Source: a virus
Virus record (IMG/VR): IMGVR_UViG_3300045988_090936
Length of the DNA: 58,728 bases
Direction: 5' to 3' (one strand)
Made by a program: the position numbers and the translations under genes
Part shown: one piece after another, positions 1 through 58,728 of the stretch
Position numbering within the stretch: position 1 is the stretch's first letter
Layout: each line of letters starts with the position of its first letter
Notes under the pieces: generated by a model
Databases searched by the model: none
What the model was told of the DNA's origin: nothing
The model's input: only the letters and a program-made list of their open reading frames with translations

Positions 1-119
1 ACTTTTTTTATCTACTCCATATTTCATAAACCTACTTGAACCACTAAATACCTGGTTAGTATATGGTTTAATGAATAGGAATTGAGGAAATAATGGACTT
101 TTTCTATTTACTGCCACTA
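1..119. repeat. 119-bp terminal overlap, identical to 58610..58728 (circular contig closure or terminal redundancy)
   Basis: Direct comparison: bases 1-119 (actttttttatctactcc...ctgccacta) recur exactly at the window end. Confidence 0.9.
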
Positions 120-209
120 TAAATCCTCCGTATATTACTTCTACCGTAAAAGGAGTTTTCCATCTATTACCTCTAGTATGAATTAAATCTCCTTCTTGAA
201 ACTTTCTTA
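1..209 (-). CDS. hypothetical protein, 5-prime part of a gene spanning the circular junction (continues in 58472..58609)
   Basis: ATG at 209..207 gives MVKLRKFQEGDLIHTRGNRWKTPFTVEVIYGGFIVAVNRKSPLF..., in frame with the truncated ORF at 58472..58726. Confidence 0.6.
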
Positions 210-212
210 ACT

Positions 213-704
213 TTACCATAATATCTTAAACTCCTTTAAATTCCTTCTTAATTGTCTATCTTGTCTTTTTATGTTCCATAAATATGTTGGTATACTTTTA
301 AGATATAACCATAATGATTTTTCTTTCAATTCTTGCAATGTTGATTCGGCTTGTACAGCTGCAAACTTTATCTTTAAGCATCTATTTTTTAATGCAATTA
401 AATCTCTATCTTTCCATATACCTTGTAACTTAACAAAGTTACTATCAGCATAGAACATTAAGCAATTACTATCTACTGTATTTTCTGCATGAGTTATTCT
501 TGCTAATGCTTCTTCATTCTCTGGTGGAAACATAGTTTTCAAATCCACTAAAACATACATACTTCTCATAAACAGATAATATTCATCTGTTCCTTGTTTT
601 CTTATTACATAACTTTTATTATTATTGTATATACTATGAACCTGGTAAAATTCTATTTTTGTATTATCTTTATTGTATGCTGCCAGAATTATTTTCTTTG
701 ACAT
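213..704 (-). CDS. hypothetical protein
   Basis: ORF track 213..746. Start moved to MSKKIILAAY, which is preceded by GAGAGGAG 10 nt upstream. Confidence 0.55.
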   Translation of the reverse strand: MSKKIILAAYNKDNTKIEFYQVHSIYNNNKSYVIRKQGTDEYYLFMRSMYVLVDLKTMFPPENEEALARITHAENTVDSNCLMFYADSNFVKLQGIWKDRDLIALKNRCLKIKFAAVQAESTLQELKEKSLWLYLKSIPTYLWNIKRQDRQLRRNLKEFKILW

Positions 705-900
705 TACTCTTATTCTCCTCTCGAAATAACTTATACTTTCTCTCATCTACCATAACTGAATCATATCCTTTGGCTGCAAATATCTCTGTTATTTTAGCAC
801 ATATTGCCCCTTCTTCAATACTATTCAATAATACTGGATGATAAGATTTTGTTGCTTTATCATAGTATAATACAAGTATTTCTCTTTCATTATTTTCCAT
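670..900 (-). CDS. hypothetical protein (76 aa)
   Basis: ORF in the same-strand gene train; start is coupled to the stop of the upstream gene. Confidence 0.5.
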   Translation of the reverse strand: MENNEREILVLYYDKATKSYHPVLLNSIEEGAICAKITEIFAAKGYDSVMVDERKYKLFREENKSNVKENNSGSIQ

Positions 901-1409
901 TACTTCTTATCCCCCTTTGCAACTACTGTTGTTACCTTTGATCTATCTACATTAACAAAGGTTACATTCATAGCTCCTTGTTGGTTTCCTTCTCTATCAA
1001 ATATATTAAAGCCATACATTCTATTCAATTCTTGGATTGAAGTGAATATTACTCTATGCATTGCTTCTGTAATACCATTATCTTGTATCTTTTCTTTTGC
1101 TAATCTTATTTCCTCTAAAAGTATTCTTACACCTTTATCAAAATCATACATATCACCAAGTATTTCATTATTTCTTATCTCTTCAAATAATACTTGTAAT
1201 CTTTTTATTACTCTTGGATTATTTTGTAATTCTTTTAGTAATCTATTTTGATTAAATTGTTCATATGTTCTTCTATTTGGATATGCTTGTAACATTGCTT
1301 CTAATGGTTCCATTCCTTTAGAAACATTCAAACAGAATTGTTCTTGCTCTTTTGATAATGCTTGATTTCTTACTTTCTTCGGAGCTTTTTCTTCTTTCTT
1401 CTCTGCCAT
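900..1409 (-). CDS. terminase small subunit-like HTH protein (located away from terL)
   Basis: N-terminal ALSKEQEQFCLNVSKGMEPLEAMLQAYPNRR resembles the LTxKQxxFxxxY...A...AGY HTH of Terminase_2-type small subunits; 169 aa is a typical size. Confidence 0.4.
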   Translation of the reverse strand: MAEKKEEKAPKKVRNQALSKEQEQFCLNVSKGMEPLEAMLQAYPNRRTYEQFNQNRLLKELQNNPRVIKRLQVLFEEIRNNEILGDMYDFDKGVRILLEEIRLAKEKIQDNGITEAMHRVIFTSIQELNRMYGFNIFDREGNQQGAMNVTFVNVDRSKVTTVVAKGDKK

Positions 1410-1570
1410 CAGAATAACCTCCTCTTAACTATTTTACGAACTTCTTGTAAATGTAATTGATAACACTTTGGTCCATAACCTTGAACCTGGGATTGATAAT
1501 TCTTTAATTTCTTACCACATCTTTTACATTTTAATTCTCTTTTGAATTCATATTTCTTTTCTATCTTCAT
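1409..1570 (-). CDS. small zinc-ribbon-like protein
   Basis: CKRCGKKL...GYGPKCY motif. Start moved to MKIEKKYEF behind TAGGAG, with an ATGA overlap to the upstream stop. Confidence 0.5.
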   Translation of the reverse strand: MKIEKKYEFKRELKCKRCGKKLKNYQSQVQGYGPKCYQLHLQEVRKIVKRRLF

Positions 1571-2502
1571 AATATTACTCCTATCAACCATTCCCAAGCA
1601 TATTGAGCTGGCATTCTACCACTTCTAATATCTTTATCAAGTTTATCTAAAGCCCATCTAATATCTAGTAAATCATTTTTAGTATATGGTACTCGATAAT
1701 CTCTTATCTCTTTTACTCTACCCCAGTATTCTCCAGCGTTATATGCTTTTGTTCCACCATCCCACTTTCCATAGATTTTAAGATATATGAAAATGTTAAC
1801 AGTGTTATATAGTTCAGGTATATAACTTAAGATATTACATTCATTCTTTTTTATGATGTTATAATATTCAGCTAGAAGATATGAATCTCTTGTTATAAAT
1901 GCATCAGCAAATTGTTTAGGAGTAGGTATTTCTTTTCTATCCATAAACAAACAAGCATAAGTCATTGCATCTATAGCATCATCATGATTCTCAACATAAT
2001 GATTATATTTGTTCATTTCCTCCACGATATTATTATACGAATTGAAACAATTATAAGCTATTCTCTTTGCGAAGTCTAATTTTATTTGATGGTTTTCTTT
2101 ATTAACATATTTGATAGCTATATCATTAGTTACATAATTAAAGGTAGTAATATAATCTTCAAATACTTTTTTGAATACACTCTTTTCTGGTATTTCATCA
2201 TATATCAATACAACACAATGCTTTCTAGATAATTCAATAAGTCTTTCATATACCTTTTCTTTTTGTTTAAGGTATTCCATATCATTGTATACAACATAAA
2301 CTAATTTAAGCTGAAATAAACTCTTTTTCTCCAATTCCTTATAAAGGTCTTGAACACTTTCTAAATATTTAATATTACCGTATAATTCACCTATTTTTTG
2401 ATAGTATATTTTTCTTATTAAATTCTCTTCCCCAGTAAAGATGTATAGATTATTTACTACCCCATCTTTTAATTCTTTTTTCAAATCTACTAATGATTTC
2501 AT
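1567..2502 (-). CDS. holA: DNA polymerase III delta subunit-like clamp-loader protein
   Basis: N-terminal LYIFTGEENLIRKIY pattern, size, and position directly after the DnaX and delta-prime homologues. Confidence 0.55.
   Translation of the reverse strand: MKSLVDLKKELKDGVVNNLYIFTGEENLIRKIYYQKIGELYGNIKYLESVQDLYKELEKKSLFQLKLVYVVYNDMEYLKQKEKVYERLIELSRKHCVVLIYDEIPEKSVFKKVFEDYITTFNYVTNDIAIKYVNKENHQIKLDFAKRIAYNCFNSYNNIVEEMNKYNHYVENHDDAIDAMTYACLFMDRKEIPTPKQFADAFITRDSYLLAEYYNIIKKNECNILSYIPELYNTVNIFIYLKIYGKWDGGTKAYNAGEYWGRVKEIRDYRVPYTKNDLLDIRWALDKLDKDIRSGRMPAQYAWEWLIGVIL
2032..2039 (-). promoter_or_regulatory. CGTATAAT motif copy (internal to the holA-like gene)
   Basis: Minus strand AATTCGTATAATAATATCGTGGAGG. 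Confidence 0.25.
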
Positions 2503-3299
2503 TCTACCATCTCCATTAACATATTATGAATAAGCATTTTATAGTTACTTATTGCTATTTTATTCAGTTGATATAGGGTTTTTTCAATAGCTTTGATATA
2601 TTTATATGAGCCATTTACTTTACTTACTATACCTGATTCTAATAACTCTAAATAAATCTTTATCTTATCCACATCATCATTACTAGACCAAAACTTATTT
2701 GATATTGTTCCAATGTCTTCAAGTTTCATTCCCTTTAATATGGCATCAATAGTAAAATTAGATAACTCAATTAGTTCTTCTATATCCTGCCTTTCTTTAT
2801 ATTTTCTTAATATGGATGGAGTAATATCCATTTTATAGTCGTTAATTAACGTATTTAACAAGGTTTCATCAAAAGACAGTATATTTATATAGTCTAATAT
2901 GTTTTCTTTAGAATATGGTTGAATATTCATATTATATGCCCTTGATACTAATGTATCTAGGAAATTATATGCTGATGTGGTTACTATTATCTTTGTTCCT
3001 GCTGGTGTTTCCTCTGCTACTTTAAGTAATGCTGCTTTGGCTGCTGGGCTTGATTTTTCAAAATCTTTAAAATGATAAACACAATTGTTATTATTTCTAT
3101 CACTTGATTCTACCAAACCTCTTATTGTATCTACCTTATTATCTAATAACTTATAGTGCATACCATAATGGTTAGCAATATACTTTACTAAATAAGTTTT
3201 ACCATAATGTTCTGGACCTCTTATTAAGATAAAAGTACTATTATCTATTTTTCCATTATCAATTAAATCTTTATTCTTTTCTTGTCCTACTAAATACAT
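2499..3299 (-). CDS. holB: DNA polymerase III delta-prime-like AAA+ clamp-loader subunit
   Basis: RGPEHYGKTYL P-loop-like motif; AALLKVAEETPAGTKIIVTT and TLVSRAYNMNIQPY match the LLKxLEEPP...SRC pattern. Confidence 0.65.
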   Translation of the reverse strand: MYLVGQEKNKDLIDNGKIDNSTFILIRGPEHYGKTYLVKYIANHYGMHYKLLDNKVDTIRGLVESSDRNNNNCVYHFKDFEKSSPAAKAALLKVAEETPAGTKIIVTTSAYNFLDTLVSRAYNMNIQPYSKENILDYINILSFDETLLNTLINDYKMDITPSILRKYKERQDIEELIELSNFTIDAILKGMKLEDIGTISNKFWSSNDDVDKIKIYLELLESGIVSKVNGSYKYIKAIEKTLYQLNKIAISNYKMLIHNMLMEMVE

Positions 3300-4345
3300 C
3301 TCTCAATCACCCAAGCTTCCAATAATACTTTAATATCCATCTTCGGTGCATTGATTACATTGTAAAGCTTTTGTGTATAATCTCTTATTTGATTAGTAAT
3401 GTTTTTAGGACAACTTTCTAAAATATCATTCGGAAGATTAGATACGCTAGTATTATTTAGTATTAAATATTTTTGTAAGTTTAATAGAAATTCAAAATAC
3501 ATATTAAGTAATAATCCCATATCTATTCCACTCATAAAGAATTCATCTAACTTCTTAATTGCTGCTTCTGTATTCTTACTTAATAATAGTTTTGTAAAAT
3601 CATATAATTCATATGGTGTTACCCCACTAGATAATACTTTAACTACATTTTCTAATGATAAATTCTTGTTATATTGTAAACATTTATCTAATGTTGTAAT
3701 AGCATCTCTCATTCCACCTTGTGCTTGTTTTGCTATATAATCAATAGCAGCATCTTCATAAGTAATGGCATTGGCTTCATATTCTCCTGGTGCAAAATCA
3801 TTTCCAGCTTTATTACACATTTCTTCATTCTCTTGTTCAATTATGTATTTCAATCTTTTGATTATACCCTCTTTTGATATTCTTTGGAAGTTATATCTTT
3901 GTACCCTTGATAATATAGTTCTTGGAATCTTTTGTGGGTCTGTTGTACAGAATATAAAGATTGTACTAGCTGGTGGTTCTTCTAATAACTTTAACATTGC
4001 TTGCCAAGCTGCATTTGATAATGAGTGACACTCATCTATTATGTATATTTTATATTTACTATCTAATGCTTTAAACTTACTATCATTGATAATCTTTCTT
4101 ACATCATCAACACTATTATTTGAAGCTGCATCTAATTCTATTGGTTTACCTTTACCATCATTTATCATATCAGCAACTATTCTTGCACAAGTAGTTTTAC
4201 CAGTACCAGCACCACCACAGAATAAATAAGCATTTCTAATATCATTATCTTTTATTTGATTTTCTATGATGGTTTTAATTGCACCTTGTTCTGATACATC
4301 TTCAAATCTTTTTGGTCTATATTTATTTGCTAATGGTTGTGCCAT
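3290..4345 (-). CDS. dnaX: DNA polymerase III gamma/tau-like clamp-loader ATPase
   Basis: KYRPKRFEDV, GGAGTGKTT (Walker A), IYIIDECHSLS (Walker B), LLKLLEEPP, TILSRVQRYNFQRI. Confidence 0.9.
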   Translation of the reverse strand: MAQPLANKYRPKRFEDVSEQGAIKTIIENQIKDNDIRNAYLFCGGAGTGKTTCARIVADMINDGKGKPIELDAASNNSVDDVRKIINDSKFKALDSKYKIYIIDECHSLSNAAWQAMLKLLEEPPASTIFIFCTTDPQKIPRTILSRVQRYNFQRISKEGIIKRLKYIIEQENEEMCNKAGNDFAPGEYEANAITYEDAAIDYIAKQAQGGMRDAITTLDKCLQYNKNLSLENVVKVLSSGVTPYELYDFTKLLLSKNTEAAIKKLDEFFMSGIDMGLLLNMYFEFLLNLQKYLILNNTSVSNLPNDILESCPKNITNQIRDYTQKLYNVINAPKMDIKVLLEAWVIERCI

Positions 4346-4348
4346 TTA

Positions 4349-4726
4349 TTATTCCTCCTCATCAGTTTCTTCTTCAATACCAAAGTATCCTAGTAATCTT
4401 TCTGTTGACATATAATAATGACCTCTTTGTGCTAATCTAGTTGTGAATACTCTTAATTGCCATCTTGTTTTAAAATAAGTATCCACTAGCTCTTTACTAG
4501 CACCAGGTTTATCTGCTTTATATTCTATCAACATTCTAATAAGGTTTAAGTATTTATCTTTATTGATATTTAATGCAATTACTTCTTTACCTTTACTTGC
4601 ATACTCTAATGCTTCTTGTAAAGTAAATTGTTGCATCCCACCTTTATCTAATAAAGTTCTTTCAATCTTAACTGGTCTACCAACTCTTTTAAGTTGTTTC
4701 TTACAATATTCTTCAGATATTTTCAT
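4349..4726 (-). CDS. hypothetical protein with acidic C-terminus
   Basis: ORF in the gene train; no recognisable motif. Confidence 0.5.
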   Translation of the reverse strand: MKISEEYCKKQLKRVGRPVKIERTLLDKGGMQQFTLQEALEYASKGKEVIALNINKDKYLNLIRMLIEYKADKPGASKELVDTYFKTRWQLRVFTTRLAQRGHYYMSTERLLGYFGIEEETDEEE

Positions 4727-5046
4727 AGGTATTCACCTCCTCCTGGTTTTTGTATATTATAATCTCGATGGTCTTCATACCATCTATCTAAATATTTCTT
4801 TAATCTTTTAAACATAGGCATTAGTTCCATACCTTCATCGTGGTAATAAACATGTACCTTTCCCTCTTTACCCTTTCTACCTAATTTAATATCATACATT
4901 TGTAATTCTGATATCAAAGGTTGTCGTTTAAAGTATAGAGTAAAACCACTTCTATCTATAAGATTTCCTATCTCCCTCATGATATTTTCCATTTGAGTAG
5001 TTTTAGGTACTGGTGATTCCATCAAATCTTTAAACATCTCGTTCAT
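4723..5046 (-). CDS. hypothetical protein
   Basis: ORF in the gene train, with overlapping stop/start codons. Confidence 0.5.
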   Translation of the reverse strand: MNEMFKDLMESPVPKTTQMENIMREIGNLIDRSGFTLYFKRQPLISELQMYDIKLGRKGKEGKVHVYYHDEGMELMPMFKRLKKYLDRWYEDHRDYNIQKPGGGEYL

Positions 5047-5356
5047 AGTTTTCCACCAAGAATTTCATCATCTTACTATCAATGATAAAATAATCCTTTC
5101 CATCTCCGAAGTCAAACCCAATAGCACATTCTAATTTACCCATTGAGAATTGTTCTTCTTTTAATTTCTCTAACCATTCTTTTTTAATGGATACAGATTT
5201 ACAAGGAGATGTACTAGTTTTACATTCTACTAAAAATGCCATAGTTCTTACATCTCCTTTATAGAAATCTGTTGCTCCACTATTTGCATTGACTTTACCA
5301 TTTAATAATTTAGCAATTCTTTGTTCCTGTTCATAACTATATTTTCTGGTATTCAT
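5030..5356 (-). CDS. PD-(D/E)xK-type nuclease, possible Holliday junction resolvase
   Basis: E..RI...L......SGAT...KGDV....LVECKTS pattern typical of small resolvase-like nucleases. Confidence 0.5.
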   Translation of the reverse strand: MNTRKYSYEQEQRIAKLLNGKVNANSGATDFYKGDVRTMAFLVECKTSTSPCKSVSIKKEWLEKLKEEQFSMGKLECAIGFDFGDGKDYFIIDSKMMKFLVENYERDV

Positions 5357-5374
5357 AATATTACCTCCTCATAG

Positions 5375-6421
5375 TTAATTATACGAAATCAATGCTTCTA
5401 ACTTCTTAAACAATTCCTTGTTTTCTTTTATTACTTTTATAAGATTTGGTTTACCTTGAATCTTTTCATCATATAATACTTCTCCTGTATCAGGATTGAT
5501 TATATCATAGTAAGAACCTCTTTGTAATATTGCTCCAAGCTGTATTAGTACATCTATAGTATCTGAAATATAATCTATACCTTCTAAATAATTTAATGTA
5601 TAGAATCCCATTCTTCTATCACTTCTACAAACTTTAGATTTTTCTATTTTTACTTTTACTAAATTACCAGCTGGATTCTCTGCCCCTCTAGTTAATTCTT
5701 TGTTATTAACATCTATGAAATTTCCTTGTTGGAACATTAACCTTACAGAACAATTATGCTTGAATCCTCTTCCTCCTGGTGTTATGAATTCATTATATGG
5801 ATTATTTAAGTCTTCTCTCACTTGGTTAATCATAATACACATACAATTATATTTTCCAAGTAATGGTACTATTATATTACAAAACTTTGTAAGAGACATT
5901 GCTATTCCACCATATTGTTTTTTCTCTATATCTTCCTCGAATGCTGATTTACTAACTAATTGAGCCACACTATCTAAAACTATTAAACCTATTTCTCCAG
6001 TTTCAATTACTGTTCTCATAATTTCAAATATTTGTTCAGCATATTGCTCTTGTGGTTTAATAAGTAATAAGTCTTTTACATTAACTCCAAGTTTAGTAGC
6101 CCATTCAACATCGAATGTATTTTCTGCATCAACAAAACAAACTCTTCTCTTTTCTGTTTTATTCTTTTTGGCTTCTTCAGCAAACTTTATTTGACATTGT
6201 TTTACCATATCTAAAGCTGTAGTAGTTTTACCACTTCTTTCAGCTCCGGCAAATTCTATCATTCTACCCATTGGTAAACCACCATACATCATATAATTTA
6301 ATCTTGGAGAACTAAATGGGACTTTTTCATATTTAATAAGTTCAGCATCATTACCATTAAAGGCAATTTCTTCTTTATACTCTTTATTGATTTCTTTAAT
6401 AATCGAATCTAATTTACTCAT
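5375..6421 (-). CDS. recA: RecA-family recombinase
   Basis: GAERSGKTT Walker A; LIVLDSVAQL Walker B; RecA-like loop region MINQVRED...GGRGFKH. Confidence 0.85.
   Translation of the reverse strand: MSKLDSIIKEINKEYKEEIAFNGNDAELIKYEKVPFSSPRLNYMMYGGLPMGRMIEFAGAERSGKTTTALDMVKQCQIKFAEEAKKNKTEKRRVCFVDAENTFDVEWATKLGVNVKDLLLIKPQEQYAEQIFEIMRTVIETGEIGLIVLDSVAQLVSKSAFEEDIEKKQYGGIAMSLTKFCNIIVPLLGKYNCMCIMINQVREDLNNPYNEFITPGGRGFKHNCSVRLMFQQGNFIDVNNKELTRGAENPAGNLVKVKIEKSKVCRSDRRMGFYTLNYLEGIDYISDTIDVLIQLGAILQRGSYYDIINPDTGEVLYDEKIQGKPNLIKVIKENKELFKKLEALISYN
5378..5385 (-). promoter_or_regulatory. CGTATAAT motif copy
   Basis: ATTTCGTATAATTAACTATGAGGAGG, 21 nt before the ATG of 5030..5356; overlaps the recA stop. 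Confidence 0.45.
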
Positions 6422-6909
6422 CTTCTTACCCCATTTCCTATCTGATATTCCATCATTCTGGCATCAAATATTCTTTTCAAACTATTAATCATTTCTTGAG
6501 CCATTTCTATCTTGGCTCTAATTAACTTATATGCTCTTTGATATATAATTTCATTGATGGCTTCATTTATTACTTGACTTTCAGCAGTAGTATTTTTATC
6601 AGCTACAGTACCATTTGCTTTTTCTCTTGCAATATTGTAATTAGCTTTTTTAGTCATTTCAGCAATATCTTGTTTGATACCTACTGCCTCCTGACCTTCA
6701 TTTACGAAGTATAGTATTGATGGTAATTGTGCTAATAAATCTTCTATCTCCTGGTTAGTAATCTTATCTTTACTTTGAAATATAGATTTACATGTTCCCA
6801 TAACTTTATCAAGTTCTTGAGTAAACTCTTTAGAAATATTAAATGCTATATCTTCAATCAGTTTACTATTTTCCGAGATTTCCTGGTTTAATAACAAGTT
6901 TTCCTTCAT
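6418..6909 (-). CDS. hypothetical coiled-coil protein
   Basis: ORF in the gene train. Confidence 0.5.
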   Translation of the reverse strand: MKENLLLNQEISENSKLIEDIAFNISKEFTQELDKVMGTCKSIFQSKDKITNQEIEDLLAQLPSILYFVNEGQEAVGIKQDIAEMTKKANYNIAREKANGTVADKNTTAESQVINEAINEIIYQRAYKLIRAKIEMAQEMINSLKRIFDARMMEYQIGNGVRR

Positions 6910-7099
6910 CTACTTTTTCCTCCTTTGTCATGCGAATCATTTCACACATAACACATTCTATCTTACCAGTCTTCTTATTTGGTAACCATAAACTAAAACG
7001 ATGGCATTCAGGACATCTATGTTTAGGTTTTCTTCCGAATGCTTGAGATAGAACTTTCTTATCTTTTTCATCCCTCATTTTCTTCGCTAGGTTTGACAT
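6866..7099 (-). CDS. zinc-ribbon protein
   Basis: CPECH...CVMCE; GGAGGAGG RBS 9 nt upstream of the ATG. Confidence 0.55.
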   Translation of the reverse strand: MSNLAKKMRDEKDKKVLSQAFGRKPKHRCPECHRFSLWLPNKKTGKIECVMCEMIRMTKEEKVDEGKLVIKPGNLGK

Positions 7100-7436
7100 C
7101 TTCTTTTTCCTCCTCCCCTATACCATAAACAAGTTTGAACCAATCATCAGCAGTCATTGTTATTAACCAAGGTCTATTATTCTTTCTATGTGCAACTATT
7201 GGTAAATCCCCTTTAACCTTGTTATCTCTTATTGCCTGGTCTATAGCATTATCTATATTCAAATGTTCAACCCTCTTAACTTCTATATGTATACCAGGTA
7301 TTCCAACACAATCTGCTAAAGATTCTAATTCCTTTCCATTATATTGTGCAGTTCTTCTTACATCAAATCCTTTAGTTTTACAATAATTGGCAAACTCTCT
7401 TTCACCTGCAGCACCTTTCTGCTTACTATTTATCAT
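7068..7436 (-). CDS. PD-(D/E)xK endonuclease, resolvase-like
   Basis: KGAAGEREFANY...DCVGIPGIHIEVKR...PIVAHRKNNRPWLITM pattern seen in phage resolvase-type nucleases. Confidence 0.55.
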   Translation of the reverse strand: MINSKQKGAAGEREFANYCKTKGFDVRRTAQYNGKELESLADCVGIPGIHIEVKRVEHLNIDNAIDQAIRDNKVKGDLPIVAHRKNNRPWLITMTADDWFKLVYGIGEEEKEDVKPSEENEG

Positions 7437-7447
7437 AAATAATCCTC

Positions 7448-8287
7448 CTATAAATGTTTAGAACATTCTCTCTTATATCTACAATACTCACATACTTTTG
7501 CTGATGGACCTGTTACTCTATCTTGTCCTCCGACAAAGTTAGGGTCTATATCTTTGTTAGTAATCTTTGGTGGCACTATATCACTATTTACATATTCTTC
7601 ACATTTCTTAATTTTATCTACAACCTTTACCCTCTTATCTTCTTCCGTAACATGATATAGAAATGATTTCTTATTACAGAAATTTCTATCTTCATATACG
7701 AATAATGTATCAGGTATACCAAAGTTTAATGAATAACAAGCTGCTTGTGTTTGGTGCATTAGTTCTTCTTTTTCTCTTGAATTAAACTTTTGACTTACCT
7801 CTGTTTTATACTCAAATATAAAATACTTGTTCTCAGGTATATATTTGATTATACCATCGGTAAAGAAACTCATGTTATATCTTTTATTGAAACAGTGGGT
7901 TTCCATTCCTTTTTTCTCTTTTATTTCTATATCTACTAGGTTATGTTCTTTGACATAAGTTTCTACATCTATATATTCAAATTCCATTCCTAGTCCCTTC
8001 ATCTCGTTTAACACCCTTTGTATTCTATCATGTCTATCGGTACCACTTTCGCATATACCAATAAATGAAGGGTCTTTCTTTTCTTCCTCCGGTTCTACTC
8101 CTTTTCGAACAAAGTACATTTGTCTCATACATATTAAGCTTGATGGTTTATAATAAATTGATGGCTTATAATCTGGTTCAAGTTTAACTATTGCCTCATT
8201 TATTCTTTTAAGAAATAAGGAGGCTACATTCTTACTAGCCTCCTCTTCTTTAATAAGGTTAGAGACTGAAAATAATCCCCTCGCCAT
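7448..8287 (-). CDS. Cas4/RecB-like PD-(D/E)xK exonuclease with an Fe-S cysteine cluster
   Basis: N-terminal Cys (SSLICMRQ) plus C-terminal CEYCRYKREC; FEYKTE core. Confidence 0.7.
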   Translation of the reverse strand: MARGLFSVSNLIKEEEASKNVASLFLKRINEAIVKLEPDYKPSIYYKPSSLICMRQMYFVRKGVEPEEEKKDPSFIGICESGTDRHDRIQRVLNEMKGLGMEFEYIDVETYVKEHNLVDIEIKEKKGMETHCFNKRYNMSFFTDGIIKYIPENKYFIFEYKTEVSQKFNSREKEELMHQTQAACYSLNFGIPDTLFVYEDRNFCNKKSFLYHVTEEDKRVKVVDKIKKCEEYVNSDIVPPKITNKDIDPNFVGGQDRVTGPSAKVCEYCRYKRECSKHL

Positions 8288-8289
8288 TA

Positions 8290-9375
8290 CTAATCCTCTA
8301 ATAAAGCTGTTATTTGAATTATATCTTTTTGAACCATCTTAATAGCTCTATCATTATCTCCAAAGAAAATAGTTATATTATCATCAGGTAATACATCTAA
8401 TTGTTCTTTAAGATTTTTAATATCAACTAAAGCATTAAATTCTACTAAACCATCCACAACTGCTTTTGAATACTTAATATCTTCTTGTACTGTTTCTTCT
8501 ACTGAAGCAATACTTAATCTATCTTTCTTAAATGTTAGGTTAATACCATTTCTATCAAAGTCTTTGATAAATAGTAATGCTCTATCTAAAATATCTAATA
8601 ATTCTTTTTTACTAATATCTGCATTATAAGTAAATGAAGAAGATAACATAGATTGAATTGCCTCTAATGGATAATTCTCTCTATCTTGTCCTATAACACT
8701 TTGAATGATATAATCATTATCAAATATTGTTAAGGTATTAGTTTCTGATACATAATCTAATTTACCTTTTTCGATTCCTAATGACATTAAGATATTTCCT
8801 AACTCCCTGCTAATGAATAGTTCTTTTGCTTTTAATGATTCAATATTTGGAACTGATGATACTTTAAATGCATCTGAAGCAATTATTTGTGCTGCTAGGT
8901 AATAGTTATTCATTTCTTTAGCATCAAATGAAGCAGGTATTGAAGATTTGGCAATTTCTAATCTTCTTGTTAATTCTTTGAAATCTATTTCAGTACCATT
9001 ACCAGCTGGTTCCTTTATCTCTGGAAACTTAATTACTTCTCCACTTTCATCTATACCAATATCTAAATAGTATAGACCATTACCTTCAATTACTAAAGCA
9101 TTACCATTCATATCAAATCCTATTTCAGGAGTTGTTATTTTATTAACTAGGCTAGTTAGTAATTGAACATCTACTACTACTCTCATTTCATCTGTTGTTT
9201 CTACCTTTTCTTTTATTTGGAAAGTAGTTCTTGTATCTGTAGTAGTAATACTTAAATAACCACCTTCTATTTTAACTTCAGTTAATATTGTTAGTGGTGA
9301 AAACTTATCTAAACTACAAACCTTAACGGCTTTGTTTAACATCTTCTGAATACTTTCGGTTTTAACTTTTATCAT
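8290..9375 (-). CDS. dnaN: DNA polymerase III beta sliding clamp
   Basis: 361 aa; N-terminal pattern (LNKAVKV......PLTILTEVKIEGGYLSITTTD) typical of DnaN. Confidence 0.75.
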   Translation of the reverse strand: MIKVKTESIQKMLNKAVKVCSLDKFSPLTILTEVKIEGGYLSITTTDTRTTFQIKEKVETTDEMRVVVDVQLLTSLVNKITTPEIGFDMNGNALVIEGNGLYYLDIGIDESGEVIKFPEIKEPAGNGTEIDFKELTRRLEIAKSSIPASFDAKEMNNYYLAAQIIASDAFKVSSVPNIESLKAKELFISRELGNILMSLGIEKGKLDYVSETNTLTIFDNDYIIQSVIGQDRENYPLEAIQSMLSSSFTYNADISKKELLDILDRALLFIKDFDRNGINLTFKKDRLSIASVEETVQEDIKYSKAVVDGLVEFNALVDIKNLKEQLDVLPDDNITIFFGDNDRAIKMVQKDIIQITALLED

Positions 9376-9385
9376 TTTCTTCCTC

Positions 9386-9997
9386 CTATTTTACATTTCT
9401 TGCCACTAATTCAGCGGCTTTTCTTTCAAACTCATTTCGAGCTTCTTTATCATTTCTTAAATCTTCAGTCATGAATGTTACATTGGTGCTACCTGATGCC
9501 TTAACCCCTCTTGCACTTACGCATCCATGTTTCATATTAAGATTTACATATACTTCTTTTGACCCAGTTGCCAAAGAAATACATTCAGCTATATCAGATG
9601 CTAGTTTTTCTTGTAACTGTAATCTTTTAGAACACATTTCTACTATTCTATATAATTTACTTAATCCTAACACTTTATATGTTCCATTTTCATTCTTAAC
9701 TGGAATATAACCTATTACTGCAGAACCATCAAACATTAGTGCTAAATGATGTTCGCAATGGCTATATATATTCTCTTGATATATTGTTACAATAGGATCA
9801 TATCCTACTTCAAAGTTTTTGCTATACTTTTCAGCAATTTCTTTGTTGGTATATTCTTCTCCTTCTAAAAGTTCTTGCCAGTAACCAGCAATTCTTCTTG
9901 GAGTTTCCTTTAATCCTTCTCTTTCAACATCTTGACCCATTGCAACTAGTAATTGCTTTGCAGCTTCTTTTACTGCTTCATAATTGAATTTTCCCAT
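9386..9997 (-). CDS. folE: GTP cyclohydrolase I
   Basis: GLKETPRR, YSHCEHHLALMFDGSAVIGYIP, HGCVSARGV motifs. Confidence 0.9.
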   Translation of the reverse strand: MGKFNYEAVKEAAKQLLVAMGQDVEREGLKETPRRIAGYWQELLEGEEYTNKEIAEKYSKNFEVGYDPIVTIYQENIYSHCEHHLALMFDGSAVIGYIPVKNENGTYKVLGLSKLYRIVEMCSKRLQLQEKLASDIAECISLATGSKEVYVNLNMKHGCVSARGVKASGSTNVTFMTEDLRNDKEARNEFERKAAELVARNVK

Positions 9998-10000
9998 AAT

Positions 10001-10723
10001 CTACACTCCTTGCTTATTACCCCATACTAAAGTATGAACTTGAGGTAATATAAATACTCTTTCCATATATGAATTAGCAACCATATTTATTAGTTTTTCA
10101 TAATCTGTTAAAACTCTTTTTGATATATCTCCAGCTTCAGTAGTATTAGTATTACCTACGCTTAAGTATAAATCAATATCAACGCCTTTTTCTCTATAAT
10201 AATCAACTAAAGCATAATACTTCATTGCAAATTCAAAATCTTCTTCATTGAATACTGGTATTTTAATTGCTACCTTTTGTTTAATACTTGTTAACAATTT
10301 CATATATTCATTAACTGTTTTATAAACATCAGGTTGTTTACTTGATGGTGCCTTTGGACTGATTACCAATAGGTCTACATCTAATAACCAATCAGGCATT
10401 TTACTTCCTTGTGTTTCTATATCCACAGTAATATTATTATCATGTAAGATATCTATTACTTCTTTGAAATCATATAAACAAGGATTACCACCAGTTAATA
10501 CTACATTGCTGCATTTACTATTATTACATTCTTGTACTAATATATCAGCCAATTCTTTTGTGCCATACCTTTTGATAGAACCATCTATCTTCCAGGCGAA
10601 TTTACTATCGCACCAAGCACATTTGAAATCACATCCTGCTACCCTTACAAATAAAGTTTGCATTCCTACATGTGGTCCTTCTCCTTGAATTGTTGGACCA
10701 AATATTTCAGCAACTGGAATCAT
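10001..10723 (-). CDS. queE: 7-carboxy-7-deazaguanine synthase (radical SAM)
   Basis: TIQGEGPHVGMQTLFVRVAGCDFKCAWCDS cluster motif. Confidence 0.9.
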   Translation of the reverse strand: MIPVAEIFGPTIQGEGPHVGMQTLFVRVAGCDFKCAWCDSKFAWKIDGSIKRYGTKELADILVQECNNSKCSNVVLTGGNPCLYDFKEVIDILHDNNITVDIETQGSKMPDWLLDVDLLVISPKAPSSKQPDVYKTVNEYMKLLTSIKQKVAIKIPVFNEEDFEFAMKYYALVDYYREKGVDIDLYLSVGNTNTTEAGDISKRVLTDYEKLINMVANSYMERVFILPQVHTLVWGNKQGV

Positions 10724-11241
10724 TATAACACTTCCTTTTCATCAAATAATGATAATTGTTCATAATTACTATTTTCTTCCTCTACTTCTTCATAATCTTT
10801 TTCTACTGTGGCATATGAATCAGCTGTTTCATATAATACCATTTTTGTTAACTGAACTTTTTTACTTACATTTAATTCATTATGTAAATAGTTTTCAATT
10901 AACTCTGCAAATACATGAACCATATATTCTGCTGTTGTTGGCTCTTCAAATAACATAACCTTGTTTTCATATCTATCAGCAACTTCTTTATAATCAAGAT
11001 TCTTTTTATCACCAACATAGCATAAAAACATATGATCTGGAAGAACTTCTTTCATAGCTTCTTTTAATAACTTAAAATCAACTACCATTCCAAATTCCGA
11101 ACTATCTCTTGGACCAGTTAATGTTACGTATGCTTTATATGTATGACCATGTAGATTTCTACATTTACCATTATAACCTTCTGGTAAAACATGTGCTGCA
11201 TCAAAATCAATATGCTTTGTTACACTTGTTAAGTTTTCCAT
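10723..11241 (-). CDS. queD: 6-carboxy-5,6,7,8-tetrahydropterin synthase with acidic C-terminal tail
   Basis: FDAAHVLPEGYNGKCRNLHGHTY motif. Confidence 0.85.
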   Translation of the reverse strand: MENLTSVTKHIDFDAAHVLPEGYNGKCRNLHGHTYKAYVTLTGPRDSSEFGMVVDFKLLKEAMKEVLPDHMFLCYVGDKKNLDYKEVADRYENKVMLFEEPTTAEYMVHVFAELIENYLHNELNVSKKVQLTKMVLYETADSYATVEKDYEEVEEENSNYEQLSLFDEKEVL

Positions 11242-11262
11242 ATTATTTCCTCCTTCACTATT

Positions 11263-11270
11263 ATTATACG
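11263..11270 (-). promoter_or_regulatory. CGTATAAT motif copy
   Basis: AATTCGTATAATAATAGTGAAGGAGG upstream of queD. Confidence 0.45.
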
Positions 11271-11272
11271 AA

Positions 11273-11476
11273 TTACTTTTCTTTGATTAACTTATGAATG
11301 TTAATTATTACTAAAATACCATTTAGTAACCATACACTTAAACTGCCAATCAATATTCCATAAATGATAAATAGAATTGCTCCTATTGTATCAAATATTC
11401 TTATTAACTTTTTACTATTCATTGCAAACGCTATTACTATAAATAATGTTGCAATGATTCCTAATACTTCTACCAT
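11273..11476 (-). CDS. 67-aa integral membrane protein with three hydrophobic helices (possible triple-helix-bundle mini-transporter)
   Basis: Three hydrophobic stretches (LGIIATLFIVIAFAM / IGAILFIIYGILIG / VWLLNGILVIINI); translationally coupled inside the que/dpdA operon. Confidence 0.55.
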   Translation of the reverse strand: MVEVLGIIATLFIVIAFAMNSKKLIRIFDTIGAILFIIYGILIGSLSVWLLNGILVIINIHKLIKEK

Positions 11477-11874
11477 CTACTCATATCCTCCCACGGATAA
11501 ACAATCCATTCATCCTTCTTTACATATTCGAAATAATCAAAGAAGCATTGGAATTGTGCTTCCTCTGCTAATTGATTATCTTTCACATACATTGCTGTTA
11601 TAAAATAATTCTTCTCATTCATTAAATCTGAATACTTCTTCATTGTTATACCTGTATCAATAATATCATCAATGATAATACAACCAGGTTGTGGATTCAT
11701 TAGTATTGGTTTATCTATTTCATAAGATAATAAGGTTGCAAGCATTAAACCACCTCTTGGAAATGTAAATATTCCAGGACATTCATCTAAATGAAAGTAT
11801 TGATCTTTTTTAAGTCTATCTACTAAATTATATAGATATTCTTTTACTTCCCACCATTGAACATATTTCTTCAT
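11470..11874 (-). CDS. type I phosphoribosyltransferase, Gpt (xanthine-guanine PRTase)-like
   Basis: PRPP motif CIIIDDIIDTGITM, FPRGGLMLATLL, C-terminal WIVYPWE; overall layout parallels E. coli Gpt. Confidence 0.75.
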   Translation of the reverse strand: MKKYVQWWEVKEYLYNLVDRLKKDQYFHLDECPGIFTFPRGGLMLATLLSYEIDKPILMNPQPGCIIIDDIIDTGITMKKYSDLMNEKNYFITAMYVKDNQLAEEAQFQCFFDYFEYVKKDEWIVYPWEDMSRW

Positions 11875-11883
11875 AATTACCTC

Positions 11884-12786
11884 CTAGAATAATGGCTTTC
11901 TTGTAATCTTATCTTCGTATTTATAATTGTTACAGAAGTCTAATATGTAATAAACATTTATTACTGTTCTATAGATATAGCCTCTTTCTCCAGTTATTTG
12001 ATCTAGGGTAATTCCTAGTTTATCAAGATACTTTTGTAATGTTTTCATTGCTGCATCTGATTTATTAAAGATATGATTCTTTAAATTACTTTGTACATCA
12101 CTTACTGGAATAATACCGTAATCAGTCATAATACTTCCTCTACTAGCACACATAATATGACTTGTACTATCTGCACTTGTTATTGGAAAACTTTTTAATA
12201 ACTTTTGATTAGTCATTCCGAATGTATGTACTTTAATTTTTCTACCAGTTTCTTTTTCAAATTCTTTTATAATTAAGAATACTTTATTTAAGAAATATTC
12301 TATTTGATTTTTAGATGCTCCAACTAAAGCACCAACTGCTATATAATCTTTTCCATATGATAAAATCTTTTTAAGATATTCCCAGCTTTCACCTTCATGG
12401 AAGACTGGTATAAGTTTTTCAGGATACTTTAAATGTTCCATCATATAGTTATAATTCTTTTCGCTGGCTTCTTCTGTTTTATCCCCCTTGAATTTAGGGA
12501 TTACATCTAATGGTGCTATTATATCAACATATTCACCAATCTCATTGATATAAGATATATAACTATCTATATCAACTTCATCTCCTTTAGTACTTACTGT
12601 ATAAGCACCAGAGTCTATAAATAATTTACCAGTATATTCAGGATGTTCTTTTTTATATTCAACAACCCTCTTAATCATTGGTCTATTATTATATTGAGAG
12701 AGCAACATATTACAGTTGTTCTCCATCAATATATTAAATAACAATTCTGAATTCCATCCTACAAAGAAATAATCTAACTTATTCAT
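11884..12786 (-). CDS. dpdA: DpdA-type DNA-guanine transglycosylase
   Basis: LFIDSGAYT motif, TGT-like size, and context with folE/queDEC. Start moved to MNKLDYF behind GGAGG. Confidence 0.75.
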   Translation of the reverse strand: MNKLDYFFVGWNSELLFNILMENNCNMLLSQYNNRPMIKRVVEYKKEHPEYTGKLFIDSGAYTVSTKGDEVDIDSYISYINEIGEYVDIIAPLDVIPKFKGDKTEEASEKNYNYMMEHLKYPEKLIPVFHEGESWEYLKKILSYGKDYIAVGALVGASKNQIEYFLNKVFLIIKEFEKETGRKIKVHTFGMTNQKLLKSFPITSADSTSHIMCASRGSIMTDYGIIPVSDVQSNLKNHIFNKSDAAMKTLQKYLDKLGITLDQITGERGYIYRTVINVYYILDFCNNYKYEDKITRKPLF

Positions 12787-14005
12787 CTGATACCTCCACA
12801 TCTTTTTGGCATAATGGATCTATCAAACCATTTCTTCTAAATGCTGTTTCTCTCATAAAACATGGTCCACAATGATGGCAAGGTTCTTCTCCATCCCTAT
12901 AACAAGACCAAGTATATTGAAATGGTGCATTATACTCATTACCGAATGCCACTATTTCATGTTTCATAAGATTTCCTACTGGAGTTTCTATATCAACATA
13001 TTTACCATTTTGTACAGCCCCATATAAACAAGAGTTAAAATCTTTTATGAATTGGTTTTCATTATCTGGATATGCTCCACCTTCTTCTAGGTTTGTTCCT
13101 AATAGAATATGACTATATCCATTTGCCTCACAGAATCCTACTGCTAATGATAACATTATTAAGTTTCTTGCAGGTACCCATTCATAAGCATATTCAGCAC
13201 CTTCAATTCCATCTTTGATATCTTTCTTATCTCCAAATAATGCTGATTGCTTATTCATAAAGGACATATCTATTGGAATAACTTTATAATCACATCCTAG
13301 GTATTCAGCAATTTTCTTAATACATTCTAATTCTTTACTTTCAGCGATACAACCATATTGGTAATGTAATAGAATAGTATTCTTTGCTCCATATTTAGCA
13401 CAAGTATATGCTGCTACAGCTGTACTATCTAATCCACCTGAGCATACTACTGCTGCTTTACCTGTATCCTCTCTAGGTATTGGTAATGATTCTCCTGTTT
13501 CTTCATCTAGTATTGAATATGGTTCTAACCTCTTAACATTTTCTATTCCTTCTAAATGATTTTTATAACTTGAAAATATAAAATTCTCTTTTCCTGGGTT
13601 AGCATAGAAAATAGGTTTATAATTACAAGCAAGATAGAAATGTCCGTTTGGTTTCATTATTGCTAATGCATATGAACCTTTCAATTTTTGAATACTTTTT
13701 TGTAATGTATAGATATTACTAAAATCTAATACTTTAGATATAATGTAACTATCTATCATACCTTCCTTATTTCCCAACTCTTTATCATTTGCAATAGTAC
13801 CATTATGCACTACCTTATAATCTGTTCCGAATGGTTGGTTAAACTCGGAACTTTCAACTTCAGTTGTTGGAACTGCTCTATGATTACAAATCCAACTTCC
13901 TTTACGATAGAAGATATTACTATAATCTCTTCCTCTATCTAGTGCTCTATTGAACACTTTTATTGCTTCTTGGTCAAACTTACGACCACCACAAATTGAA
14001 CACAT
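12779..14005 (-). CDS. queC: Gat-QueC fusion (class II glutamine amidotransferase + 7-cyano-7-deazaguanine synthase domain)
   Basis: Starts MCSICGG (N-terminal Cys) behind AAAGGAGG. Also HNGTIAND, PP-loop VCSGGLDST and the zinc motif CHHCGPC. Confidence 0.85.
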   Translation of the reverse strand: MCSICGGRKFDQEAIKVFNRALDRGRDYSNIFYRKGSWICNHRAVPTTEVESSEFNQPFGTDYKVVHNGTIANDKELGNKEGMIDSYIISKVLDFSNIYTLQKSIQKLKGSYALAIMKPNGHFYLACNYKPIFYANPGKENFIFSSYKNHLEGIENVKRLEPYSILDEETGESLPIPREDTGKAAVVCSGGLDSTAVAAYTCAKYGAKNTILLHYQYGCIAESKELECIKKIAEYLGCDYKVIPIDMSFMNKQSALFGDKKDIKDGIEGAEYAYEWVPARNLIMLSLAVGFCEANGYSHILLGTNLEEGGAYPDNENQFIKDFNSCLYGAVQNGKYVDIETPVGNLMKHEIVAFGNEYNAPFQYTWSCYRDGEEPCHHCGPCFMRETAFRRNGLIDPLCQKDVEVSDE

Positions 14006-14066
14006 ATCTTTTCCTCCTTTTAGTTTTTCAAGTGGATTGGGTTGTGGATACCTTCCACCTAATATT

Positions 14067-14074
14067 ATTATACG
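14067..14074 (-). promoter_or_regulatory. CGTATAAT motif copy
   Basis: ATACGTATAATAATATTAGGTGG, overlapping the polA stop and upstream of gat-queC. Confidence 0.4.
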
Positions 14075-16344
14075 TATATACTTTCCCCATACCAGCAAGC
14101 TGATATTTCTGCATCACATTTCATTGGAACTGAACATCTATCATTTGACTCTATCATTACTTGGGATAATAATTCTGTTACCCTCTTAACATTCTCAATA
14201 GGACATTCTCCTATATTTTCATCATGAACTGACATCAATAATCTAAAACCTAATTCATTTAGTTCTTTATGATTATACAATGCCACCATTGCTCTTTTTG
14301 TCATATCGGCAGCAGAACCTTGAACTATTCCATTAACTACTTGTCTTTCACTAGATGCCAACCAAGCTCCATTATCTTCAATGATTATTCCATTTGCTAA
14401 TGCATCATCCATTATTTTCTTTCTTTGATTAAATGATGCTTTTTCTAATTGTTTATTGTAATAATCTTTTATCTTTTGACTTACTTCATTATCTGCTTCT
14501 TCATCCGAATCAAATAATGGGTCAAAGTTAATTGGTCTGTTAACCCCATACTTATATTCATATCTTTCTTTTTGAATATATTTAAGATATCTTCTTCTTC
14601 CCCATAAAGTAGTTGTATAACCAGTTTTCTTTGCTTCGGCTTTGGCTTTTTCTATGTATTCCTTTATCTTTGGAAAACCTTCAAATAAGGAATTAGAAAT
14701 TTCTCTTGCTTCTTCTGTTGTTATTCCTAACTGTTCAGCAACTGAAGCATCTCCTCTACCGTACATTAACCCTAGAACAACTCCTTTAATATTACTTCTT
14801 CTTTTCTTACCTTCTTTATTGGTTGTACCATCAGGATAGAATTCTTTACAATCCTCATAAGGAACATGAAATGCTATACTCGCCATTGTTGAGTATAAAT
14901 CTTTTCCTGTCTTATAGGCATTTATCATATTCTCATCCCCACATAAATGTGCAAGTATTCTTGGCTCTTGTTGGGAATAATCGGCACCTACCATGTAATA
15001 ACCATCAGTGGCTTTAAACATACATCTAATTCCACCATCTCTTGGTATATTTTGTAAGTTAGGGTCTGAAGAACTAAATCTTCCGGTGTCAGCACCATTT
15101 TGATTAAATGAAGCATGTAATCTACCTGTTACCTTTTCAATCTTGGCTGGTATTGCTTCAATATAGGTACTTAATAATTTTTTAATAGTTCTATATTCTA
15201 AAATAGCATTAGTTAATGGTAAGTTAATATGTTTCAAAGCTGCTTCATCTACAGCTCTTGGATTATCTTTGTTACCACTTTGACATCCAATGATATCATA
15301 TAACAATATTGCTAATTGTTCAGGACTATTAAAGTTTATTGGATTTTGTAACTTGGTATTATAATGTATCATTCTGAATTTAACTATATTATCTTCATAC
15401 AATGCTATATTATCCTCTACCTCTTTAGTTACCTTTTCCATTTTCTCATTGTATTCTTTATTTAGTTTATCAGCAAGTTCCATATCTATTGCTACTCCAG
15501 TTCTTTGCATTGATGCTGTTACCTGGATTAAAGGAACTTCAACTTCTCTAAATAATTTATACATTTCAGCATTCTCTGGTCTTTCAAAGAATTCTTTTTG
15601 ATGTTCATAAAGTTTATAAGTCATCCAAGCATCTCTTGCGGCATAAATATATCCACTTTCAATTGGTACTTGGTCAAATCTTAAACCTTCAAACAAATCA
15701 TTAAAATGTGATAGAGTTTCTATCTTATCTTTATTTTCTAAATGACTACAATATTTACTGTATTGGTCTTTCAAACTTCTTTTGAATTCATCATTAGTTA
15801 TTAAATAACTTGCAACCAATGTATCCCAATATGGACAGTTCATTTTAGAATCTAGAAAAGTTTCAAGCATATTGATATCGAACTTACCATTGTGGTAAAT
15901 GAATTTAATGTTTTCATTAACGCATTGTTTCATTTTATCCTTAACAAATTCTATATCAGCTTGATTTTCAAGTCTCTTATTATAAATACTTGAAATATGA
16001 TTTAGAGGGATATAGGAAGCTTTTTCTCCCTCTGTATATAAACATATTCCAACAATTATATCTTCAAAAAAGTTTAATCCTGTAGTTTCTGTATCTATTG
16101 CTGCTATTCCATTGGCTCTTATATGCTCGAAGTATTCTTCAATTTCTTCATTGCTGATTAGTATTCTATAATCATCTTTATATTCTCCAAGGTTTTCGCT
16201 GATTCTTTCTCTTATTGCATTTATTCTTGCTAATAGATTATTGCTCTTTGAAGTTTTCTTATTTTGAGACTTTTTTAATGCCTTCTCTTTTAACATCCTA
16301 TCCATTTCTTTTGAAGTTCTTGAATAAGTATCAAAGAGAGCCAT
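14068..16344 (-). CDS. polA: family A DNA polymerase with 3-prime-5-prime exonuclease domain
   Basis: IAAIDTETTGL (Exo I), RLHASFNQNGADTGRFSSSDPNLQNIP (motif A region), RRSNIKGVVLGLMYG (motif B), MSVHDE (motif C). Confidence 0.92.
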   Translation of the reverse strand: MALFDTYSRTSKEMDRMLKEKALKKSQNKKTSKSNNLLARINAIRERISENLGEYKDDYRILISNEEIEEYFEHIRANGIAAIDTETTGLNFFEDIIVGICLYTEGEKASYIPLNHISSIYNKRLENQADIEFVKDKMKQCVNENIKFIYHNGKFDINMLETFLDSKMNCPYWDTLVASYLITNDEFKRSLKDQYSKYCSHLENKDKIETLSHFNDLFEGLRFDQVPIESGYIYAARDAWMTYKLYEHQKEFFERPENAEMYKLFREVEVPLIQVTASMQRTGVAIDMELADKLNKEYNEKMEKVTKEVEDNIALYEDNIVKFRMIHYNTKLQNPINFNSPEQLAILLYDIIGCQSGNKDNPRAVDEAALKHINLPLTNAILEYRTIKKLLSTYIEAIPAKIEKVTGRLHASFNQNGADTGRFSSSDPNLQNIPRDGGIRCMFKATDGYYMVGADYSQQEPRILAHLCGDENMINAYKTGKDLYSTMASIAFHVPYEDCKEFYPDGTTNKEGKKRRSNIKGVVLGLMYGRGDASVAEQLGITTEEAREISNSLFEGFPKIKEYIEKAKAEAKKTGYTTTLWGRRRYLKYIQKERYEYKYGVNRPINFDPLFDSDEEADNEVSQKIKDYYNKQLEKASFNQRKKIMDDALANGIIIEDNGAWLASSERQVVNGIVQGSAADMTKRAMVALYNHKELNELGFRLLMSVHDENIGECPIENVKRVTELLSQVMIESNDRCSVPMKCDAEISACWYGESIYV

Positions 16345-16346
16345 AA

Positions 16347-17147
16347 CTAGTACCCGCCGTTACCGTTATTTATAGTTCTACGATTATTATTCATTGGTGC
16401 AGCTGGTTGTTGGTAACCATAATTAGGTTGTGGACCATAACCTTGTGGTACTCCATATTGTTGTGGAGCTGGTTGGCTATAATCTTCAACTCTAGCTGGT
16501 TGACCAAAGTTATTATAGTTATTACCTCTTGGTTGGATACCTGGGTTTTGTACTGGAGCTTCTTGATTATTACCTGGAAGTACTCCTGTTCTTGTAAAGT
16601 TATCCATTTCATCATATGATAACTCTTTAATTATTCCTTGTTCAACTACATCAATAGGTTCTCCTAATTGTTCTAAAGTAGTTCCATCAACTGGTAATGG
16701 AATAACTGAATAAGTTGTTCTAGGATCTCCCTTTGCTCCATTTCTTTTAATCTTAAATGGAATTGAACATAATGGAGTATCTTTATACTCTATAAATAGT
16801 GGTTGTAATGTCTTTTCAAAGAATGAACCACCTCTTTGCCATACCTGTGCCTCATTTGCATCTTGGTTAAACACATTTAGATAAACACTCTTTCTAATTG
16901 GGTTTCCTGATGCACATAAAGGACATACAGATAATGGTGCTGAATTATCAGGTCTTAAACAACTGATAACCTTTCTGTTTCCTTCACTATCCTGTACTTC
17001 GTGAATAGTATCTACAATAATTTCTTCTAATGAATTATACATGAATCTAACTACTGCAGAATCACCATCATTACTTAAAGATAGAAAGTTAGTTCTTCCA
17101 CCACCTGATGGAAATTGCGCTGCTTGGGCTGGATTTAATCTTGCCAT
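16347..17147 (-). CDS. gp32-like ssDNA-binding protein with a Q/N/G/Y/P-rich C-terminal tail
   Basis: AVVRFM..., H-x13-C-x12-CPLC zinc-motif layout reminiscent of T4 gp32; sits next to the polymerase. Confidence 0.5.
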   Translation of the reverse strand: MARLNPAQAAQFPSGGGRTNFLSLSNDGDSAVVRFMYNSLEEIIVDTIHEVQDSEGNRKVISCLRPDNSAPLSVCPLCASGNPIRKSVYLNVFNQDANEAQVWQRGGSFFEKTLQPLFIEYKDTPLCSIPFKIKRNGAKGDPRTTYSVIPLPVDGTTLEQLGEPIDVVEQGIIKELSYDEMDNFTRTGVLPGNNQEAPVQNPGIQPRGNNYNNFGQPARVEDYSQPAPQQYGVPQGYGPQPNYGYQQPAAPMNNNRRTINNGNGGY

Positions 17148-17180
17148 AATTTTTCCTCCTTCATTTTGCTTCCTATATTT

Positions 17181-17188
17181 ATTATACG
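17181..17188 (-). promoter_or_regulatory. CGTATAAT motif copy
   Basis: T8-ATTCCTCGTATAATAAAT directly after a terminator, upstream of the SSB gene. Confidence 0.5.
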
Positions 17189-17193
17189 AGGAA

Positions 17194-17227
17194 TAAAAAA
17201 AAGAAGGATTATAAAGTAAATCCTTCT
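17194..17227 (-). terminator. rho-independent terminator
   Basis: Minus strand AGAAGGATT-tactttat-AATCCTTCT followed by T8; overlaps the stop of 17209..17796. Confidence 0.7.
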
Positions 17228-17796
17228 GAATAATTATTCGATAGTTTAAATTGTAAATTACTTAATAGTTCTTTATATTGTTTTAAAGTAATATTTAAGT
17301 GTTTACTAATCTCATTAGATTTATAACCGGCATCTATAAGTTTAACTAATGCTGATTCCAATCTGTTTAAATCATTTTCACTTATGAAATCATCTACTGT
17401 GAAATAATCTATTTCTCTTGATGGTTCATAGTTAATCTCCTCTTTTAATTGATCTAATGAATATGCTGATTCATTAAACTCATATTTCTTTGTTCTTTGC
17501 TTTTCTATGTAAGATATATATTCACATCTTAAAGCATTACCATAATAAGTTAATACCTTACCTTTACCACTGTTTAGTTTTGGAAGGCATCTAAATAATA
17601 CCTCCATCGCAATACTCATTTTATCTTCATATGGTATTGTAACATATTTGCTGCCAATACTTACACTGAATGCCTTAACCCCATACCATAATTGATTAAA
17701 ATATAATTCATTCTTTGTTGAGTTATACAATTCTGCTAACTCCTCTAAATTAAAACCTTGTACCCCTGATATTTCATTTTCACTTTTCATCTTCAT
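17209..17796 (-). CDS. sigma-factor-like transcription regulator (region 4-type HTH)
   Basis: C-terminal LESALVKLIDAGYKSNEISKHLNITLKQYKELLSNL HTH; has its own TTGATT-N17-TATATT promoter. Confidence 0.45.
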   Translation of the reverse strand: MKMKSENEISGVQGFNLEELAELYNSTKNELYFNQLWYGVKAFSVSIGSKYVTIPYEDKMSIAMEVLFRCLPKLNSGKGKVLTYYGNALRCEYISYIEKQRTKKYEFNESAYSLDQLKEEINYEPSREIDYFTVDDFISENDLNRLESALVKLIDAGYKSNEISKHLNITLKQYKELLSNLQFKLSNNYSEGFTL

Positions 17797-17942
17797 AATT
17801 TCTTTTACCTTTCACCTTTCAATAATTATGGATTGAAATATCATTAAACTTTTGTAAAAGTAATAAACCTAATTTAATTAGTTCACCACCCTTCCTGGAA
17901 TAAAACAATCACATCAGAATATCTTATCCTATCCATGTTATA

Positions 17943-17971
17943 AATATATGATATTGAAATTAAAAAATCAA
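17943..17971 (-). promoter_or_regulatory. housekeeping-sigma-type promoter (TTGATT-17 nt-TATATT)
   Basis: Minus strand TTGATTTTTTAATTTCAATATCATATATT with an A-rich upstream element, in the 212-bp gap upstream of 17796. Confidence 0.55.
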
Positions 17972-18008
17972 TAGTTTTTTCCATAATTTTTTAATTTCTT
18001 TTTTCGCC

Positions 18009-18977
18009 CTATTCATAATCCCTTAATTTACAAGGGACTTTCAAGAATTCGTCAAGTGTCAAATCATTGACATCTTTTCCTTCCGGCATCAAATATTCAT
18101 AAACGATTTTACCTTTTGAAATATTTTTACATAATTTTCTTGCACCATTTCTTCCAGCATTATCTCCATCAAGACATAAGTATACTGTTCTAAATGGTAA
18201 CTGATTTATTAAATCATATTGATAATTACTTCCTGTTCCCATTAAAGCAATAGCATTATAACCCCATTTCGCTAGAGTTAATGCGTTAAAGAATGATTCA
18301 CAGATAAATATATCGGGTTTGTTATAATCTAATTCATATACTCCGTATAACGGTTTATTTCTAGATGATGGTAAGATAAACATTTTACCAATTACAGAAC
18401 GCTTGGCTATAAATAGGGTTCTTCCATTTATATCTCTTATCGGAAATGTTATACTATTACTTACTCTATCATAACCAATATCATACTTCTCTATTATCTC
18501 ATTTGTTAAACCTCTTTTGTACATATATGGGTGGTAGTATCTATATTGTTGTAATAATGCCTCTTCAACAAATTGTTTAAGTGCTTCTTGACTTCTTCCA
18601 CTTTGTCTAGCTGGAATATAGACATTCAATTTCCTGGTATAAGTTACATCAAAGTTTTGTAATATCCAGTTAACCCCTTCAGTACCATCATCTTGTACTC
18701 CTAGTATTCTTGATATAAAAGTTTCTAAAGTACCTTTATACCCACAAGTAAAACAATGGACCCATATCTTACCATCTACCGGTTCATTATTTACACCACA
18801 AGATGGTTTTCTTTCTTCCCCGTGTTTATGGAAAGGACAGGTTACCATTGTATTTGTATATACATCTCTTATATCTCTAAAGATTTCATTTCCATCACGA
18901 TTTTTGATATAATTCTTTAACTCATTTAGAATATCAGTTGTAGTGGCATTTATTTGCCTATTATTTATAGTTAACAT
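18009..18977 (-). CDS. dnaG: DnaG-type DNA primase (CHC2 zinc finger + TOPRIM)
   Basis: CPFHKHGEERKPSCGV; ICESFFNALT; CLDGDNAGRNG. Confidence 0.85.
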   Translation of the reverse strand: MLTINNRQINATTTDILNELKNYIKNRDGNEIFRDIRDVYTNTMVTCPFHKHGEERKPSCGVNNEPVDGKIWVHCFTCGYKGTLETFISRILGVQDDGTEGVNWILQNFDVTYTRKLNVYIPARQSGRSQEALKQFVEEALLQQYRYYHPYMYKRGLTNEIIEKYDIGYDRVSNSITFPIRDINGRTLFIAKRSVIGKMFILPSSRNKPLYGVYELDYNKPDIFICESFFNALTLAKWGYNAIALMGTGSNYQYDLINQLPFRTVYLCLDGDNAGRNGARKLCKNISKGKIVYEYLMPEGKDVNDLTLDEFLKVPCKLRDYE

Positions 18978-20245
18978 TAGAATGGTGACTCCTCTTCATT
19001 ATTTCTTCTACTTAAACTTTCATCTTCTTTAGATGCAGTCTTTTCATTTCCATATCTAGAGAACTTAAATTCACCTTTATCAATATCCCATAAGTAAACA
19101 AATTGTCCTCCAACTGGTCCATATCTGTTTTTGACTACTTCTAATTTTAGTTCCTGCCCTACCCTTGACATACTTATTACCTTACTACTGTTTTGAGATA
19201 TTGCATCTGATTCACTCATATGTTCAAGTTCAGGTGTATCTGTTTTAGCGGCTGCTCTATTTGCTTGAGATAATGCCAATACAGGAACATGATATTTCAT
19301 TGATAAGTTAAATAAGTCTTGAGAGATATTTCCTAACTTAATTCTTAATTGTTCTTTGTAGTTAGTTCTATAATCCTGCATCAAACTGAATTGGTCTATC
19401 CCTACTATATCAAGATTGTATTTTTTAATCATGAAGTCTATATCATTTACTGTTGCTTGATGTCCTAGGTCTTTTGGTGTTATTACCACAAAACAATTTT
19501 CTGCTTTTTGTAATTCTTCTATATACTTTTCATATTTCTCTTTTTCTTCTTTACTTCCTCGCATCAATGCTAGGTTACTAAAATGTTGATATAATGCATC
19601 AAATCTATAACCTACTTGTTCAGAAGACATCTCTCCACTATAAAGCCCTACTCTTTTACCTTCCTTCCAAGCATTCATTAGTAGGTCAATTAGTATCCAA
19701 GATTTACCTTGATTGGTTCTTGCCATTATAGTAACCAATTCTTCTCCCAGCTGCCATCCTCCAATAGCATCATCAATTTCTTTTAGACCTATTGGAATTG
19801 TATTTGCTGTATCACTATCAATCTTTTTATTAAAAGTATCTAATCTATCTTTTGCATTCTTGATAATATCGTTTGAGGTAATTGGTCTGATATCTTCAAG
19901 TTCTGCTATTTTATTTTTCAATTTCTGATATGCTGATAAAGAATCTTCTTCCACATCTTTTACTATTCCATTAAGAGTTTGTGCTAATTGATTAAACATA
20001 TAACTTTCTCTTAACCCTAGAATTAAATAATTCCAATCTTCTTTATCACTTACAAATTCAAATTCATTAAACTTTCCCAAGAAAGTTTCTTTCGTTGGTA
20101 ACTTTCTATATTCATTGTAATGGTTATATATAAACTTTGCTTCTTTGTTATAGGTAATAAAGTAATCACTACTAATATTTTCATTAAGTAATAATTCAAT
20201 ATCTCCTCCGTTTAATAACTTACTAATTATTTGTGCTTCTATCAT
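18977..20245 (-). CDS. dnaB: DnaB-family replicative helicase
   Basis: GLKEIDDAIGGWQLGEL, ARTNQGKSW Walker A, RecA-like C-terminal domain. Confidence 0.88.
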   Translation of the reverse strand: MIEAQIISKLLNGGDIELLLNENISSDYFITYNKEAKFIYNHYNEYRKLPTKETFLGKFNEFEFVSDKEDWNYLILGLRESYMFNQLAQTLNGIVKDVEEDSLSAYQKLKNKIAELEDIRPITSNDIIKNAKDRLDTFNKKIDSDTANTIPIGLKEIDDAIGGWQLGEELVTIMARTNQGKSWILIDLLMNAWKEGKRVGLYSGEMSSEQVGYRFDALYQHFSNLALMRGSKEEKEKYEKYIEELQKAENCFVVITPKDLGHQATVNDIDFMIKKYNLDIVGIDQFSLMQDYRTNYKEQLRIKLGNISQDLFNLSMKYHVPVLALSQANRAAAKTDTPELEHMSESDAISQNSSKVISMSRVGQELKLEVVKNRYGPVGGQFVYLWDIDKGEFKFSRYGNEKTASKEDESLSRRNNEEESPF

Positions 20246-20931
20246 TACTTATCACCTCGGATTCCATATATTGAAATTACGGTACTATTATCTTCCACAT
20301 AATACTTTAAATCATTTCCAATAGCATTTATCAAATTACCAGCAGTATTTCTACCAATAAATATGTTACTTAAATTATTTGCTAACCTACTTTTAATTAT
20401 CATCTTTAGATAATTCCTTTCATATTCTGATAGTCTTACTTCATCAATTCCATCTAAAACTAATAAATCACATTCTCGCATTACCTTTTCAGTTTCTTTG
20501 AATTCTTTATCTTTACTATCAAAACTTAATTTTAATTCTCTTAAATATTCATTCAGGTCTAAATATAATGCCCTATCCTTTGAACCTGGTTTACCTATTA
20601 GATGATGAATATAATTTTGTAATATCTTTATACCCCAGCTTGTCTTACCGTTTTGTCTTTGGTTTGATTTTATATAAAGGTTAAAACCTTGTTCAACCAT
20701 TGCTGCTATATTCTTTTTGATTTCGCTTAAGATTTCAAAACTCTCTACATCTTCTTTACAACTTGGGTATAATACTATTGGTTGTACATACTTATGAGGT
20801 ATATTTGCATTATGCATCATCAAATCTATCTCATTGAAATCTACACACATTTTATAACATTCGCCATCAGAGGTTCTTTGCTTACATGTTTTTCTGTAAG
20901 GACAATCATTTCCATTTTTATAACAATACAT
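20245..20931 (-). CDS. DnaC/IstB-like AAA+ helicase loader with Cys-rich N-terminus
   Basis: NGKTSWG P-loop-like motif, DLLVLDGIDEV Walker B; lies directly downstream of... upstream of dnaB in the transcription order. Confidence 0.55.
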   Translation of the reverse strand: MYCYKNGNDCPYRKTCKQRTSDGECYKMCVDFNEIDLMMHNANIPHKYVQPIVLYPSCKEDVESFEILSEIKKNIAAMVEQGFNLYIKSNQRQNGKTSWGIKILQNYIHHLIGKPGSKDRALYLDLNEYLRELKLSFDSKDKEFKETEKVMRECDLLVLDGIDEVRLSEYERNYLKMIIKSRLANNLSNIFIGRNTAGNLINAIGNDLKYYVEDNSTVISIYGIRGDK

Positions 20932-20944
20932 GAAATCTACCTCC

Positions 20945-21565
20945 TCAATTTTTATTATACGAATTATTCATTACCTCATAAGTATCCGGAAATAGCATTT
21001 TATATTTTACTTTTAAAAGTTCTATAGTATTCTTTACAATATGCTTAACTTCTTTCATTGTTATGTTATGGGCGCTGGCAACTGTTCTTACCCCACGCTC
21101 TTCAATTATTCTTTCTATAAAGATTTCATATTCCTCTAAAGTAATATCTTCTTTATTAAGTAATTCCTTTAAACAGAATTCTATATCACTTTCCTCTTCC
21201 ATACTATTTTCTAAACATAAAACATCTTCTAATCTTATTGGTCTTTCACCATCATTGTAAATAATTTTTTCAAAACTATCTATTTCTACTTTTCTTACCC
21301 TTCCTGTAGTTCCTATAACAGGAGGTTTTACTACTAAATCTCTTTGTATGTATTCTTTTAAGAACCATTTAATATTCTTGACGGCATATGTAGAAAACTT
21401 TTTACCACTTTCTGGTTTGAAATTATCTACACATCTGATTAACTGTAAACAACCTTGTTGGAAATAATCATCATACTTACTTTTATCATATTCTAAAAGA
21501 TTAAGAGCATATCCAACTAGCGGCATGTTTTCAACTATCATTACCTCTCTTTCTTCCTTTGTCAT
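20945..21565 (-). CDS. sigma-70 family RNA polymerase sigma factor
   Basis: Region 2 pattern ENMPLVGYALN...DDYFQQGCLQLIRCVDNFKPESGKKFSTYAVKNIKWFLKEYI; C-terminal HTH. Confidence 0.75.
   Translation of the reverse strand: MTKEEREVMIVENMPLVGYALNLLEYDKSKYDDYFQQGCLQLIRCVDNFKPESGKKFSTYAVKNIKWFLKEYIQRDLVVKPPVIGTTGRVRKVEIDSFEKIIYNDGERPIRLEDVLCLENSMEEESDIEFCLKELLNKEDITLEEYEIFIERIIEERGVRTVASAHNITMKEVKHIVKNTIELLKVKYKMLFPDTYEVMNNSYNKN
20954..20961 (-). promoter_or_regulatory. CGTATAAT motif copy
   Basis: AATTCGTATAATAAAAATTGAGGAGG upstream of the loader gene; lies within the end of the sigma gene. Confidence 0.45.
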
Positions 21566-21570
21566 TCCCT

Positions 21571-22536
21571 TTAATATCCTTTCTTGATAAACGATGGAAC
21601 AAAGTTTTCTCTGTTAGCACTTGGTGGCTCATTTTTGAAATCCATATATGGTGTTGTTCCATTTCCTCTCAAGGCAAACTCTATTTTCTCTAATACCTGG
21701 TTTACCATTACTTTTCTTCCTTTGGTTCCTGGAATACTTATACTAGTGCTATTATACAAATAATCTAAAACTTCATGCCATTCTTCTAAAGTCCAAACCG
21801 CCCTCTGTCTATTTACTTGAATTACATAATTGGTTAAAGCATTACTAATATCTTTATATGCTATATAGTAATCTTTTATCGCATCAATGTATGGTGCTAG
21901 ATTAACCCCTTGTTTTCTTTTCTTTGGTTTCTCCTCGACCGGCGCTGCGGGTTCCAAGAAATCTTTTTCGAATACGTTTTCCTCTAAAACAACTTCATTA
22001 CCCATTTTAGTATTATTATTTATTTCATCTTTCCCATCTTGTGCCCCCGTGGCACTATTAGTTAATATATCTTTAGATATATTACTAATAGATGGATTAT
22101 TTATTATATTATTATTTAATTGGTGGTTATTTATAACCATACCCCTCTGGTTATTTTTAACCCCACCCCCGTTATCAATAACTATAAATAATTTTCTAAA
22201 AGAGATTTGTTTTGTGGTAATTATTTCACCATTCTTTTCTTTCTTCTTCTTATAAACAATTTCTCTTTTGAGATAACCAAGATTGACTAATTTAGTTATT
22301 GAATCTCTTACTCTGCATTCACTTTTATTTAGCATCTTTGCTATATAAGCATTACTAGCCCAGCAGTATCCTTCTTTTCTACATAGACCAGTTATAGCAG
22401 AATACAGAATTCTTTCAAAGTCAGTTAGTCTTTCATCAGTTAAAATATCATATGTCAACATCAAAAACTGTGAACTGGAATACTCTTGTTCCTTTTCTTC
22501 CGGCTCTATTACATAACCATTCTCATCAAATTCCAT
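21571..22536 (-). CDS. replication initiation protein (winged-helix N-terminus, DnaD-like C-terminus)
   Basis: LTDFERILYSAITGLCRKEGYCWASNAYIAKMLNKSECRVRDSITKLVNLGYL, typical of phage replication initiators. Confidence 0.6.
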   Translation of the reverse strand: MEFDENGYVIEPEEKEQEYSSSQFLMLTYDILTDERLTDFERILYSAITGLCRKEGYCWASNAYIAKMLNKSECRVRDSITKLVNLGYLKREIVYKKKKEKNGEIITTKQISFRKLFIVIDNGGGVKNNQRGMVINNHQLNNNIINNPSISNISKDILTNSATGAQDGKDEINNNTKMGNEVVLEENVFEKDFLEPAAPVEEKPKKRKQGVNLAPYIDAIKDYYIAYKDISNALTNYVIQVNRQRAVWTLEEWHEVLDYLYNSTSISIPGTKGRKVMVNQVLEKIEFALRGNGTTPYMDFKNEPPSANRENFVPSFIKKGY

Positions 22537-22559
22537 ACTTTGTTACCTCCTCAATTATA

Positions 22560-22567
22560 ATTATACG
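22560..22567 (-). promoter_or_regulatory. CGTATAAT motif copy
   Basis: T8-ATATCTCGTATAATTATAATTGAGGAGG directly after a terminator, upstream of the initiator gene. Confidence 0.55.
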
Positions 22568-22573
22568 AGATAT

Positions 22574-22598
22574 AAAAAAAATAGGCATTGCTGCCTAT
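22574..22598 (-). terminator. rho-independent terminator
   Basis: Minus strand ATAGGCA-gcaa-TGCCTAT followed by T8. Confidence 0.75.
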
Positions 22599-22969
22599 TT
22601 TACAGAAATTACTTGGGATTCAGTTATTGAGTTAAAAGGTATTACATAATCTAAAGGAATAATCTTATCTTGAACTGCTTGAGTTAAAGCTTCATTATCT
22701 ATAACTTCTTTAGTTCTAATGATAGTATTCTTAATTGCATCCTCGAATGATTTATCATTCTTGAATTGTTCAATGAAAGCATCTTCATTAAATACTTCTT
22801 TAGTTCTTACTGAAATCTTCATAGTAGCTTTGTTACCTTTAATTTCAGTTCTACCATCTTTTAAGATTCTTTCCTTTAATGCCTTTTCTTGTTCATCAAA
22901 GTTTTTCTTTGCATCACGAACTTCTTTTAACTTATCAACAACTTCTTCCATTGTTAGATTATCAAACAT
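22595..22969 (-). CDS. hypothetical protein in its own promoter/terminator-bounded unit
   Basis: ORF with GAGGAGGAG RBS; lies between two terminators and two near-identical promoter-like elements. Confidence 0.6.
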   Translation of the reverse strand: MFDNLTMEEVVDKLKEVRDAKKNFDEQEKALKERILKDGRTEIKGNKATMKISVRTKEVFNEDAFIEQFKNDKSFEDAIKNTIIRTKEVIDNEALTQAVQDKIIPLDYVIPFNSITESQVISVK

Positions 22970-22989
22970 AATTTCTCCTCCTCATAATA

Positions 22990-22997
22990 ATTATACG
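22990..22997 (-). promoter_or_regulatory. CGTATAAT motif copy
   Basis: GATATCTCGTATAATTATTATGAGGAGG after a terminator, upstream of 22595..22969. Confidence 0.55.
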
Positions 22998-23014
22998 AGA
23001 TATCATAAAACAAG

Positions 23015-23041
23015 AAAAAATCAACGCCATATAAACGTTGA
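23015..23041 (-). terminator. rho-independent terminator
   Basis: Minus strand TCAACG-tttatatgg-CGTTGA followed by T6. Confidence 0.65.
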
Positions 23042-23081
23042 TAGGAAGGTTTTTCAACCTCTGTCAATATATTTGGATGGA

Positions 23082-23354
23082 CTATTTTTCAGTCTTTTTC
23101 TCTCTTTTGTATTTCTCTCTAAATGCCTTACCGTAACGATGGTTATAATTATATTCCGACATCTCTCCATATTTTTTATTCTTAAATAATTCAATTATTT
23201 CTTTAGCACTTTCATCACTATAAACATATTTAGAACTTTGATATGGTTCAGGTTGAGGAACTGGCATATTATATTCGATACGATATTTAATAAATGCTAA
23301 AATAGCATCTTTTTGTACTCCACATTCTTTTGCAATATCTTCTAACTTATACAT
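23082..23354 (-). CDS. small HTH DNA-binding protein
   Basis: MYKLEDIAKECGVQKDAILAFIK resembles MerR/excisionase-type HTH. Confidence 0.45.
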   Translation of the reverse strand: MYKLEDIAKECGVQKDAILAFIKYRIEYNMPVPQPEPYQSSKYVYSDESAKEIIELFKNKKYGEMSEYNYNHRYGKAFREKYKREKKTEK

Positions 23355-23385
23355 ATTTAATTCCTCCTCTATTATATTCTATGTG

Positions 23386-25074
23386 TTATTCATCATAACT
23401 TTCTTCTTTGAAGATACATCTAATAAACTTCTTAAATTCTTTTGAATCTTTTCCATCTACTAAAATATCTCCAAAACTTGCCTTCTCAATAATCATTTTA
23501 TTAAGAAGTTCATCATAACTATCTTTCATAAGTAAACTAATTACTGTTACAGTATGTTTAGTTCCAATTCTATGTGCCCTATCTTCAGCCTGTTCCATAG
23601 TTGCTTTGTTCCAAGGTAAATCTAAAAAGACTACTATTGATGCTTCATTTAAAGTATGTCCTGTACCAGCTGCCATTGTTTGTCCGAATAGTACTTGGAA
23701 ACCTGGTGTGTTTTGGAATGTATCTTTTTGTTCTTGTAATTCTATTTGATTCATTTGACCCCATATATGCAAAGGCTTCATATCTTCAAATTCTTTTAGA
23801 GCCATTTCTATTAACTCTCTAAACATACTAAATACAATTACTTTCTCACCAGTTAATTGAGCTTCCTCTAATATATCTCTTAACTTTTCAAACTTGGTAC
23901 TCTTTACTACTTGGGTACTAACTAATCCAGTATGACAAAGTACTTGTCTCATTCTAGTTAACTTTGGTAATATCAATGTTGGATTTGAAATCTTATCACA
24001 TTCTTTTTTAGTTGCATTAACAATTTCATTATACAATCTTCTTTCATCGTTTGACATTTCAAGGTATATATCTTGATGTATCTTTTCTGGAAGGTCTAGT
24101 AAATCTTTAGTTCTTCTTAACATATTGTTATTCATTAACTCTTGTAACTCTCCCATATTTTGATAACCAATAGGTGTTCCCCATATATCTTGTACTGTAT
24201 AACGATTCATAAATTGATAATAGTTCATAGTTAATGCTTGAATGAAACTTAATGGCATATACAAATCCATTGGTTTGTTAACTAATAAAGTACCACTTAA
24301 ACCAATCTTTTGACATCCTTTAATTTTTAGTAATCCTCTACCTTGCATAGATGTTGGATTCTTGGCTTTATGAATTTCATCTACAATAACTAATCCTAGT
24401 TCTCCATCTTTTATAAACTCATTGATAATATCTACTATCTCTGATTTATAGAATCTACCTTCTTTATGGCAGCGTAATGTTTCTATATTAGTTATCCAGA
24501 AGAATTCTTCAGGCTTACTTTTTAAGTCTTCTATTCTTTCATTCATAGTTGGTTCTTTTCCTGGTTTAGTAAAACCTATTACCTTACCACTTTCATCACT
24601 ATGTTTCTTTATTTCATCTATCCAATTATATTTTAAGTTATTAACTCCACAAATAATAAGACAATGTTTTAGACCATTATGTTCTTTCTTCCATACTGCC
24701 AAGTCTATCATTTGTTTTGTTTTACCTAAACCTTGTTGGTCTCCTAATAACCAATTGTTATGTTCAATACCATATTTAACACCTTCCAACTGATGTGGAA
24801 AAGAAGGAGTTTTGAATTTAAGTTCTTTTATATCCACAACTGCTGGTGGTGCAAATATTGGTGCCTCATTTAGTTCTTTTATATCAGGTTCAAATTGTTT
24901 TACCATAGGAACCAAATTAAGAGGTATCTCCCATTCCTTTCTCGAAGGATTCCAGAACCTACAAGGTAGTTTCTTTATTTCTTCAACATACATTGGATTA
25001 TAAGTAAATGATAAGTAGGCACTAAAATCATTAACATTCTGTTTATCAGGTTCGCCATATCTTATATAAATCAT
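23386..25074 (-). CDS. SNF2-family helicase
   Basis: LGDQQGLGKTKQ (motif I), VIVDEIHKAKN (DExH), C-terminal helicase domain with QAEDRAHRIGT. Confidence 0.88.
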   Translation of the reverse strand: MIYIRYGEPDKQNVNDFSAYLSFTYNPMYVEEIKKLPCRFWNPSRKEWEIPLNLVPMVKQFEPDIKELNEAPIFAPPAVVDIKELKFKTPSFPHQLEGVKYGIEHNNWLLGDQQGLGKTKQMIDLAVWKKEHNGLKHCLIICGVNNLKYNWIDEIKKHSDESGKVIGFTKPGKEPTMNERIEDLKSKPEEFFWITNIETLRCHKEGRFYKSEIVDIINEFIKDGELGLVIVDEIHKAKNPTSMQGRGLLKIKGCQKIGLSGTLLVNKPMDLYMPLSFIQALTMNYYQFMNRYTVQDIWGTPIGYQNMGELQELMNNNMLRRTKDLLDLPEKIHQDIYLEMSNDERRLYNEIVNATKKECDKISNPTLILPKLTRMRQVLCHTGLVSTQVVKSTKFEKLRDILEEAQLTGEKVIVFSMFRELIEMALKEFEDMKPLHIWGQMNQIELQEQKDTFQNTPGFQVLFGQTMAAGTGHTLNEASIVVFLDLPWNKATMEQAEDRAHRIGTKHTVTVISLLMKDSYDELLNKMIIEKASFGDILVDGKDSKEFKKFIRCIFKEESYDE

Positions 25075-25100
25075 TTATATCAATCCTTTCCCGTAATTAT

Positions 25101-25108
25101 ATTATACG
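25101..25108 (-). promoter_or_regulatory. CGTATAAT motif copy
   Basis: ACCACGTATAATATAATTACGGGAAAGGA upstream of the SNF2 gene. Confidence 0.4.
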
Positions 25109-25428
25109 TGGTATCCTAGGTCCTCTTTATAATCCTTTGAATGTTTTTGTTTCTTCTCCCAATCTTTACCACGAAGATTAGGATTTTCTTTTTGTAATTT
25201 AGTATTCAATCTAATTACAGATGCCATTGATGGTATCTTCTTTTGTAATGGGTCATTCATATAATCTTTGAAATGTTCCTTTACTGTAGTATTTTCTATA
25301 TACTCTTTTCCTCGTATTGACATAATACAAGCAAGGTATAAAAGATTAACATCATCTCTCAATGCTCTATATTTAGTTAGTAAATCAAATACTAAATCTT
25401 TATATCTTCCAGCATCACTCATTGCCAT
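25102..25428 (-). CDS. hypothetical protein
   Basis: ORF in the gene train. Confidence 0.5.
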   Translation of the reverse strand: MAMSDAGRYKDLVFDLLTKYRALRDDVNLLYLACIMSIRGKEYIENTTVKEHFKDYMNDPLQKKIPSMASVIRLNTKLQKENPNLRGKDWEKKQKHSKDYKEDLGYHV

Positions 25429-25750
25429 TCCTTCCTTTCATAAAATAGTTGCCATCTTCATAATCAGGTAATATACTTCTATCATAGAAATCATTTAGCA
25501 TATACATTGCTAGACATCCTGCCCCTATAAACTTATCTTCTGATTTGTTATAGAACTTACAGGCATACCTTTGACCATCTTTTAATAATACAAACCTATC
25601 AGTACCAGCATCAGGGTGATATTCGCTGATTATTTCGTTTATATTCGATTTTTTATCTTTATCAATATAAATTATCGGTTCTTTTTCTATCTTTTGGTTT
25701 TGGGTAGGCTTTGCTACCCCTACGCTGAACAATGGTCTTCTACTTGGCAT
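25415..25750 (-). CDS. hypothetical protein
   Basis: ORF in the gene train. Confidence 0.5.
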   Translation of the reverse strand: MPSRRPLFSVGVAKPTQNQKIEKEPIIYIDKDKKSNINEIISEYHPDAGTDRFVLLKDGQRYACKFYNKSEDKFIGAGCLAMYMLNDFYDRSILPDYEDGNYFMKGRNGNE

Positions 25751-25752
25751 AA

Positions 25753-26001
25753 CTATTCCTCCTTTAAATCTTTTTCGTAATAATTTACACCATCACTATA
25801 TAATGGGAAATACTTTTCATCAGGACCAGGTTTCCATCCGTTAGGATTTTCCTTTACCCATATTTGATGAATACATCTTCTACAATATTGTAACCCATCT
25901 CTCCAAACAAGGCATCCATAATATTCATGATGACCACATCCACGGTAATTGATTACAACATCTTTCATCATATCATTTTTATTTCTGGTTAGATGTTCCA
26001 T
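25753..26001 (-). CDS. hypothetical Cys/His-rich protein
   Basis: Start moved to MEHLTRNK behind GGAGGAGG; CGHH...C...CRRC pattern. Confidence 0.5.
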   Translation of the reverse strand: MEHLTRNKNDMMKDVVINYRGCGHHEYYGCLVWRDGLQYCRRCIHQIWVKENPNGWKPGPDEKYFPLYSDGVNYYEKDLKEE

Positions 26002-26188
26002 TCTTTTCCTCCTCCATTGCTTTATCAACTCTACCTCGTAATACCTTGATGTCCCATTCAATTGATTTTAGTTTTTCATCTATGTATCCTGCATAGGCTT
26101 TATCTTTATAACATTCATTTGTTATTGATGCTAACTTATCATTTAGATTAGCAATTATCATTTTCATTTGACTATCTACTTCTATCAT
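25979..26188 (-). CDS. hypothetical protein
   Basis: ORF in the gene train. Confidence 0.45.
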   Translation of the reverse strand: MIEVDSQMKMIIANLNDKLASITNECYKDKAYAGYIDEKLKSIEWDIKVLRGRVDKAMEEEKNGTSNQK

Positions 26189-26189
26189 A

Positions 26190-26516
26190 CTACCACACCT
26201 CTCTTATTTCTTCATCGCTGGCAGTAGTTATTGCCCCTACCAACTCATCTTCTGCTATAAAATATCCTAGTCCGTTTACATGTCCATAATATAATTTCTT
26301 GTTACCATTATGAGGTACAACAAAATCCATTCTTCTCATTAAGAAGTTTACACAAGCAATATTCATTTGTTGAATTGGTTGATCTAATATATCATTGACT
26401 GTAAATTCTCTTTCTAATATAATTCTCTTTCCACCAATTCCTTGATGTTGTATAGTATCTACTAACCTTCCACTTAACATTGGATTTAATCTTCTACCCT
26501 CTACCATTTTTAACAC
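26190..26516 (-). CDS. hypothetical protein
   Basis: ORF in the gene train. Confidence 0.5.
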   Translation of the reverse strand: MLKMVEGRRLNPMLSGRLVDTIQHQGIGGKRIILEREFTVNDILDQPIQQMNIACVNFLMRRMDFVVPHNGNKKLYYGHVNGLGYFIAEDELVGAITTASDEEIREVW

Positions 26517-26796
26517 TCTCCTTTACTAATTTAACCATGTAATCTAATTCTTGGCTTGATATAATACCTTTTGTTATTAGTGTTTGTAAATAACTTGATG
26601 TAGCAGTCATAATTGAAATCTTATTTCCTGCTATTGTTTGTAAGGAGTTTCCCATTCCTGGTTTTCTCCATATATGAATATCTACATTATAGATATCATC
26701 ATCTCTACCGCCTTCCCATAATGGACGGTTAGAGGAAACAGCTTGTTCTGCTTCCTTTTCAAAGTCCTTTAATAAATCATCTAGATTCTTTGCCAT
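26494..26796 (-). CDS. hypothetical protein
   Basis: ORF in the gene train. Confidence 0.5.
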   Translation of the reverse strand: MAKNLDDLLKDFEKEAEQAVSSNRPLWEGGRDDDIYNVDIHIWRKPGMGNSLQTIAGNKISIMTATSSYLQTLITKGIISSQELDYMVKLVKESVKNGRG

Positions 26797-27095
26797 TAGT
26801 TTTCCTCCTTTTCTAAATATGGTAAATGATATTTATACCATTGAAATGAATGTTCTTTTTGATATCTCAAATCTTCTTCAACATCTTCTTGTTTATATTT
26901 CTTGGCTCTTTCTAACCATTCTTTAAAACATTTTTCACAATAACAATCTCCTAATACAAATACTAAATACATATCATCTTCTAGGAATTGTCCGTTACAA
27001 TGATTACATATACAAAAGCCACCCCATTGTAAAATATCTTCTGGTTTAACTTTTACATAATTAAAACCTCTTTCAGTATATTCTATTTTATTCAT
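26796..27095 (-). CDS. hypothetical zinc-binding protein
   Basis: CICNHCNG...CYCEKC. Confidence 0.5.
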   Translation of the reverse strand: MNKIEYTERGFNYVKVKPEDILQWGGFCICNHCNGQFLEDDMYLVFVLGDCYCEKCFKEWLERAKKYKQEDVEEDLRYQKEHSFQWYKYHLPYLEKEEN

Positions 27096-27307
27096 TATTC
27101 CACCTCTTTCATAGGTTCTATTTTTAAGTACTCTATTTCATTCATATCTAATATTTCTGTCCAATAATGATATTCTTCATCATAATAAGTTGGGAATATA
27201 TCTACACCTTTTAAAATAATTTTATTATCTTTTATTATTATATTTTCTAGATTATGTCCACCAACCTTACAATTACGTTTATATTTATATTCATAAAAAT
27301 ATCTCAT
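27095..27307 (-). CDS. hypothetical protein
   Basis: ORF in the gene train. Confidence 0.45.
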   Translation of the reverse strand: MRYFYEYKYKRNCKVGGHNLENIIIKDNKIILKGVDIFPTYYDEEYHYWTEILDMNEIEYLKIEPMKEVE

Positions 27308-27352
27308 TTTATTTATTTCACCTCTTTTAGAATATCTAAATAATTTTCTATC

Positions 27353-27715
27353 TTATTCATTTATAAAGTCCTCCATTGCTTCATCTTGACCACATTGACT
27401 ACATATTTCTGTTTTATTATCTTTTCTACTTATAGCAGGATAACCTTCAATGCCTCTATGACAGGATGGGCATTCTTTGTATTCATAATCTGATAAATGT
27501 AATTCTAATTCATTTACTAGCATATCATAATATGCTGCTTTAATTTCTTTATTATCATATAAGCAATTTTCAATGCTTTCTATAACATTATCTTTTTTCT
27601 TACTTACGTGCTCGTTTTGGAATAATACTTCCATTATGTTTTTAGCTTTAATATTTCCTGTGCTGCTAACCTCATACATTGTGCTAGCTGGCATTTTAAC
27701 TCTTACTTTCATCAT
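27353..27715 (-). CDS. hypothetical protein with C-terminal zinc ribbon
   Basis: CPSCH...CSQCG. Confidence 0.5.
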   Translation of the reverse strand: MMKVRVKMPASTMYEVSSTGNIKAKNIMEVLFQNEHVSKKKDNVIESIENCLYDNKEIKAAYYDMLVNELELHLSDYEYKECPSCHRGIEGYPAISRKDNKTEICSQCGQDEAMEDFINE

Positions 27716-28173
27716 AATCTCACCCTTACACTTTCTTTATTTTCTTCTACGAAATCTAAATATTGCATTACATCGCTTACATTATCTTCTGTAATATCTT
27801 TCTTCCAAAACTTACCAGCGCTTTTATAACTTGTGTTCCATAGGTCAATTATTACTCCATTGATAGCTACTGTTAAGTGATGGCTACAATGCATTATCAA
27901 TATACTGTTTGGATAAGTTTCTACTACTTCCTCTATAGTATACCAATTACCATTGGAATGTTTCAATTGTTTCTCTTCTGTAAAACCTTTTTCTTTTAAG
28001 TAAGCACCATATGAATAACTCTCATTTGGCATTCTTCCTTTTTTCTTTCCGATGGCGCATAGGTCATCATATACATCATCCCAGGTTTGTTGTGTTGCAG
28101 CTGCAACTGCTCTAATAACACAATCTCCTGTTTTCCATCCTTTCGGATTGGCATTGTACTTAATAAATTTCAT
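27712..28173 (-). CDS. hypothetical protein with a possible Cys-His catalytic pair (papain-fold-like)
   Basis: NPKGWKTGDCVIRAVA near the N-terminus and MHCSHHLTVAING later on. This is pattern recognition only. Confidence 0.3.
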   Translation of the reverse strand: MKFIKYNANPKGWKTGDCVIRAVAAATQQTWDDVYDDLCAIGKKKGRMPNESYSYGAYLKEKGFTEEKQLKHSNGNWYTIEEVVETYPNSILIMHCSHHLTVAINGVIIDLWNTSYKSAGKFWKKDITEDNVSDVMQYLDFVEENKESVRVRL

Positions 28174-28199
28174 TTCGACTTCACCTCTAACCTTTCATT

Positions 28200-28748
28200 T
28201 TATAATTCAATTATTAAGCCTTCATTGAATTCAGATATCTTTGTTGTATCTACTATCTTACATCCTAATCTTGTTAACCATACAATTACATGTAATGCTG
28301 CTGTACTCTTATCTGTATAATACATTTTAGTAATACCTAATGATTTATAGAAGTTAACCATTTCTATTAAGCCTTCTTCTTTCCATATAATATCTCTAAT
28401 CCATACAGCATCTTCTGGAAGTTGTTCTTTCATTATACAATATTTATCTTTGAAGAATTGGTCTCTTTCATTCTTGTTCCATACTAGAACTCTTAATGCT
28501 TGTATTTGCATTTCTGTAAGACCTTTTAAGTTCTCATAATTGTTCCATAATTTTTCCTCTTCACTCTTAACAAGTCTATCACTGTAACTTAATATTTCTT
28601 TGTTGTCATTTAGTTTAGCAACTCTTATTGTTGCATCAACATCTTTCCAAAAACTTTCAAGTGATCTAATCATTTCAAGTCTCTTATGTCTCATTTCCTT
28701 TCTTTCATTTTCGATAGCTTCTAATTCTTTTTTAGTTAGCTTTTTCAT
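28200..28748 (-). CDS. hypothetical protein (first gene behind the 28.8-kb promoter)
   Basis: ORF with RBS, immediately downstream of the promoter. Confidence 0.55.
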   Translation of the reverse strand: MKKLTKKELEAIENERKEMRHKRLEMIRSLESFWKDVDATIRVAKLNDNKEILSYSDRLVKSEEEKLWNNYENLKGLTEMQIQALRVLVWNKNERDQFFKDKYCIMKEQLPEDAVWIRDIIWKEEGLIEMVNFYKSLGITKMYYTDKSTAALHVIVWLTRLGCKIVDTTKISEFNEGLIIEL

Positions 28749-28783
28749 TTCAAATCTCCTTCTTTCTTTTTAATAATGATATT

Positions 28784-28812
28784 ATTATAGGCGATCTTTA
28801 TGGAAAAATCAA
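28784..28812 (-). promoter_or_regulatory. housekeeping-sigma-type early promoter (TTGATT-17 nt-TATAAT)
   Basis: Minus strand ATGCCTTGATTTTTCCATAAAGATCGCCTATAAT. About 40 nt including the upstream A/T tract is nearly identical to the element at 57780..57808. Confidence 0.7.
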
Positions 28813-28854
28813 GGCATAATTTAAAATTCATTAAAAAACTTTTAATTTTTTACA

Positions 28855-28879
28855 TGAAAAAAGAACCTAATCGGTTCTT
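28855..28879 (-). terminator. rho-independent terminator (second of a tandem pair ending the late operon)
   Basis: Minus strand AAGAACC-gatta-GGTTCTT followed by TTTTT. Confidence 0.75.
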
Positions 28880-28885
28880 TTATAA

Positions 28886-28909
28886 AGAAAAAACCACATA
28901 AAGTGGTTT
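28886..28909 (-). terminator. rho-independent terminator (first of the tandem pair)
   Basis: Minus strand AAACCAC-tttat-GTGGTTT followed by TTTT. Confidence 0.75.
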
Positions 28910-28920
28910 TATTATATCTC

Positions 28921-30042
28921 TTATCTAACTCTTATTCTTTGACCTGCGTATATCAAATTAGGATTTTTAATGCCATTGATTTCTGCTAGGTGTTGGTAAG
29001 TAGTTCCATATCTAGAAGCAATTCCTGATAATGTATCTCCTCTTCTTACTGTATAGTATTCTACAGTAGGTGATGGAGTACTACCACCATTTAGAATTTT
29101 ATTAACAATTTCTTGTACTTCTGAATAGTTATATCCTGCATTTGTTAATGCTGCTTTTCTATCAGAACCATTTCCCCATTTACCAGCGATTACTTCTTTA
29201 GCAATTTCTTCATTTGATTTCTTGGCAGGTTTAGTACCTAGGATTTCATTAACTCTATTTTGTACGGCATTGTAATCATATCCTGCATTTGTTAAAGCAT
29301 TAACTCTATCTTGTCCGTTACCCCATTTACCAGCTATAACCTCTCTTGCTATTTCATCTACTGATTTAGTTGGAGTAGGTTGTGGTGTAGGTGCTGGAGT
29401 ATTTCCTCCTTCTTTACTATAACCATTTAATCCTAATTGTTTCATAATTGCTGGGTAATCTTTAACAGCCCAGTTTTGGTCTGTAGTTACTCCTGCAACT
29501 TTATTACTTCTTTGATAGTTTGTTTCTCCTCCGAATTGCCATAAACCATAGTTTACTCCTGATGGTGCTCCTGTTGACCAACAAGCAATCCACCAATCAT
29601 ATCTCTTATTTAATTCAGAACCACTAATTAAGTTTCTATACCAATTTAAGTTAGTATATACACCAAAGTAGTATCCTGCTGATTCAATTATTTCTCCGAA
29701 GGCTCTTACCATTGCATTTCTGGTTTCTTTAGAAGTTTTATTAGCAATACTGCTATCTTCTAAATCTAGATACAATGGATATTCAAACTTCTTACCTGCT
29801 ACTGCTCTCAAGAATGCTCTTGCTTCTGCTTTGGCACCTTCAACTGTAGTAGCATACATATACCAATAAGCACCAACTCCCCATCCTTGCGCTTTTGCTG
29901 CTGCATAGTGAGTTTCAAACTGATTATCTTTAGTTTGACTAAAACCTGCTCTTAATATTGCAAACTTAACTCCTTCTCTAGTTGCTCCACCGTAAGGATA
30001 GTTTCTTTGCCAGGTACTTATATCAATACCAAATAATTTCAT
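28921..30042 (-). CDS. endolysin: GH25 muramidase + two CW_7 repeats + LysM
   Basis: [11 protein letters not shown]25 N-terminus; duplicated IA[RK][20 protein letters not shown] repeats; C-terminal [14 protein letters not shown]...IYAGQRIRV LysM. Confidence 0.9.
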
Positions 30043-30044
30043 TT

Positions 30045-30176
30045 CTATTCCTCCTCTATCAATTCTTTATCTTCTTCATTAGGAATTCCAAATTCAGCAT
30101 CTCTTTGAGGTGCTACATTCTTTTCATCCTCTTCTCCTAAAAGTACATCTTTCAATTCATCGATATTGTTTTCCAT
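30045..30176 (-). CDS. 43-aa acidic peptide between holin and endolysin (not in the ORF track)
   Basis: [43 protein letters not shown]. Its ATG overlaps the holin stop (TAATG), and its stop lies 2 nt before the lysin ATG. Confidence 0.4.
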
Positions 30177-30460
30177 TATTTTACCTCCTTGTCTCCTGAT
30201 ATCTTATTAAATAAATCATGTACAAAGTTTGCACCACGACTTACAATTATACCAGTAAGTATACTTCCAATAACTGGAACCATTATTGATAGATTAACAA
30301 TTGGAAAAATATCTATTTTAGCTAGGATACAAATTAGTATACTAATTACTAATGAACCTATTTTATCAATAGAGAATTTTCCGTTTTGCCATACCATCTT
30401 AATATTTTCCCATATAGCTTCGATTAAAATCGCTACTATAACTAATTGAGCATATTCCAT
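30176..30460 (-). CDS. holin
   Basis: 94 aa with three hydrophobic helices and a charged C-terminus (GANFVHDLFNKISG); adjacent to the endolysin. Confidence 0.75.
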   Translation of the reverse strand: MEYAQLVIVAILIEAIWENIKMVWQNGKFSIDKIGSLVISILICILAKIDIFPIVNLSIMVPVIGSILTGIIVSRGANFVHDLFNKISGDKEVK

Positions 30461-30476
30461 ATAACCTTCCTCCTTT

Positions 30477-31094
30477 CTACTTTTTAATAAGCATTTCTAG
30501 GTTTTCCTCGATAAAGAATTTTAGTCTTAATAAACTTTCTCTATCATTATTATTATATGTCTTATGGTAATCATTAACATATTGTATTGCGATGAATCCA
30601 ATCGGCTCTCCTTGTTTATTGTTTAAAATAATGTCATAGAAAGATTTAATATCTTGTGCCTTTTTGAGTGAATAAGTTGCCGGCATTGTTTCCTTTAAAT
30701 CTTCAATATCTTTTACCTCTAATTGATTTTTATCTAATAATGTTTTTATGAACTTTGGTATACAACTTAATGGGATTGATTGTAATTTCATTTGATGACT
30801 AGTAATTCCTTGTCGTAGTACCTCATAAGTACATGATGTCTTTAAAGCACTTCTTCCGTTAGCATAATGTTCTCCGTTATGAAAATCATATAACTGAACT
30901 CTATCTGCATTTAATAATTCTTTCGCTTGTTCCATTCGTCTAATTATCTCTGTATCAATTCCTGATTGTCTTTTTATTTTAGACGGTATAGTTTCTTCCA
31001 CTTGCTTCTTCAATTTAGTAAATGCTAGTAAAACTCCAGTGAAAGCTGATATCAATGCTGTTAATGCTAATAAGAATGCTGTTAACCATTCCAT
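30477..31094 (-). CDS. membrane-anchored protein with a GAF-like soluble domain
   Basis: N-terminal TM (LTAFLLALTALISAFTGVLLAF). ADRVQLYDFHNG...IGFIAIQYV resembles a GAF-type fold, by pattern only. Confidence 0.4.
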   Translation of the reverse strand: MEWLTAFLLALTALISAFTGVLLAFTKLKKQVEETIPSKIKRQSGIDTEIIRRMEQAKELLNADRVQLYDFHNGEHYANGRSALKTSCTYEVLRQGITSHQMKLQSIPLSCIPKFIKTLLDKNQLEVKDIEDLKETMPATYSLKKAQDIKSFYDIILNNKQGEPIGFIAIQYVNDYHKTYNNNDRESLLRLKFFIEENLEMLIKK

Positions 31095-31110
31095 AGATTG
31101 ACCTCCCTCT

Positions 31111-32214
31111 TTATTTTATTGTTTTGAATTTTTCTTTTTTAACTTCTATAAATGAACCACCATTTACTGATATGTACATTTTCTTTTTATCAAAAGTTCC
31201 ACCATTTACTGATACATAAATGTATTTATCAGATACAATAGTAATAGTACCACTTACAACTTGTGCTGAACCAGCTCCACCACCATTAAAATGTTTATTA
31301 CCAGCCCAGTCCTTTGAGTAAGAATATAATCCAAACTTAATTACATCTCCTACAGCAAAGTTATAATCTGCACCGTTTATGGTTTTTGAAGTAGCAGTAC
31401 TTTCTGTATCCTCCATAAGAATTTCTGTATTGTTCTTATATAATCTAAATCTATAACCTGCTATTGGTTTAGAACCTGCCGATCCAGCATCCCAACTAAA
31501 TGTATAAGCAGCTGTTGGTATGGGTTCATTTTTATTATAAGCAATTTTTAGATTACTTGGTGCTCCTGGATTTGTAAATCCAGTAGTAAAGCTACTTACT
31601 CCGGTATAACTTCTTCCGGCAGCATTGGCAGCATTACCTCTGGCATAATAAGTTCTGTTAGGATCTAATCCAGTAAAAGTTCCAGCTCTTGAACCAATTG
31701 ATTTAACTACCGATCCAAAGTTTGATAAAGATAAATCTATATAACTATCTGAAACACTACCATTGTTGGCATTATTTATATTGAAACTTATATATGCCGA
31801 TGTATCTGATACGCTGCTTATACTTAATCCACTTAATGATGGTTTTGAACAAGTAGGTAAATCATATACAGTTAATGTAACATATCCTGGGTCCCAAGGA
31901 TCCCAGTTATTACCTTGTGTTCCTACACTTATATTGCAGCTTGAAGCTCCTGGGTCTAAATCAACCGATTTTCCTACCCAACCACCATAGTATTTTACAT
32001 TTTTTGATGATTTTGATCTATCTTTTACAACATATCTATTTCCTTCAGTCCAAACCGCCCATACGTTTGTTGAATAAGTATTGGTGCTTTGATATAAATA
32101 GGCTCTATACTCGAAATAAACGCTTCTACCATTTCTGGATACATTTCTTATTTCAGCACCAACATTTGCTGCAACATTTATCTTGGAAGCTCCTGCTTCT
32201 GATATCCAAGCCAT
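31111..32214 (-). CDS. tail fibre / adhesin with fibronectin type III-like repeats
   Basis: S/T/G/N-rich; FTGLDPNRTYYARG and PSNLKI...YTFSW FN3-like signatures; position after the fibre gene. Confidence 0.55.
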   Translation of the reverse strand: MAWISEAGASKINVAANVGAEIRNVSRNGRSVYFEYRAYLYQSTNTYSTNVWAVWTEGNRYVVKDRSKSSKNVKYYGGWVGKSVDLDPGASSCNISVGTQGNNWDPWDPGYVTLTVYDLPTCSKPSLSGLSISSVSDTSAYISFNINNANNGSVSDSYIDLSLSNFGSVVKSIGSRAGTFTGLDPNRTYYARGNAANAAGRSYTGVSSFTTGFTNPGAPSNLKIAYNKNEPIPTAAYTFSWDAGSAGSKPIAGYRFRLYKNNTEILMEDTESTATSKTINGADYNFAVGDVIKFGLYSYSKDWAGNKHFNGGGAGSAQVVSGTITIVSDKYIYVSVNGGTFDKKKMYISVNGGSFIEVKKEKFKTIK

Positions 32215-32226
32215 TTATACCACCTC

Positions 32227-33030
32227 CTAACTTGAAGTATCTATCCAAATTATTGTTTTTCCTGATTGTACTGATGGTTGGGTACCACCAACTTTAATAA
32301 TAGTATTACCATCACTAATTACACCAAAACCTTCAACAGCCTCTTTAACTCTTTGAGGTGTCATGTATTTATTATTTACATTTCCCGCTTTGGCTTCATT
32401 TGTACTAGCAATACTGTAATTCTCTACACTTCCTAATCCTACTTGTGACTTTGTAACACTATGAGGATTATTTGTATTTTGTATATGAGCTGTTAAAGCT
32501 TCATTAACTGATGCTACATCTGTATCAATCTTTTCTCTTAAAGTGGTATCTAATTCATTGATAGCATCATTCATATTATCTACAGTAGCAAATACTAAAG
32601 AAGTATCTATAACTACTTCGACATTTTCTACATTACCTACAACTACGTTTAAATCTATTAACTGTTCTGCTACTGCTCCACCTGCTGGTATATAACTAGC
32701 TTTATCTCCACAGTTATCATAACTAAATAGATATTCTATATTATCTCCATCTAAATCTTTAGCAAATACTCCAACTTCTCTCCAGTAGAATGCTTCTCTT
32801 ACATCTACCCCATATAAGTTAGAACCTATAAGTAAAGTTCTAGCATCAATAATACTATTACGGGCTATTGGCAATGTTTGTTTAACACTAACTAAATCGG
32901 TCAATGATGCAATACTTGATGGTTTATTTCCATCTCCCATTTTGATATGAGTGAATTGAACTTTATGACCATTTAGTAGATTAACTAAAAGTTCTATACC
33001 TTTATCAGTTAATTGTAATCCATTAAACAT
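32227..33030 (-). CDS. tail fibre protein (tail-collar fibre N-terminal domain)
   Basis: MFNGLQLTDKGIELL...FTHIKMGDG N-terminus; NPHSVTKSQVGLGSVENY...KYMTPQRVKEAV fibre motif. Confidence 0.65.
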   Translation of the reverse strand: MFNGLQLTDKGIELLVNLLNGHKVQFTHIKMGDGNKPSSIASLTDLVSVKQTLPIARNSIIDARTLLIGSNLYGVDVREAFYWREVGVFAKDLDGDNIEYLFSYDNCGDKASYIPAGGAVAEQLIDLNVVVGNVENVEVVIDTSLVFATVDNMNDAINELDTTLREKIDTDVASVNEALTAHIQNTNNPHSVTKSQVGLGSVENYSIASTNEAKAGNVNNKYMTPQRVKEAVEGFGVISDGNTIIKVGGTQPSVQSGKTIIWIDTSS

Positions 33031-33033
33031 TTA

Positions 33034-33924
33034 TTATCCCTCCTTTATTTTAAATACACAAGAACTATCATCAAGATTATTGATTTCATCCACTTCTCCC
33101 CATATATTAAATCTTATATAATGAACGCCAGAAGGAACCGTATATTCGTTAACCCTTAATGTGGCGCTTCTTGAAATAAATGTATCTTCTGTTGGACCTC
33201 CATAAATTGCTATTCTATCGAATGGCTTGTTAATATTGTTGGTAAACTTATATGTTTTTCCTGGTATAACCTTCATTATGTTTGCAACGGTTTTGCTTCT
33301 ATCCGGATAAGTTATAGTATCTATTGATCCATTTTGAGCATTTATGGTTCCTCTTACAATAGTTTTAATTAGATTACCAGCAATTTCATCTGAATCATAT
33401 GCACTATCAATCTTATATTTGATTCCAATTCTTAATGCCATTCCTACTTTAATATCTGCACTAACTAATGGTGGACCACCAATTTCTAACACCATATTTG
33501 AAGGTATTGCATTTCTTAATTGTTTTTGAACCTCTATCATCATATTTGTATCAAGACCTGATAGAACTATTGTAATAGCATAATCATCTTGATTTATATT
33601 TAAGGTATATCCACTAGGTGAACCAGTTATTTGAGTTAACTTTTGTATTAACCATCTATAAGTATATGGTAACTTACTTGTTAATAAATTGTTAACTCTA
33701 AATCTTCTAGTTTCTAATGAATCTCCATCTTTAGGAGTTATTCCTAACGCCTTTTCCCATTTTTGAATTCCATATAAGCTGGCACTTTTTACTATAACTT
33801 CTTTTCCTATATCTGTTATATATCCATCTAATTGTTCCAGCTCTATATCTAAATCTTCATTCAATAATTTTAAATCAATTACATCTTTTAAAGTTTCTGG
33901 AAGATATTCATGTATCCTAGACAT
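33034..33924 (-). CDS. XkdU/P2 gpI-like baseplate protein with extra C-terminal beta-rich domain
   Basis: YLPETLKDV...GIQKWEKALGI...ETRRFRV pattern (DUF2313-like). Confidence 0.6.
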   Translation of the reverse strand: MSRIHEYLPETLKDVIDLKLLNEDLDIELEQLDGYITDIGKEVIVKSASLYGIQKWEKALGITPKDGDSLETRRFRVNNLLTSKLPYTYRWLIQKLTQITGSPSGYTLNINQDDYAITIVLSGLDTNMMIEVQKQLRNAIPSNMVLEIGGPPLVSADIKVGMALRIGIKYKIDSAYDSDEIAGNLIKTIVRGTINAQNGSIDTITYPDRSKTVANIMKVIPGKTYKFTNNINKPFDRIAIYGGPTEDTFISRSATLRVNEYTVPSGVHYIRFNIWGEVDEINNLDDSSCVFKIKEG

Positions 33925-34981
33925 TGATTACCACATCTCCTTCCCTTACTGGAATTTCATTACTTTCCAATGAAAGGTTAGAAGATGAATTATTCATTTT
34001 AGTATTTGTAATATCTAATACCCCAGCTACTCCAAGTAACCTTGTTTCTAATTGACTAATTCTTGCAATAAGATTATCTTCTTTATCCCAGCTATTTGAT
34101 AATGATTTGAAATAATTATCTACTATATTATTTACTGAATCTTGAATATCTGTTGGGTCTACCCCTGATTCTAAAGTAAATGTAGCACTTACAGTTATGT
34201 TCTTTGCTACAGCTCCTTCAACAGTAACAATATGACCTATTGGTGCAATTCCTAATCCTTGTTGGTCTTGGTTAGGGTCTACTGCTTCTTGAACATCATT
34301 TACTAATGAACTTGTAGGAACTCCTCCTTGCGAGTTAGTAATTATAAGTTTTACTGTTCCTCCACCATTCCATATTGGAACTACTTTACATCCACCAACT
34401 CCTGTTAAAGATTTAACTTTTGTTTGATAATCAGAAACATTACCACCAAATTGTGGAGCAGTAACACTTTCCATATATCTTACTCTTAAATCTTCATCAG
34501 ATTCTATATCATCACCCATATCAATTATATCAGTTAACTCTGCTCTTGTAAGTCCTTGTAAATAAGTTATTGGAGTTAGAGAACCATAATAACTATTACC
34601 AACTACTCCAGCTTGTTCACATCTTAATATCGAGTTATTTGTACCTACAATATTTTCAATAACAATATAAGTATTTTCTCCATCACTAAATCTATTATCA
34701 ACTGGTACTACCATATTGAATTCACCTTTACGTAAAGCATAAGTGGCATCTTTTCTTTTAACACCATTTTGTTCTACTAATTTATCAAGGGCTTCTCCTA
34801 CGGCAGTATCTATAAATACCTGGTCATATATTCCTGATAGTTCTATATACATTTGAGCTAATTCTACGCAGCAAGGTGCTAAAGCATCATAAATTATAGA
34901 ACCTTGTCTTTTATCGATAGTATTGGGAATTCTATCTAGACATCTTTGAAGAATCTCTTCATAAGTAGGTATTTCATTCAT
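33917..34981 (-). CDS. baseplate J-like protein (XkdT-like)
   Basis: Size, position and an N-terminal pattern typical of baseplate J. Confidence 0.7.
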   Translation of the reverse strand: MNEIPTYEEILQRCLDRIPNTIDKRQGSIIYDALAPCCVELAQMYIELSGIYDQVFIDTAVGEALDKLVEQNGVKRKDATYALRKGEFNMVVPVDNRFSDGENTYIVIENIVGTNNSILRCEQAGVVGNSYYGSLTPITYLQGLTRAELTDIIDMGDDIESDEDLRVRYMESVTAPQFGGNVSDYQTKVKSLTGVGGCKVVPIWNGGGTVKLIITNSQGGVPTSSLVNDVQEAVDPNQDQQGLGIAPIGHIVTVEGAVAKNITVSATFTLESGVDPTDIQDSVNNIVDNYFKSLSNSWDKEDNLIARISQLETRLLGVAGVLDITNTKMNNSSSNLSLESNEIPVREGDVVINV

Positions 34982-35373
34982 TATAGATTCACCTCCCAGT
35001 TAATATTGATATCACCAATATTTGTTTCAACTAAAAATACTACATTCGCTACATCTTTATTAAAAGAGATATCAAAATCAGTAACATCTAATATTCTATC
35101 ATCTTCTAATATAGCTTCAGCAATTCTTCTTTTCAATTCTGACTTAACAAAATCTCTATCCTTTCCAACTAAAGAATCAAATTCAGTACCATAATACCAA
35201 TTGTATATTACTGATTCATATCTCTCGGTAGAAAGTATTAAATAGATTGCTTGAACAATAGCATCTTTATCGTCTATGTAACCGGAAATACGATTTGTAT
35301 TTCTATTTATATAATATGTTTTAGACGGCATAGTATTATCTTGTTGATATATTGTATTATAATCTGGCAACAT
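34981..35373 (-). CDS. XkdS/gp25-like baseplate wedge protein (DUF2634-like)
   Basis: KTYYINRNTNRISGYIDDKDAIVQAIYLILSTERYE pattern. Confidence 0.6.
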   Translation of the reverse strand: MLPDYNTIYQQDNTMPSKTYYINRNTNRISGYIDDKDAIVQAIYLILSTERYESVIYNWYYGTEFDSLVGKDRDFVKSELKRRIAEAILEDDRILDVTDFDISFNKDVANVVFLVETNIGDININWEVNL

Positions 35374-35411
35374 ATCTAATTACCTCCTTCTTTTCTTTAA
35401 TTATTTTATGT

Positions 35412-35876
35412 TTATGATACTCTCTTCCAGGCATAAACTTGAAAAGTGGCTATATTATGTGAGTGCCCTTCACTAGCATTTGAACCTCCTGCATATTCAG
35501 TATTAGTCCAAGAGTCTTCGTGCATATCTCCTTTATATACATCTCCATGAAATCCATAAGACATCTCAGAGAATTTGTAAAAAGGAGAATGAATATTATG
35601 ATTATGTGCTGGTAATCCTGATTGATTAGCAGTTAAAGTATGACTTTGAGTACCGATTCCTGTATAATTAGTTTTAGTACCACCAGTTCCTAGATATAAA
35701 TAATAACCACTTATTTGTTCCCATTTTCCTCCAAAGATAGTTCCTGGGTTGGTATTGTTTACTGATAAATAAACATAACCTATTGGAAATAGAATAGTAT
35801 TTAATATTTTCTTATTATGTACTATTCCTCTAGTATCTAAATATAAATTATTCTTTAACTTAACTGATTTGCTCAT
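35412..35876 (-). CDS. receptor-binding tip protein, cassette A (154 aa)
   Basis: PIGYVYLS...NPGTIFGGKWEQ, HNHNIH and GHSHNI HxH motifs, C-terminal VYAWKRVS; paralogous to the next three genes. Confidence 0.7.
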   Translation of the reverse strand: MSKSVKLKNNLYLDTRGIVHNKKILNTILFPIGYVYLSVNNTNPGTIFGGKWEQISGYYLYLGTGGTKTNYTGIGTQSHTLTANQSGLPAHNHNIHSPFYKFSEMSYGFHGDVYKGDMHEDSWTNTEYAGGSNASEGHSHNIATFQVYAWKRVS

Positions 35877-35892
35877 ACCTTACGGTATTATC

Positions 35893-36356
35893 TTAACTTA
35901 CTCTTTTCCACATTTTTACTACTATATAAGGTTGGAGGTTTCCACTATTTCCAGTATTAACTCCTCTTACACCCTTTGTATATACAGCGCCTCCTTGAGA
36001 TACTTCTGTATTTGTTGCTACTCCGTATCCACCAGCTGGTGCGGGTATTGGAAAATCACTATAATAAGTATAATGACTATGTTCCTGTATATATTTACTA
36101 CCACCAGTTTTTAGCAAAGTATTAAATTCCGTTTGTGAAGTATCAACTCCTACAAGACATCTTCCTGTTCCAAAAGTTTCCCAAGTACCGCCAAAGTAAG
36201 TAGAGGGATTAGTATTAACAGTAGATATAAATATGGAACCTACCGGATAAATATTATCAAGTAAGTTATTTAGATAATACCATCCCCCCCCCTCTTATGT
36301 ACTATTGAGGTTGAAGAAAGGTATAAACTATTTTTTAATTTTACTGCTTTTGACAT
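35893..36356 (-). pseudogene. receptor-binding tip protein, cassette B, interrupted by a frameshift at a G9 tract (phase-OFF allele)
   Basis: ATG at 36356 gives MSKAVKLKNSLYLSSTSIVHKRGG, then the frame breaks at the G9 run and stops after 28 aa. With 10 G the frame runs to 35893 (154 aa, ending KMWKRVS). Confidence 0.8.
36284..36292 (-). repeat. homopolymeric G9 tract (C9 on the plus strand) inside cassette B
   Basis: Plus strand cat-ccccccccc-tctt, counted directly. Confidence 0.9.
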
Positions 36357-36374
36357 ATAGTTTGAACTATATTA

Positions 36375-36833
36375 TTAAGCTGTTCTTATCCAAATATAAC
36401 ATGTAATATAAGGTTGAAAATTAGAAACAGTACCTGTATTTCCATGATTATGCGGTTGATTATAACCATATTGACCATAGTCTCTTAATGAGGTAATCTG
36501 CCAACCACTAACCCCTGTTTTTGCAGCTCCTGATAAATAACCAAAGTTACCATCAATGCAAACTTCTAATGGTAAATGTTTATAATCTAAAGTAAAGTTT
36601 CCAGTTGTATGATAATGTTCTTTGTTACCACCAGTTTTCTTAACAGTATTGAAATTGATATCTGATGTATCCACGCATACTGGAACTCTTCCTGGACCAA
36701 ATAGTTCCCACTTACCACCAAGATAGTTTGATGGATTAGTTGCTATAGTAGTAAGAAATAAATCTCCTACCCTATAATATGGAGTGGTTACAATTTTATT
36801 ACCTGTTTTATCTTTTAAATAAACTGCCTTCAT
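36375..36833 (-). CDS. receptor-binding tip protein, cassette C (152 aa)
   Basis: MKAVYLKDKTGNKIV..., RVGDLFLTT...NPSNYLGGKWE, HNHGN, C-terminal YIWIRTA. Confidence 0.7.
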   Translation of the reverse strand: MKAVYLKDKTGNKIVTTPYYRVGDLFLTTIATNPSNYLGGKWELFGPGRVPVCVDTSDINFNTVKKTGGNKEHYHTTGNFTLDYKHLPLEVCIDGNFGYLSGAAKTGVSGWQITSLRDYGQYGYNQPHNHGNTGTVSNFQPYITCYIWIRTA

Positions 36834-36847
36834 TCTATTCTAATAGA

Positions 36848-37288
36848 TTATTTTATTCTTTTCCATACCCATACACCAATATGCGGAATATCATGTGAAT
36901 GTCCTTTACCACCGCCTGTATAAGACGTATCTCTTTCAAATCTATATGTGGTTGAACCATCTTGTACTCCAAGTATATCTTCACCACCAGCTTGTTCTGA
37001 ATAATACATTCTTGGCGCCCAATAAATATGCTTATGAGATGGTATTTGGTTAATTGTCAATGTTGTGTCAAAGCTCTTTGTAGAACCAACGCTACTATTC
37101 ATAAGGTTATTATCTATAGCGCTATTACATCCCCAAAGAAATCCTCCAGAAATCTTTTCCCAGGTTCCTCCAAAGTATTTACTTGGATTATCATTAGATA
37201 CGGTTAAGAATATTGAACCAATAGGCATCCACGGAGCAGCAAATACTTTATTTCCATTTTTATCTTTTAACTGAACCGCCCTAGCCAT
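36848..37288 (-). CDS. receptor-binding tip protein, cassette D (146 aa from MARAVQLKDKNGNKVF)
   Basis: PIGSIFLTVSNDNPSKYFGGTWE, SHKH, GHSHDI, C-terminal VWVWKRIK. Start chosen at the ATG behind AGGTGA, parallel to the other cassettes. Confidence 0.7.
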   Translation of the reverse strand: MARAVQLKDKNGNKVFAAPWMPIGSIFLTVSNDNPSKYFGGTWEKISGGFLWGCNSAIDNNLMNSSVGSTKSFDTTLTINQIPSHKHIYWAPRMYYSEQAGGEDILGVQDGSTTYRFERDTSYTGGGKGHSHDIPHIGVWVWKRIK

Positions 37289-37391
37289 TGGCATCACCTA
37301 ATCTATTTATACCTCCTTCCGGAGATATATGAGAAGGAGAACAACTTAAATAAGTTCTTCCCCCCCCCCCTCGAATTATTCTAAACATCAT
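37281..37391 (-). CDS. 36-aa leader ORF containing a G11 tract, ending on the cassette D start codon
   Basis: AAAGGAG RBS 9 nt before ATGATG; MMFRIIRGGGGRTYLSCSPSHISPEGGINRLGDANG; its stop TAG overlaps the ATG of cassette D (ATGGCTAG). Confidence 0.4.
   Translation of the reverse strand: MMFRIIRGGGGRTYLSCSPSHISPEGGINRLGDANG
37360..37370 (-). repeat. homopolymeric G11 tract (C11 on the plus strand)
   Basis: Plus strand ttctt-ccccccccccc-tcgaa, counted directly. Confidence 0.9.
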
Positions 37392-37408
37392 AATTTCAAA
37401 CTCCTTTC

Positions 37409-37960
37409 TTAAAAGTCTTCAATTACTTCATACTCTAAATATACATCTAAATTAGGTTTATTCTTTATGTAATCTAAAGAAGATGTATTAGTTTGATTCC
37501 AATCACTTTGTATTTGAGCAGCTGGTATAGTTGGTTTATCTCTTAAATCATTATAAGAACCAGTTTTTGATATCTTATGTAATTTAATAGTTCCTCCTAT
37601 TGTTTCATTACTGCTTACTGATTGGCTTGCTGTATTATTAGTATTTAGAATTGGCTTGTTTTGAAGGTCATTATAATTTATTGTACCTCCACTTGCTGCC
37701 TTTCCTAAAATATAAAATCTTTGACCATTGTTGTAACGAACCATTTCAATTTCTTCTCCCACAACAAGTGGTAGGGCTGAACTAGGAGAAGAGTCATCTA
37801 TTCCTAGACTCCTAGGTTCAATGAAGCTCAGCCCTATACTAATTTTATTACTAATTCTTACTTTTAGAGGTTCTAAAGATTCTACTGTACCTTTTATTAT
37901 TGTTGTAAATGAAATACTGTTTAATTTACGGTTTATTGCTTCATTTATAGTATTTATCAT
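37409..37960 (-). CDS. XkdR/gpV-like baseplate spike protein with C-terminal fibre repeats
   Basis: GTVESLEPLKVRISNKISIG (DUF2577-like OB fold); repeats YNDLQNKP / YNDLRDKP / DYIKNKP. Confidence 0.55.
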   Translation of the reverse strand: MINTINEAINRKLNSISFTTIIKGTVESLEPLKVRISNKISIGLSFIEPRSLGIDDSSPSSALPLVVGEEIEMVRYNNGQRFYILGKAASGGTINYNDLQNKPILNTNNTASQSVSSNETIGGTIKLHKISKTGSYNDLRDKPTIPAAQIQSDWNQTNTSSLDYIKNKPNLDVYLEYEVIEDF

Positions 37961-38946
37961 TCAAACCTCACCTCCAAGTCCATATCATGAATACCATTTG
38001 AGTACTTATCCTCTATCTTGGTAATCAATGCAGCTTGGTTAAATGTAATACCAGGTATATCAGTTATTTGAAGATAGATACCATTACCTGGTTCTAAATC
38101 TATTAACCCTTTACAATTTAATTTCAAAGTTCTATTTAATCTATTATAAAGTCTTAATAGTTGTTCTGCTTTGGCTCTTGCTTGAGCATCAGTAACATTT
38201 TCATCAACTGATTGATATAATTGAAGCATACCCCATCTTTTCTGATTATCAGAATCTTTTACTATATATACTTCTCTTCTACCTGTATCTTTATTATCTT
38301 TGTATAACTTAACACTGTTATAAACATCTGAATCTATTGATTCTTTATAACTATAATCTTTTAATAAACTTACATTACCTATAATTGCATTGGTAACTAA
38401 TTTACTTACATCTCTGCAGCATAAGTATCCAAACTCATCTCTAATTATATATTGTCTACCAGTTCCTTGTAAAGTAAAATCTATTGCTCTTTGAATTATA
38501 TCTCCTAGCGCTTTATTATCTTCTACCCTTTCTGGTAATATATATCTAGAACCTTCAATAGTTCCTAATCTTAAATTGAAATCTCTTCCTATCAATCTAA
38601 TAAGGTTTTCCATAGTAGTTCCAGTTAATACATAACTTTCACTATTCTTTAGATATCTCAATTGATCATAGGCTGTTATACTAACACTATCTCCTTTTGG
38701 TTCTGCTGTAAATATATAACCAAAGAATTTTCCTTTTCTCTTTCCACCTTCAGTAACTGTTAAACTTACTGTACTACCCATTGGAAATCTTATTTTATTT
38801 TGATTTGTATCAATAGAAAAGGAACACTTTCCTGCAGAGTTATCGATAGCTTTACTAGTACTTACATCTTTTGCAATATTACTTACATCGTATATAGTAC
38901 CATCTTCTGAACTTTGAATAATCAATTCTAAACTATCATACTGCAT
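37957..38946 (-). CDS. XkdQ / late control gene D-like baseplate hub protein
   Basis: Size and conserved position between the LysM protein and the spike. Confidence 0.55.
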   Translation of the reverse strand: MQYDSLELIIQSSEDGTIYDVSNIAKDVSTSKAIDNSAGKCSFSIDTNQNKIRFPMGSTVSLTVTEGGKRKGKFFGYIFTAEPKGDSVSITAYDQLRYLKNSESYVLTGTTMENLIRLIGRDFNLRLGTIEGSRYILPERVEDNKALGDIIQRAIDFTLQGTGRQYIIRDEFGYLCCRDVSKLVTNAIIGNVSLLKDYSYKESIDSDVYNSVKLYKDNKDTGRREVYIVKDSDNQKRWGMLQLYQSVDENVTDAQARAKAEQLLRLYNRLNRTLKLNCKGLIDLEPGNGIYLQITDIPGITFNQAALITKIEDKYSNGIHDMDLEVRFE

Positions 38947-38957
38947 AGTGTTCCCTC

Positions 38958-39656
38958 CTAACTAGATGGAATTGAAAGAACTTGACCTGGATAAATCAAA
39001 TTAGGATTTCCACCTATAATACTCTTATTATTATTATATGTATAAATCTCTCTCCACCTAGAACCACTACCAAGAAATTTTTGTGCTATCTTCCACAAGG
39101 AATCTCCACTAATTACTGTATATTGTTTAGGTATTGATTTTTCCACTGGTCTATTACTATTGGTTGTTGTAGGTGCTGCACTAGAAACAGTTCTACCACT
39201 ACTATCCACAACCATATAACCATTGCTTACTGGTTTAAGTATTCTTACATTATGTTCTTTATATTCCTTTAAACTTAAACTATAATCAACATCATCAGTA
39301 CCAAATTGATAAGTATGTTCAAAACTCTCAACACTTACTAACATATTGATATCTAATTGGGTTATTATCAATCTAAATGGTTTTCTATCTTTCTTTATAT
39401 CCTCGAAGAACTTAACATAGAATTCTGGTCCTTCAAATCCTCCACTAGTATTGATATACCCTTCTCCATTATCCCTCGCAGGAAAGAAGGATTCGATAGA
39501 TAATTCCTTTAACCCAGCGAATCCAATATCATTGATTTCTCCTTGTCCTACGGTATCAACAGTATTATTATTGGCTTGACCACTAATAGTAATACTCTCG
39601 GGATTTACAGGAAGCTGTATAATTCTCTCATTGTACTTTGCAAAGAAACTTATCAT
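38958..39656 (-). CDS. XkdP-like LysM-domain tail protein
   Basis: C-terminal [27 protein letters not shown]...[10 protein letters not shown] LysM. Confidence 0.7.
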
Positions 39657-39657
39657 A

Positions 39658-42090
39658 TTATGCCTCCTCTACTACATATAATTCTGCTAATTCATCTTCC
39701 ATCATCTTTTGAATTGCATCTTTAACAGCTCCTACATCTGCTGTTTCTCTTACATCTCCGAAGCTGATGTTTACATTTGGAGTTATATGTTTATAGTTTA
39801 ACATATATTCTCTTGTTGCAATATCTTTTAGCATCTTTAAATCTTCATCTGAAATATCTACTTCTTTATCTGAATTCTTCTTAATATCAACAGGTACATT
39901 ACCATTTGGTGTCATCATCTTTGACATATCGAACTCTCCGAATTGGTTTTGGTCCATTGGATTATTTAATAAGTCATCCATCATATTACCAGGATTGAAA
40001 CTTCCTATTGCTGATGAAATCTTATTGGTAATGTTATCTCCCCACGCTGCACCTTTTGTAAAGGCATCTGCTACCCAACCTTCTCCGAAGGTATCAAAGG
40101 TATCCATTCCTTTATTAAATGCATCTGTAAGACTTTCATAATCCTCTTTACTGTTTTGAGCATCTTTAGCTTTCTTCGCATAATCTTTAGCTTTACTTGT
40201 AATACCACTATAGTCAAAGTCTACGAATGGTAATTTATTTAATGCTTTACAAATACCTTCAACTACTGTTAGAGCTGTACTTAATAGGTTATAGAAGAAA
40301 GATTGTACATTCTTAATTGCATTACTAAATGCTATTCTTACATTAGATGCACAAGCTTTCATAACTTCCCATATACCAAGTCCAATGTTAGCAACTTCTA
40401 ATCCCAAGTTCTTGAAGAATTGAATTACTACATTAACTCCACCAGCTATCATTCCCAATCCAGAACCAGCAAGTCCAGTTGCTTTTGCCATCCATTGCAT
40501 AAAGGCAAAGATTGCTGCTATCAATGCTATTACTAATACTATTATCCAAACAAGTGGACAAGCATATAACGCTCCATTAACAGCCCATTGAACTATGTGC
40601 CATATTGCTAAAGCTGCTACTAATAATCCAATAACTACTACTATTATTTCTAATGGAGTTTTTAATGCCATTAACACTCCAACTACTATTGCAATAATTC
40701 CTATCGCTAATAACATTTGAGAGTTAGCAGCCATCCACGCTGTTGCCTTCGCCCATAATGCAGTTACGGCAGCCCACGCAGCTGGTACATATGTTCCAAT
40801 TAACACTGCAGCTATTGCTCCAAGTAATGGAATTGTTATATACATATGGTTAGCTAGGAAATCAAATCCCCATCCTAATCCTTGTAATATAATCAATGCC
40901 ACTCCGGCAAATGTTCTAATACCACTTAATATTCCACTTAATATTGTTTGGAACCTTTCACTATTTAACATTTCCGCAATCTTATCAGCAACAGGTTGCA
41001 TATATCTTTGAGCTGTATTCTTCATACTATTCATAGCATCTCCGAATGTCTTTGGCATCTGTTCATATTTAGCATTGATATCATCTGCTGCGCTAAATAA
41101 AGCATTCTTAATTATATCAGATGTAATAGCTCCTTCGGCAGCTAGATCTCTTAACTCACCTTTTGATTTACCCATATACTTCGCAATTGCATCAGCAAGC
41201 ATTGGTGCATTCTCCATAATACTTCTGAATTCATCACCTTGAAGTTTACCACTTGCCATTGCTTGAGTTAACTGATATGTTGCTGCACTTATTTCTTGTT
41301 GTCCTGCTCCTGATACTTTAAATGATTTATTCATCATTTCACTAAATGCTATCATTTCATCATTATTCTTAAATGCATCTCCAGCAAGTAATCCTAATTT
41401 AGAAACTGAATTAGCCATATCAGTATAAGAACCTCTTGACCTTTGTGCTGCTTGATATAGTTTATTCTGTAAATCAATTGTGGTTTGTGTACCATCATTT
41501 ATTAAGTTCAATCTAGATTGTGTTAATGATAATTCATCTGACCAATCTAAAACTTTCTTTACTCCTCCGAATAATGTTTTAGCAGCTTGGATTGTTTGAT
41601 TGAACTTAAGCATTTTAGCTGTCCATTTATCTATTCCACCTTCTACATCTCTTTCTTTAGGTGGTATCTTTCCTACGTTATCAGCTACTTTCAATACTTC
41701 TTCGGCTTGCTTTTCTATTTCACCAGTTAATTTATCTGATTTCATAGCCAAGTCTTCCACCTTATTTTGAATGTTATTGATTGAGGTTTGTATTCCATTT
41801 ATTTTCTTTTCATTTTTAGAATACATTCCTTGTTCAGTAGCTAATTCCTTTTCTAGAATCTTTTGCTTTTGATTTAGCAACTCTGCTTGAGTATTTATTC
41901 TATCTTGAGAATGTTCTAACTGAAGGTATTTATCAATGGCATTTTGTAAAGCTGGAGATACATTTCCACCTATTGGTTGGTTAGCAATAACATCAGCTTT
42001 ATCTATAACACTATCCATAGCACTTGCAACACTGTTAAATGTTTTAGTCGCTTGGTCCTGCATTTTAAATGTAGAACTAATAGTTGCCAT
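39658..42090 (-). CDS. tape measure protein
   Basis: 810 aa with a coiled-coil N-terminus and a central hydrophobic block; lies downstream of the frameshifted chaperone. Confidence 0.85.
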
Positions 42091-42114
42091 ATCATTACCT
42101 CCTTCTTGTACGCA

Positions 42115-42725
42115 TTATTTTTTCTTACGAGAGGCTGTCTTCATTTTAGATTCCTCTTTCTTTTTCTCTTTTTGGTATTCATCAATGAAGGCAATAATTA
42201 AGGCCTTCTCTTTCACTGGTAAGTTAGCGAATTCGGAAGGCCTCATATGTATCTTATGGAAAGCGAAGTATGCGTACATCGTCTCGCCATCGTTTTCCGC
42301 TATTAGTTTTTTGCTTTTTCTATTTCTTCATTTATGTCTACATCGAATCCTGATAGAGAACTTATTTGATTACCTAATTCTACTATCTCACCAGCTAGCA
42401 ATACTTTAGACACAGCTTGTTCAGGAGTTACAGCTCCTACTTTCTTTAAGAATTCTGCATTCTTGAAATCTGGGTCTAGGCAACAATTTACTATACACAT
42501 TACATTATATTTACCACTATCGAATGAAGTTTCTCTTTTCTTACCATTCATATTGATTTTAGTACATGCCTTTTGGAACATACCAAATTCATCTCCACTC
42601 ATTGGTCTAATTTTAAACTTTAGTAAGTTACCATCCTTATCTTTAAATCTAGGACTTATTGCTACTTCTTCTTTAATTTCATCAATGTTTTGGTTTTCTG
42701 CTAGAAAATCTTGTAATAATGACAT
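42115..42725 (-). CDS. tail assembly chaperone, -1 frameshift-extended form (gpGT-like)
   Basis: After the slip at A_AAA_AAC the -1 frame stays open for 63 codons (LIAENDGETMYAYFAFHKIHMRPSEF...KKK), up to 24 nt before the tape measure ATG. Confidence 0.65.
42303..42725 (-). CDS. tail assembly chaperone (XkdN-like), zero-frame product
   Basis: 140 aa, lying between the tail tube and tape measure genes. Confidence 0.7.
   Translation of the reverse strand: MSLLQDFLAENQNIDEIKEEVAISPRFKDKDGNLLKFKIRPMSGDEFGMFQKACTKINMNGKKRETSFDSGKYNVMCIVNCCLDPDFKNAEFLKKVGAVTPEQAVSKVLLAGEIVELGNQISSLSGFDVDINEEIEKAKN
42306..42312 (-). promoter_or_regulatory. -1 programmed ribosomal frameshift slippery heptamer A_AAA_AAC
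   Basis: Minus strand GCA AAA AAC TAA at the end of the chaperone ORF. Confidence 0.65.
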
Positions 42726-42771
42726 AATATCTTCTCCCTTCTATAATATCATTACTGTATTACTGGCATAT

Positions 42772-42835
42772 CTGTTAAATAAAAGGAGTTTTGTTTAGTT
42801 CAAATAATTTATATTATCTCCATTCAAAACTCCTT
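42772..42835 (-). terminator. long hairpin, terminator/attenuator after the tail tube gene
   Basis: AAGGAGTTTTG ... CAAAACTCCTT (11-bp stem) followed by TTATTT on the minus strand. Confidence 0.45.
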
Positions 42836-42856
42836 AAATTAACCGTGTATTTTTAA

Positions 42857-43324
42857 CTAATCTGAATATGTTGGAGATACAAAGCTTTCTAATATATCGA
42901 AATCACTAAATGTGAAATCCATATCTTCATCCAATGCATCTGAATCAACATCGAATTTAGCTAGGTTAACACTATCAATCATACAATCATATAATACAAC
43001 TGTTTGTTTTCCGATGCTAGTACCTTTATCCTCGTTAGTTATTACTAACTTGAATGAAGGAAGTACACCTTCTTTAGCATATCTTAATAATAGATTTCTA
43101 AATATAGTTGTAATGTAATAGATTGTCATTGAACCGCTACCAGTCCATCCAGTAGTTTTGTTTTGAACTCCTCTTTTACCCATTACTTTAACTTCTGATT
43201 TATTTAATTCTGCAGAAGCTTCAATTGATTTGGCATAAAAGAATTCCTCTACTTTACCATTGATATCGATATATGCAACGGCTTCACTACCAGCAGGAAT
43301 ATCACTTGCTTTTAATGTTTTCAT
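42857..43324 (-). CDS. tail tube protein (XkdM-like)
   Basis: 155 aa directly after the sheath gene, with an XkdM-like pattern. Confidence 0.7.
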   Translation of the reverse strand: MKTLKASDIPAGSEAVAYIDINGKVEEFFYAKSIEASAELNKSEVKVMGKRGVQNKTTGWTGSGSMTIYYITTIFRNLLLRYAKEGVLPSFKLVITNEDKGTSIGKQTVVLYDCMIDSVNLAKFDVDSDALDEDMDFTFSDFDILESFVSPTYSD

Positions 43325-43344
43325 CTATTTTTCCTCCCTTCGAA

Positions 43345-44706
43345 TTATCTTACATTAACTATCATATAAAGTTTATCAACGCTATATGTTGGTTGAATGT
43401 ATATTTCAGAATAGTAAGCATCTACTTGTTCTCCAGCTTCAACCATTACATCAGTTGAACTATTGAAGTTTATAATTGCTCCACTATTTTGAAGTTCTGT
43501 TAGATAACTAATTATGCTTGCTTTGAATAAAGCTCTACCATTAACATCTTGAACTACTTTACCAGCGTAATTTTGTTCAAAGTCTAATGCTATATGGTTT
43601 GCTACTGCATCTAACAATCTAATAACTTTATTTTCTTTGAAAGCATCAGTTACATCATCTCTTAAGTTTACTAAAGTATTGATATCTTTTTCAATTACTA
43701 TAGCTCCATCTCTTCTCTTACTAATTATGATATATCCACTTGTAATTAAAGATTCAATATCATCTTCTAATACATTGCCAGTTACTTCTACTGCGTTAGC
43801 AACTACTTTATAAGTATTTGATTCAGTTACATCAGCTCCTGCTGTTGCTCCTGCTACCCATACTACAAATTCTTCTGCACTTAATTCAGTACCATCAGCG
43901 TATTTAACACCTTGGTTATAAGTACTAATAACTCCTTCATAGTTAGCTGCTACATAGTTGTTAATAACTGCTTGACATTTAATACCTCTAGTTTCTCTCA
44001 TTTCTTGGATAAATTCTTTAATAGTACCACCATTAAATAATTCTGTTTCTCCAATCTTGAATGCTGCTAAAGTATCAAATTGTGTATTCTTTAATTTAGC
44101 AAGATATTCTGTATACATTTGGTTAGTTGGAGTTCCATCAGTTCCACCAGCTAGTAATGTATTTACTGCTGTTTGAGCTATTACTGCATCTCCTTCACCG
44201 AAATCTACAAAATCATTTGAAACTAGTTCATTTATATTAGTAACTATTTGAGAATCTTTTTGAGTGCTTCCTAGGAATGTATTAACACTATAACCACCAC
44301 TATATGCTTCTTTGATAGATACACTAATATTATTACCAGTTGTACCTTTATATTTAGCAGTTACTGTAAGGTTTTTATTTGAAGCTACTGGAATATCTAC
44401 AGTTGCCTTTGCACCACCTTTATCAGCACGATATAGTAGTAATGTATGAGCGTTCTCTAAAGCTGCTTTGAATAATTTAGCTTTAGAATTGTAAACATTA
44501 AATCCTAATATCTTTTCAAGCTTATTAGAATATAAATCAGCTACAGTTACTTTAATCAATTCATCTTCAGGACCCCATCCAATAGGAGCTGCCATAGTAA
44601 CAATTCCTCTTGAACCTACTATATTATCAGTAGATGGAACACCTTGGAATTTAATATAAGCACCTGGTCTGATTTTGTTTTGACTTTGAAAACTTCCACC
44701 TGCCAT
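43345..44706 (-). CDS. contractile tail sheath protein
   Basis: MAGGSFQSQNKIRPGAYIKF N-terminus; 453 aa. Confidence 0.85.
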   Translation of the reverse strand: MAGGSFQSQNKIRPGAYIKFQGVPSTDNIVGSRGIVTMAAPIGWGPEDELIKVTVADLYSNKLEKILGFNVYNSKAKLFKAALENAHTLLLYRADKGGAKATVDIPVASNKNLTVTAKYKGTTGNNISVSIKEAYSGGYSVNTFLGSTQKDSQIVTNINELVSNDFVDFGEGDAVIAQTAVNTLLAGGTDGTPTNQMYTEYLAKLKNTQFDTLAAFKIGETELFNGGTIKEFIQEMRETRGIKCQAVINNYVAANYEGVISTYNQGVKYADGTELSAEEFVVWVAGATAGADVTESNTYKVVANAVEVTGNVLEDDIESLITSGYIIISKRRDGAIVIEKDINTLVNLRDDVTDAFKENKVIRLLDAVANHIALDFEQNYAGKVVQDVNGRALFKASIISYLTELQNSGAIINFNSSTDVMVEAGEQVDAYYSEIYIQPTYSVDKLYMIVNVR

Positions 44707-44707
44707 A

Positions 44708-45202
44708 TTACATATCCTCCTTTTCTTTATTTATTATATGTTTATCTAGGTAATTAGTTTTAACTTTATCCATATCTAAATACTGAATAGTTCTCATTGG
44801 AAATACTATATCAAAATGTAATACTTTATCCACTATAGTTACTTCTATATTGTTTATTCTATTACTTTTAGAATATACTTTATTTCCATCTATGTTAACT
44901 ATTTCTAAATATCTAAATAATTGTTTCAACTCATCAATTTTATCATTGATATCCTTTACCTTGTTATTCTTATTATCTGTGAAATACTTAATTTCATATC
45001 TATATGTATCATCAGTTAGATGGTATTGATGTCCTGTATAACCTTTCTTGGAATTATCATCTATCTTTTGTACATGGAAAGATGGTTTCTCAAATCCTTG
45101 TTCGATTTCCTCATCATAATAATGATAGTTATCTCCAAAGTGATTAGATAATGCATATACGATTGAACCAAGTATTATATTTTCAGTTATCTCTATATTC
45201 AT
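44708..45202 (-). CDS. tail completion / terminator-like protein
   Basis: Called from position upstream of the sheath gene only. Confidence 0.35.
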   Translation of the reverse strand: MNIEITENIILGSIVYALSNHFGDNYHYYDEEIEQGFEKPSFHVQKIDDNSKKGYTGHQYHLTDDTYRYEIKYFTDNKNNKVKDINDKIDELKQLFRYLEIVNIDGNKVYSKSNRINNIEVTIVDKVLHFDIVFPMRTIQYLDMDKVKTNYLDKHIINKEKEDM

Positions 45203-45618
45203 AATCCCATCTCCTTTACAAAGTTATTAAATAATATATTCCAAACTCTATTCATATCAGCAACAACTTCATCAGTTGCCATAGTTAACATTCTTCTTCC
45301 TTCAACCCAGCTTACTCTACCTCTGGTAAAGTGTCCGTATTCTACATAAGAAGCATAACTCTCATCAGCACCATCATCCCTAGCATCATTATATATGGTT
45401 AATTGAATATCATTACCTTTAACTTCCACTCTAGAAACCTTCCAACTTCTTCTTAATCTTCCGGTTCTTACTGGAGTAGTTTTAAGTACTCTACTCATTA
45501 CCATAGTTGCTAATGTATTAAGATATCTTTCTTCAAAGTTTCTTAATTGGTTAGCAGCCTTTAATACTTTTAATTGATAATCTTTAATTGCCTTCACATC
45601 TAATTCGAAGGTAGCCAT
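45199..45618 (-). CDS. HK97 gp10-like tail component
   Basis: TPVRTGRLRRSWKV motif. Confidence 0.6.
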   Translation of the reverse strand: MATFELDVKAIKDYQLKVLKAANQLRNFEERYLNTLATMVMSRVLKTTPVRTGRLRRSWKVSRVEVKGNDIQLTIYNDARDDGADESYASYVEYGHFTRGRVSWVEGRRMLTMATDEVVADMNRVWNILFNNFVKEMGL

Positions 45619-46008
45619 TTAATTCTCCTCATCAATTATTATTGGGATTTCCTGATGGTAATCAAATCTATTTGGTTCTCCACAGATTCCTTCTATCAGC
45701 TGTTCAATTCCACTTGGACTATCTTTACGATATCCTTTAATGAAATCTCCTGCCTTTATATTATAATCTAAATCTAAAAATACTCTTACTTCTTTTAACA
45801 CTGGAACATAAACATCATTACCATCTCCTGGATTATCCACATTGGTAAAACTAAACTTACAAGGAATATCTTCATATAGTACTTCTCTTCCGTTAGGATT
45901 TGTAGCACCGTATTTATCTTTGACATTTCCTAGTTTAGATATTGTACAGGTATCTCCATACATTAAGTTATTGACTATCTTACCGAATGGTCTTAAATTA
46001 AATGCCAT
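45619..46008 (-). CDS. head closure / head-tail joining protein
   Basis: Called from position. Start moved to MAFNLRPFGK behind GAAAGGA. Confidence 0.4.
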   Translation of the reverse strand: MAFNLRPFGKIVNNLMYGDTCTISKLGNVKDKYGATNPNGREVLYEDIPCKFSFTNVDNPGDGNDVYVPVLKEVRVFLDLDYNIKAGDFIKGYRKDSPSGIEQLIEGICGEPNRFDYHQEIPIIIDEEN

Positions 46009-46438
46009 GTAAATCCTTTCCACAACCAGCTGGGAATTTCCTATAAGATTGTAATTGTTTAGTGAAACTAAATAATATGTTAGCATCCACCGAATTGTTA
46101 TTATATCCAGTATCTATAGTATCATCAGATGAACCTGCTTCTACATTTATTGTAGTATCCCCAGCTTTTACACTAGTTATTCTTTTAGCAAGTTCTTCTT
46201 CTGATGTAGTATCCTTTTCAAATAAAGGTTTAAGAATATCTTTCATAAATTCTATTGCCATATCCGCCCAAGTATAATACAATCCTTGTGGCATATCTTG
46301 TCTATGACAATATCCTTGGATTAGTGCCTTTGCACGTGCTAATACAAATTCTATATCTTCATCAGTAACCTTTGCATAGTTTTCTGAAGATAATAGTTTT
46401 GATAGCTTGTACTTAACTATTTTCTTTACCTCATCCAT
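45998..46438 (-). CDS. gp6-like head-tail connector protein
   Basis: Position and an N-terminal helical pattern. Confidence 0.45.
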   Translation of the reverse strand: MDEVKKIVKYKLSKLLSSENYAKVTDEDIEFVLARAKALIQGYCHRQDMPQGLYYTWADMAIEFMKDILKPLFEKDTTSEEELAKRITSVKAGDTTINVEAGSSDDTIDTGYNNNSVDANILFSFTKQLQSYRKFPAGCGKDLHGI

Positions 46439-46456
46439 ATTAGCACCTCCTATTTA

Positions 46457-46819
46457 TTATTCTTCATTAGCAATTTTATTTAATAAATCACTATCTTCAT
46501 CCTCTTCAGTTTCTACTTCTTCTTCATCTGATTCTGATTCAGTTTCTTCTTCTATTTCATCTTCTGAAACTTCTTCTTCCTCTTCTTCATCTGATTCTGT
46601 AGATTCTAAATTGGCTTTAGTTTCTTCTAATAAAGCAATTAAATCAGCTTTCTTATTAGATGGGAATTCAGTAACTCCTAGTTCTCTTAATTCTTCTCTA
46701 ATTTCATTGATTGTTTTTTCTTTATCAGCATTTTCTTTTACTGGTTCTTGACCGATAGGTACTTCTTGACCTGGTTCGTAATCAATACCATTATGTTTTA
46801 CTGGAAATGGATATTTCAT
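46457..46819 (-). CDS. highly acidic protein with a SAP/Rho-N-like helix-extended-helix motif
   Basis: TINEIREELRELGV...KKADLIALLEE followed by a long E/D/S run. Start moved to MKYPFPV behind AAGGAGGAG. Confidence 0.5.
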   Translation of the reverse strand: MKYPFPVKHNGIDYEPGQEVPIGQEPVKENADKEKTINEIREELRELGVTEFPSNKKADLIALLEETKANLESTESDEEEEEEVSEDEIEEETESESDEEEVETEEDEDSDLLNKIANEE

Positions 46820-46850
46820 AAGTTCTCCTCCTTCTACTTTAAATTCCATT

Positions 46851-46882
46851 TAAGAAATAAGGAAGGTCTTGCAACCTTCCTT
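46851..46882 (-). terminator. hairpin terminator/attenuator just after the major capsid gene
   Basis: Minus strand AAGGAAGGT-tgcaag-ACCTTCCTT followed by ATTTCTT. Confidence 0.6.
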
Positions 46883-46885
46883 TGA

Positions 46886-47944
46886 TTAGGCTACTTTTAT
46901 TGTAGCTACTTCGTTCATTCTTTCAAATGAAGGTAATACGATTTCAGAAACGATTGTTTCTTTATTTACTGGATGTGGAATATTGATAGTTGTTACAGCT
47001 ACACCTGTTTCAACTATATTACATTCTCCATTAAAGTTAGCTGATTGTAAATCTGCTTCTTCAGGAGTTGTACCATAGTAAGTATTACCAACTGTATTTC
47101 CTGGAAGTAATGTTACATAATCATCTGGATAGAAGTTCTTTGTAGCACCACTTTCATCTTTAAATTTCTTATCATATACTGCAACAGTTAATCCAAGTTC
47201 ACTTACTAATAATGATTTTAATTCTGCTTCTCTAACTAGGTTTAATCCGTTAGCTAATGGATTCAAAGCAATTCTAATTGATTTATTTTGTAATAAATAA
47301 TTGAATGTCTTTTGAGTCATAATAGCTCTTGTAGGTTTAACTCCAGTTAAGTCAACAATTTTTTGTTGCATAGCACGTAAGTCTTCTAATGGAGTACTAT
47401 TTTGAGTATCAGACCAAGCACTAGTTCCGCTTAAAGCTTTATAGTTATTTCTAGTCCATTCTCCATCTACATCATAATTATAAGTATAATCAACATTGTT
47501 AGCTACGATAGAAATTCCACCTGTAACTAAAAGTTGCATTCTCATTCTTTCACCTTGGATTAAAGCACCTTCAATTAGTTGAGCTCTATCATCAAAGATT
47601 TCAGATATGATAGTACTATATAAGTTTTGAGGATCATTCTCTCTAAATCTTAATAGTTCTTGTCTATCTCTTTCTTTAATTGTCATTGCTTCTCTAAAGA
47701 AAGGCATTTCAGTTTCAATCTTTTTAACACCAATTCTATCTCTTACTGTAGCTTTAGTATCGAAATGACTTGGTTTTAATGCAATAGGTAATCCTTTGTA
47801 ACCTTTTATCCAAGCAAGGTCTAATCCCATTTTCTTTTTAGCTGGGAATAAACTTTCACCTAGGTAAGGAATACGATTACTTACTGTTTCATTCCAATAT
47901 GTTGCTAATGCTTTTGCACTAACTAAATCCATAACATTGTTCAT
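46886..47944 (-). CDS. major capsid protein (lambda gpE-like family)
   Basis: N-terminal ...ATYWNE...IPYLGESLFPAKK..GLDL.WIKG pattern; 352 aa. Confidence 0.8.
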   Translation of the reverse strand: MNNVMDLVSAKALATYWNETVSNRIPYLGESLFPAKKKMGLDLAWIKGYKGLPIALKPSHFDTKATVRDRIGVKKIETEMPFFREAMTIKERDRQELLRFRENDPQNLYSTIISEIFDDRAQLIEGALIQGERMRMQLLVTGGISIVANNVDYTYNYDVDGEWTRNNYKALSGTSAWSDTQNSTPLEDLRAMQQKIVDLTGVKPTRAIMTQKTFNYLLQNKSIRIALNPLANGLNLVREAELKSLLVSELGLTVAVYDKKFKDESGATKNFYPDDYVTLLPGNTVGNTYYGTTPEEADLQSANFNGECNIVETGVAVTTINIPHPVNKETIVSEIVLPSFERMNEVATIKVA

Positions 47945-47973
47945 AATTCTAATTCCTCCTATTCAATTTTATC

Positions 47974-48333
47974 TTAATAATCTAAATCTTTATCAGACAT
48001 AAAGATTATCCCTTTTAGTGCTGCAATTGCTTCTGCTGATAATGTAACACCAGCATAATCTTTAATCTTATCTTTATTTAATGTACCACGATATACACCT
48101 GTACCAGCTTTTGGTCCATATGTTACATCAACATCTTTTAATAGTACATATCTAGCAGTAGCATCGTTTGCTGCTTTACCAGCTTTATCTAATGGAGTTC
48201 CAGCTTTAACGATTTTCTTACCATTTACTGCTGCTACTTCTTCATCGCTTACCATTATAGGTCTAGCTGTATATGGGTCTAGATTAAATAAAATATCTAC
48301 ATCCATACCATAGTTTGTTTGAACTACTTTCAT
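47974..48333 (-). CDS. capsid accessory / decoration-like protein
   Basis: Called from its position between the scaffold and major capsid genes. Confidence 0.35.
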   Translation of the reverse strand: MKVVQTNYGMDVDILFNLDPYTARPIMVSDEEVAAVNGKKIVKAGTPLDKAGKAANDATARYVLLKDVDVTYGPKAGTGVYRGTLNKDKIKDYAGVTLSAEAIAALKGIIFMSDKDLDY

Positions 48334-48366
48334 TATAATTTCCTCCTTATCTTAATTATAATTTAT

Positions 48367-49014
48367 TTATTCACCAAAGTAAATACTATCTGCCGAATTC
48401 TTTATTGCTTCATTATGGTTAGCAGCTAAAGATTTAGCAAATTGTTCTCCCTTACTTAAGTTGCTAGGTTTTCCACCTTCTCCATCTTTTGGAGTAGCCC
48501 CTTTAACATAAGGTTCAGGATTACCACCTTGGTTATTACCATTATTATTATCTTCTGGTATAAATAGATAACTATCAGATTTCTTTAAATCATCTAGTTG
48601 CTCTTTTAATCCTGATTTCACTTTGCCATTTTCATCCATTACTATATTATCCATTTTTAATAGATTCATAGTTATGTCTGCATTATGGACTTTTCCAATT
48701 AGCTCTAATTTAATAGCATTTGATTTTCTTTCAGCTGCCAAAGCATCTGCTGCTTCTTTAGCTTGTTTCTTATTTGATGCTTCTAATTCAGTAATCTTCT
48801 TTTTAAGTTCCTCATTAGAATTCTCATCATTCTTCAAATCTGCTAATTGCTTATCCCTTTCAGATAATGTCTTTTTAGTTGTATTTAACTCATTGTTAAC
48901 TTCATTGAATCTTTCTTTGGTTACATAGACTCCATCAATTACAGTTCCAAAGTTATCTACAACCTTTTGAGCTAATTCTTCAGTTAGCCCTAAACTTACT
49001 AACTTTTCTTTCAT
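48367..49014 (-). CDS. scaffolding protein (GP20-like)
   Basis: Coiled coil with MKEKLVSLGLTEELAQKVVDNF N-terminus. Confidence 0.7.
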   Translation of the reverse strand: MKEKLVSLGLTEELAQKVVDNFGTVIDGVYVTKERFNEVNNELNTTKKTLSERDKQLADLKNDENSNEELKKKITELEASNKKQAKEAADALAAERKSNAIKLELIGKVHNADITMNLLKMDNIVMDENGKVKSGLKEQLDDLKKSDSYLFIPEDNNNGNNQGGNPEPYVKGATPKDGEGGKPSNLSKGEQFAKSLAANHNEAIKNSADSIYFGE

Positions 49015-49125
49015 AAATAATCTCCTCCTCTATTATTCCGCTTTTTTCCGAGGTGGCGCGATATTACTATACAATTGATAGTAAATCTTCCTCGAATAAA
49101 GTCAGTAATCATTTATTCTTTATTA

Positions 49126-50766
49126 TTATATGTTTTTATTTTTGATTATTTCTTCCATATAATAGTAAACTATTTTGTTCTTTACTTTTATATCAGTTAT
49201 TCTAAAAGTAGTATTTCTTTTGAATATTACTTCTTTATTAACTTTATAATTTAATACCTTCTTACCAACATCTCTACCAGTTTTACTAACAATAACAAAT
49301 CTGTATTCAGCATTATCATAATACTTATTTTTCTTTGTACTAAATAGATACTTTCTAGGAACCCATTCATCACCAATACTTAAACCATCAAGTGGATTAT
49401 TATTTCCTGGTCTTATATCTGTTGTTACCTCCCCATTGAAGTATTCTATTTTATCTAAAGCATCATCAATATTTTTAATTAACTCTTTATCAGCATCACT
49501 TAATTCTATTTGATTAGATAACTTATTATTAAGATTATTGATAGTTGGACCTTTCATTGTTAATAATGTTTCTTTGTATTCACTTGGTAAAGTTTTTACT
49601 GCATCTGGATTAGTATATGTTATACTTGTTTCTCCAGTTGGTGTCATATCTACATAAGATATGGCAGCTACTAAAGATGCTAAATCATTTCTAGTTGATG
49701 CAATAGCTTGTGCTTGCTTTTCATCTCCTAGTTCTTCTTTTAGGTAATCAATATAGTTTCTATTTTTACCCATAACTGATTTCCCAGTATTAACATCTCT
49801 ATATATTCTCTTATCTCCACCTTTATCTATTTCCTCATCCATTACTGGTGCTATAACTGACCTACAATATGGATGAAGTGGTGGTACATTTAATCCTATC
49901 TTGGCATTCTCTATATCAATAATAGTTCCATCCATTGCTCTACATATTTCAGAAGTCTTCATATCTAATGTTGCTACAAATTCTAACTTTTGTACTCCCA
50001 TTCTTTTGTATGTATCTAATAAAGACATATTATCCATTCTTGCTGATTCTGTCATTATTAACCTGGCAGCATTATTGTATCCGGTATCCATTTTCTTTGC
50101 TAACTCTTTTGCCATATCATCAAAACTTCTACCAATAGCCATTCCTCTAATAACAGTTTCATCTAATGCTTTAATTAACTTTTCTTTATTACCCCATATA
50201 TTTTCTGAAAAACTTCCTCCACCTGACCAATTCTCATTGATTAAACTTTGGATTCTATCTTTATCTACTTTAGCGAATACCTCATCATTATTTAGATATT
50301 GATTATAGTAACTTGTATTGGTATATATCTTTTCTAGAAATTTCCCAGCTGTTTCCTCCATATCAATATCATATATAACTTTTCTATATTCAGTTTGTAA
50401 TTGGTTTAGTACTGAATGTTTATGCATCAAGGATTGGTTTAATAAATATTGTTTCCACTTTGGATCTCCTTGATGTTCTTGAGCTAATCTAATATATTCA
50501 TTAACATCTGCTTTATATTCTGTTTCCATTTTCTTTGGCAGTTGTTTGTATGCCTCTTTTAATGTTATCTTATTATTTGAGGCATACCTTGCATATACAT
50601 TAGCCATTTTCTTTTCTATATCTCTTTGAGCTGCATCATAAATACCTTTTATTCTTTTCAAATAATCTTCCTCATTCTCAACAGCTCTTATTTCTGTATC
50701 TAATGCTCTTGACTGCCAATAGTTAGAATTTTTCTCTAATAACTCTTTTAGTTTATCTGAATTCAT
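49126..50766 (-). CDS. minor head protein (Mu F / SPP1 gp7-like) with C-terminal ADP-ribosyltransferase-like extension
   Basis: TESARMDN...TSEICRAMDG...PPLHPYCRSVIAP Mu F core. The C-terminal ~180 aa carry R / FSTK / NKEVIFKRNTTFRI, resembling the R-S-E ART triad. Confidence 0.7.
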   Translation of the reverse strand: MNSDKLKELLEKNSNYWQSRALDTEIRAVENEEDYLKRIKGIYDAAQRDIEKKMANVYARYASNNKITLKEAYKQLPKKMETEYKADVNEYIRLAQEHQGDPKWKQYLLNQSLMHKHSVLNQLQTEYRKVIYDIDMEETAGKFLEKIYTNTSYYNQYLNNDEVFAKVDKDRIQSLINENWSGGGSFSENIWGNKEKLIKALDETVIRGMAIGRSFDDMAKELAKKMDTGYNNAARLIMTESARMDNMSLLDTYKRMGVQKLEFVATLDMKTSEICRAMDGTIIDIENAKIGLNVPPLHPYCRSVIAPVMDEEIDKGGDKRIYRDVNTGKSVMGKNRNYIDYLKEELGDEKQAQAIASTRNDLASLVAAISYVDMTPTGETSITYTNPDAVKTLPSEYKETLLTMKGPTINNLNNKLSNQIELSDADKELIKNIDDALDKIEYFNGEVTTDIRPGNNNPLDGLSIGDEWVPRKYLFSTKKNKYYDNAEYRFVIVSKTGRDVGKKVLNYKVNKEVIFKRNTTFRITDIKVKNKIVYYYMEEIIKNKNI

Positions 50767-50777
50767 AAGATTACCTC

Positions 50778-52517
50778 CTAACTATTTACATTACTTCCAG
50801 CTTTTTTATCTTTTTTCTCCTCATTACCTTGATTTAAAGTTGTTTTATTGGGATTGGCATTTGAATTTCCACTCTTTTGTGTTGTTGGATTGTTTATATT
50901 GGCATTATTTGCTGGTTGATTTTGATTAAATCCTTGATTTCCGAATGCTTTCATTTGCTCTTCCAATTTCTTTTGTTCTTCTGCTTCTTGTTCTTCAATA
51001 GCTTCTTCTACTGCTGTTACATCTTCTACGAATGGATGTTTTGGTAATAATATCTTATCAGGTATCATATCTCTAGAGTTATTTATCATATCAATTAACT
51101 CACCTTCATCTATTATAGTAGTTTTGTTAAAGTTAAATGTTACTTCTACATCACTATAATCTTGATGATGTTTTAAATTGATATCATAATCTACAAACCA
51201 TAATAACCATTCAAAGAATACATCCATTTCTTGTTCTAGTTCTTCTAGGTCTAAATCTAAATCACTGTATAAGAATTTTAATCCTACTCCACTCTTATCT
51301 CCAGTGTTATCATTTTGCATATCTACTCCAGCACCATCTTCATAGGCATCTTTTCTTAATCTATCTAATAATTCTCCAAAGGTACTTCCATTGAATTCTG
51401 TATTTAAAGAACCTACATCTCCATCAGGATCAACTAATATTGCTCTATATTGTGCAATGTTTCTAGTTAATTCTGCTAAATCAGCTCCTCCATATCCTTT
51501 AAAGTATTTGATGGCATTTGGAATATCTTGTACTATATCTACCATTGTTGATATCAATGATTCATAAGTATCTTGATAACTTCTAATATATTTAAGTAAT
51601 GAAGTTTCTTCCTCATTATACTTTAATGGTACCCACGGAATTCTATCCCATACCATTTGTTGAGGTTCAAATATAATGTTATTATTTTCATCTAGCTTAT
51701 AAGTAGTTTCTACTATCTCACCTTTATCATTTACTATATCTTCTGTTTGAGGTATCATTAAAGTAAAGTTACCTTCTTCTTTTGGTCTTTCAGAATCTCT
51801 TTCAAAACCATTATCTCCTTTGATATAATGAATAACTCCATTTTGACTATAGTAATCTGCATAAGTAGTAACCTTCTTTTCTTCCCCTTTATATACTTCA
51901 ATATCGTAGTAATGAATAAGTTGAGCTATCTTTGTATGTTCTCTATCTATCCAGAATGCTTTAACTTGATTTCCTGGTACCCTTCTAAATTGTAGTTTAC
52001 CATTTTCATCATAATAAGCATTTAACCAGTTGATTCCTTCCTTGATAGCTTCTTTACATGTATTAAATACCTTTCTATACATATACTTATCAAAGTATTC
52101 ATCCTCTAATATTTCTTTATAGGTTTCATCATCTGTATCTATAGAATAAGGTTTACCTAATAATGTATTGACTTTTTGTCTAGTCATCTTACGCATAAAG
52201 TTCTTATGTACTTTAGCATTTGATAGTTTATCATTTTCTGCACTATCACTTCCACAATGGTCATACCTCTTCTTTTTATCTATTTCAGATTCATTGTCAT
52301 AGTATTTAATACCTTCCAGCATTAACTTTCTTTCATCGCTATTTTCGAATTCACTATATACCTTTTGTACTAGTTTATCTACTTCAATATCATTAGCGGA
52401 TACATTATAAGTTTCAATAGTATCTTTTTCTATTTGCTTTTGTTCATCATCAAGATAAACTATTTGGTCTCCGCCAAGATTATTGTTAAGCATACTTCTT
52501 TTCTTGCTCTTTGGCAT
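50778..52517 (-). CDS. portal protein (SPP1 gp6-like)
   Basis: 579 aa, lying between the terminase and head morphogenesis genes. Confidence 0.75.
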   Translation of the reverse strand: MPKSKKRSMLNNNLGGDQIVYLDDEQKQIEKDTIETYNVSANDIEVDKLVQKVYSEFENSDERKLMLEGIKYYDNESEIDKKKRYDHCGSDSAENDKLSNAKVHKNFMRKMTRQKVNTLLGKPYSIDTDDETYKEILEDEYFDKYMYRKVFNTCKEAIKEGINWLNAYYDENGKLQFRRVPGNQVKAFWIDREHTKIAQLIHYYDIEVYKGEEKKVTTYADYYSQNGVIHYIKGDNGFERDSERPKEEGNFTLMIPQTEDIVNDKGEIVETTYKLDENNNIIFEPQQMVWDRIPWVPLKYNEEETSLLKYIRSYQDTYESLISTMVDIVQDIPNAIKYFKGYGGADLAELTRNIAQYRAILVDPDGDVGSLNTEFNGSTFGELLDRLRKDAYEDGAGVDMQNDNTGDKSGVGLKFLYSDLDLDLEELEQEMDVFFEWLLWFVDYDINLKHHQDYSDVEVTFNFNKTTIIDEGELIDMINNSRDMIPDKILLPKHPFVEDVTAVEEAIEEQEAEEQKKLEEQMKAFGNQGFNQNQPANNANINNPTTQKSGNSNANPNKTTLNQGNEEKKDKKAGSNVNS

Positions 52518-52559
52518 ATGTATTCCTCCTTCTTTATTATTTCTTTATTTATTTTATGT

Positions 52560-52928
52560 TTAGTTATTAGACTTACATTCTTTTTCGCATTGAGTTCTTA
52601 ATTCTAATATTACTGATTCTAAATATTCAATATCATCTAGGTATTGTTGTTTTGGTATAGAATCTTCATAATCTTGAATGATGGAATCTTTAGCTGCTTC
52701 CGCTTTATTTCTTTCAATAATTAGATAATTGATTTCTTCTTGGTATCCTTCTATTTCATTATTCCTAGTTTCTACTACTCCAACTAAATCATTACACATT
52801 GCTACTAAAGCACATGTAAATATACCAATGATTACTACTATTACAGTTACTGCAAACATATAACAAGTTTTAATATCCTCCTTGTATTCAATGCACCAAT
52901 CTTTTACCCTATTGAATATCTTTTTCAT
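52560..52928 (-). CDS. membrane-anchored coiled-coil protein
   Basis: TM FAVTVIVVIIGIFTCALVAM. Confidence 0.5.
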   Translation of the reverse strand: MKKIFNRVKDWCIEYKEDIKTCYMFAVTVIVVIIGIFTCALVAMCNDLVGVVETRNNEIEGYQEEINYLIIERNKAEAAKDSIIQDYEDSIPKQQYLDDIEYLESVILELRTQCEKECKSNN

Positions 52929-53195
52929 TTAATCATACCTCCCTTTCTTATATTCAATAAAATCTTTATCAACCAGGTCTTGGTATTTATCCTTATGAAC
53001 TTCCATAAATGGACTACCACCCATTCCTGCCAATAACTTAACTTCTCTTGTCCTACGCATTACTATTACATATAAACCATCCGGGTCTATTACTTTTACC
53101 CATCCTTTTTCTGGTTTAGCTGCTAAAGTAAATCCGTAATCTAAATAATCTCTTTTGAATTCATCGAATCTTTCTTTTTTGATATATGCCTTCAT
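52929..53195 (-). CDS. hypothetical protein
   Basis: Start moved to MKAYIKKERF behind GGGGAGG. Confidence 0.5.
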   Translation of the reverse strand: MKAYIKKERFDEFKRDYLDYGFTLAAKPEKGWVKVIDPDGLYVIVMRRTREVKLLAGMGGSPFMEVHKDKYQDLVDKDFIEYKKGRYD

Positions 53196-53373
53196 TTGAT
53201 TTCCTCCCCAGCTTTTTCTCATAGTATACTTTATCATTTTCATATATGGTAAAGGTATCTATATTATCACTTACTTCAAAGTTCTTTAATATAGAAAGGA
53301 ATATACCTGGTTTATCATATTCTGCCATAAATATATTCCTTCCATCTCTCATAGTTGCATATAAACTATACAT
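53161..53373 (-). CDS. hypothetical protein
   Basis: Start moved to MYSLYATM, 9 nt after AGGAG. Confidence 0.45.
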   Translation of the reverse strand: MYSLYATMRDGRNIFMAEYDKPGIFLSILKNFEVSDNIDTFTIYENDKVYYEKKLGRKSNEGIYQKRKIR

Positions 53374-53385
53374 ATTATTCATCTC

Positions 53386-54870
53386 CTAGAATCTAAACAT
53401 TCTCTTTCTTGTTCCTTCTGTTGCATATCTTAATGCATCCATTAAGTGATTGTATTCATCTATTGGGTCATTTAATAACTTATCAGTATCTTTATCTTTC
53501 TTCCATACATAGTTATTCAATTCTATTATAGTATTTTGACATCTACTATTTACTATTATCTTATAATCTTGTAATCTAGATATACCTTGTTTAATATTAT
53601 TATCTTTATGTTTGGTTGCTCCTATTGCTCTTGTTATTCCGAAGTATTTTAATTCATCAATACTTTTTGGTTCTGCTGCATCACATCTTATTATTTCTTT
53701 GTTATAGCCTTTATACCTTAACATATCAGCTAGCATCATATTTGTTTGTCCTGCTTTATAGAATTCATCAAATATCCATATACGCATATTCTTTTCATCT
53801 ATTATACAAGCAATCAATGCTGCCACATCATTTGTATAACCAAAGTCTAATCCGAATCTTAATTTTAAATCTGTTTTACCATTTACGTTTAATGATTTCT
53901 TTATAATCTCTTTATAATCGAAATCCATAACAGTCCAGTTTCTATATATAAGTCCTTCTGATATACCCCAGTTACCAAGTCCTTCTATATTAAATGCTAT
54001 TGGATTATTTATTCTAGTTAGATTGAATACTGCAATATCTTCTTCATCTAGAAATTCATTAGCAGCATATATAGTTGTTCCTACAAATATTCCTTCTTTA
54101 GGTAAACTTGCAAACTTATTTATAGTCTTTCTTGTTCCGGCATTATATTCATCTAATTCTTCTTCCGTTATATTAACATCAGGACATTTATCAAAGAACC
54201 TTCTTTTACCCCACCATTTATCTGACCAGGCATTAAAGGTAAATGTTATTTGTTTCCATAGTCCATGTTCTTCTAATGAACTACCATCAGGCATTCTACC
54301 ACGAATAGATTTATCTACTTTATCAAAATCTGCTTCTGATTCTATTTGGAATGCTTCTTCAAACCAAGCCCAACATAATATACCATGACCAACAGAGAAA
54401 GATGTAATATTAAGTGGGTCATCAAATCCTCTAAAGAATATCTTTTGACCAGTACTTATTCTAGTTATAGTTAAATCTCCATTATCTGATTTACTATAAT
54501 ACCAATCATCTTTTACACCTAATCTATTTATAGCCCATATCAAATCATTTCTTGTACTAGTTCTATGAGTATTAAGATGCTTTCTTATTACCACCAGGTT
54601 AGCCTCTGGAAATTCCATCATATTACTTATATAGAATAAAGCAGTTACTTTTGATTTCTTACTTCCACGACTTCCTTTTATAACTCTATAACGTTCTCTA
54701 CTATACCAGAATGATTCATATTCTTTACCTATTATTTCATTCAGGTCTATTGTTTTATCTTTTGGACTTTGTATGGTTGGTAGTGTTGCCTGGAATTCTT
54801 TGGCTTTGTAATATTGATTAAAGCTCTCAAAGATATTGGCATTTGGTTTTAATGCTAATGTTACTCCCAT
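53386..54870 (-). CDS. terL: terminase large subunit
   Basis: KGSRGSKKSKV Walker A-like motif; nuclease-domain D residues. Start moved to MGVTLALKPN behind AAAGGAG. Confidence 0.88.
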   Translation of the reverse strand: MGVTLALKPNANIFESFNQYYKAKEFQATLPTIQSPKDKTIDLNEIIGKEYESFWYSRERYRVIKGSRGSKKSKVTALFYISNMMEFPEANLVVIRKHLNTHRTSTRNDLIWAINRLGVKDDWYYSKSDNGDLTITRISTGQKIFFRGFDDPLNITSFSVGHGILCWAWFEEAFQIESEADFDKVDKSIRGRMPDGSSLEEHGLWKQITFTFNAWSDKWWGKRRFFDKCPDVNITEEELDEYNAGTRKTINKFASLPKEGIFVGTTIYAANEFLDEEDIAVFNLTRINNPIAFNIEGLGNWGISEGLIYRNWTVMDFDYKEIIKKSLNVNGKTDLKLRFGLDFGYTNDVAALIACIIDEKNMRIWIFDEFYKAGQTNMMLADMLRYKGYNKEIIRCDAAEPKSIDELKYFGITRAIGATKHKDNNIKQGISRLQDYKIIVNSRCQNTIIELNNYVWKKDKDTDKLLNDPIDEYNHLMDALRYATEGTRKRMFRF

Positions 54871-55082
54871 ACTAAATCTCCTTTCACTATATCTCATTAA
54901 CTATTTTCTATTATATCTATACCTTTTACTTTAATTAGAGGATAATCTTTATTCTCTATATCTTATATTCTTATTATTAGATAATCATTATTATTCCTCT
55001 TTTATATTTTATGTATTTTATTCCATAATATTATGTAGTTATTATCTCCCATTCTCTTATTCCGCGAAAACGATTTTTATAC

Positions 55083-55112
55083 ATAAAAATAAGATGGCAT
55101 TTCTACCATCTT
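55083..55112 (-). terminator. rho-independent terminator inside the ORF-free gap
   Basis: Minus strand AAGATGG-tagaaatg-CCATCTT followed by ATTTTTAT. Confidence 0.6.
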
Positions 55113-55425
55113 TAAAAGGTTTTACATTATTCGAATTATTAAGGAGATTTGATTCAATAATAATTATTTGAATAATGAAAGGTTAGTGAGGGACTCTTGA
55201 CTTACACAAGATAGATATTTCCCATATCATCCCTCATAAGAAATTGGGATAAAACCTTATAGTATGCAACTGCAGTAATACATCTATCGCCTTTTAGTTT
55301 TTTATGTATATAGATATTATTGGATTAGTCGGCACCAGGTAAGAACTCTTTTCTCGAACCTCTATATACAACCCTTTATATAAAATGGATTAGGAAGCTA
55401 CCGCTATTACTGTATCCTTTTACCC
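55083..55425 (-). ncRNA. candidate structured non-coding RNA of about 340 nt (class unknown)
   Basis: Bounded by a CGTATAGT -10-like element (55432..55439) and the terminator at 55083..55112. No ORF longer than 16 codons; locally GC-richer, with nested hairpins including a 50-nt three-way junction at 55187..55236. Confidence 0.3.
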
Positions 55426-55431
55426 TAGTTC

Positions 55432-55439
55432 ACTATACG
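55432..55439 (-). promoter_or_regulatory. CGTATAGT, a one-mismatch variant of the CGTATAAT motif
   Basis: Minus strand AAACGTATAGTGAAC in the ORF-free gap. Confidence 0.3.
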
Positions 55440-55483
55440 TTTATAAGCGCCATTACTTACTAGGAACCATTATTTATAATATG

Positions 55484-55765
55484 TTACTTATATGGATAAC
55501 TTTCATCTGGATGGAAATCTATTGCACTATAGAATAATTCTTTCCATTCATCTGCTTCCATTCTGCAATTATATAATTCTTGATTTCTAGATATTAAAGC
55601 ATTATCTATATCATTATATTGTTTATCCTTTTCTTCTATTTTAGTATTTAGTACTTTAATATCTCCTCCGCGTTTAACTGATTGTGTTATACTAATTATT
55701 AAAGTAGATAGTAATACAATATTTGCTATTAGTAATATCCAAAAACCTTTTTGATACCTTTCCAT
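55484..55765 (-). CDS. membrane-anchored hypothetical protein
   Basis: TM FWILLIANIVLLSTLIISI. Confidence 0.5.
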   Translation of the reverse strand: MERYQKGFWILLIANIVLLSTLIISITQSVKRGGDIKVLNTKIEEKDKQYNDIDNALISRNQELYNCRMEADEWKELFYSAIDFHPDESYPYK

Positions 55766-56065
55766 CTATCCTCCATATGTTGCTAGTACTAATCTAGCAA
55801 TAGCATTGTTGTAATATTCCTCTTGTTTTTGTAATTGTTGTTTAAGAATTTCTACCTCATGTTCTTTATTATATAATGCCATTGTTAAATCCTGGTTCTT
55901 TCTTTCTAATTCATCAGTTGCCATTTTTATTTGTTCTTCTACTGATGGTTCTTGAACTGGGATTTCAGGCATTGCTGGTAATTCTTCTATTTCTTCTAAT
56001 GCTAAATCTTCTAATGGAATTTCTTTTAGATTAGTTTCTTCTACTGCTTTCTTTGATCTTGCCAT
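55766..56065 (-). CDS. hypothetical coiled-coil protein
   Basis: ORF in the gene train. Confidence 0.5.
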   Translation of the reverse strand: MARSKKAVEETNLKEIPLEDLALEEIEELPAMPEIPVQEPSVEEQIKMATDELERKNQDLTMALYNKEHEVEILKQQLQKQEEYYNNAIARLVLATYGG

Positions 56066-56445
56066 TATTTTTCCTCCTCTTCATCAAATAATAATGCTCC
56101 AGCTCTCATCATTATTTCAGGTATAACTCCTACTGGGCTAATATTTCCTCCAGTTGCTTGAGATATTTGTTGAGCCATTGTTGCCATAGCACAAGCTGTC
56201 ATATCTAATACACTATCTACATCTCCACATATTTCAGTTTCACATCCATATCCATTTCTTTCAGAATCTTCATCAATATGAATATGAAGTTTAGCTGGTT
56301 CCTCTTCATCTTTCTTTGGTTCTTTTACATCTTTGAAAGCATCATTTAATTGCTTTTCAATTTCCTTCATAGCTTCTGCTTTTAATTCTTCTTTTGATTT
56401 ACCTTTTCCATTGATTTTAATTTCTTTAATAATAACCTTTTCCAT
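56065..56445 (-). CDS. hypothetical protein
   Basis: ORF in the gene train. Confidence 0.5.
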   Translation of the reverse strand: MEKVIIKEIKINGKGKSKEELKAEAMKEIEKQLNDAFKDVKEPKKDEEEPAKLHIHIDEDSERNGYGCETEICGDVDSVLDMTACAMATMAQQISQATGGNISPVGVIPEIMMRAGALLFDEEEEK

Positions 56446-56663
56446 TATTTTGTTTCCTCCTTATATAATTTCTTTTCTTCCTCATTTAACCAATGAGCTA
56501 CTCTTTTCTTTGTTTTAGTATCTAAATAAATACCTTTGATATTTCCTTTATCAGAAGTATATGTATAAAGTAATTTCATATTATCTTTTACTTTATCCCA
56601 TTCTTTTCCTTGTAACCTTTCATATCTTTTAGGTTGTAATTCTTTTTCATTATTCTTCATCAA
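56445..56663 (-). CDS. hypothetical protein
   Basis: ORF in the gene train. Confidence 0.5.
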   Translation of the reverse strand: MMKNNEKELQPKRYERLQGKEWDKVKDNMKLLYTYTSDKGNIKGIYLDTKTKKRVAHWLNEEEKKLYKEETK

Positions 56664-57141
56664 TTATTTCCTCCTCATTATTATTATACGAACTAAAGAT
56701 TTCGTTATTTGATATTATTTCTCCTTTACGCTTTCTTGGTAAAGATTTATCTTCATTCATTGCATCCAACTCTTCTTTTGTATATTGTCTAAAGTTATAA
56801 GTTGTTTGTAATGATTTATCTTCTTTATGTAGTTCTGCTATTAAGAAATCTCTATGATTCCTTTCGCCAAGTTTCATTCTATTTTTACCATAGACATTCC
56901 ATAGCTCCCACATTTGTTTCATATACCTTCTTTCTATTCGAAGGTTTTGTAATTCATTTATTAGTTCTATAGCACCTGATCTTGTTATAGGTGTTACTTC
57001 TAAATAATGTAAAATATCTCTTATCTTCCACTCAATATCATCCAGCTGGTTTACATAGTTGTGAACTTCTTCTTCCATAGCGGTAAGATTATTTATACTA
57101 CTTATTACTTTGTTTAGCAGTTCCTCTTTCTTTCTTGCCAT
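56650..57141 (-). CDS. hypothetical protein
   Basis: ORF in the gene train. Confidence 0.5.
   Translation of the reverse strand: MARKKEELLNKVISSINNLTAMEEEVHNYVNQLDDIEWKIRDILHYLEVTPITRSGAIELINELQNLRIERRYMKQMWELWNVYGKNRMKLGERNHRDFLIAELHKEDKSLQTTYNFRQYTKEELDAMNEDKSLPRKRKGEIISNNEIFSSYNNNEEEIIDEE
56683..56690 (-). promoter_or_regulatory. CGTATAAT motif copy
   Basis: AGTTCGTATAATAATAATGAGGAGG upstream of 56445..56663. Confidence 0.45.
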
Positions 57142-57439
57142 ATAATACTTTCTTACCTCCTTGCGAACTCTTTTTATTAAGTTGATTTTTATAGTAATCC
57201 CTCTCTTCCCTTGTAGCAGAAAGTAGATTTCTTAACCTAGAATTTTCTCTTTTAATTCTTCTTGTTTCTAGTGGGTCAGTAAGGTTTTTAATAACCTTAC
57301 TATAAACATCTGATGCCATTACCTCTTTAAGAGTTTCAATTTCTAAAGATAAACTATTGTATTTCTTACGCCAATACCAAGAGGATATCAAATCGTCATA
57401 TTCCTCTGAATGCTTTTTTATCCATCTTCTTAAGTTCAT
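57098..57439 (-). CDS. hypothetical basic coiled-coil protein
   Basis: ORF in the gene train. Confidence 0.5.
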   Translation of the reverse strand: MNLRRWIKKHSEEYDDLISSWYWRKKYNSLSLEIETLKEVMASDVYSKVIKNLTDPLETRRIKRENSRLRNLLSATREERDYYKNQLNKKSSQGGKKVLYGKKERGTAKQSNK

Positions 57440-57753
57440 TATTTATCCTCCACAATGTATAAGTCATATCCTTTTTGAATATACTTATATCCATATTTTT
57501 TAACTAATTGGTCCATATAATGATAACTTGTACCTTGTTTTCTAGCACAATAATCTCTTTGAGTCCAATTCTCATTCAAGCAAGTTACATATGTATTAAC
57601 CATTTCCTTTTCTCTCTTAATGTTTTCAGCTTTGGCATTTTTCATTAACATACCTATTAGTAATCCAATAACTATTGCTAATAATATAACTCCAATTCTT
57701 TTTAATAACCTTCTTCCCCTTCTTGTTTTAGTAAAATAATTTCTCATAATCAA
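57439..57753 (-). CDS. membrane-anchored hypothetical protein (first gene behind the 57.8-kb promoter)
   Basis: TM IGVILLAIVIGLLIGMLM. Confidence 0.5.
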   Translation of the reverse strand: MIMRNYFTKTRRGRRLLKRIGVILLAIVIGLLIGMLMKNAKAENIKREKEMVNTYVTCLNENWTQRDYCARKQGTSYHYMDQLVKKYGYKYIQKGYDLYIVEDK

Positions 57754-57779
57754 ATCTCCTCTCTTTATTTTACAATTTA

Positions 57780-57808
57780 ATTATATGAAATATTTATGGA
57801 GAAATCAA
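57780..57808 (-). promoter_or_regulatory. housekeeping-sigma-type early promoter (TTGATT-17 nt-TATAAT)
   Basis: Minus strand ATGCCTTGATTTCTCCATAAATATTTCATATAAT; near-duplicate of 28784..28812 including the upstream AATGAATTTTAA..TTATGCC. Confidence 0.7.
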
Positions 57809-57840
57809 GGCATAAATTAAAATTCATTTAATTTTTTATA

Positions 57841-58479
57841 TTACTTGACATTTTTATTGACATTTCCGTATAGATATTTATCTAATCCTGCTTTAAAATC
57901 TTCTAACATTCCAGGACTTTCTAGAATATAGGTTGCTCTCATATCAGCCATATGTAATACCAATGATTCAGGATACTTATTAAATAAATCACTTGAACTA
58001 AAATAACTAGTATCTACAAATCCACCCATATGATTTCTTATCATAGCAATTTCTACTTCAGTTAATTGAATGTATTGTTGTGCAATAATAATACTTTTCT
58101 CTGCATGTCCCATTGGAAACATATCTTCTACTGTATAATATGGTTCTTGTACCCAAGCGCCATTCTTCTTAACATTTTTAGTATCCATTTTATAATAGTT
58201 AACCTTACATATATCATGTAACAATGCTGCTATAACTACTGTATCTTTTGGTATATTAAATAGTTGTAATAAATCTGACATTCTTAAGCATTCATAATAT
58301 ACATTTAAACTATGATGTAATAATCCACCTTCATAATTAGAATGATATCTTGTACTAGCTGGTGCTACTTTAAAATCTGAATTATCTAACCATTGAATAA
58401 GATTTTCTATTCCTTTTCTTCTTGTACTTAATAATAAAGTTTTGAATGTTTCCCATTCTTCTTGTATAACATTATTCAT
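57841..58479 (-). CDS. HD-domain metal-dependent phosphohydrolase
   Basis: RYHSNYEGGLLHHSL, AALLHDICK, GHAEKS, LHMADM. Start moved to MNNVIQEEW behind GGAGGGAG. Confidence 0.7.
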   Translation of the reverse strand: MNNVIQEEWETFKTLLLSTRRKGIENLIQWLDNSDFKVAPASTRYHSNYEGGLLHHSLNVYYECLRMSDLLQLFNIPKDTVVIAALLHDICKVNYYKMDTKNVKKNGAWVQEPYYTVEDMFPMGHAEKSIIIAQQYIQLTEVEIAMIRNHMGGFVDTSYFSSSDLFNKYPESLVLHMADMRATYILESPGMLEDFKAGLDKYLYGNVNKNVK

Positions 58480-58728
58480 AATGTACTTGCTCCCTCCTTT
58501 CATATTGAATAAAACAATCATCCCCTAGAATCAATTCTACTGGGTAACAAGTATCCATTTCTAATTTATATTCACCTTTATGAATTGAATCTATAAAAGG
58601 TTTGATTGAACTTTTTTTATCTACTCCATATTTCATAAACCTACTTGAACCACTAAATACCTGGTTAGTATATGGTTTAATGAATAGGAATTGAGGAAAT
58701 AATGGACTTTTTCTATTTACTGCCACTA
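58472..58728 (-). CDS. 3-prime part of the junction-spanning hypothetical gene (5-prime end is at 120..209 by circularity)
   Basis: Frame stays open to the window edge; sequence continuity with 1..209. Confidence 0.6.
   Translation of the reverse strand, partial: VAVNRKSPLFPQFLFIKPYTNQVFSGSSRFMKYGVDKKSSIKPFIDSIHKGEYKLEMDTCYPVELILGDDCFIQYERREQVHYE
58610..58728. repeat. second copy of the 119-bp terminal overlap
   Basis: Identical to bases 1-119. Confidence 0.9.

What the first reader, a model, noticed from the sequence alone, without database searches (positions are those of the whole stretch)
37281..37391. G11 tract in a leader ORF whose stop codon overlaps the start codon of cassette D
Directly after the spike gene stop there is a good RBS (AAAGGAG, 9-nt spacing) and the sequence ATG ATG TTT AGA ATA ATT CGA G11 A AGA ....

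The outcome depends on tract length:
- With 11 G, the 36-codon ORF ends at a TAG that overlaps the cassette D start (ATGGCTAG). This geometry is typical of termination-reinitiation coupling.
- With 12 G, it ends at a TAG 12 nt before that ATG.
- With 10 G, it ends early (GAA GAA CTT ATT TAA), about 50 nt upstream.

No tract length fuses the leader to cassette D. The tract therefore cannot act as a simple in-frame ON/OFF switch, but it could change how far ribosomes travel toward the cassette D start.

The peptide context (IIRGGGGRTYL) resembles the tract context in cassette B (VHKRGGGWYYL). The segment may therefore be a recombination remnant of another cassette N-terminus.
Basis: partly seen in the sequence, partly recalled or inferred. 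Interest (0 to 1): 0.6.

Follow-up and report, generated by a model that had tools for sequence, protein, structure and literature searches.

The report
Variable poly-G leader before phage tail-tip genes
A run of eleven G's sits in a short, conserved, strongly folded leader in front of a gut phage's array of small tail-tip genes. Its length changes often between related phages, so it may tune how many ribosomes enter the array, a variant of the poly-G switches already known in Campylobacter phages.

Summary
On the minus strand, a good ribosome-binding site (SD1) precedes ATGATG..CGA-G11. The 36-codon ORF (37391-37281) ends at a TAG overlapping ATGGCTAG of cassette D.

What it is:
- **Non-random tract.** The genome has only two G/C runs of 7 or more, both in this locus.
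- **Conserved leader.** The same ~110-nt leader occurs in 35 independent metagenome contigs, in front of three different first cassettes.
- **Variable length.** The tract is 8-13 G long, with 10 in 21 of 35 contigs. It is the only indel between two near-identical pairs.
- **Origin.** The 50 nt after the tract are homologous to the 50 nt after cassette B's poly-G (28/50, anchored). The leader is therefore a re-used cassette N-terminus, and G11 restores its old frame.
- **Structure.** Unlike the B segment, it folds into two strong hairpins, and the second buries the next ribosome-binding site (SD2).
- **Array entry.** All later cassettes lack ribosome-binding sites, so the leader is the array's only ribosome entry.

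Most likely this is a contingency tract that sets how far leader-ORF ribosomes travel. That effect is inferred, not shown. G11 is not the conserved state.

An earlier scan report covered cassette B's tract in this genome.

The parts
37409..37960 (-). Spike-like baseplate gene (183 aa): a DUF2577/XkdR-like N-terminus followed by YNDLxxKP fibre repeats. The leader begins 1 nt after its stop codon.
   Evidence: ORF list; Pfam DUF2577 at E 6e-5; gene order LysM, YQBQ, spike.
37401..37407 (-). SD1 (AAAGGAG), the first ribosome-binding site, 9 nt before the leader ATG. It is predicted to be unpaired.
   Evidence: Sequence; anti-SD duplex -8.5 kcal/mol; 9 % paired in the ensemble. Present in every leader sequence listed, with some spacer variation.
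37281..37391 (-). Leader ORF, 36 codons in the G11 state. Its stop TAG (37283-37281) overlaps ATGGCTAG of cassette D.
   Evidence: The same 36-codon form occurs in L096, L104 and L119. A 13-15-codon form occurs in 22 contigs (tracts of 10 or 13 G, excluding L128).
37360..37370 (-). Poly-G tract (G11), which also forms the 5' arm of hairpin 1.
   Evidence: Length is 8-13 in relatives. Short control runs never vary.
37331..37370 (-). Hairpin 1: G tract plus AAGAACUU paired with AAGUUGUUCUCCUUCUC, about -20.8 kcal/mol. The G10-frame stop TAA (37348-37346) lies in its loop.
   Evidence: Folds. The energy is -20.8 to -20.9 kcal/mol for G9-G11.
37308..37329 (-). Hairpin 2: UAUAUCUCC-GGAA-GGAGGUAUA, -10 to -11 kcal/mol. 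It buries SD2, the second ribosome-binding site (GGAGG, 37316-37312).
   Evidence: SD2 is 99.9 % paired with or without a ribosome on the short ORF.
37310..37359 (-). Segment homologous to cassette B's post-tract coding sequence (36283-36234).
   Evidence: 28/50 ungapped identity anchored at the tract end. The genome-wide mean is 13.6, and only 3 other windows reach 28.
36848..37297 (-). Cassette D (Gp10_C domain). Candidate starts are GTG 37297 and ATG 37288.
   Evidence: Pfam PF21939 at E 1.6e-14; ORF list.
35412..36833 (-). Cassettes C (36833-36375), B (36356-35893; G9 at 36292-36284, out of frame) and A (35876-35412). None has a ribosome-binding site, and the C and B starts lie 14 and 19 nt after the preceding stop.
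   Evidence: Pfam. SD energies are 0.2, 1.0 and -0.4 against a genome median of -10.6 kcal/mol. The same holds in all 50 non-first cassettes of relatives.

Best explanation
The G11 run is a hypermutable (slipped-strand) contingency tract. It is kept inside a structured translational leader that was built from the 5' fragment of a former B-type tip cassette. The leader is the only ribosome entry point for an array of three or four small Gp10_C tail-tip genes.

**Layout.** A free ribosome-binding site (SD1) starts a short upstream ORF that runs into the G tract. The tract forms one arm of a strong hairpin. A second hairpin locks away the ribosome-binding site (SD2) in front of the first cassette.

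**How tract length acts.** Tract length leaves the predicted hairpin-1 energy unchanged for G9-G11. It changes only the frame of the upstream ORF.
- With 3n+1 G's (10 or 13), ribosomes stop after 13-15 codons in the loop of hairpin 1.
- With 3n or 3n+2 G's (8, 9, 11, 12), they read on through hairpin 2. They terminate within a few bases of the first cassette's start. In this window, that stop overlaps ATGGCTAG.

**Proposed effect.** These read-through frames would open SD2 and feed ribosomes into cassette D by termination-reinitiation. Serial coupling would then carry them into the following cassettes, which have no ribosome-binding sites.

**Shown:** the tract, its variability, the conserved leader, its origin, the predicted folds and the missing ribosome-binding sites.

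**Inferred:** that length changes are frequent and reversible within a population, and that they change cassette expression.
For: - **Non-random tract.** Only two long G/C runs exist in the genome, both in this locus.
- **Conserved leader.** It occurs in 35 independent contigs, ahead of three different first-cassette junctions.
- **Variable length.** Counts by length are 8 (1 contig), 9 (6), 10 (21), 11 (5), 12 (1) and 13 (1).
- **Tract-specific indels.** The tract is the only gap opening in the L114/L116 alignment (99.7 % identical over 4.1 kb; 8 vs 10 G) and in L106/L111 (10 vs 9 G). None of 14 shorter control runs varies.
- **Strong fold.** The leader folds at -32.2 kcal/mol, z = -5.1. The homologous B segment does not (z = -0.25).
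- **Accessibility.** SD1 is 91 % free and SD2 is 99.9 % paired, even with a ribosome placed on the short ORF. Hairpin 1 has the same energy for G9-G11.
- **No ribosome-binding sites downstream.** Cassettes C, B and A have none, against a genome median of -10.6 kcal/mol. All 50 non-first cassettes in relatives lack one, with 14-20 nt gaps.
- **Precedent in relatives.** Tract-less relatives (G001 type) place a ribosome-binding site plus a 12-codon upstream ORF before the same cassette type. Its stop overlaps ATGGCTAA.
- **Stop positions.** In all three junction types, both read-through frames end between 19 nt before and 20 nt after the conserved cassette start. This includes an ATGA overlap in L102.
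Against: - The commonest length (10; 60 % of contigs, in every junction type) gives the short ORF that never reaches SD2. On the simple model, most phages would then have the array throttled.
- L082 carries both tracts interrupted at 10 nt (G7AGG here, G8AG in B). For B, 10 nt is the in-frame state. This hints that '10' is a productive state or a neutral one.
- The open read-through frames need no selection. One is the relic's ancestral frame, and the region is poor in stop-forming bases.
- Stops close to the cassette start are expected in an AT-rich spacer.
- Diversity in the leader (0.036) is not clearly below synonymous diversity in a neighbouring gene (0.051), so purifying selection is not demonstrated.
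- There is no read-level, RNA or protein evidence.
Confidence: 0.5

Rival explanations
1. Structured leader with an incidental tract. The leader matters as an RNA structure, for example as a processing or stability hairpin between the spike and cassette messages. It may also matter as a constant region for recombination. The G run is kept only because it pairs with the C/U-rich arm. Length changes would then be tolerated noise with no effect on cassette translation, which runs at a low constitutive level from SD2.
For: - Hairpin 1 has the same predicted energy for G9-G11.
- All three frames occur in every junction type, with no sign of frame selection.
- The tract is inherited from a cassette relic.
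- Leader diversity is not clearly lower than synonymous diversity.
- Baseplate tip proteins are needed in few copies, so weak translation could be enough.
Against: - SD2 is 99.9 % paired, and the D-type start lies 14-23 nt from it. Unaided initiation should therefore be very poor.
- A stem selected only for pairing would gain from G-to-A changes opposite U. Yet 34 of 35 contigs keep a pure homopolymer.
- SD1 and the upstream ORF start are kept in all contigs.
Confidence: 0.3
2. The tract matters mainly as a recombination or deletion endpoint. The two G runs act as microhomology that deletes or reshuffles cassettes. This can place a B-type body directly behind SD1 as a new phase-variable gene.
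For: - In L100 the leader up to G10 is joined directly to the post-tract body of a B-type cassette. Cassettes D and C and B's N-terminus are missing. G11 would give an in-frame MMFRIIRGGGGWYYLNNLL.. protein.
- The leader itself is a copy of a B-type tract region.
Against: - Only one such contig was found among 35.
- No such junction exists in IMG/VR.
- No protein starting MMFRIIRGG occurs among the 120 best homologues.
- A deletion is irreversible, so this cannot explain why the tract and its fold are maintained.
Confidence: 0.1
3. The frame is changed at the RNA or ribosome level rather than in DNA. RNA polymerase slippage or -1 ribosomal frameshifting on the G run would produce a fixed mixture of leader frames from any template length.
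For: The G run is a homopolymeric slippery sequence, and a stable stem lies directly downstream.
Against: - The tract itself forms the 5' arm of the stem. There is therefore no spacer between slip site and structure.
- DNA-level length differences are directly observed.
- Nothing tested here speaks for RNA-level slippage.
Confidence: 0.05
4. Homopolymer miscalling. G11 in this window, and the spread among contigs, are sequencing or assembly errors.
For: - G homopolymers are error-prone in short-read data.
- Three Logan contigs end in or at the start of the tract (L108, L109, L112).
Against: - All other genes in the window are intact.
- G11 with the same junction recurs in three independent samples (L096, L104, L119).
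- The range of 8-13 is too wide for consensus error.
- Interrupted variants exist (L082), and none of 14 shorter control runs varies.
Confidence: 0.05

Closest known systems
Hypermutable poly-G tracts in receptor-binding genes of Campylobacter Fletchervirus phages (Sorensen et al. 2021, Cell Rep 35:109214; cited in PMC12823448)
   Same: A long G run in an AT-rich phage genome, located in the host-recognition module. Its length varies between close relatives. The presumed role is bet-hedging over host range.
   Different: In those phages the tracts lie inside the receptor-binding ORFs and switch them on or off by frameshift, as cassette B's tract does here. This tract lies in a short upstream ORF. 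No length fuses it to the downstream gene, so any effect must go through translation initiation.
Variable G-repeat in the Helicobacter pylori tlpB-hp0102 mRNA leader, targeted by the C/U-rich loop of the sRNA RepG (PMC8295292)
   Same: A length-variable G repeat in an mRNA leader pairs with a C/U-rich RNA. Repeat length tunes expression of a downstream operon gradually and post-transcriptionally, rather than on/off.
   Different: Here the C/U-rich partner is in cis and forms a hairpin. The predicted pairing energy does not change between G9 and G11. The repeat also sits inside a translated short ORF. The system is in a phage, not a bacterium.
Haemophilus influenzae hmw 5'-UTR repeat hairpin processed by RNase III (PMC12721329)
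   Same: A simple-sequence repeat forms one arm of a long 5'-leader hairpin in front of a surface or adhesion gene.
   Different: That repeat is a heptamer array, and expression scales with repeat number through RNase III cleavage. No cleavage was tested here, and hairpin 1 is only about 16 bp.
Translational coupling by termination-reinitiation, and unmasking of a structured ribosome-binding site by upstream translation (classical bacterial and phage operons; own knowledge)
   Same: An upstream ORF has its own ribosome-binding site. Its stop overlaps or abuts the downstream start. The downstream ribosome-binding site is sequestered in a stem that the upstream ribosome must melt.
   Different: The upstream ORF's reach is set by a mutable homopolymer, giving three heritable states. 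I found no described case of this in two literature searches, which is not proof that none exists.
Phage contingency loci in T2/T4 (bioRxiv 10.1101/2025.10.21.683753)
   Same: Short repeats in phage genomes generate reversible frameshift diversity as bet-hedging.
   Different: Those are in-ORF frameshifts in coliphages. None is described as acting through an upstream ORF.

Membership tests
Contingency locus (simple-sequence-repeat phase variation) | A homopolymer or short repeat much longer than composition predicts | tested here: met
   G11. Only two G/C runs of 7 or more occur in 58.7 kb, and 6e-4 are expected.
Contingency locus (simple-sequence-repeat phase variation) | Repeat length differs between otherwise near-identical genomes | tested here: met
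   Length is 8-13 in 35 contigs. L114/L116 are 99.7 % identical with one gap opening (tracts 8 vs 10). L106/L111 differ by one mismatch and one gap (10 vs 9). Control runs are invariant.
Contingency locus (simple-sequence-repeat phase variation) | Length heterogeneity within one population, reversible at high rate | not testable with these tools
Contingency locus (simple-sequence-repeat phase variation) | A length change alters expression of a gene product | tested here: inconclusive
   Length changes the frame and reach of the upstream ORF. The effect on cassette D is inferred only.
Translational coupling / termination-reinitiation | An upstream ORF with its own accessible ribosome-binding site | tested here: met
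   SD1 AAAGGAG with a 9-nt spacer, -8.5 kcal/mol, 91 % unpaired.
Translational coupling / termination-reinitiation | The upstream stop overlaps or lies within a few nt of the downstream start | tested here: met
   Met in this window: the TAG overlaps ATGGCTAG. It is not met in the 22 contigs with tracts of 10 or 13 G (excluding L128), where the stop lies 46-58 nt upstream.
Translational coupling / termination-reinitiation | The downstream start lacks an accessible ribosome-binding site of its own | tested here: met
   SD2 is 99.9 % paired in hairpin 2 (-11.4 kcal/mol) and lies 14 nt from the GTG and 23 nt from the ATG.
Translational coupling / termination-reinitiation | Downstream expression depends on upstream translation | not testable with these tools
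   This needs reporter fusions or in-vitro translation.
Leader-peptide translational attenuation (ermC/cat type) | Mutually exclusive pairings, so that a ribosome stalled in the leader frees SD2 | tested here: not met
   With a ribosome placed on the tract or at the short ORF's stop, SD2 stays 99.9 % paired. The freed C/U arm does not displace hairpin 2 in a way that exposes SD2.
Intrinsic terminator / known RNA family | A stem followed by a U run, or a match to an Rfam model | tested here: not met
   No terminator-like site in 35000-39000. No Rfam match at E up to 1.
Remnant of a B-type cassette N-terminus | Sequence homology to a cassette, collinear with the tract | tested here: met
   28/50 identity anchored at the tract end, about 5e-5 by the genome-wide window control. 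The G11 frame GRTYLSCSPSHISPEGG aligns with B's GWYYLNNLLDNIYPVGS. The pre-tract part is not homologous (4/20).

The most novel reading that the evidence does not exclude
A contingency locus that acts through translational coupling instead of breaking an ORF or respacing a promoter. A mutable G run inside a short upstream ORF gives three heritable ribosome-traffic states. These gate a whole array of tail-tip genes that lack ribosome-binding sites, in a gut clostridial-type myophage. Together with the in-ORF tract in cassette B, this would give combinatorial tip repertoires. The leader would also be a documented case of a dead gene fragment rebuilt into a regulatory RNA while keeping its mutable tract.
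Probability: 0.35. Interest if true: 0.75.

Novelty: new variant of a known kind. Interest (0 to 1): 0.55.

Why it matters
- **Mechanism.** Poly-G phase variation of phage receptor-binding genes is known only as in-frame on/off switching. If this tract works as proposed, a mutable repeat can also act one step earlier. It would decide whether ribosomes from an upstream ORF reach and unlock a sequestered start site, and so set the dose of a whole cassette array.
- **Ecology.** This would widen the ways gut phages can hedge host range.
- **Annotation.** Some assemblies call the 36-codon ORF as a gene. It exists in only 4 of 35 relatives and is better described as one state of a leader.
- **Evolution.** The relic-to-leader history is a clean example of how cassette arrays evolve. 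So is the deletion between the two tracts seen in L100.

Tried and rejected
- **Cultured relatives.** There is no DNA match in the phage collection. The closest cultured relatives of the baseplate J protein are Clostridioides/Clostridium myophages at 47 % identity.
- **Prokaryote genomes.** The genome-contig scan with the spike protein found only distant repeat-motif hits.
- **Known RNA elements.** There is no Rfam family, no terminator, and no excess of promoter-like sites.
- **ermC-type attenuation.** Rejected, because no alternative pairing frees SD2.
- **In-frame leader-cassette fusion proteins.** None was found among the 120 best homologues, and no fusion junction exists in IMG/VR.
- **Purifying selection on the leader.** There is no statistical power (0.036 against 0.051). 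The three common polymorphic sites fall in a loop, at the base of hairpin 2 or just outside it, but they represent only two or three events.
- **Covariation in the hairpins.** The sequences are too similar to test this.
- **Association between the two tracts.** I saw no clear association between leader state and cassette B state across contigs (my reading of the lists; no formal test).
- **Contigs ending at the tract.** L109 and L112 stop after only 1-2 G. A simple length branch would not produce that, so these breaks may be technical and are not evidence of heterogeneity.

Full report
**1. What is in the sequence**

All genes of this region lie on the minus strand. The order is typical of a PBSX/clostridial-type contractile tail:
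- tape measure protein (42090-39658);
- LysM protein;
- YQBQ/XkdQ-like hub;
- a 183-aa spike-like protein (37960-37409), with a DUF2577 N-terminus followed by YNDLxxKP repeats;
- the leader discussed here;
- four paralogous cassettes of about 150 aa (D, C, B, A), with D, C and A matching Pfam Gp10_C directly;
- sheath initiator, baseplate J and a Mu gp48-like protein.

One nucleotide after the spike stop comes the first ribosome-binding site (SD1), AAAGGAG. Nine nt later comes ATG ATG TTT AGA ATA ATT CGA, then eleven G (37370-37360).

In this state the ORF runs for 36 codons. It ends at TAG 37283-37281, overlapping ATG GCT AG of cassette D.

- The G12-frame TAG (37305-37303) lies 14 nt before that ATG. 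It is only 5 nt before an in-frame GTG (37297).
- The G10-frame TAA (37348-37346) lies 57 nt upstream.

**2. Is it more than chance?**

The window is 30 % G+C. It holds only two G/C runs of seven or more: this G11 and the G9 inside cassette B. The expected number of C runs of 11 or more is 6e-4.

All other genes are intact, so the assembly has no general homopolymer problem.

**3. Relatives**

I found related loci three ways: exact-word scans of IMG/VR and JGI metagenomes, a protein-based scan, and look-ups of exact proteins in public assemblies.

Together they gave 35 independent contigs, most about 58 kb, that carry the same leader. One of them (L105 = L130) is identical to the window over 4.1 kb.

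The leader is nearly invariant from SD1 to the second ribosome-binding site, SD2. What follows it differs:
- a D-type junction (..ATAAATAGATTAGGTGATGCCAATGGCTARGG);
- an E-type junction (..ATAATGAAGTAGGTGATTCTSTTGGCTAGAGG);
- a C-type cassette that starts 11 nt after SD2.

Tract length distribution:

| Length | Contigs |
|---|---|
| 8 | 1 |
| 9 | 6 |
| 10 | 21 |
| 11 | 5 |
| 12 | 1 |
| 13 | 1 |

- The 21 contigs at length 10 include one interrupted tract (G7AGG in L082).
- Every junction type shows several lengths.
- L114 and L116 are 99.7 % identical over 4.1 kb, with a single gap opening. Their tracts are 8 and 10 G.
- L106 and L111 differ by one mismatch and one gap. Their tracts are 10 and 9 G.
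- Fourteen shorter runs in the same 9 kb never vary.
- Cassette B's tract behaves alike: 9 or 11 (out of frame) in about 13 contigs and 10 (in frame) in 10.

So the tract is hypervariable at the level of consensus genomes.

**4. Origin**

The 50 nt directly after the leader tract (37359-37310) are 28/50 identical to the 50 nt directly after B's tract (36283-36234). The match is ungapped and at the same offset.

The mean over all 58,678 genome windows is 13.6. Apart from the self-match, only three windows reach 28, and one of them is this predetermined site.

The part before the tract is not homologous (4/20).

In the G11 frame the leader reads GRTYLSCSPSHISPEGG. Cassette B's in-frame sequence reads GWYYLNNLLDNIYPVGS.

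The leader is therefore a diverged copy of the tract region of a B-type cassette, and G11 restores its ancestral frame.

It also explains why that frame is still open. Its openness cannot be counted as evidence for selection.

Contig L100 shows that the two tracts can recombine. There the leader up to G10 is joined directly to the body of a B-type cassette. D, C and B's own N-terminus are missing. G11 would give an in-frame protein starting from SD1.

**5. It is not a decaying relic**

- The leader folds into two hairpins (-32.2 kcal/mol; z = -5.1; 0 of 200 shuffles as good).
- The homologous B segment folds no better than shuffles (z = -0.25).
- Hairpin 1 pairs the G tract plus AAGAACUU with AAGUUGUUCUCCUUCUC, at about -20.8 kcal/mol. 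The energy is the same for G9, G10 and G11. The G10-frame stop sits in its loop.
- Hairpin 2 (UAUAUCUCC-GGAA-GGAGGUAUA, -10 to -11 kcal/mol) buries SD2.
- In the ensemble SD1 is 91 % unpaired and SD2 is 99.9 % paired.
- SD2 stays paired when a ribosome footprint is imposed on the tract or at the short ORF's stop. An ermC-type attenuator is therefore not supported.
- No terminator, no promoter excess and no Rfam family match the region.

**6. Context that makes the leader important**

Almost every gene of this phage has a strong ribosome-binding site. The median anti-SD duplex energy is -10.6 kcal/mol.

Cassettes C, B and A have none (0.2, 1.0 and -0.4). The C and B starts lie 14 and 19 nt after the preceding stop. 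A lies 16 nt after the stop of B's in-frame reading.

The same is true of all 50 non-first cassettes in the relatives, with gaps of 14-20 nt.

The array thus appears to be translated by serial coupling, and the leader is its only ribosome entry.

In D- and E-type junctions, SD2 lies 13-14 nt from the conserved GTG. It lies 22-23 nt from the ATG/TTG that aligns with other cassette starts. That is poor spacing even if SD2 were free.

A related lineage without any tract is informative (G001, L095, L134, L135, L137). It places a ribosome-binding site and a 12-codon upstream ORF (MNIKLVQGDSNG) before the same cassette type. Its stop overlaps ATGGCTAA. Termination-reinitiation at this start therefore has a natural precedent.

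In the window, the 3' half of that upstream ORF survives (..LGDANG*). It has no start codon of its own. It is in frame with the leader ATG only for 3n+2 tracts such as G11.

**7. Proposed mechanism**

Tract length sets the frame of the upstream ORF.
- With 10 or 13 G, ribosomes stop in the loop of hairpin 1 and SD2 stays locked.
- With 8, 9, 11 or 12 G, they unwind hairpin 2 and stop next to the cassette start.

| Junction | Frame 3n (9, 12 G) | Frame 3n+2 (8, 11 G) |
|---|---|---|
| D-type | TAG 5 nt before GTG | stop overlaps ATGGCTAR |
| E-type | stop overlaps TTGGCTAG | TAG directly before GTG |
| C-type | TGA overlaps ATGA (L102) | stop about 17 nt after the start |

The D-, E- and C-type 3n entries follow. 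The C-type 3n+2 entry is my own reading of the L005 sequence.

This would raise translation of the first cassette and, by coupling, of the array.

**8. What speaks against it**

- The mode, 10, is the state that never reaches SD2. It is the mode in each junction type.
- L082 has both tracts interrupted at the 10-nt length, which for B is the in-frame state.
- Stops near the cassette start are expected in an AT-rich spacer.
- Leader diversity (0.036) is not clearly below synonymous diversity in the YQBQ gene (0.051).

A relay is conceivable. A UUG lies 1 nt after the short ORF's stop, in the 3n frame, and it is GUG in L127. This is speculation.

I therefore give the functional switch about even odds. 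The main rival is a structured leader whose tract length is functionally neutral.

**9. Comparison with known systems**

- The closest known kind is the poly-G phase variation of receptor-binding genes in Campylobacter Fletchervirus phages (Sorensen 2021, cited in PMC12823448). Cassette B's tract is an ordinary member of that kind, as an earlier report of this scan concluded.
- The leader tract differs because it cannot switch an ORF on or off.
- Its nearest functional analogues are repeats in mRNA leaders. One is the H. pylori tlpB G repeat, bound by the C/U-rich loop of the sRNA RepG (PMC8295292). Here the C/U-rich partner is in cis.
- Another is the H. influenzae hmw repeat hairpin (PMC12721329).
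- Two literature searches found no case of a repeat inside an upstream ORF that gates a downstream gene by coupling.

I rate this a new variant of a known kind.

Noticed in passing
L100:2991-4000 (Logan DRR205589 contig): A deletion lies exactly between the leader tract and cassette B's tract. SD1-ATGATG..CGA-G10 is joined to the B-type body, leaving only that body and one further cassette. G11 would make an in-frame fusion, while the observed G10 is out of frame.
   Followed up: partly
window 35412-36833 and all relatives: Every non-first cassette lacks a ribosome-binding site (50 of 50) and follows the previous stop by 14-20 nt. The phage's other genes nearly all have strong sites. An out-of-frame B should therefore also starve cassette A of ribosomes, a polar effect.
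   Followed up: partly
L006:7000-7075; L095, L134, L135, L137: The tract-less sister lineage has a ribosome-binding site and a 12-codon upstream ORF (MNIKLVQGDSNG) whose TAA overlaps ATGGCTAA of its single D-type cassette. Just upstream, a TA dinucleotide repeat differs by two units between L006 and L095. This is another simple repeat at the equivalent place.
   Followed up: partly
L128 (Logan SRR24860739 contig), leader: G10 is followed by AGAAC instead of AAGAAC. This 1-nt loss next to the tract puts the upstream ORF into the 3n frame without changing the G count.
   Followed up: no
L082:3389 and 4425: Both tracts are interrupted by an A (G7AGG in the leader, G8AG in B) at a total of 10 nt, and B is in frame. 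This looks like a lineage that has locked both switches.
   Followed up: partly
window 37345-37342; L127 leader: A UUG lies 1 nt after the short upstream ORF's stop (UAAGUUG), in the frame that reads through hairpin 2. In L127, the only substitution in the apical stem turns it into GUG. This could be a restart relay, or it could be chance.
   Followed up: no
L108, L109, L112 (Logan contigs): Three of eight contigs that encode the window's exact spike protein end in or at the start of the G tract. The cause may be heterogeneity, or poor poly-G read quality.
   Followed up: no
spike gene in relatives (L129, L133, L096, L006, L007): The spike-like protein varies widely: 114, 154, 180, 183 or 334 aa. 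In a more distant relative (L007) it is 532 aa, with a tail-collar-type receptor-binding domain fused on. The separate cassettes may therefore replace a fused tip.
   Followed up: no
If its G's are modified, that could change slippage at the G tracts and rule out G-quadruplexes. This was not examined here.
   Followed up: no
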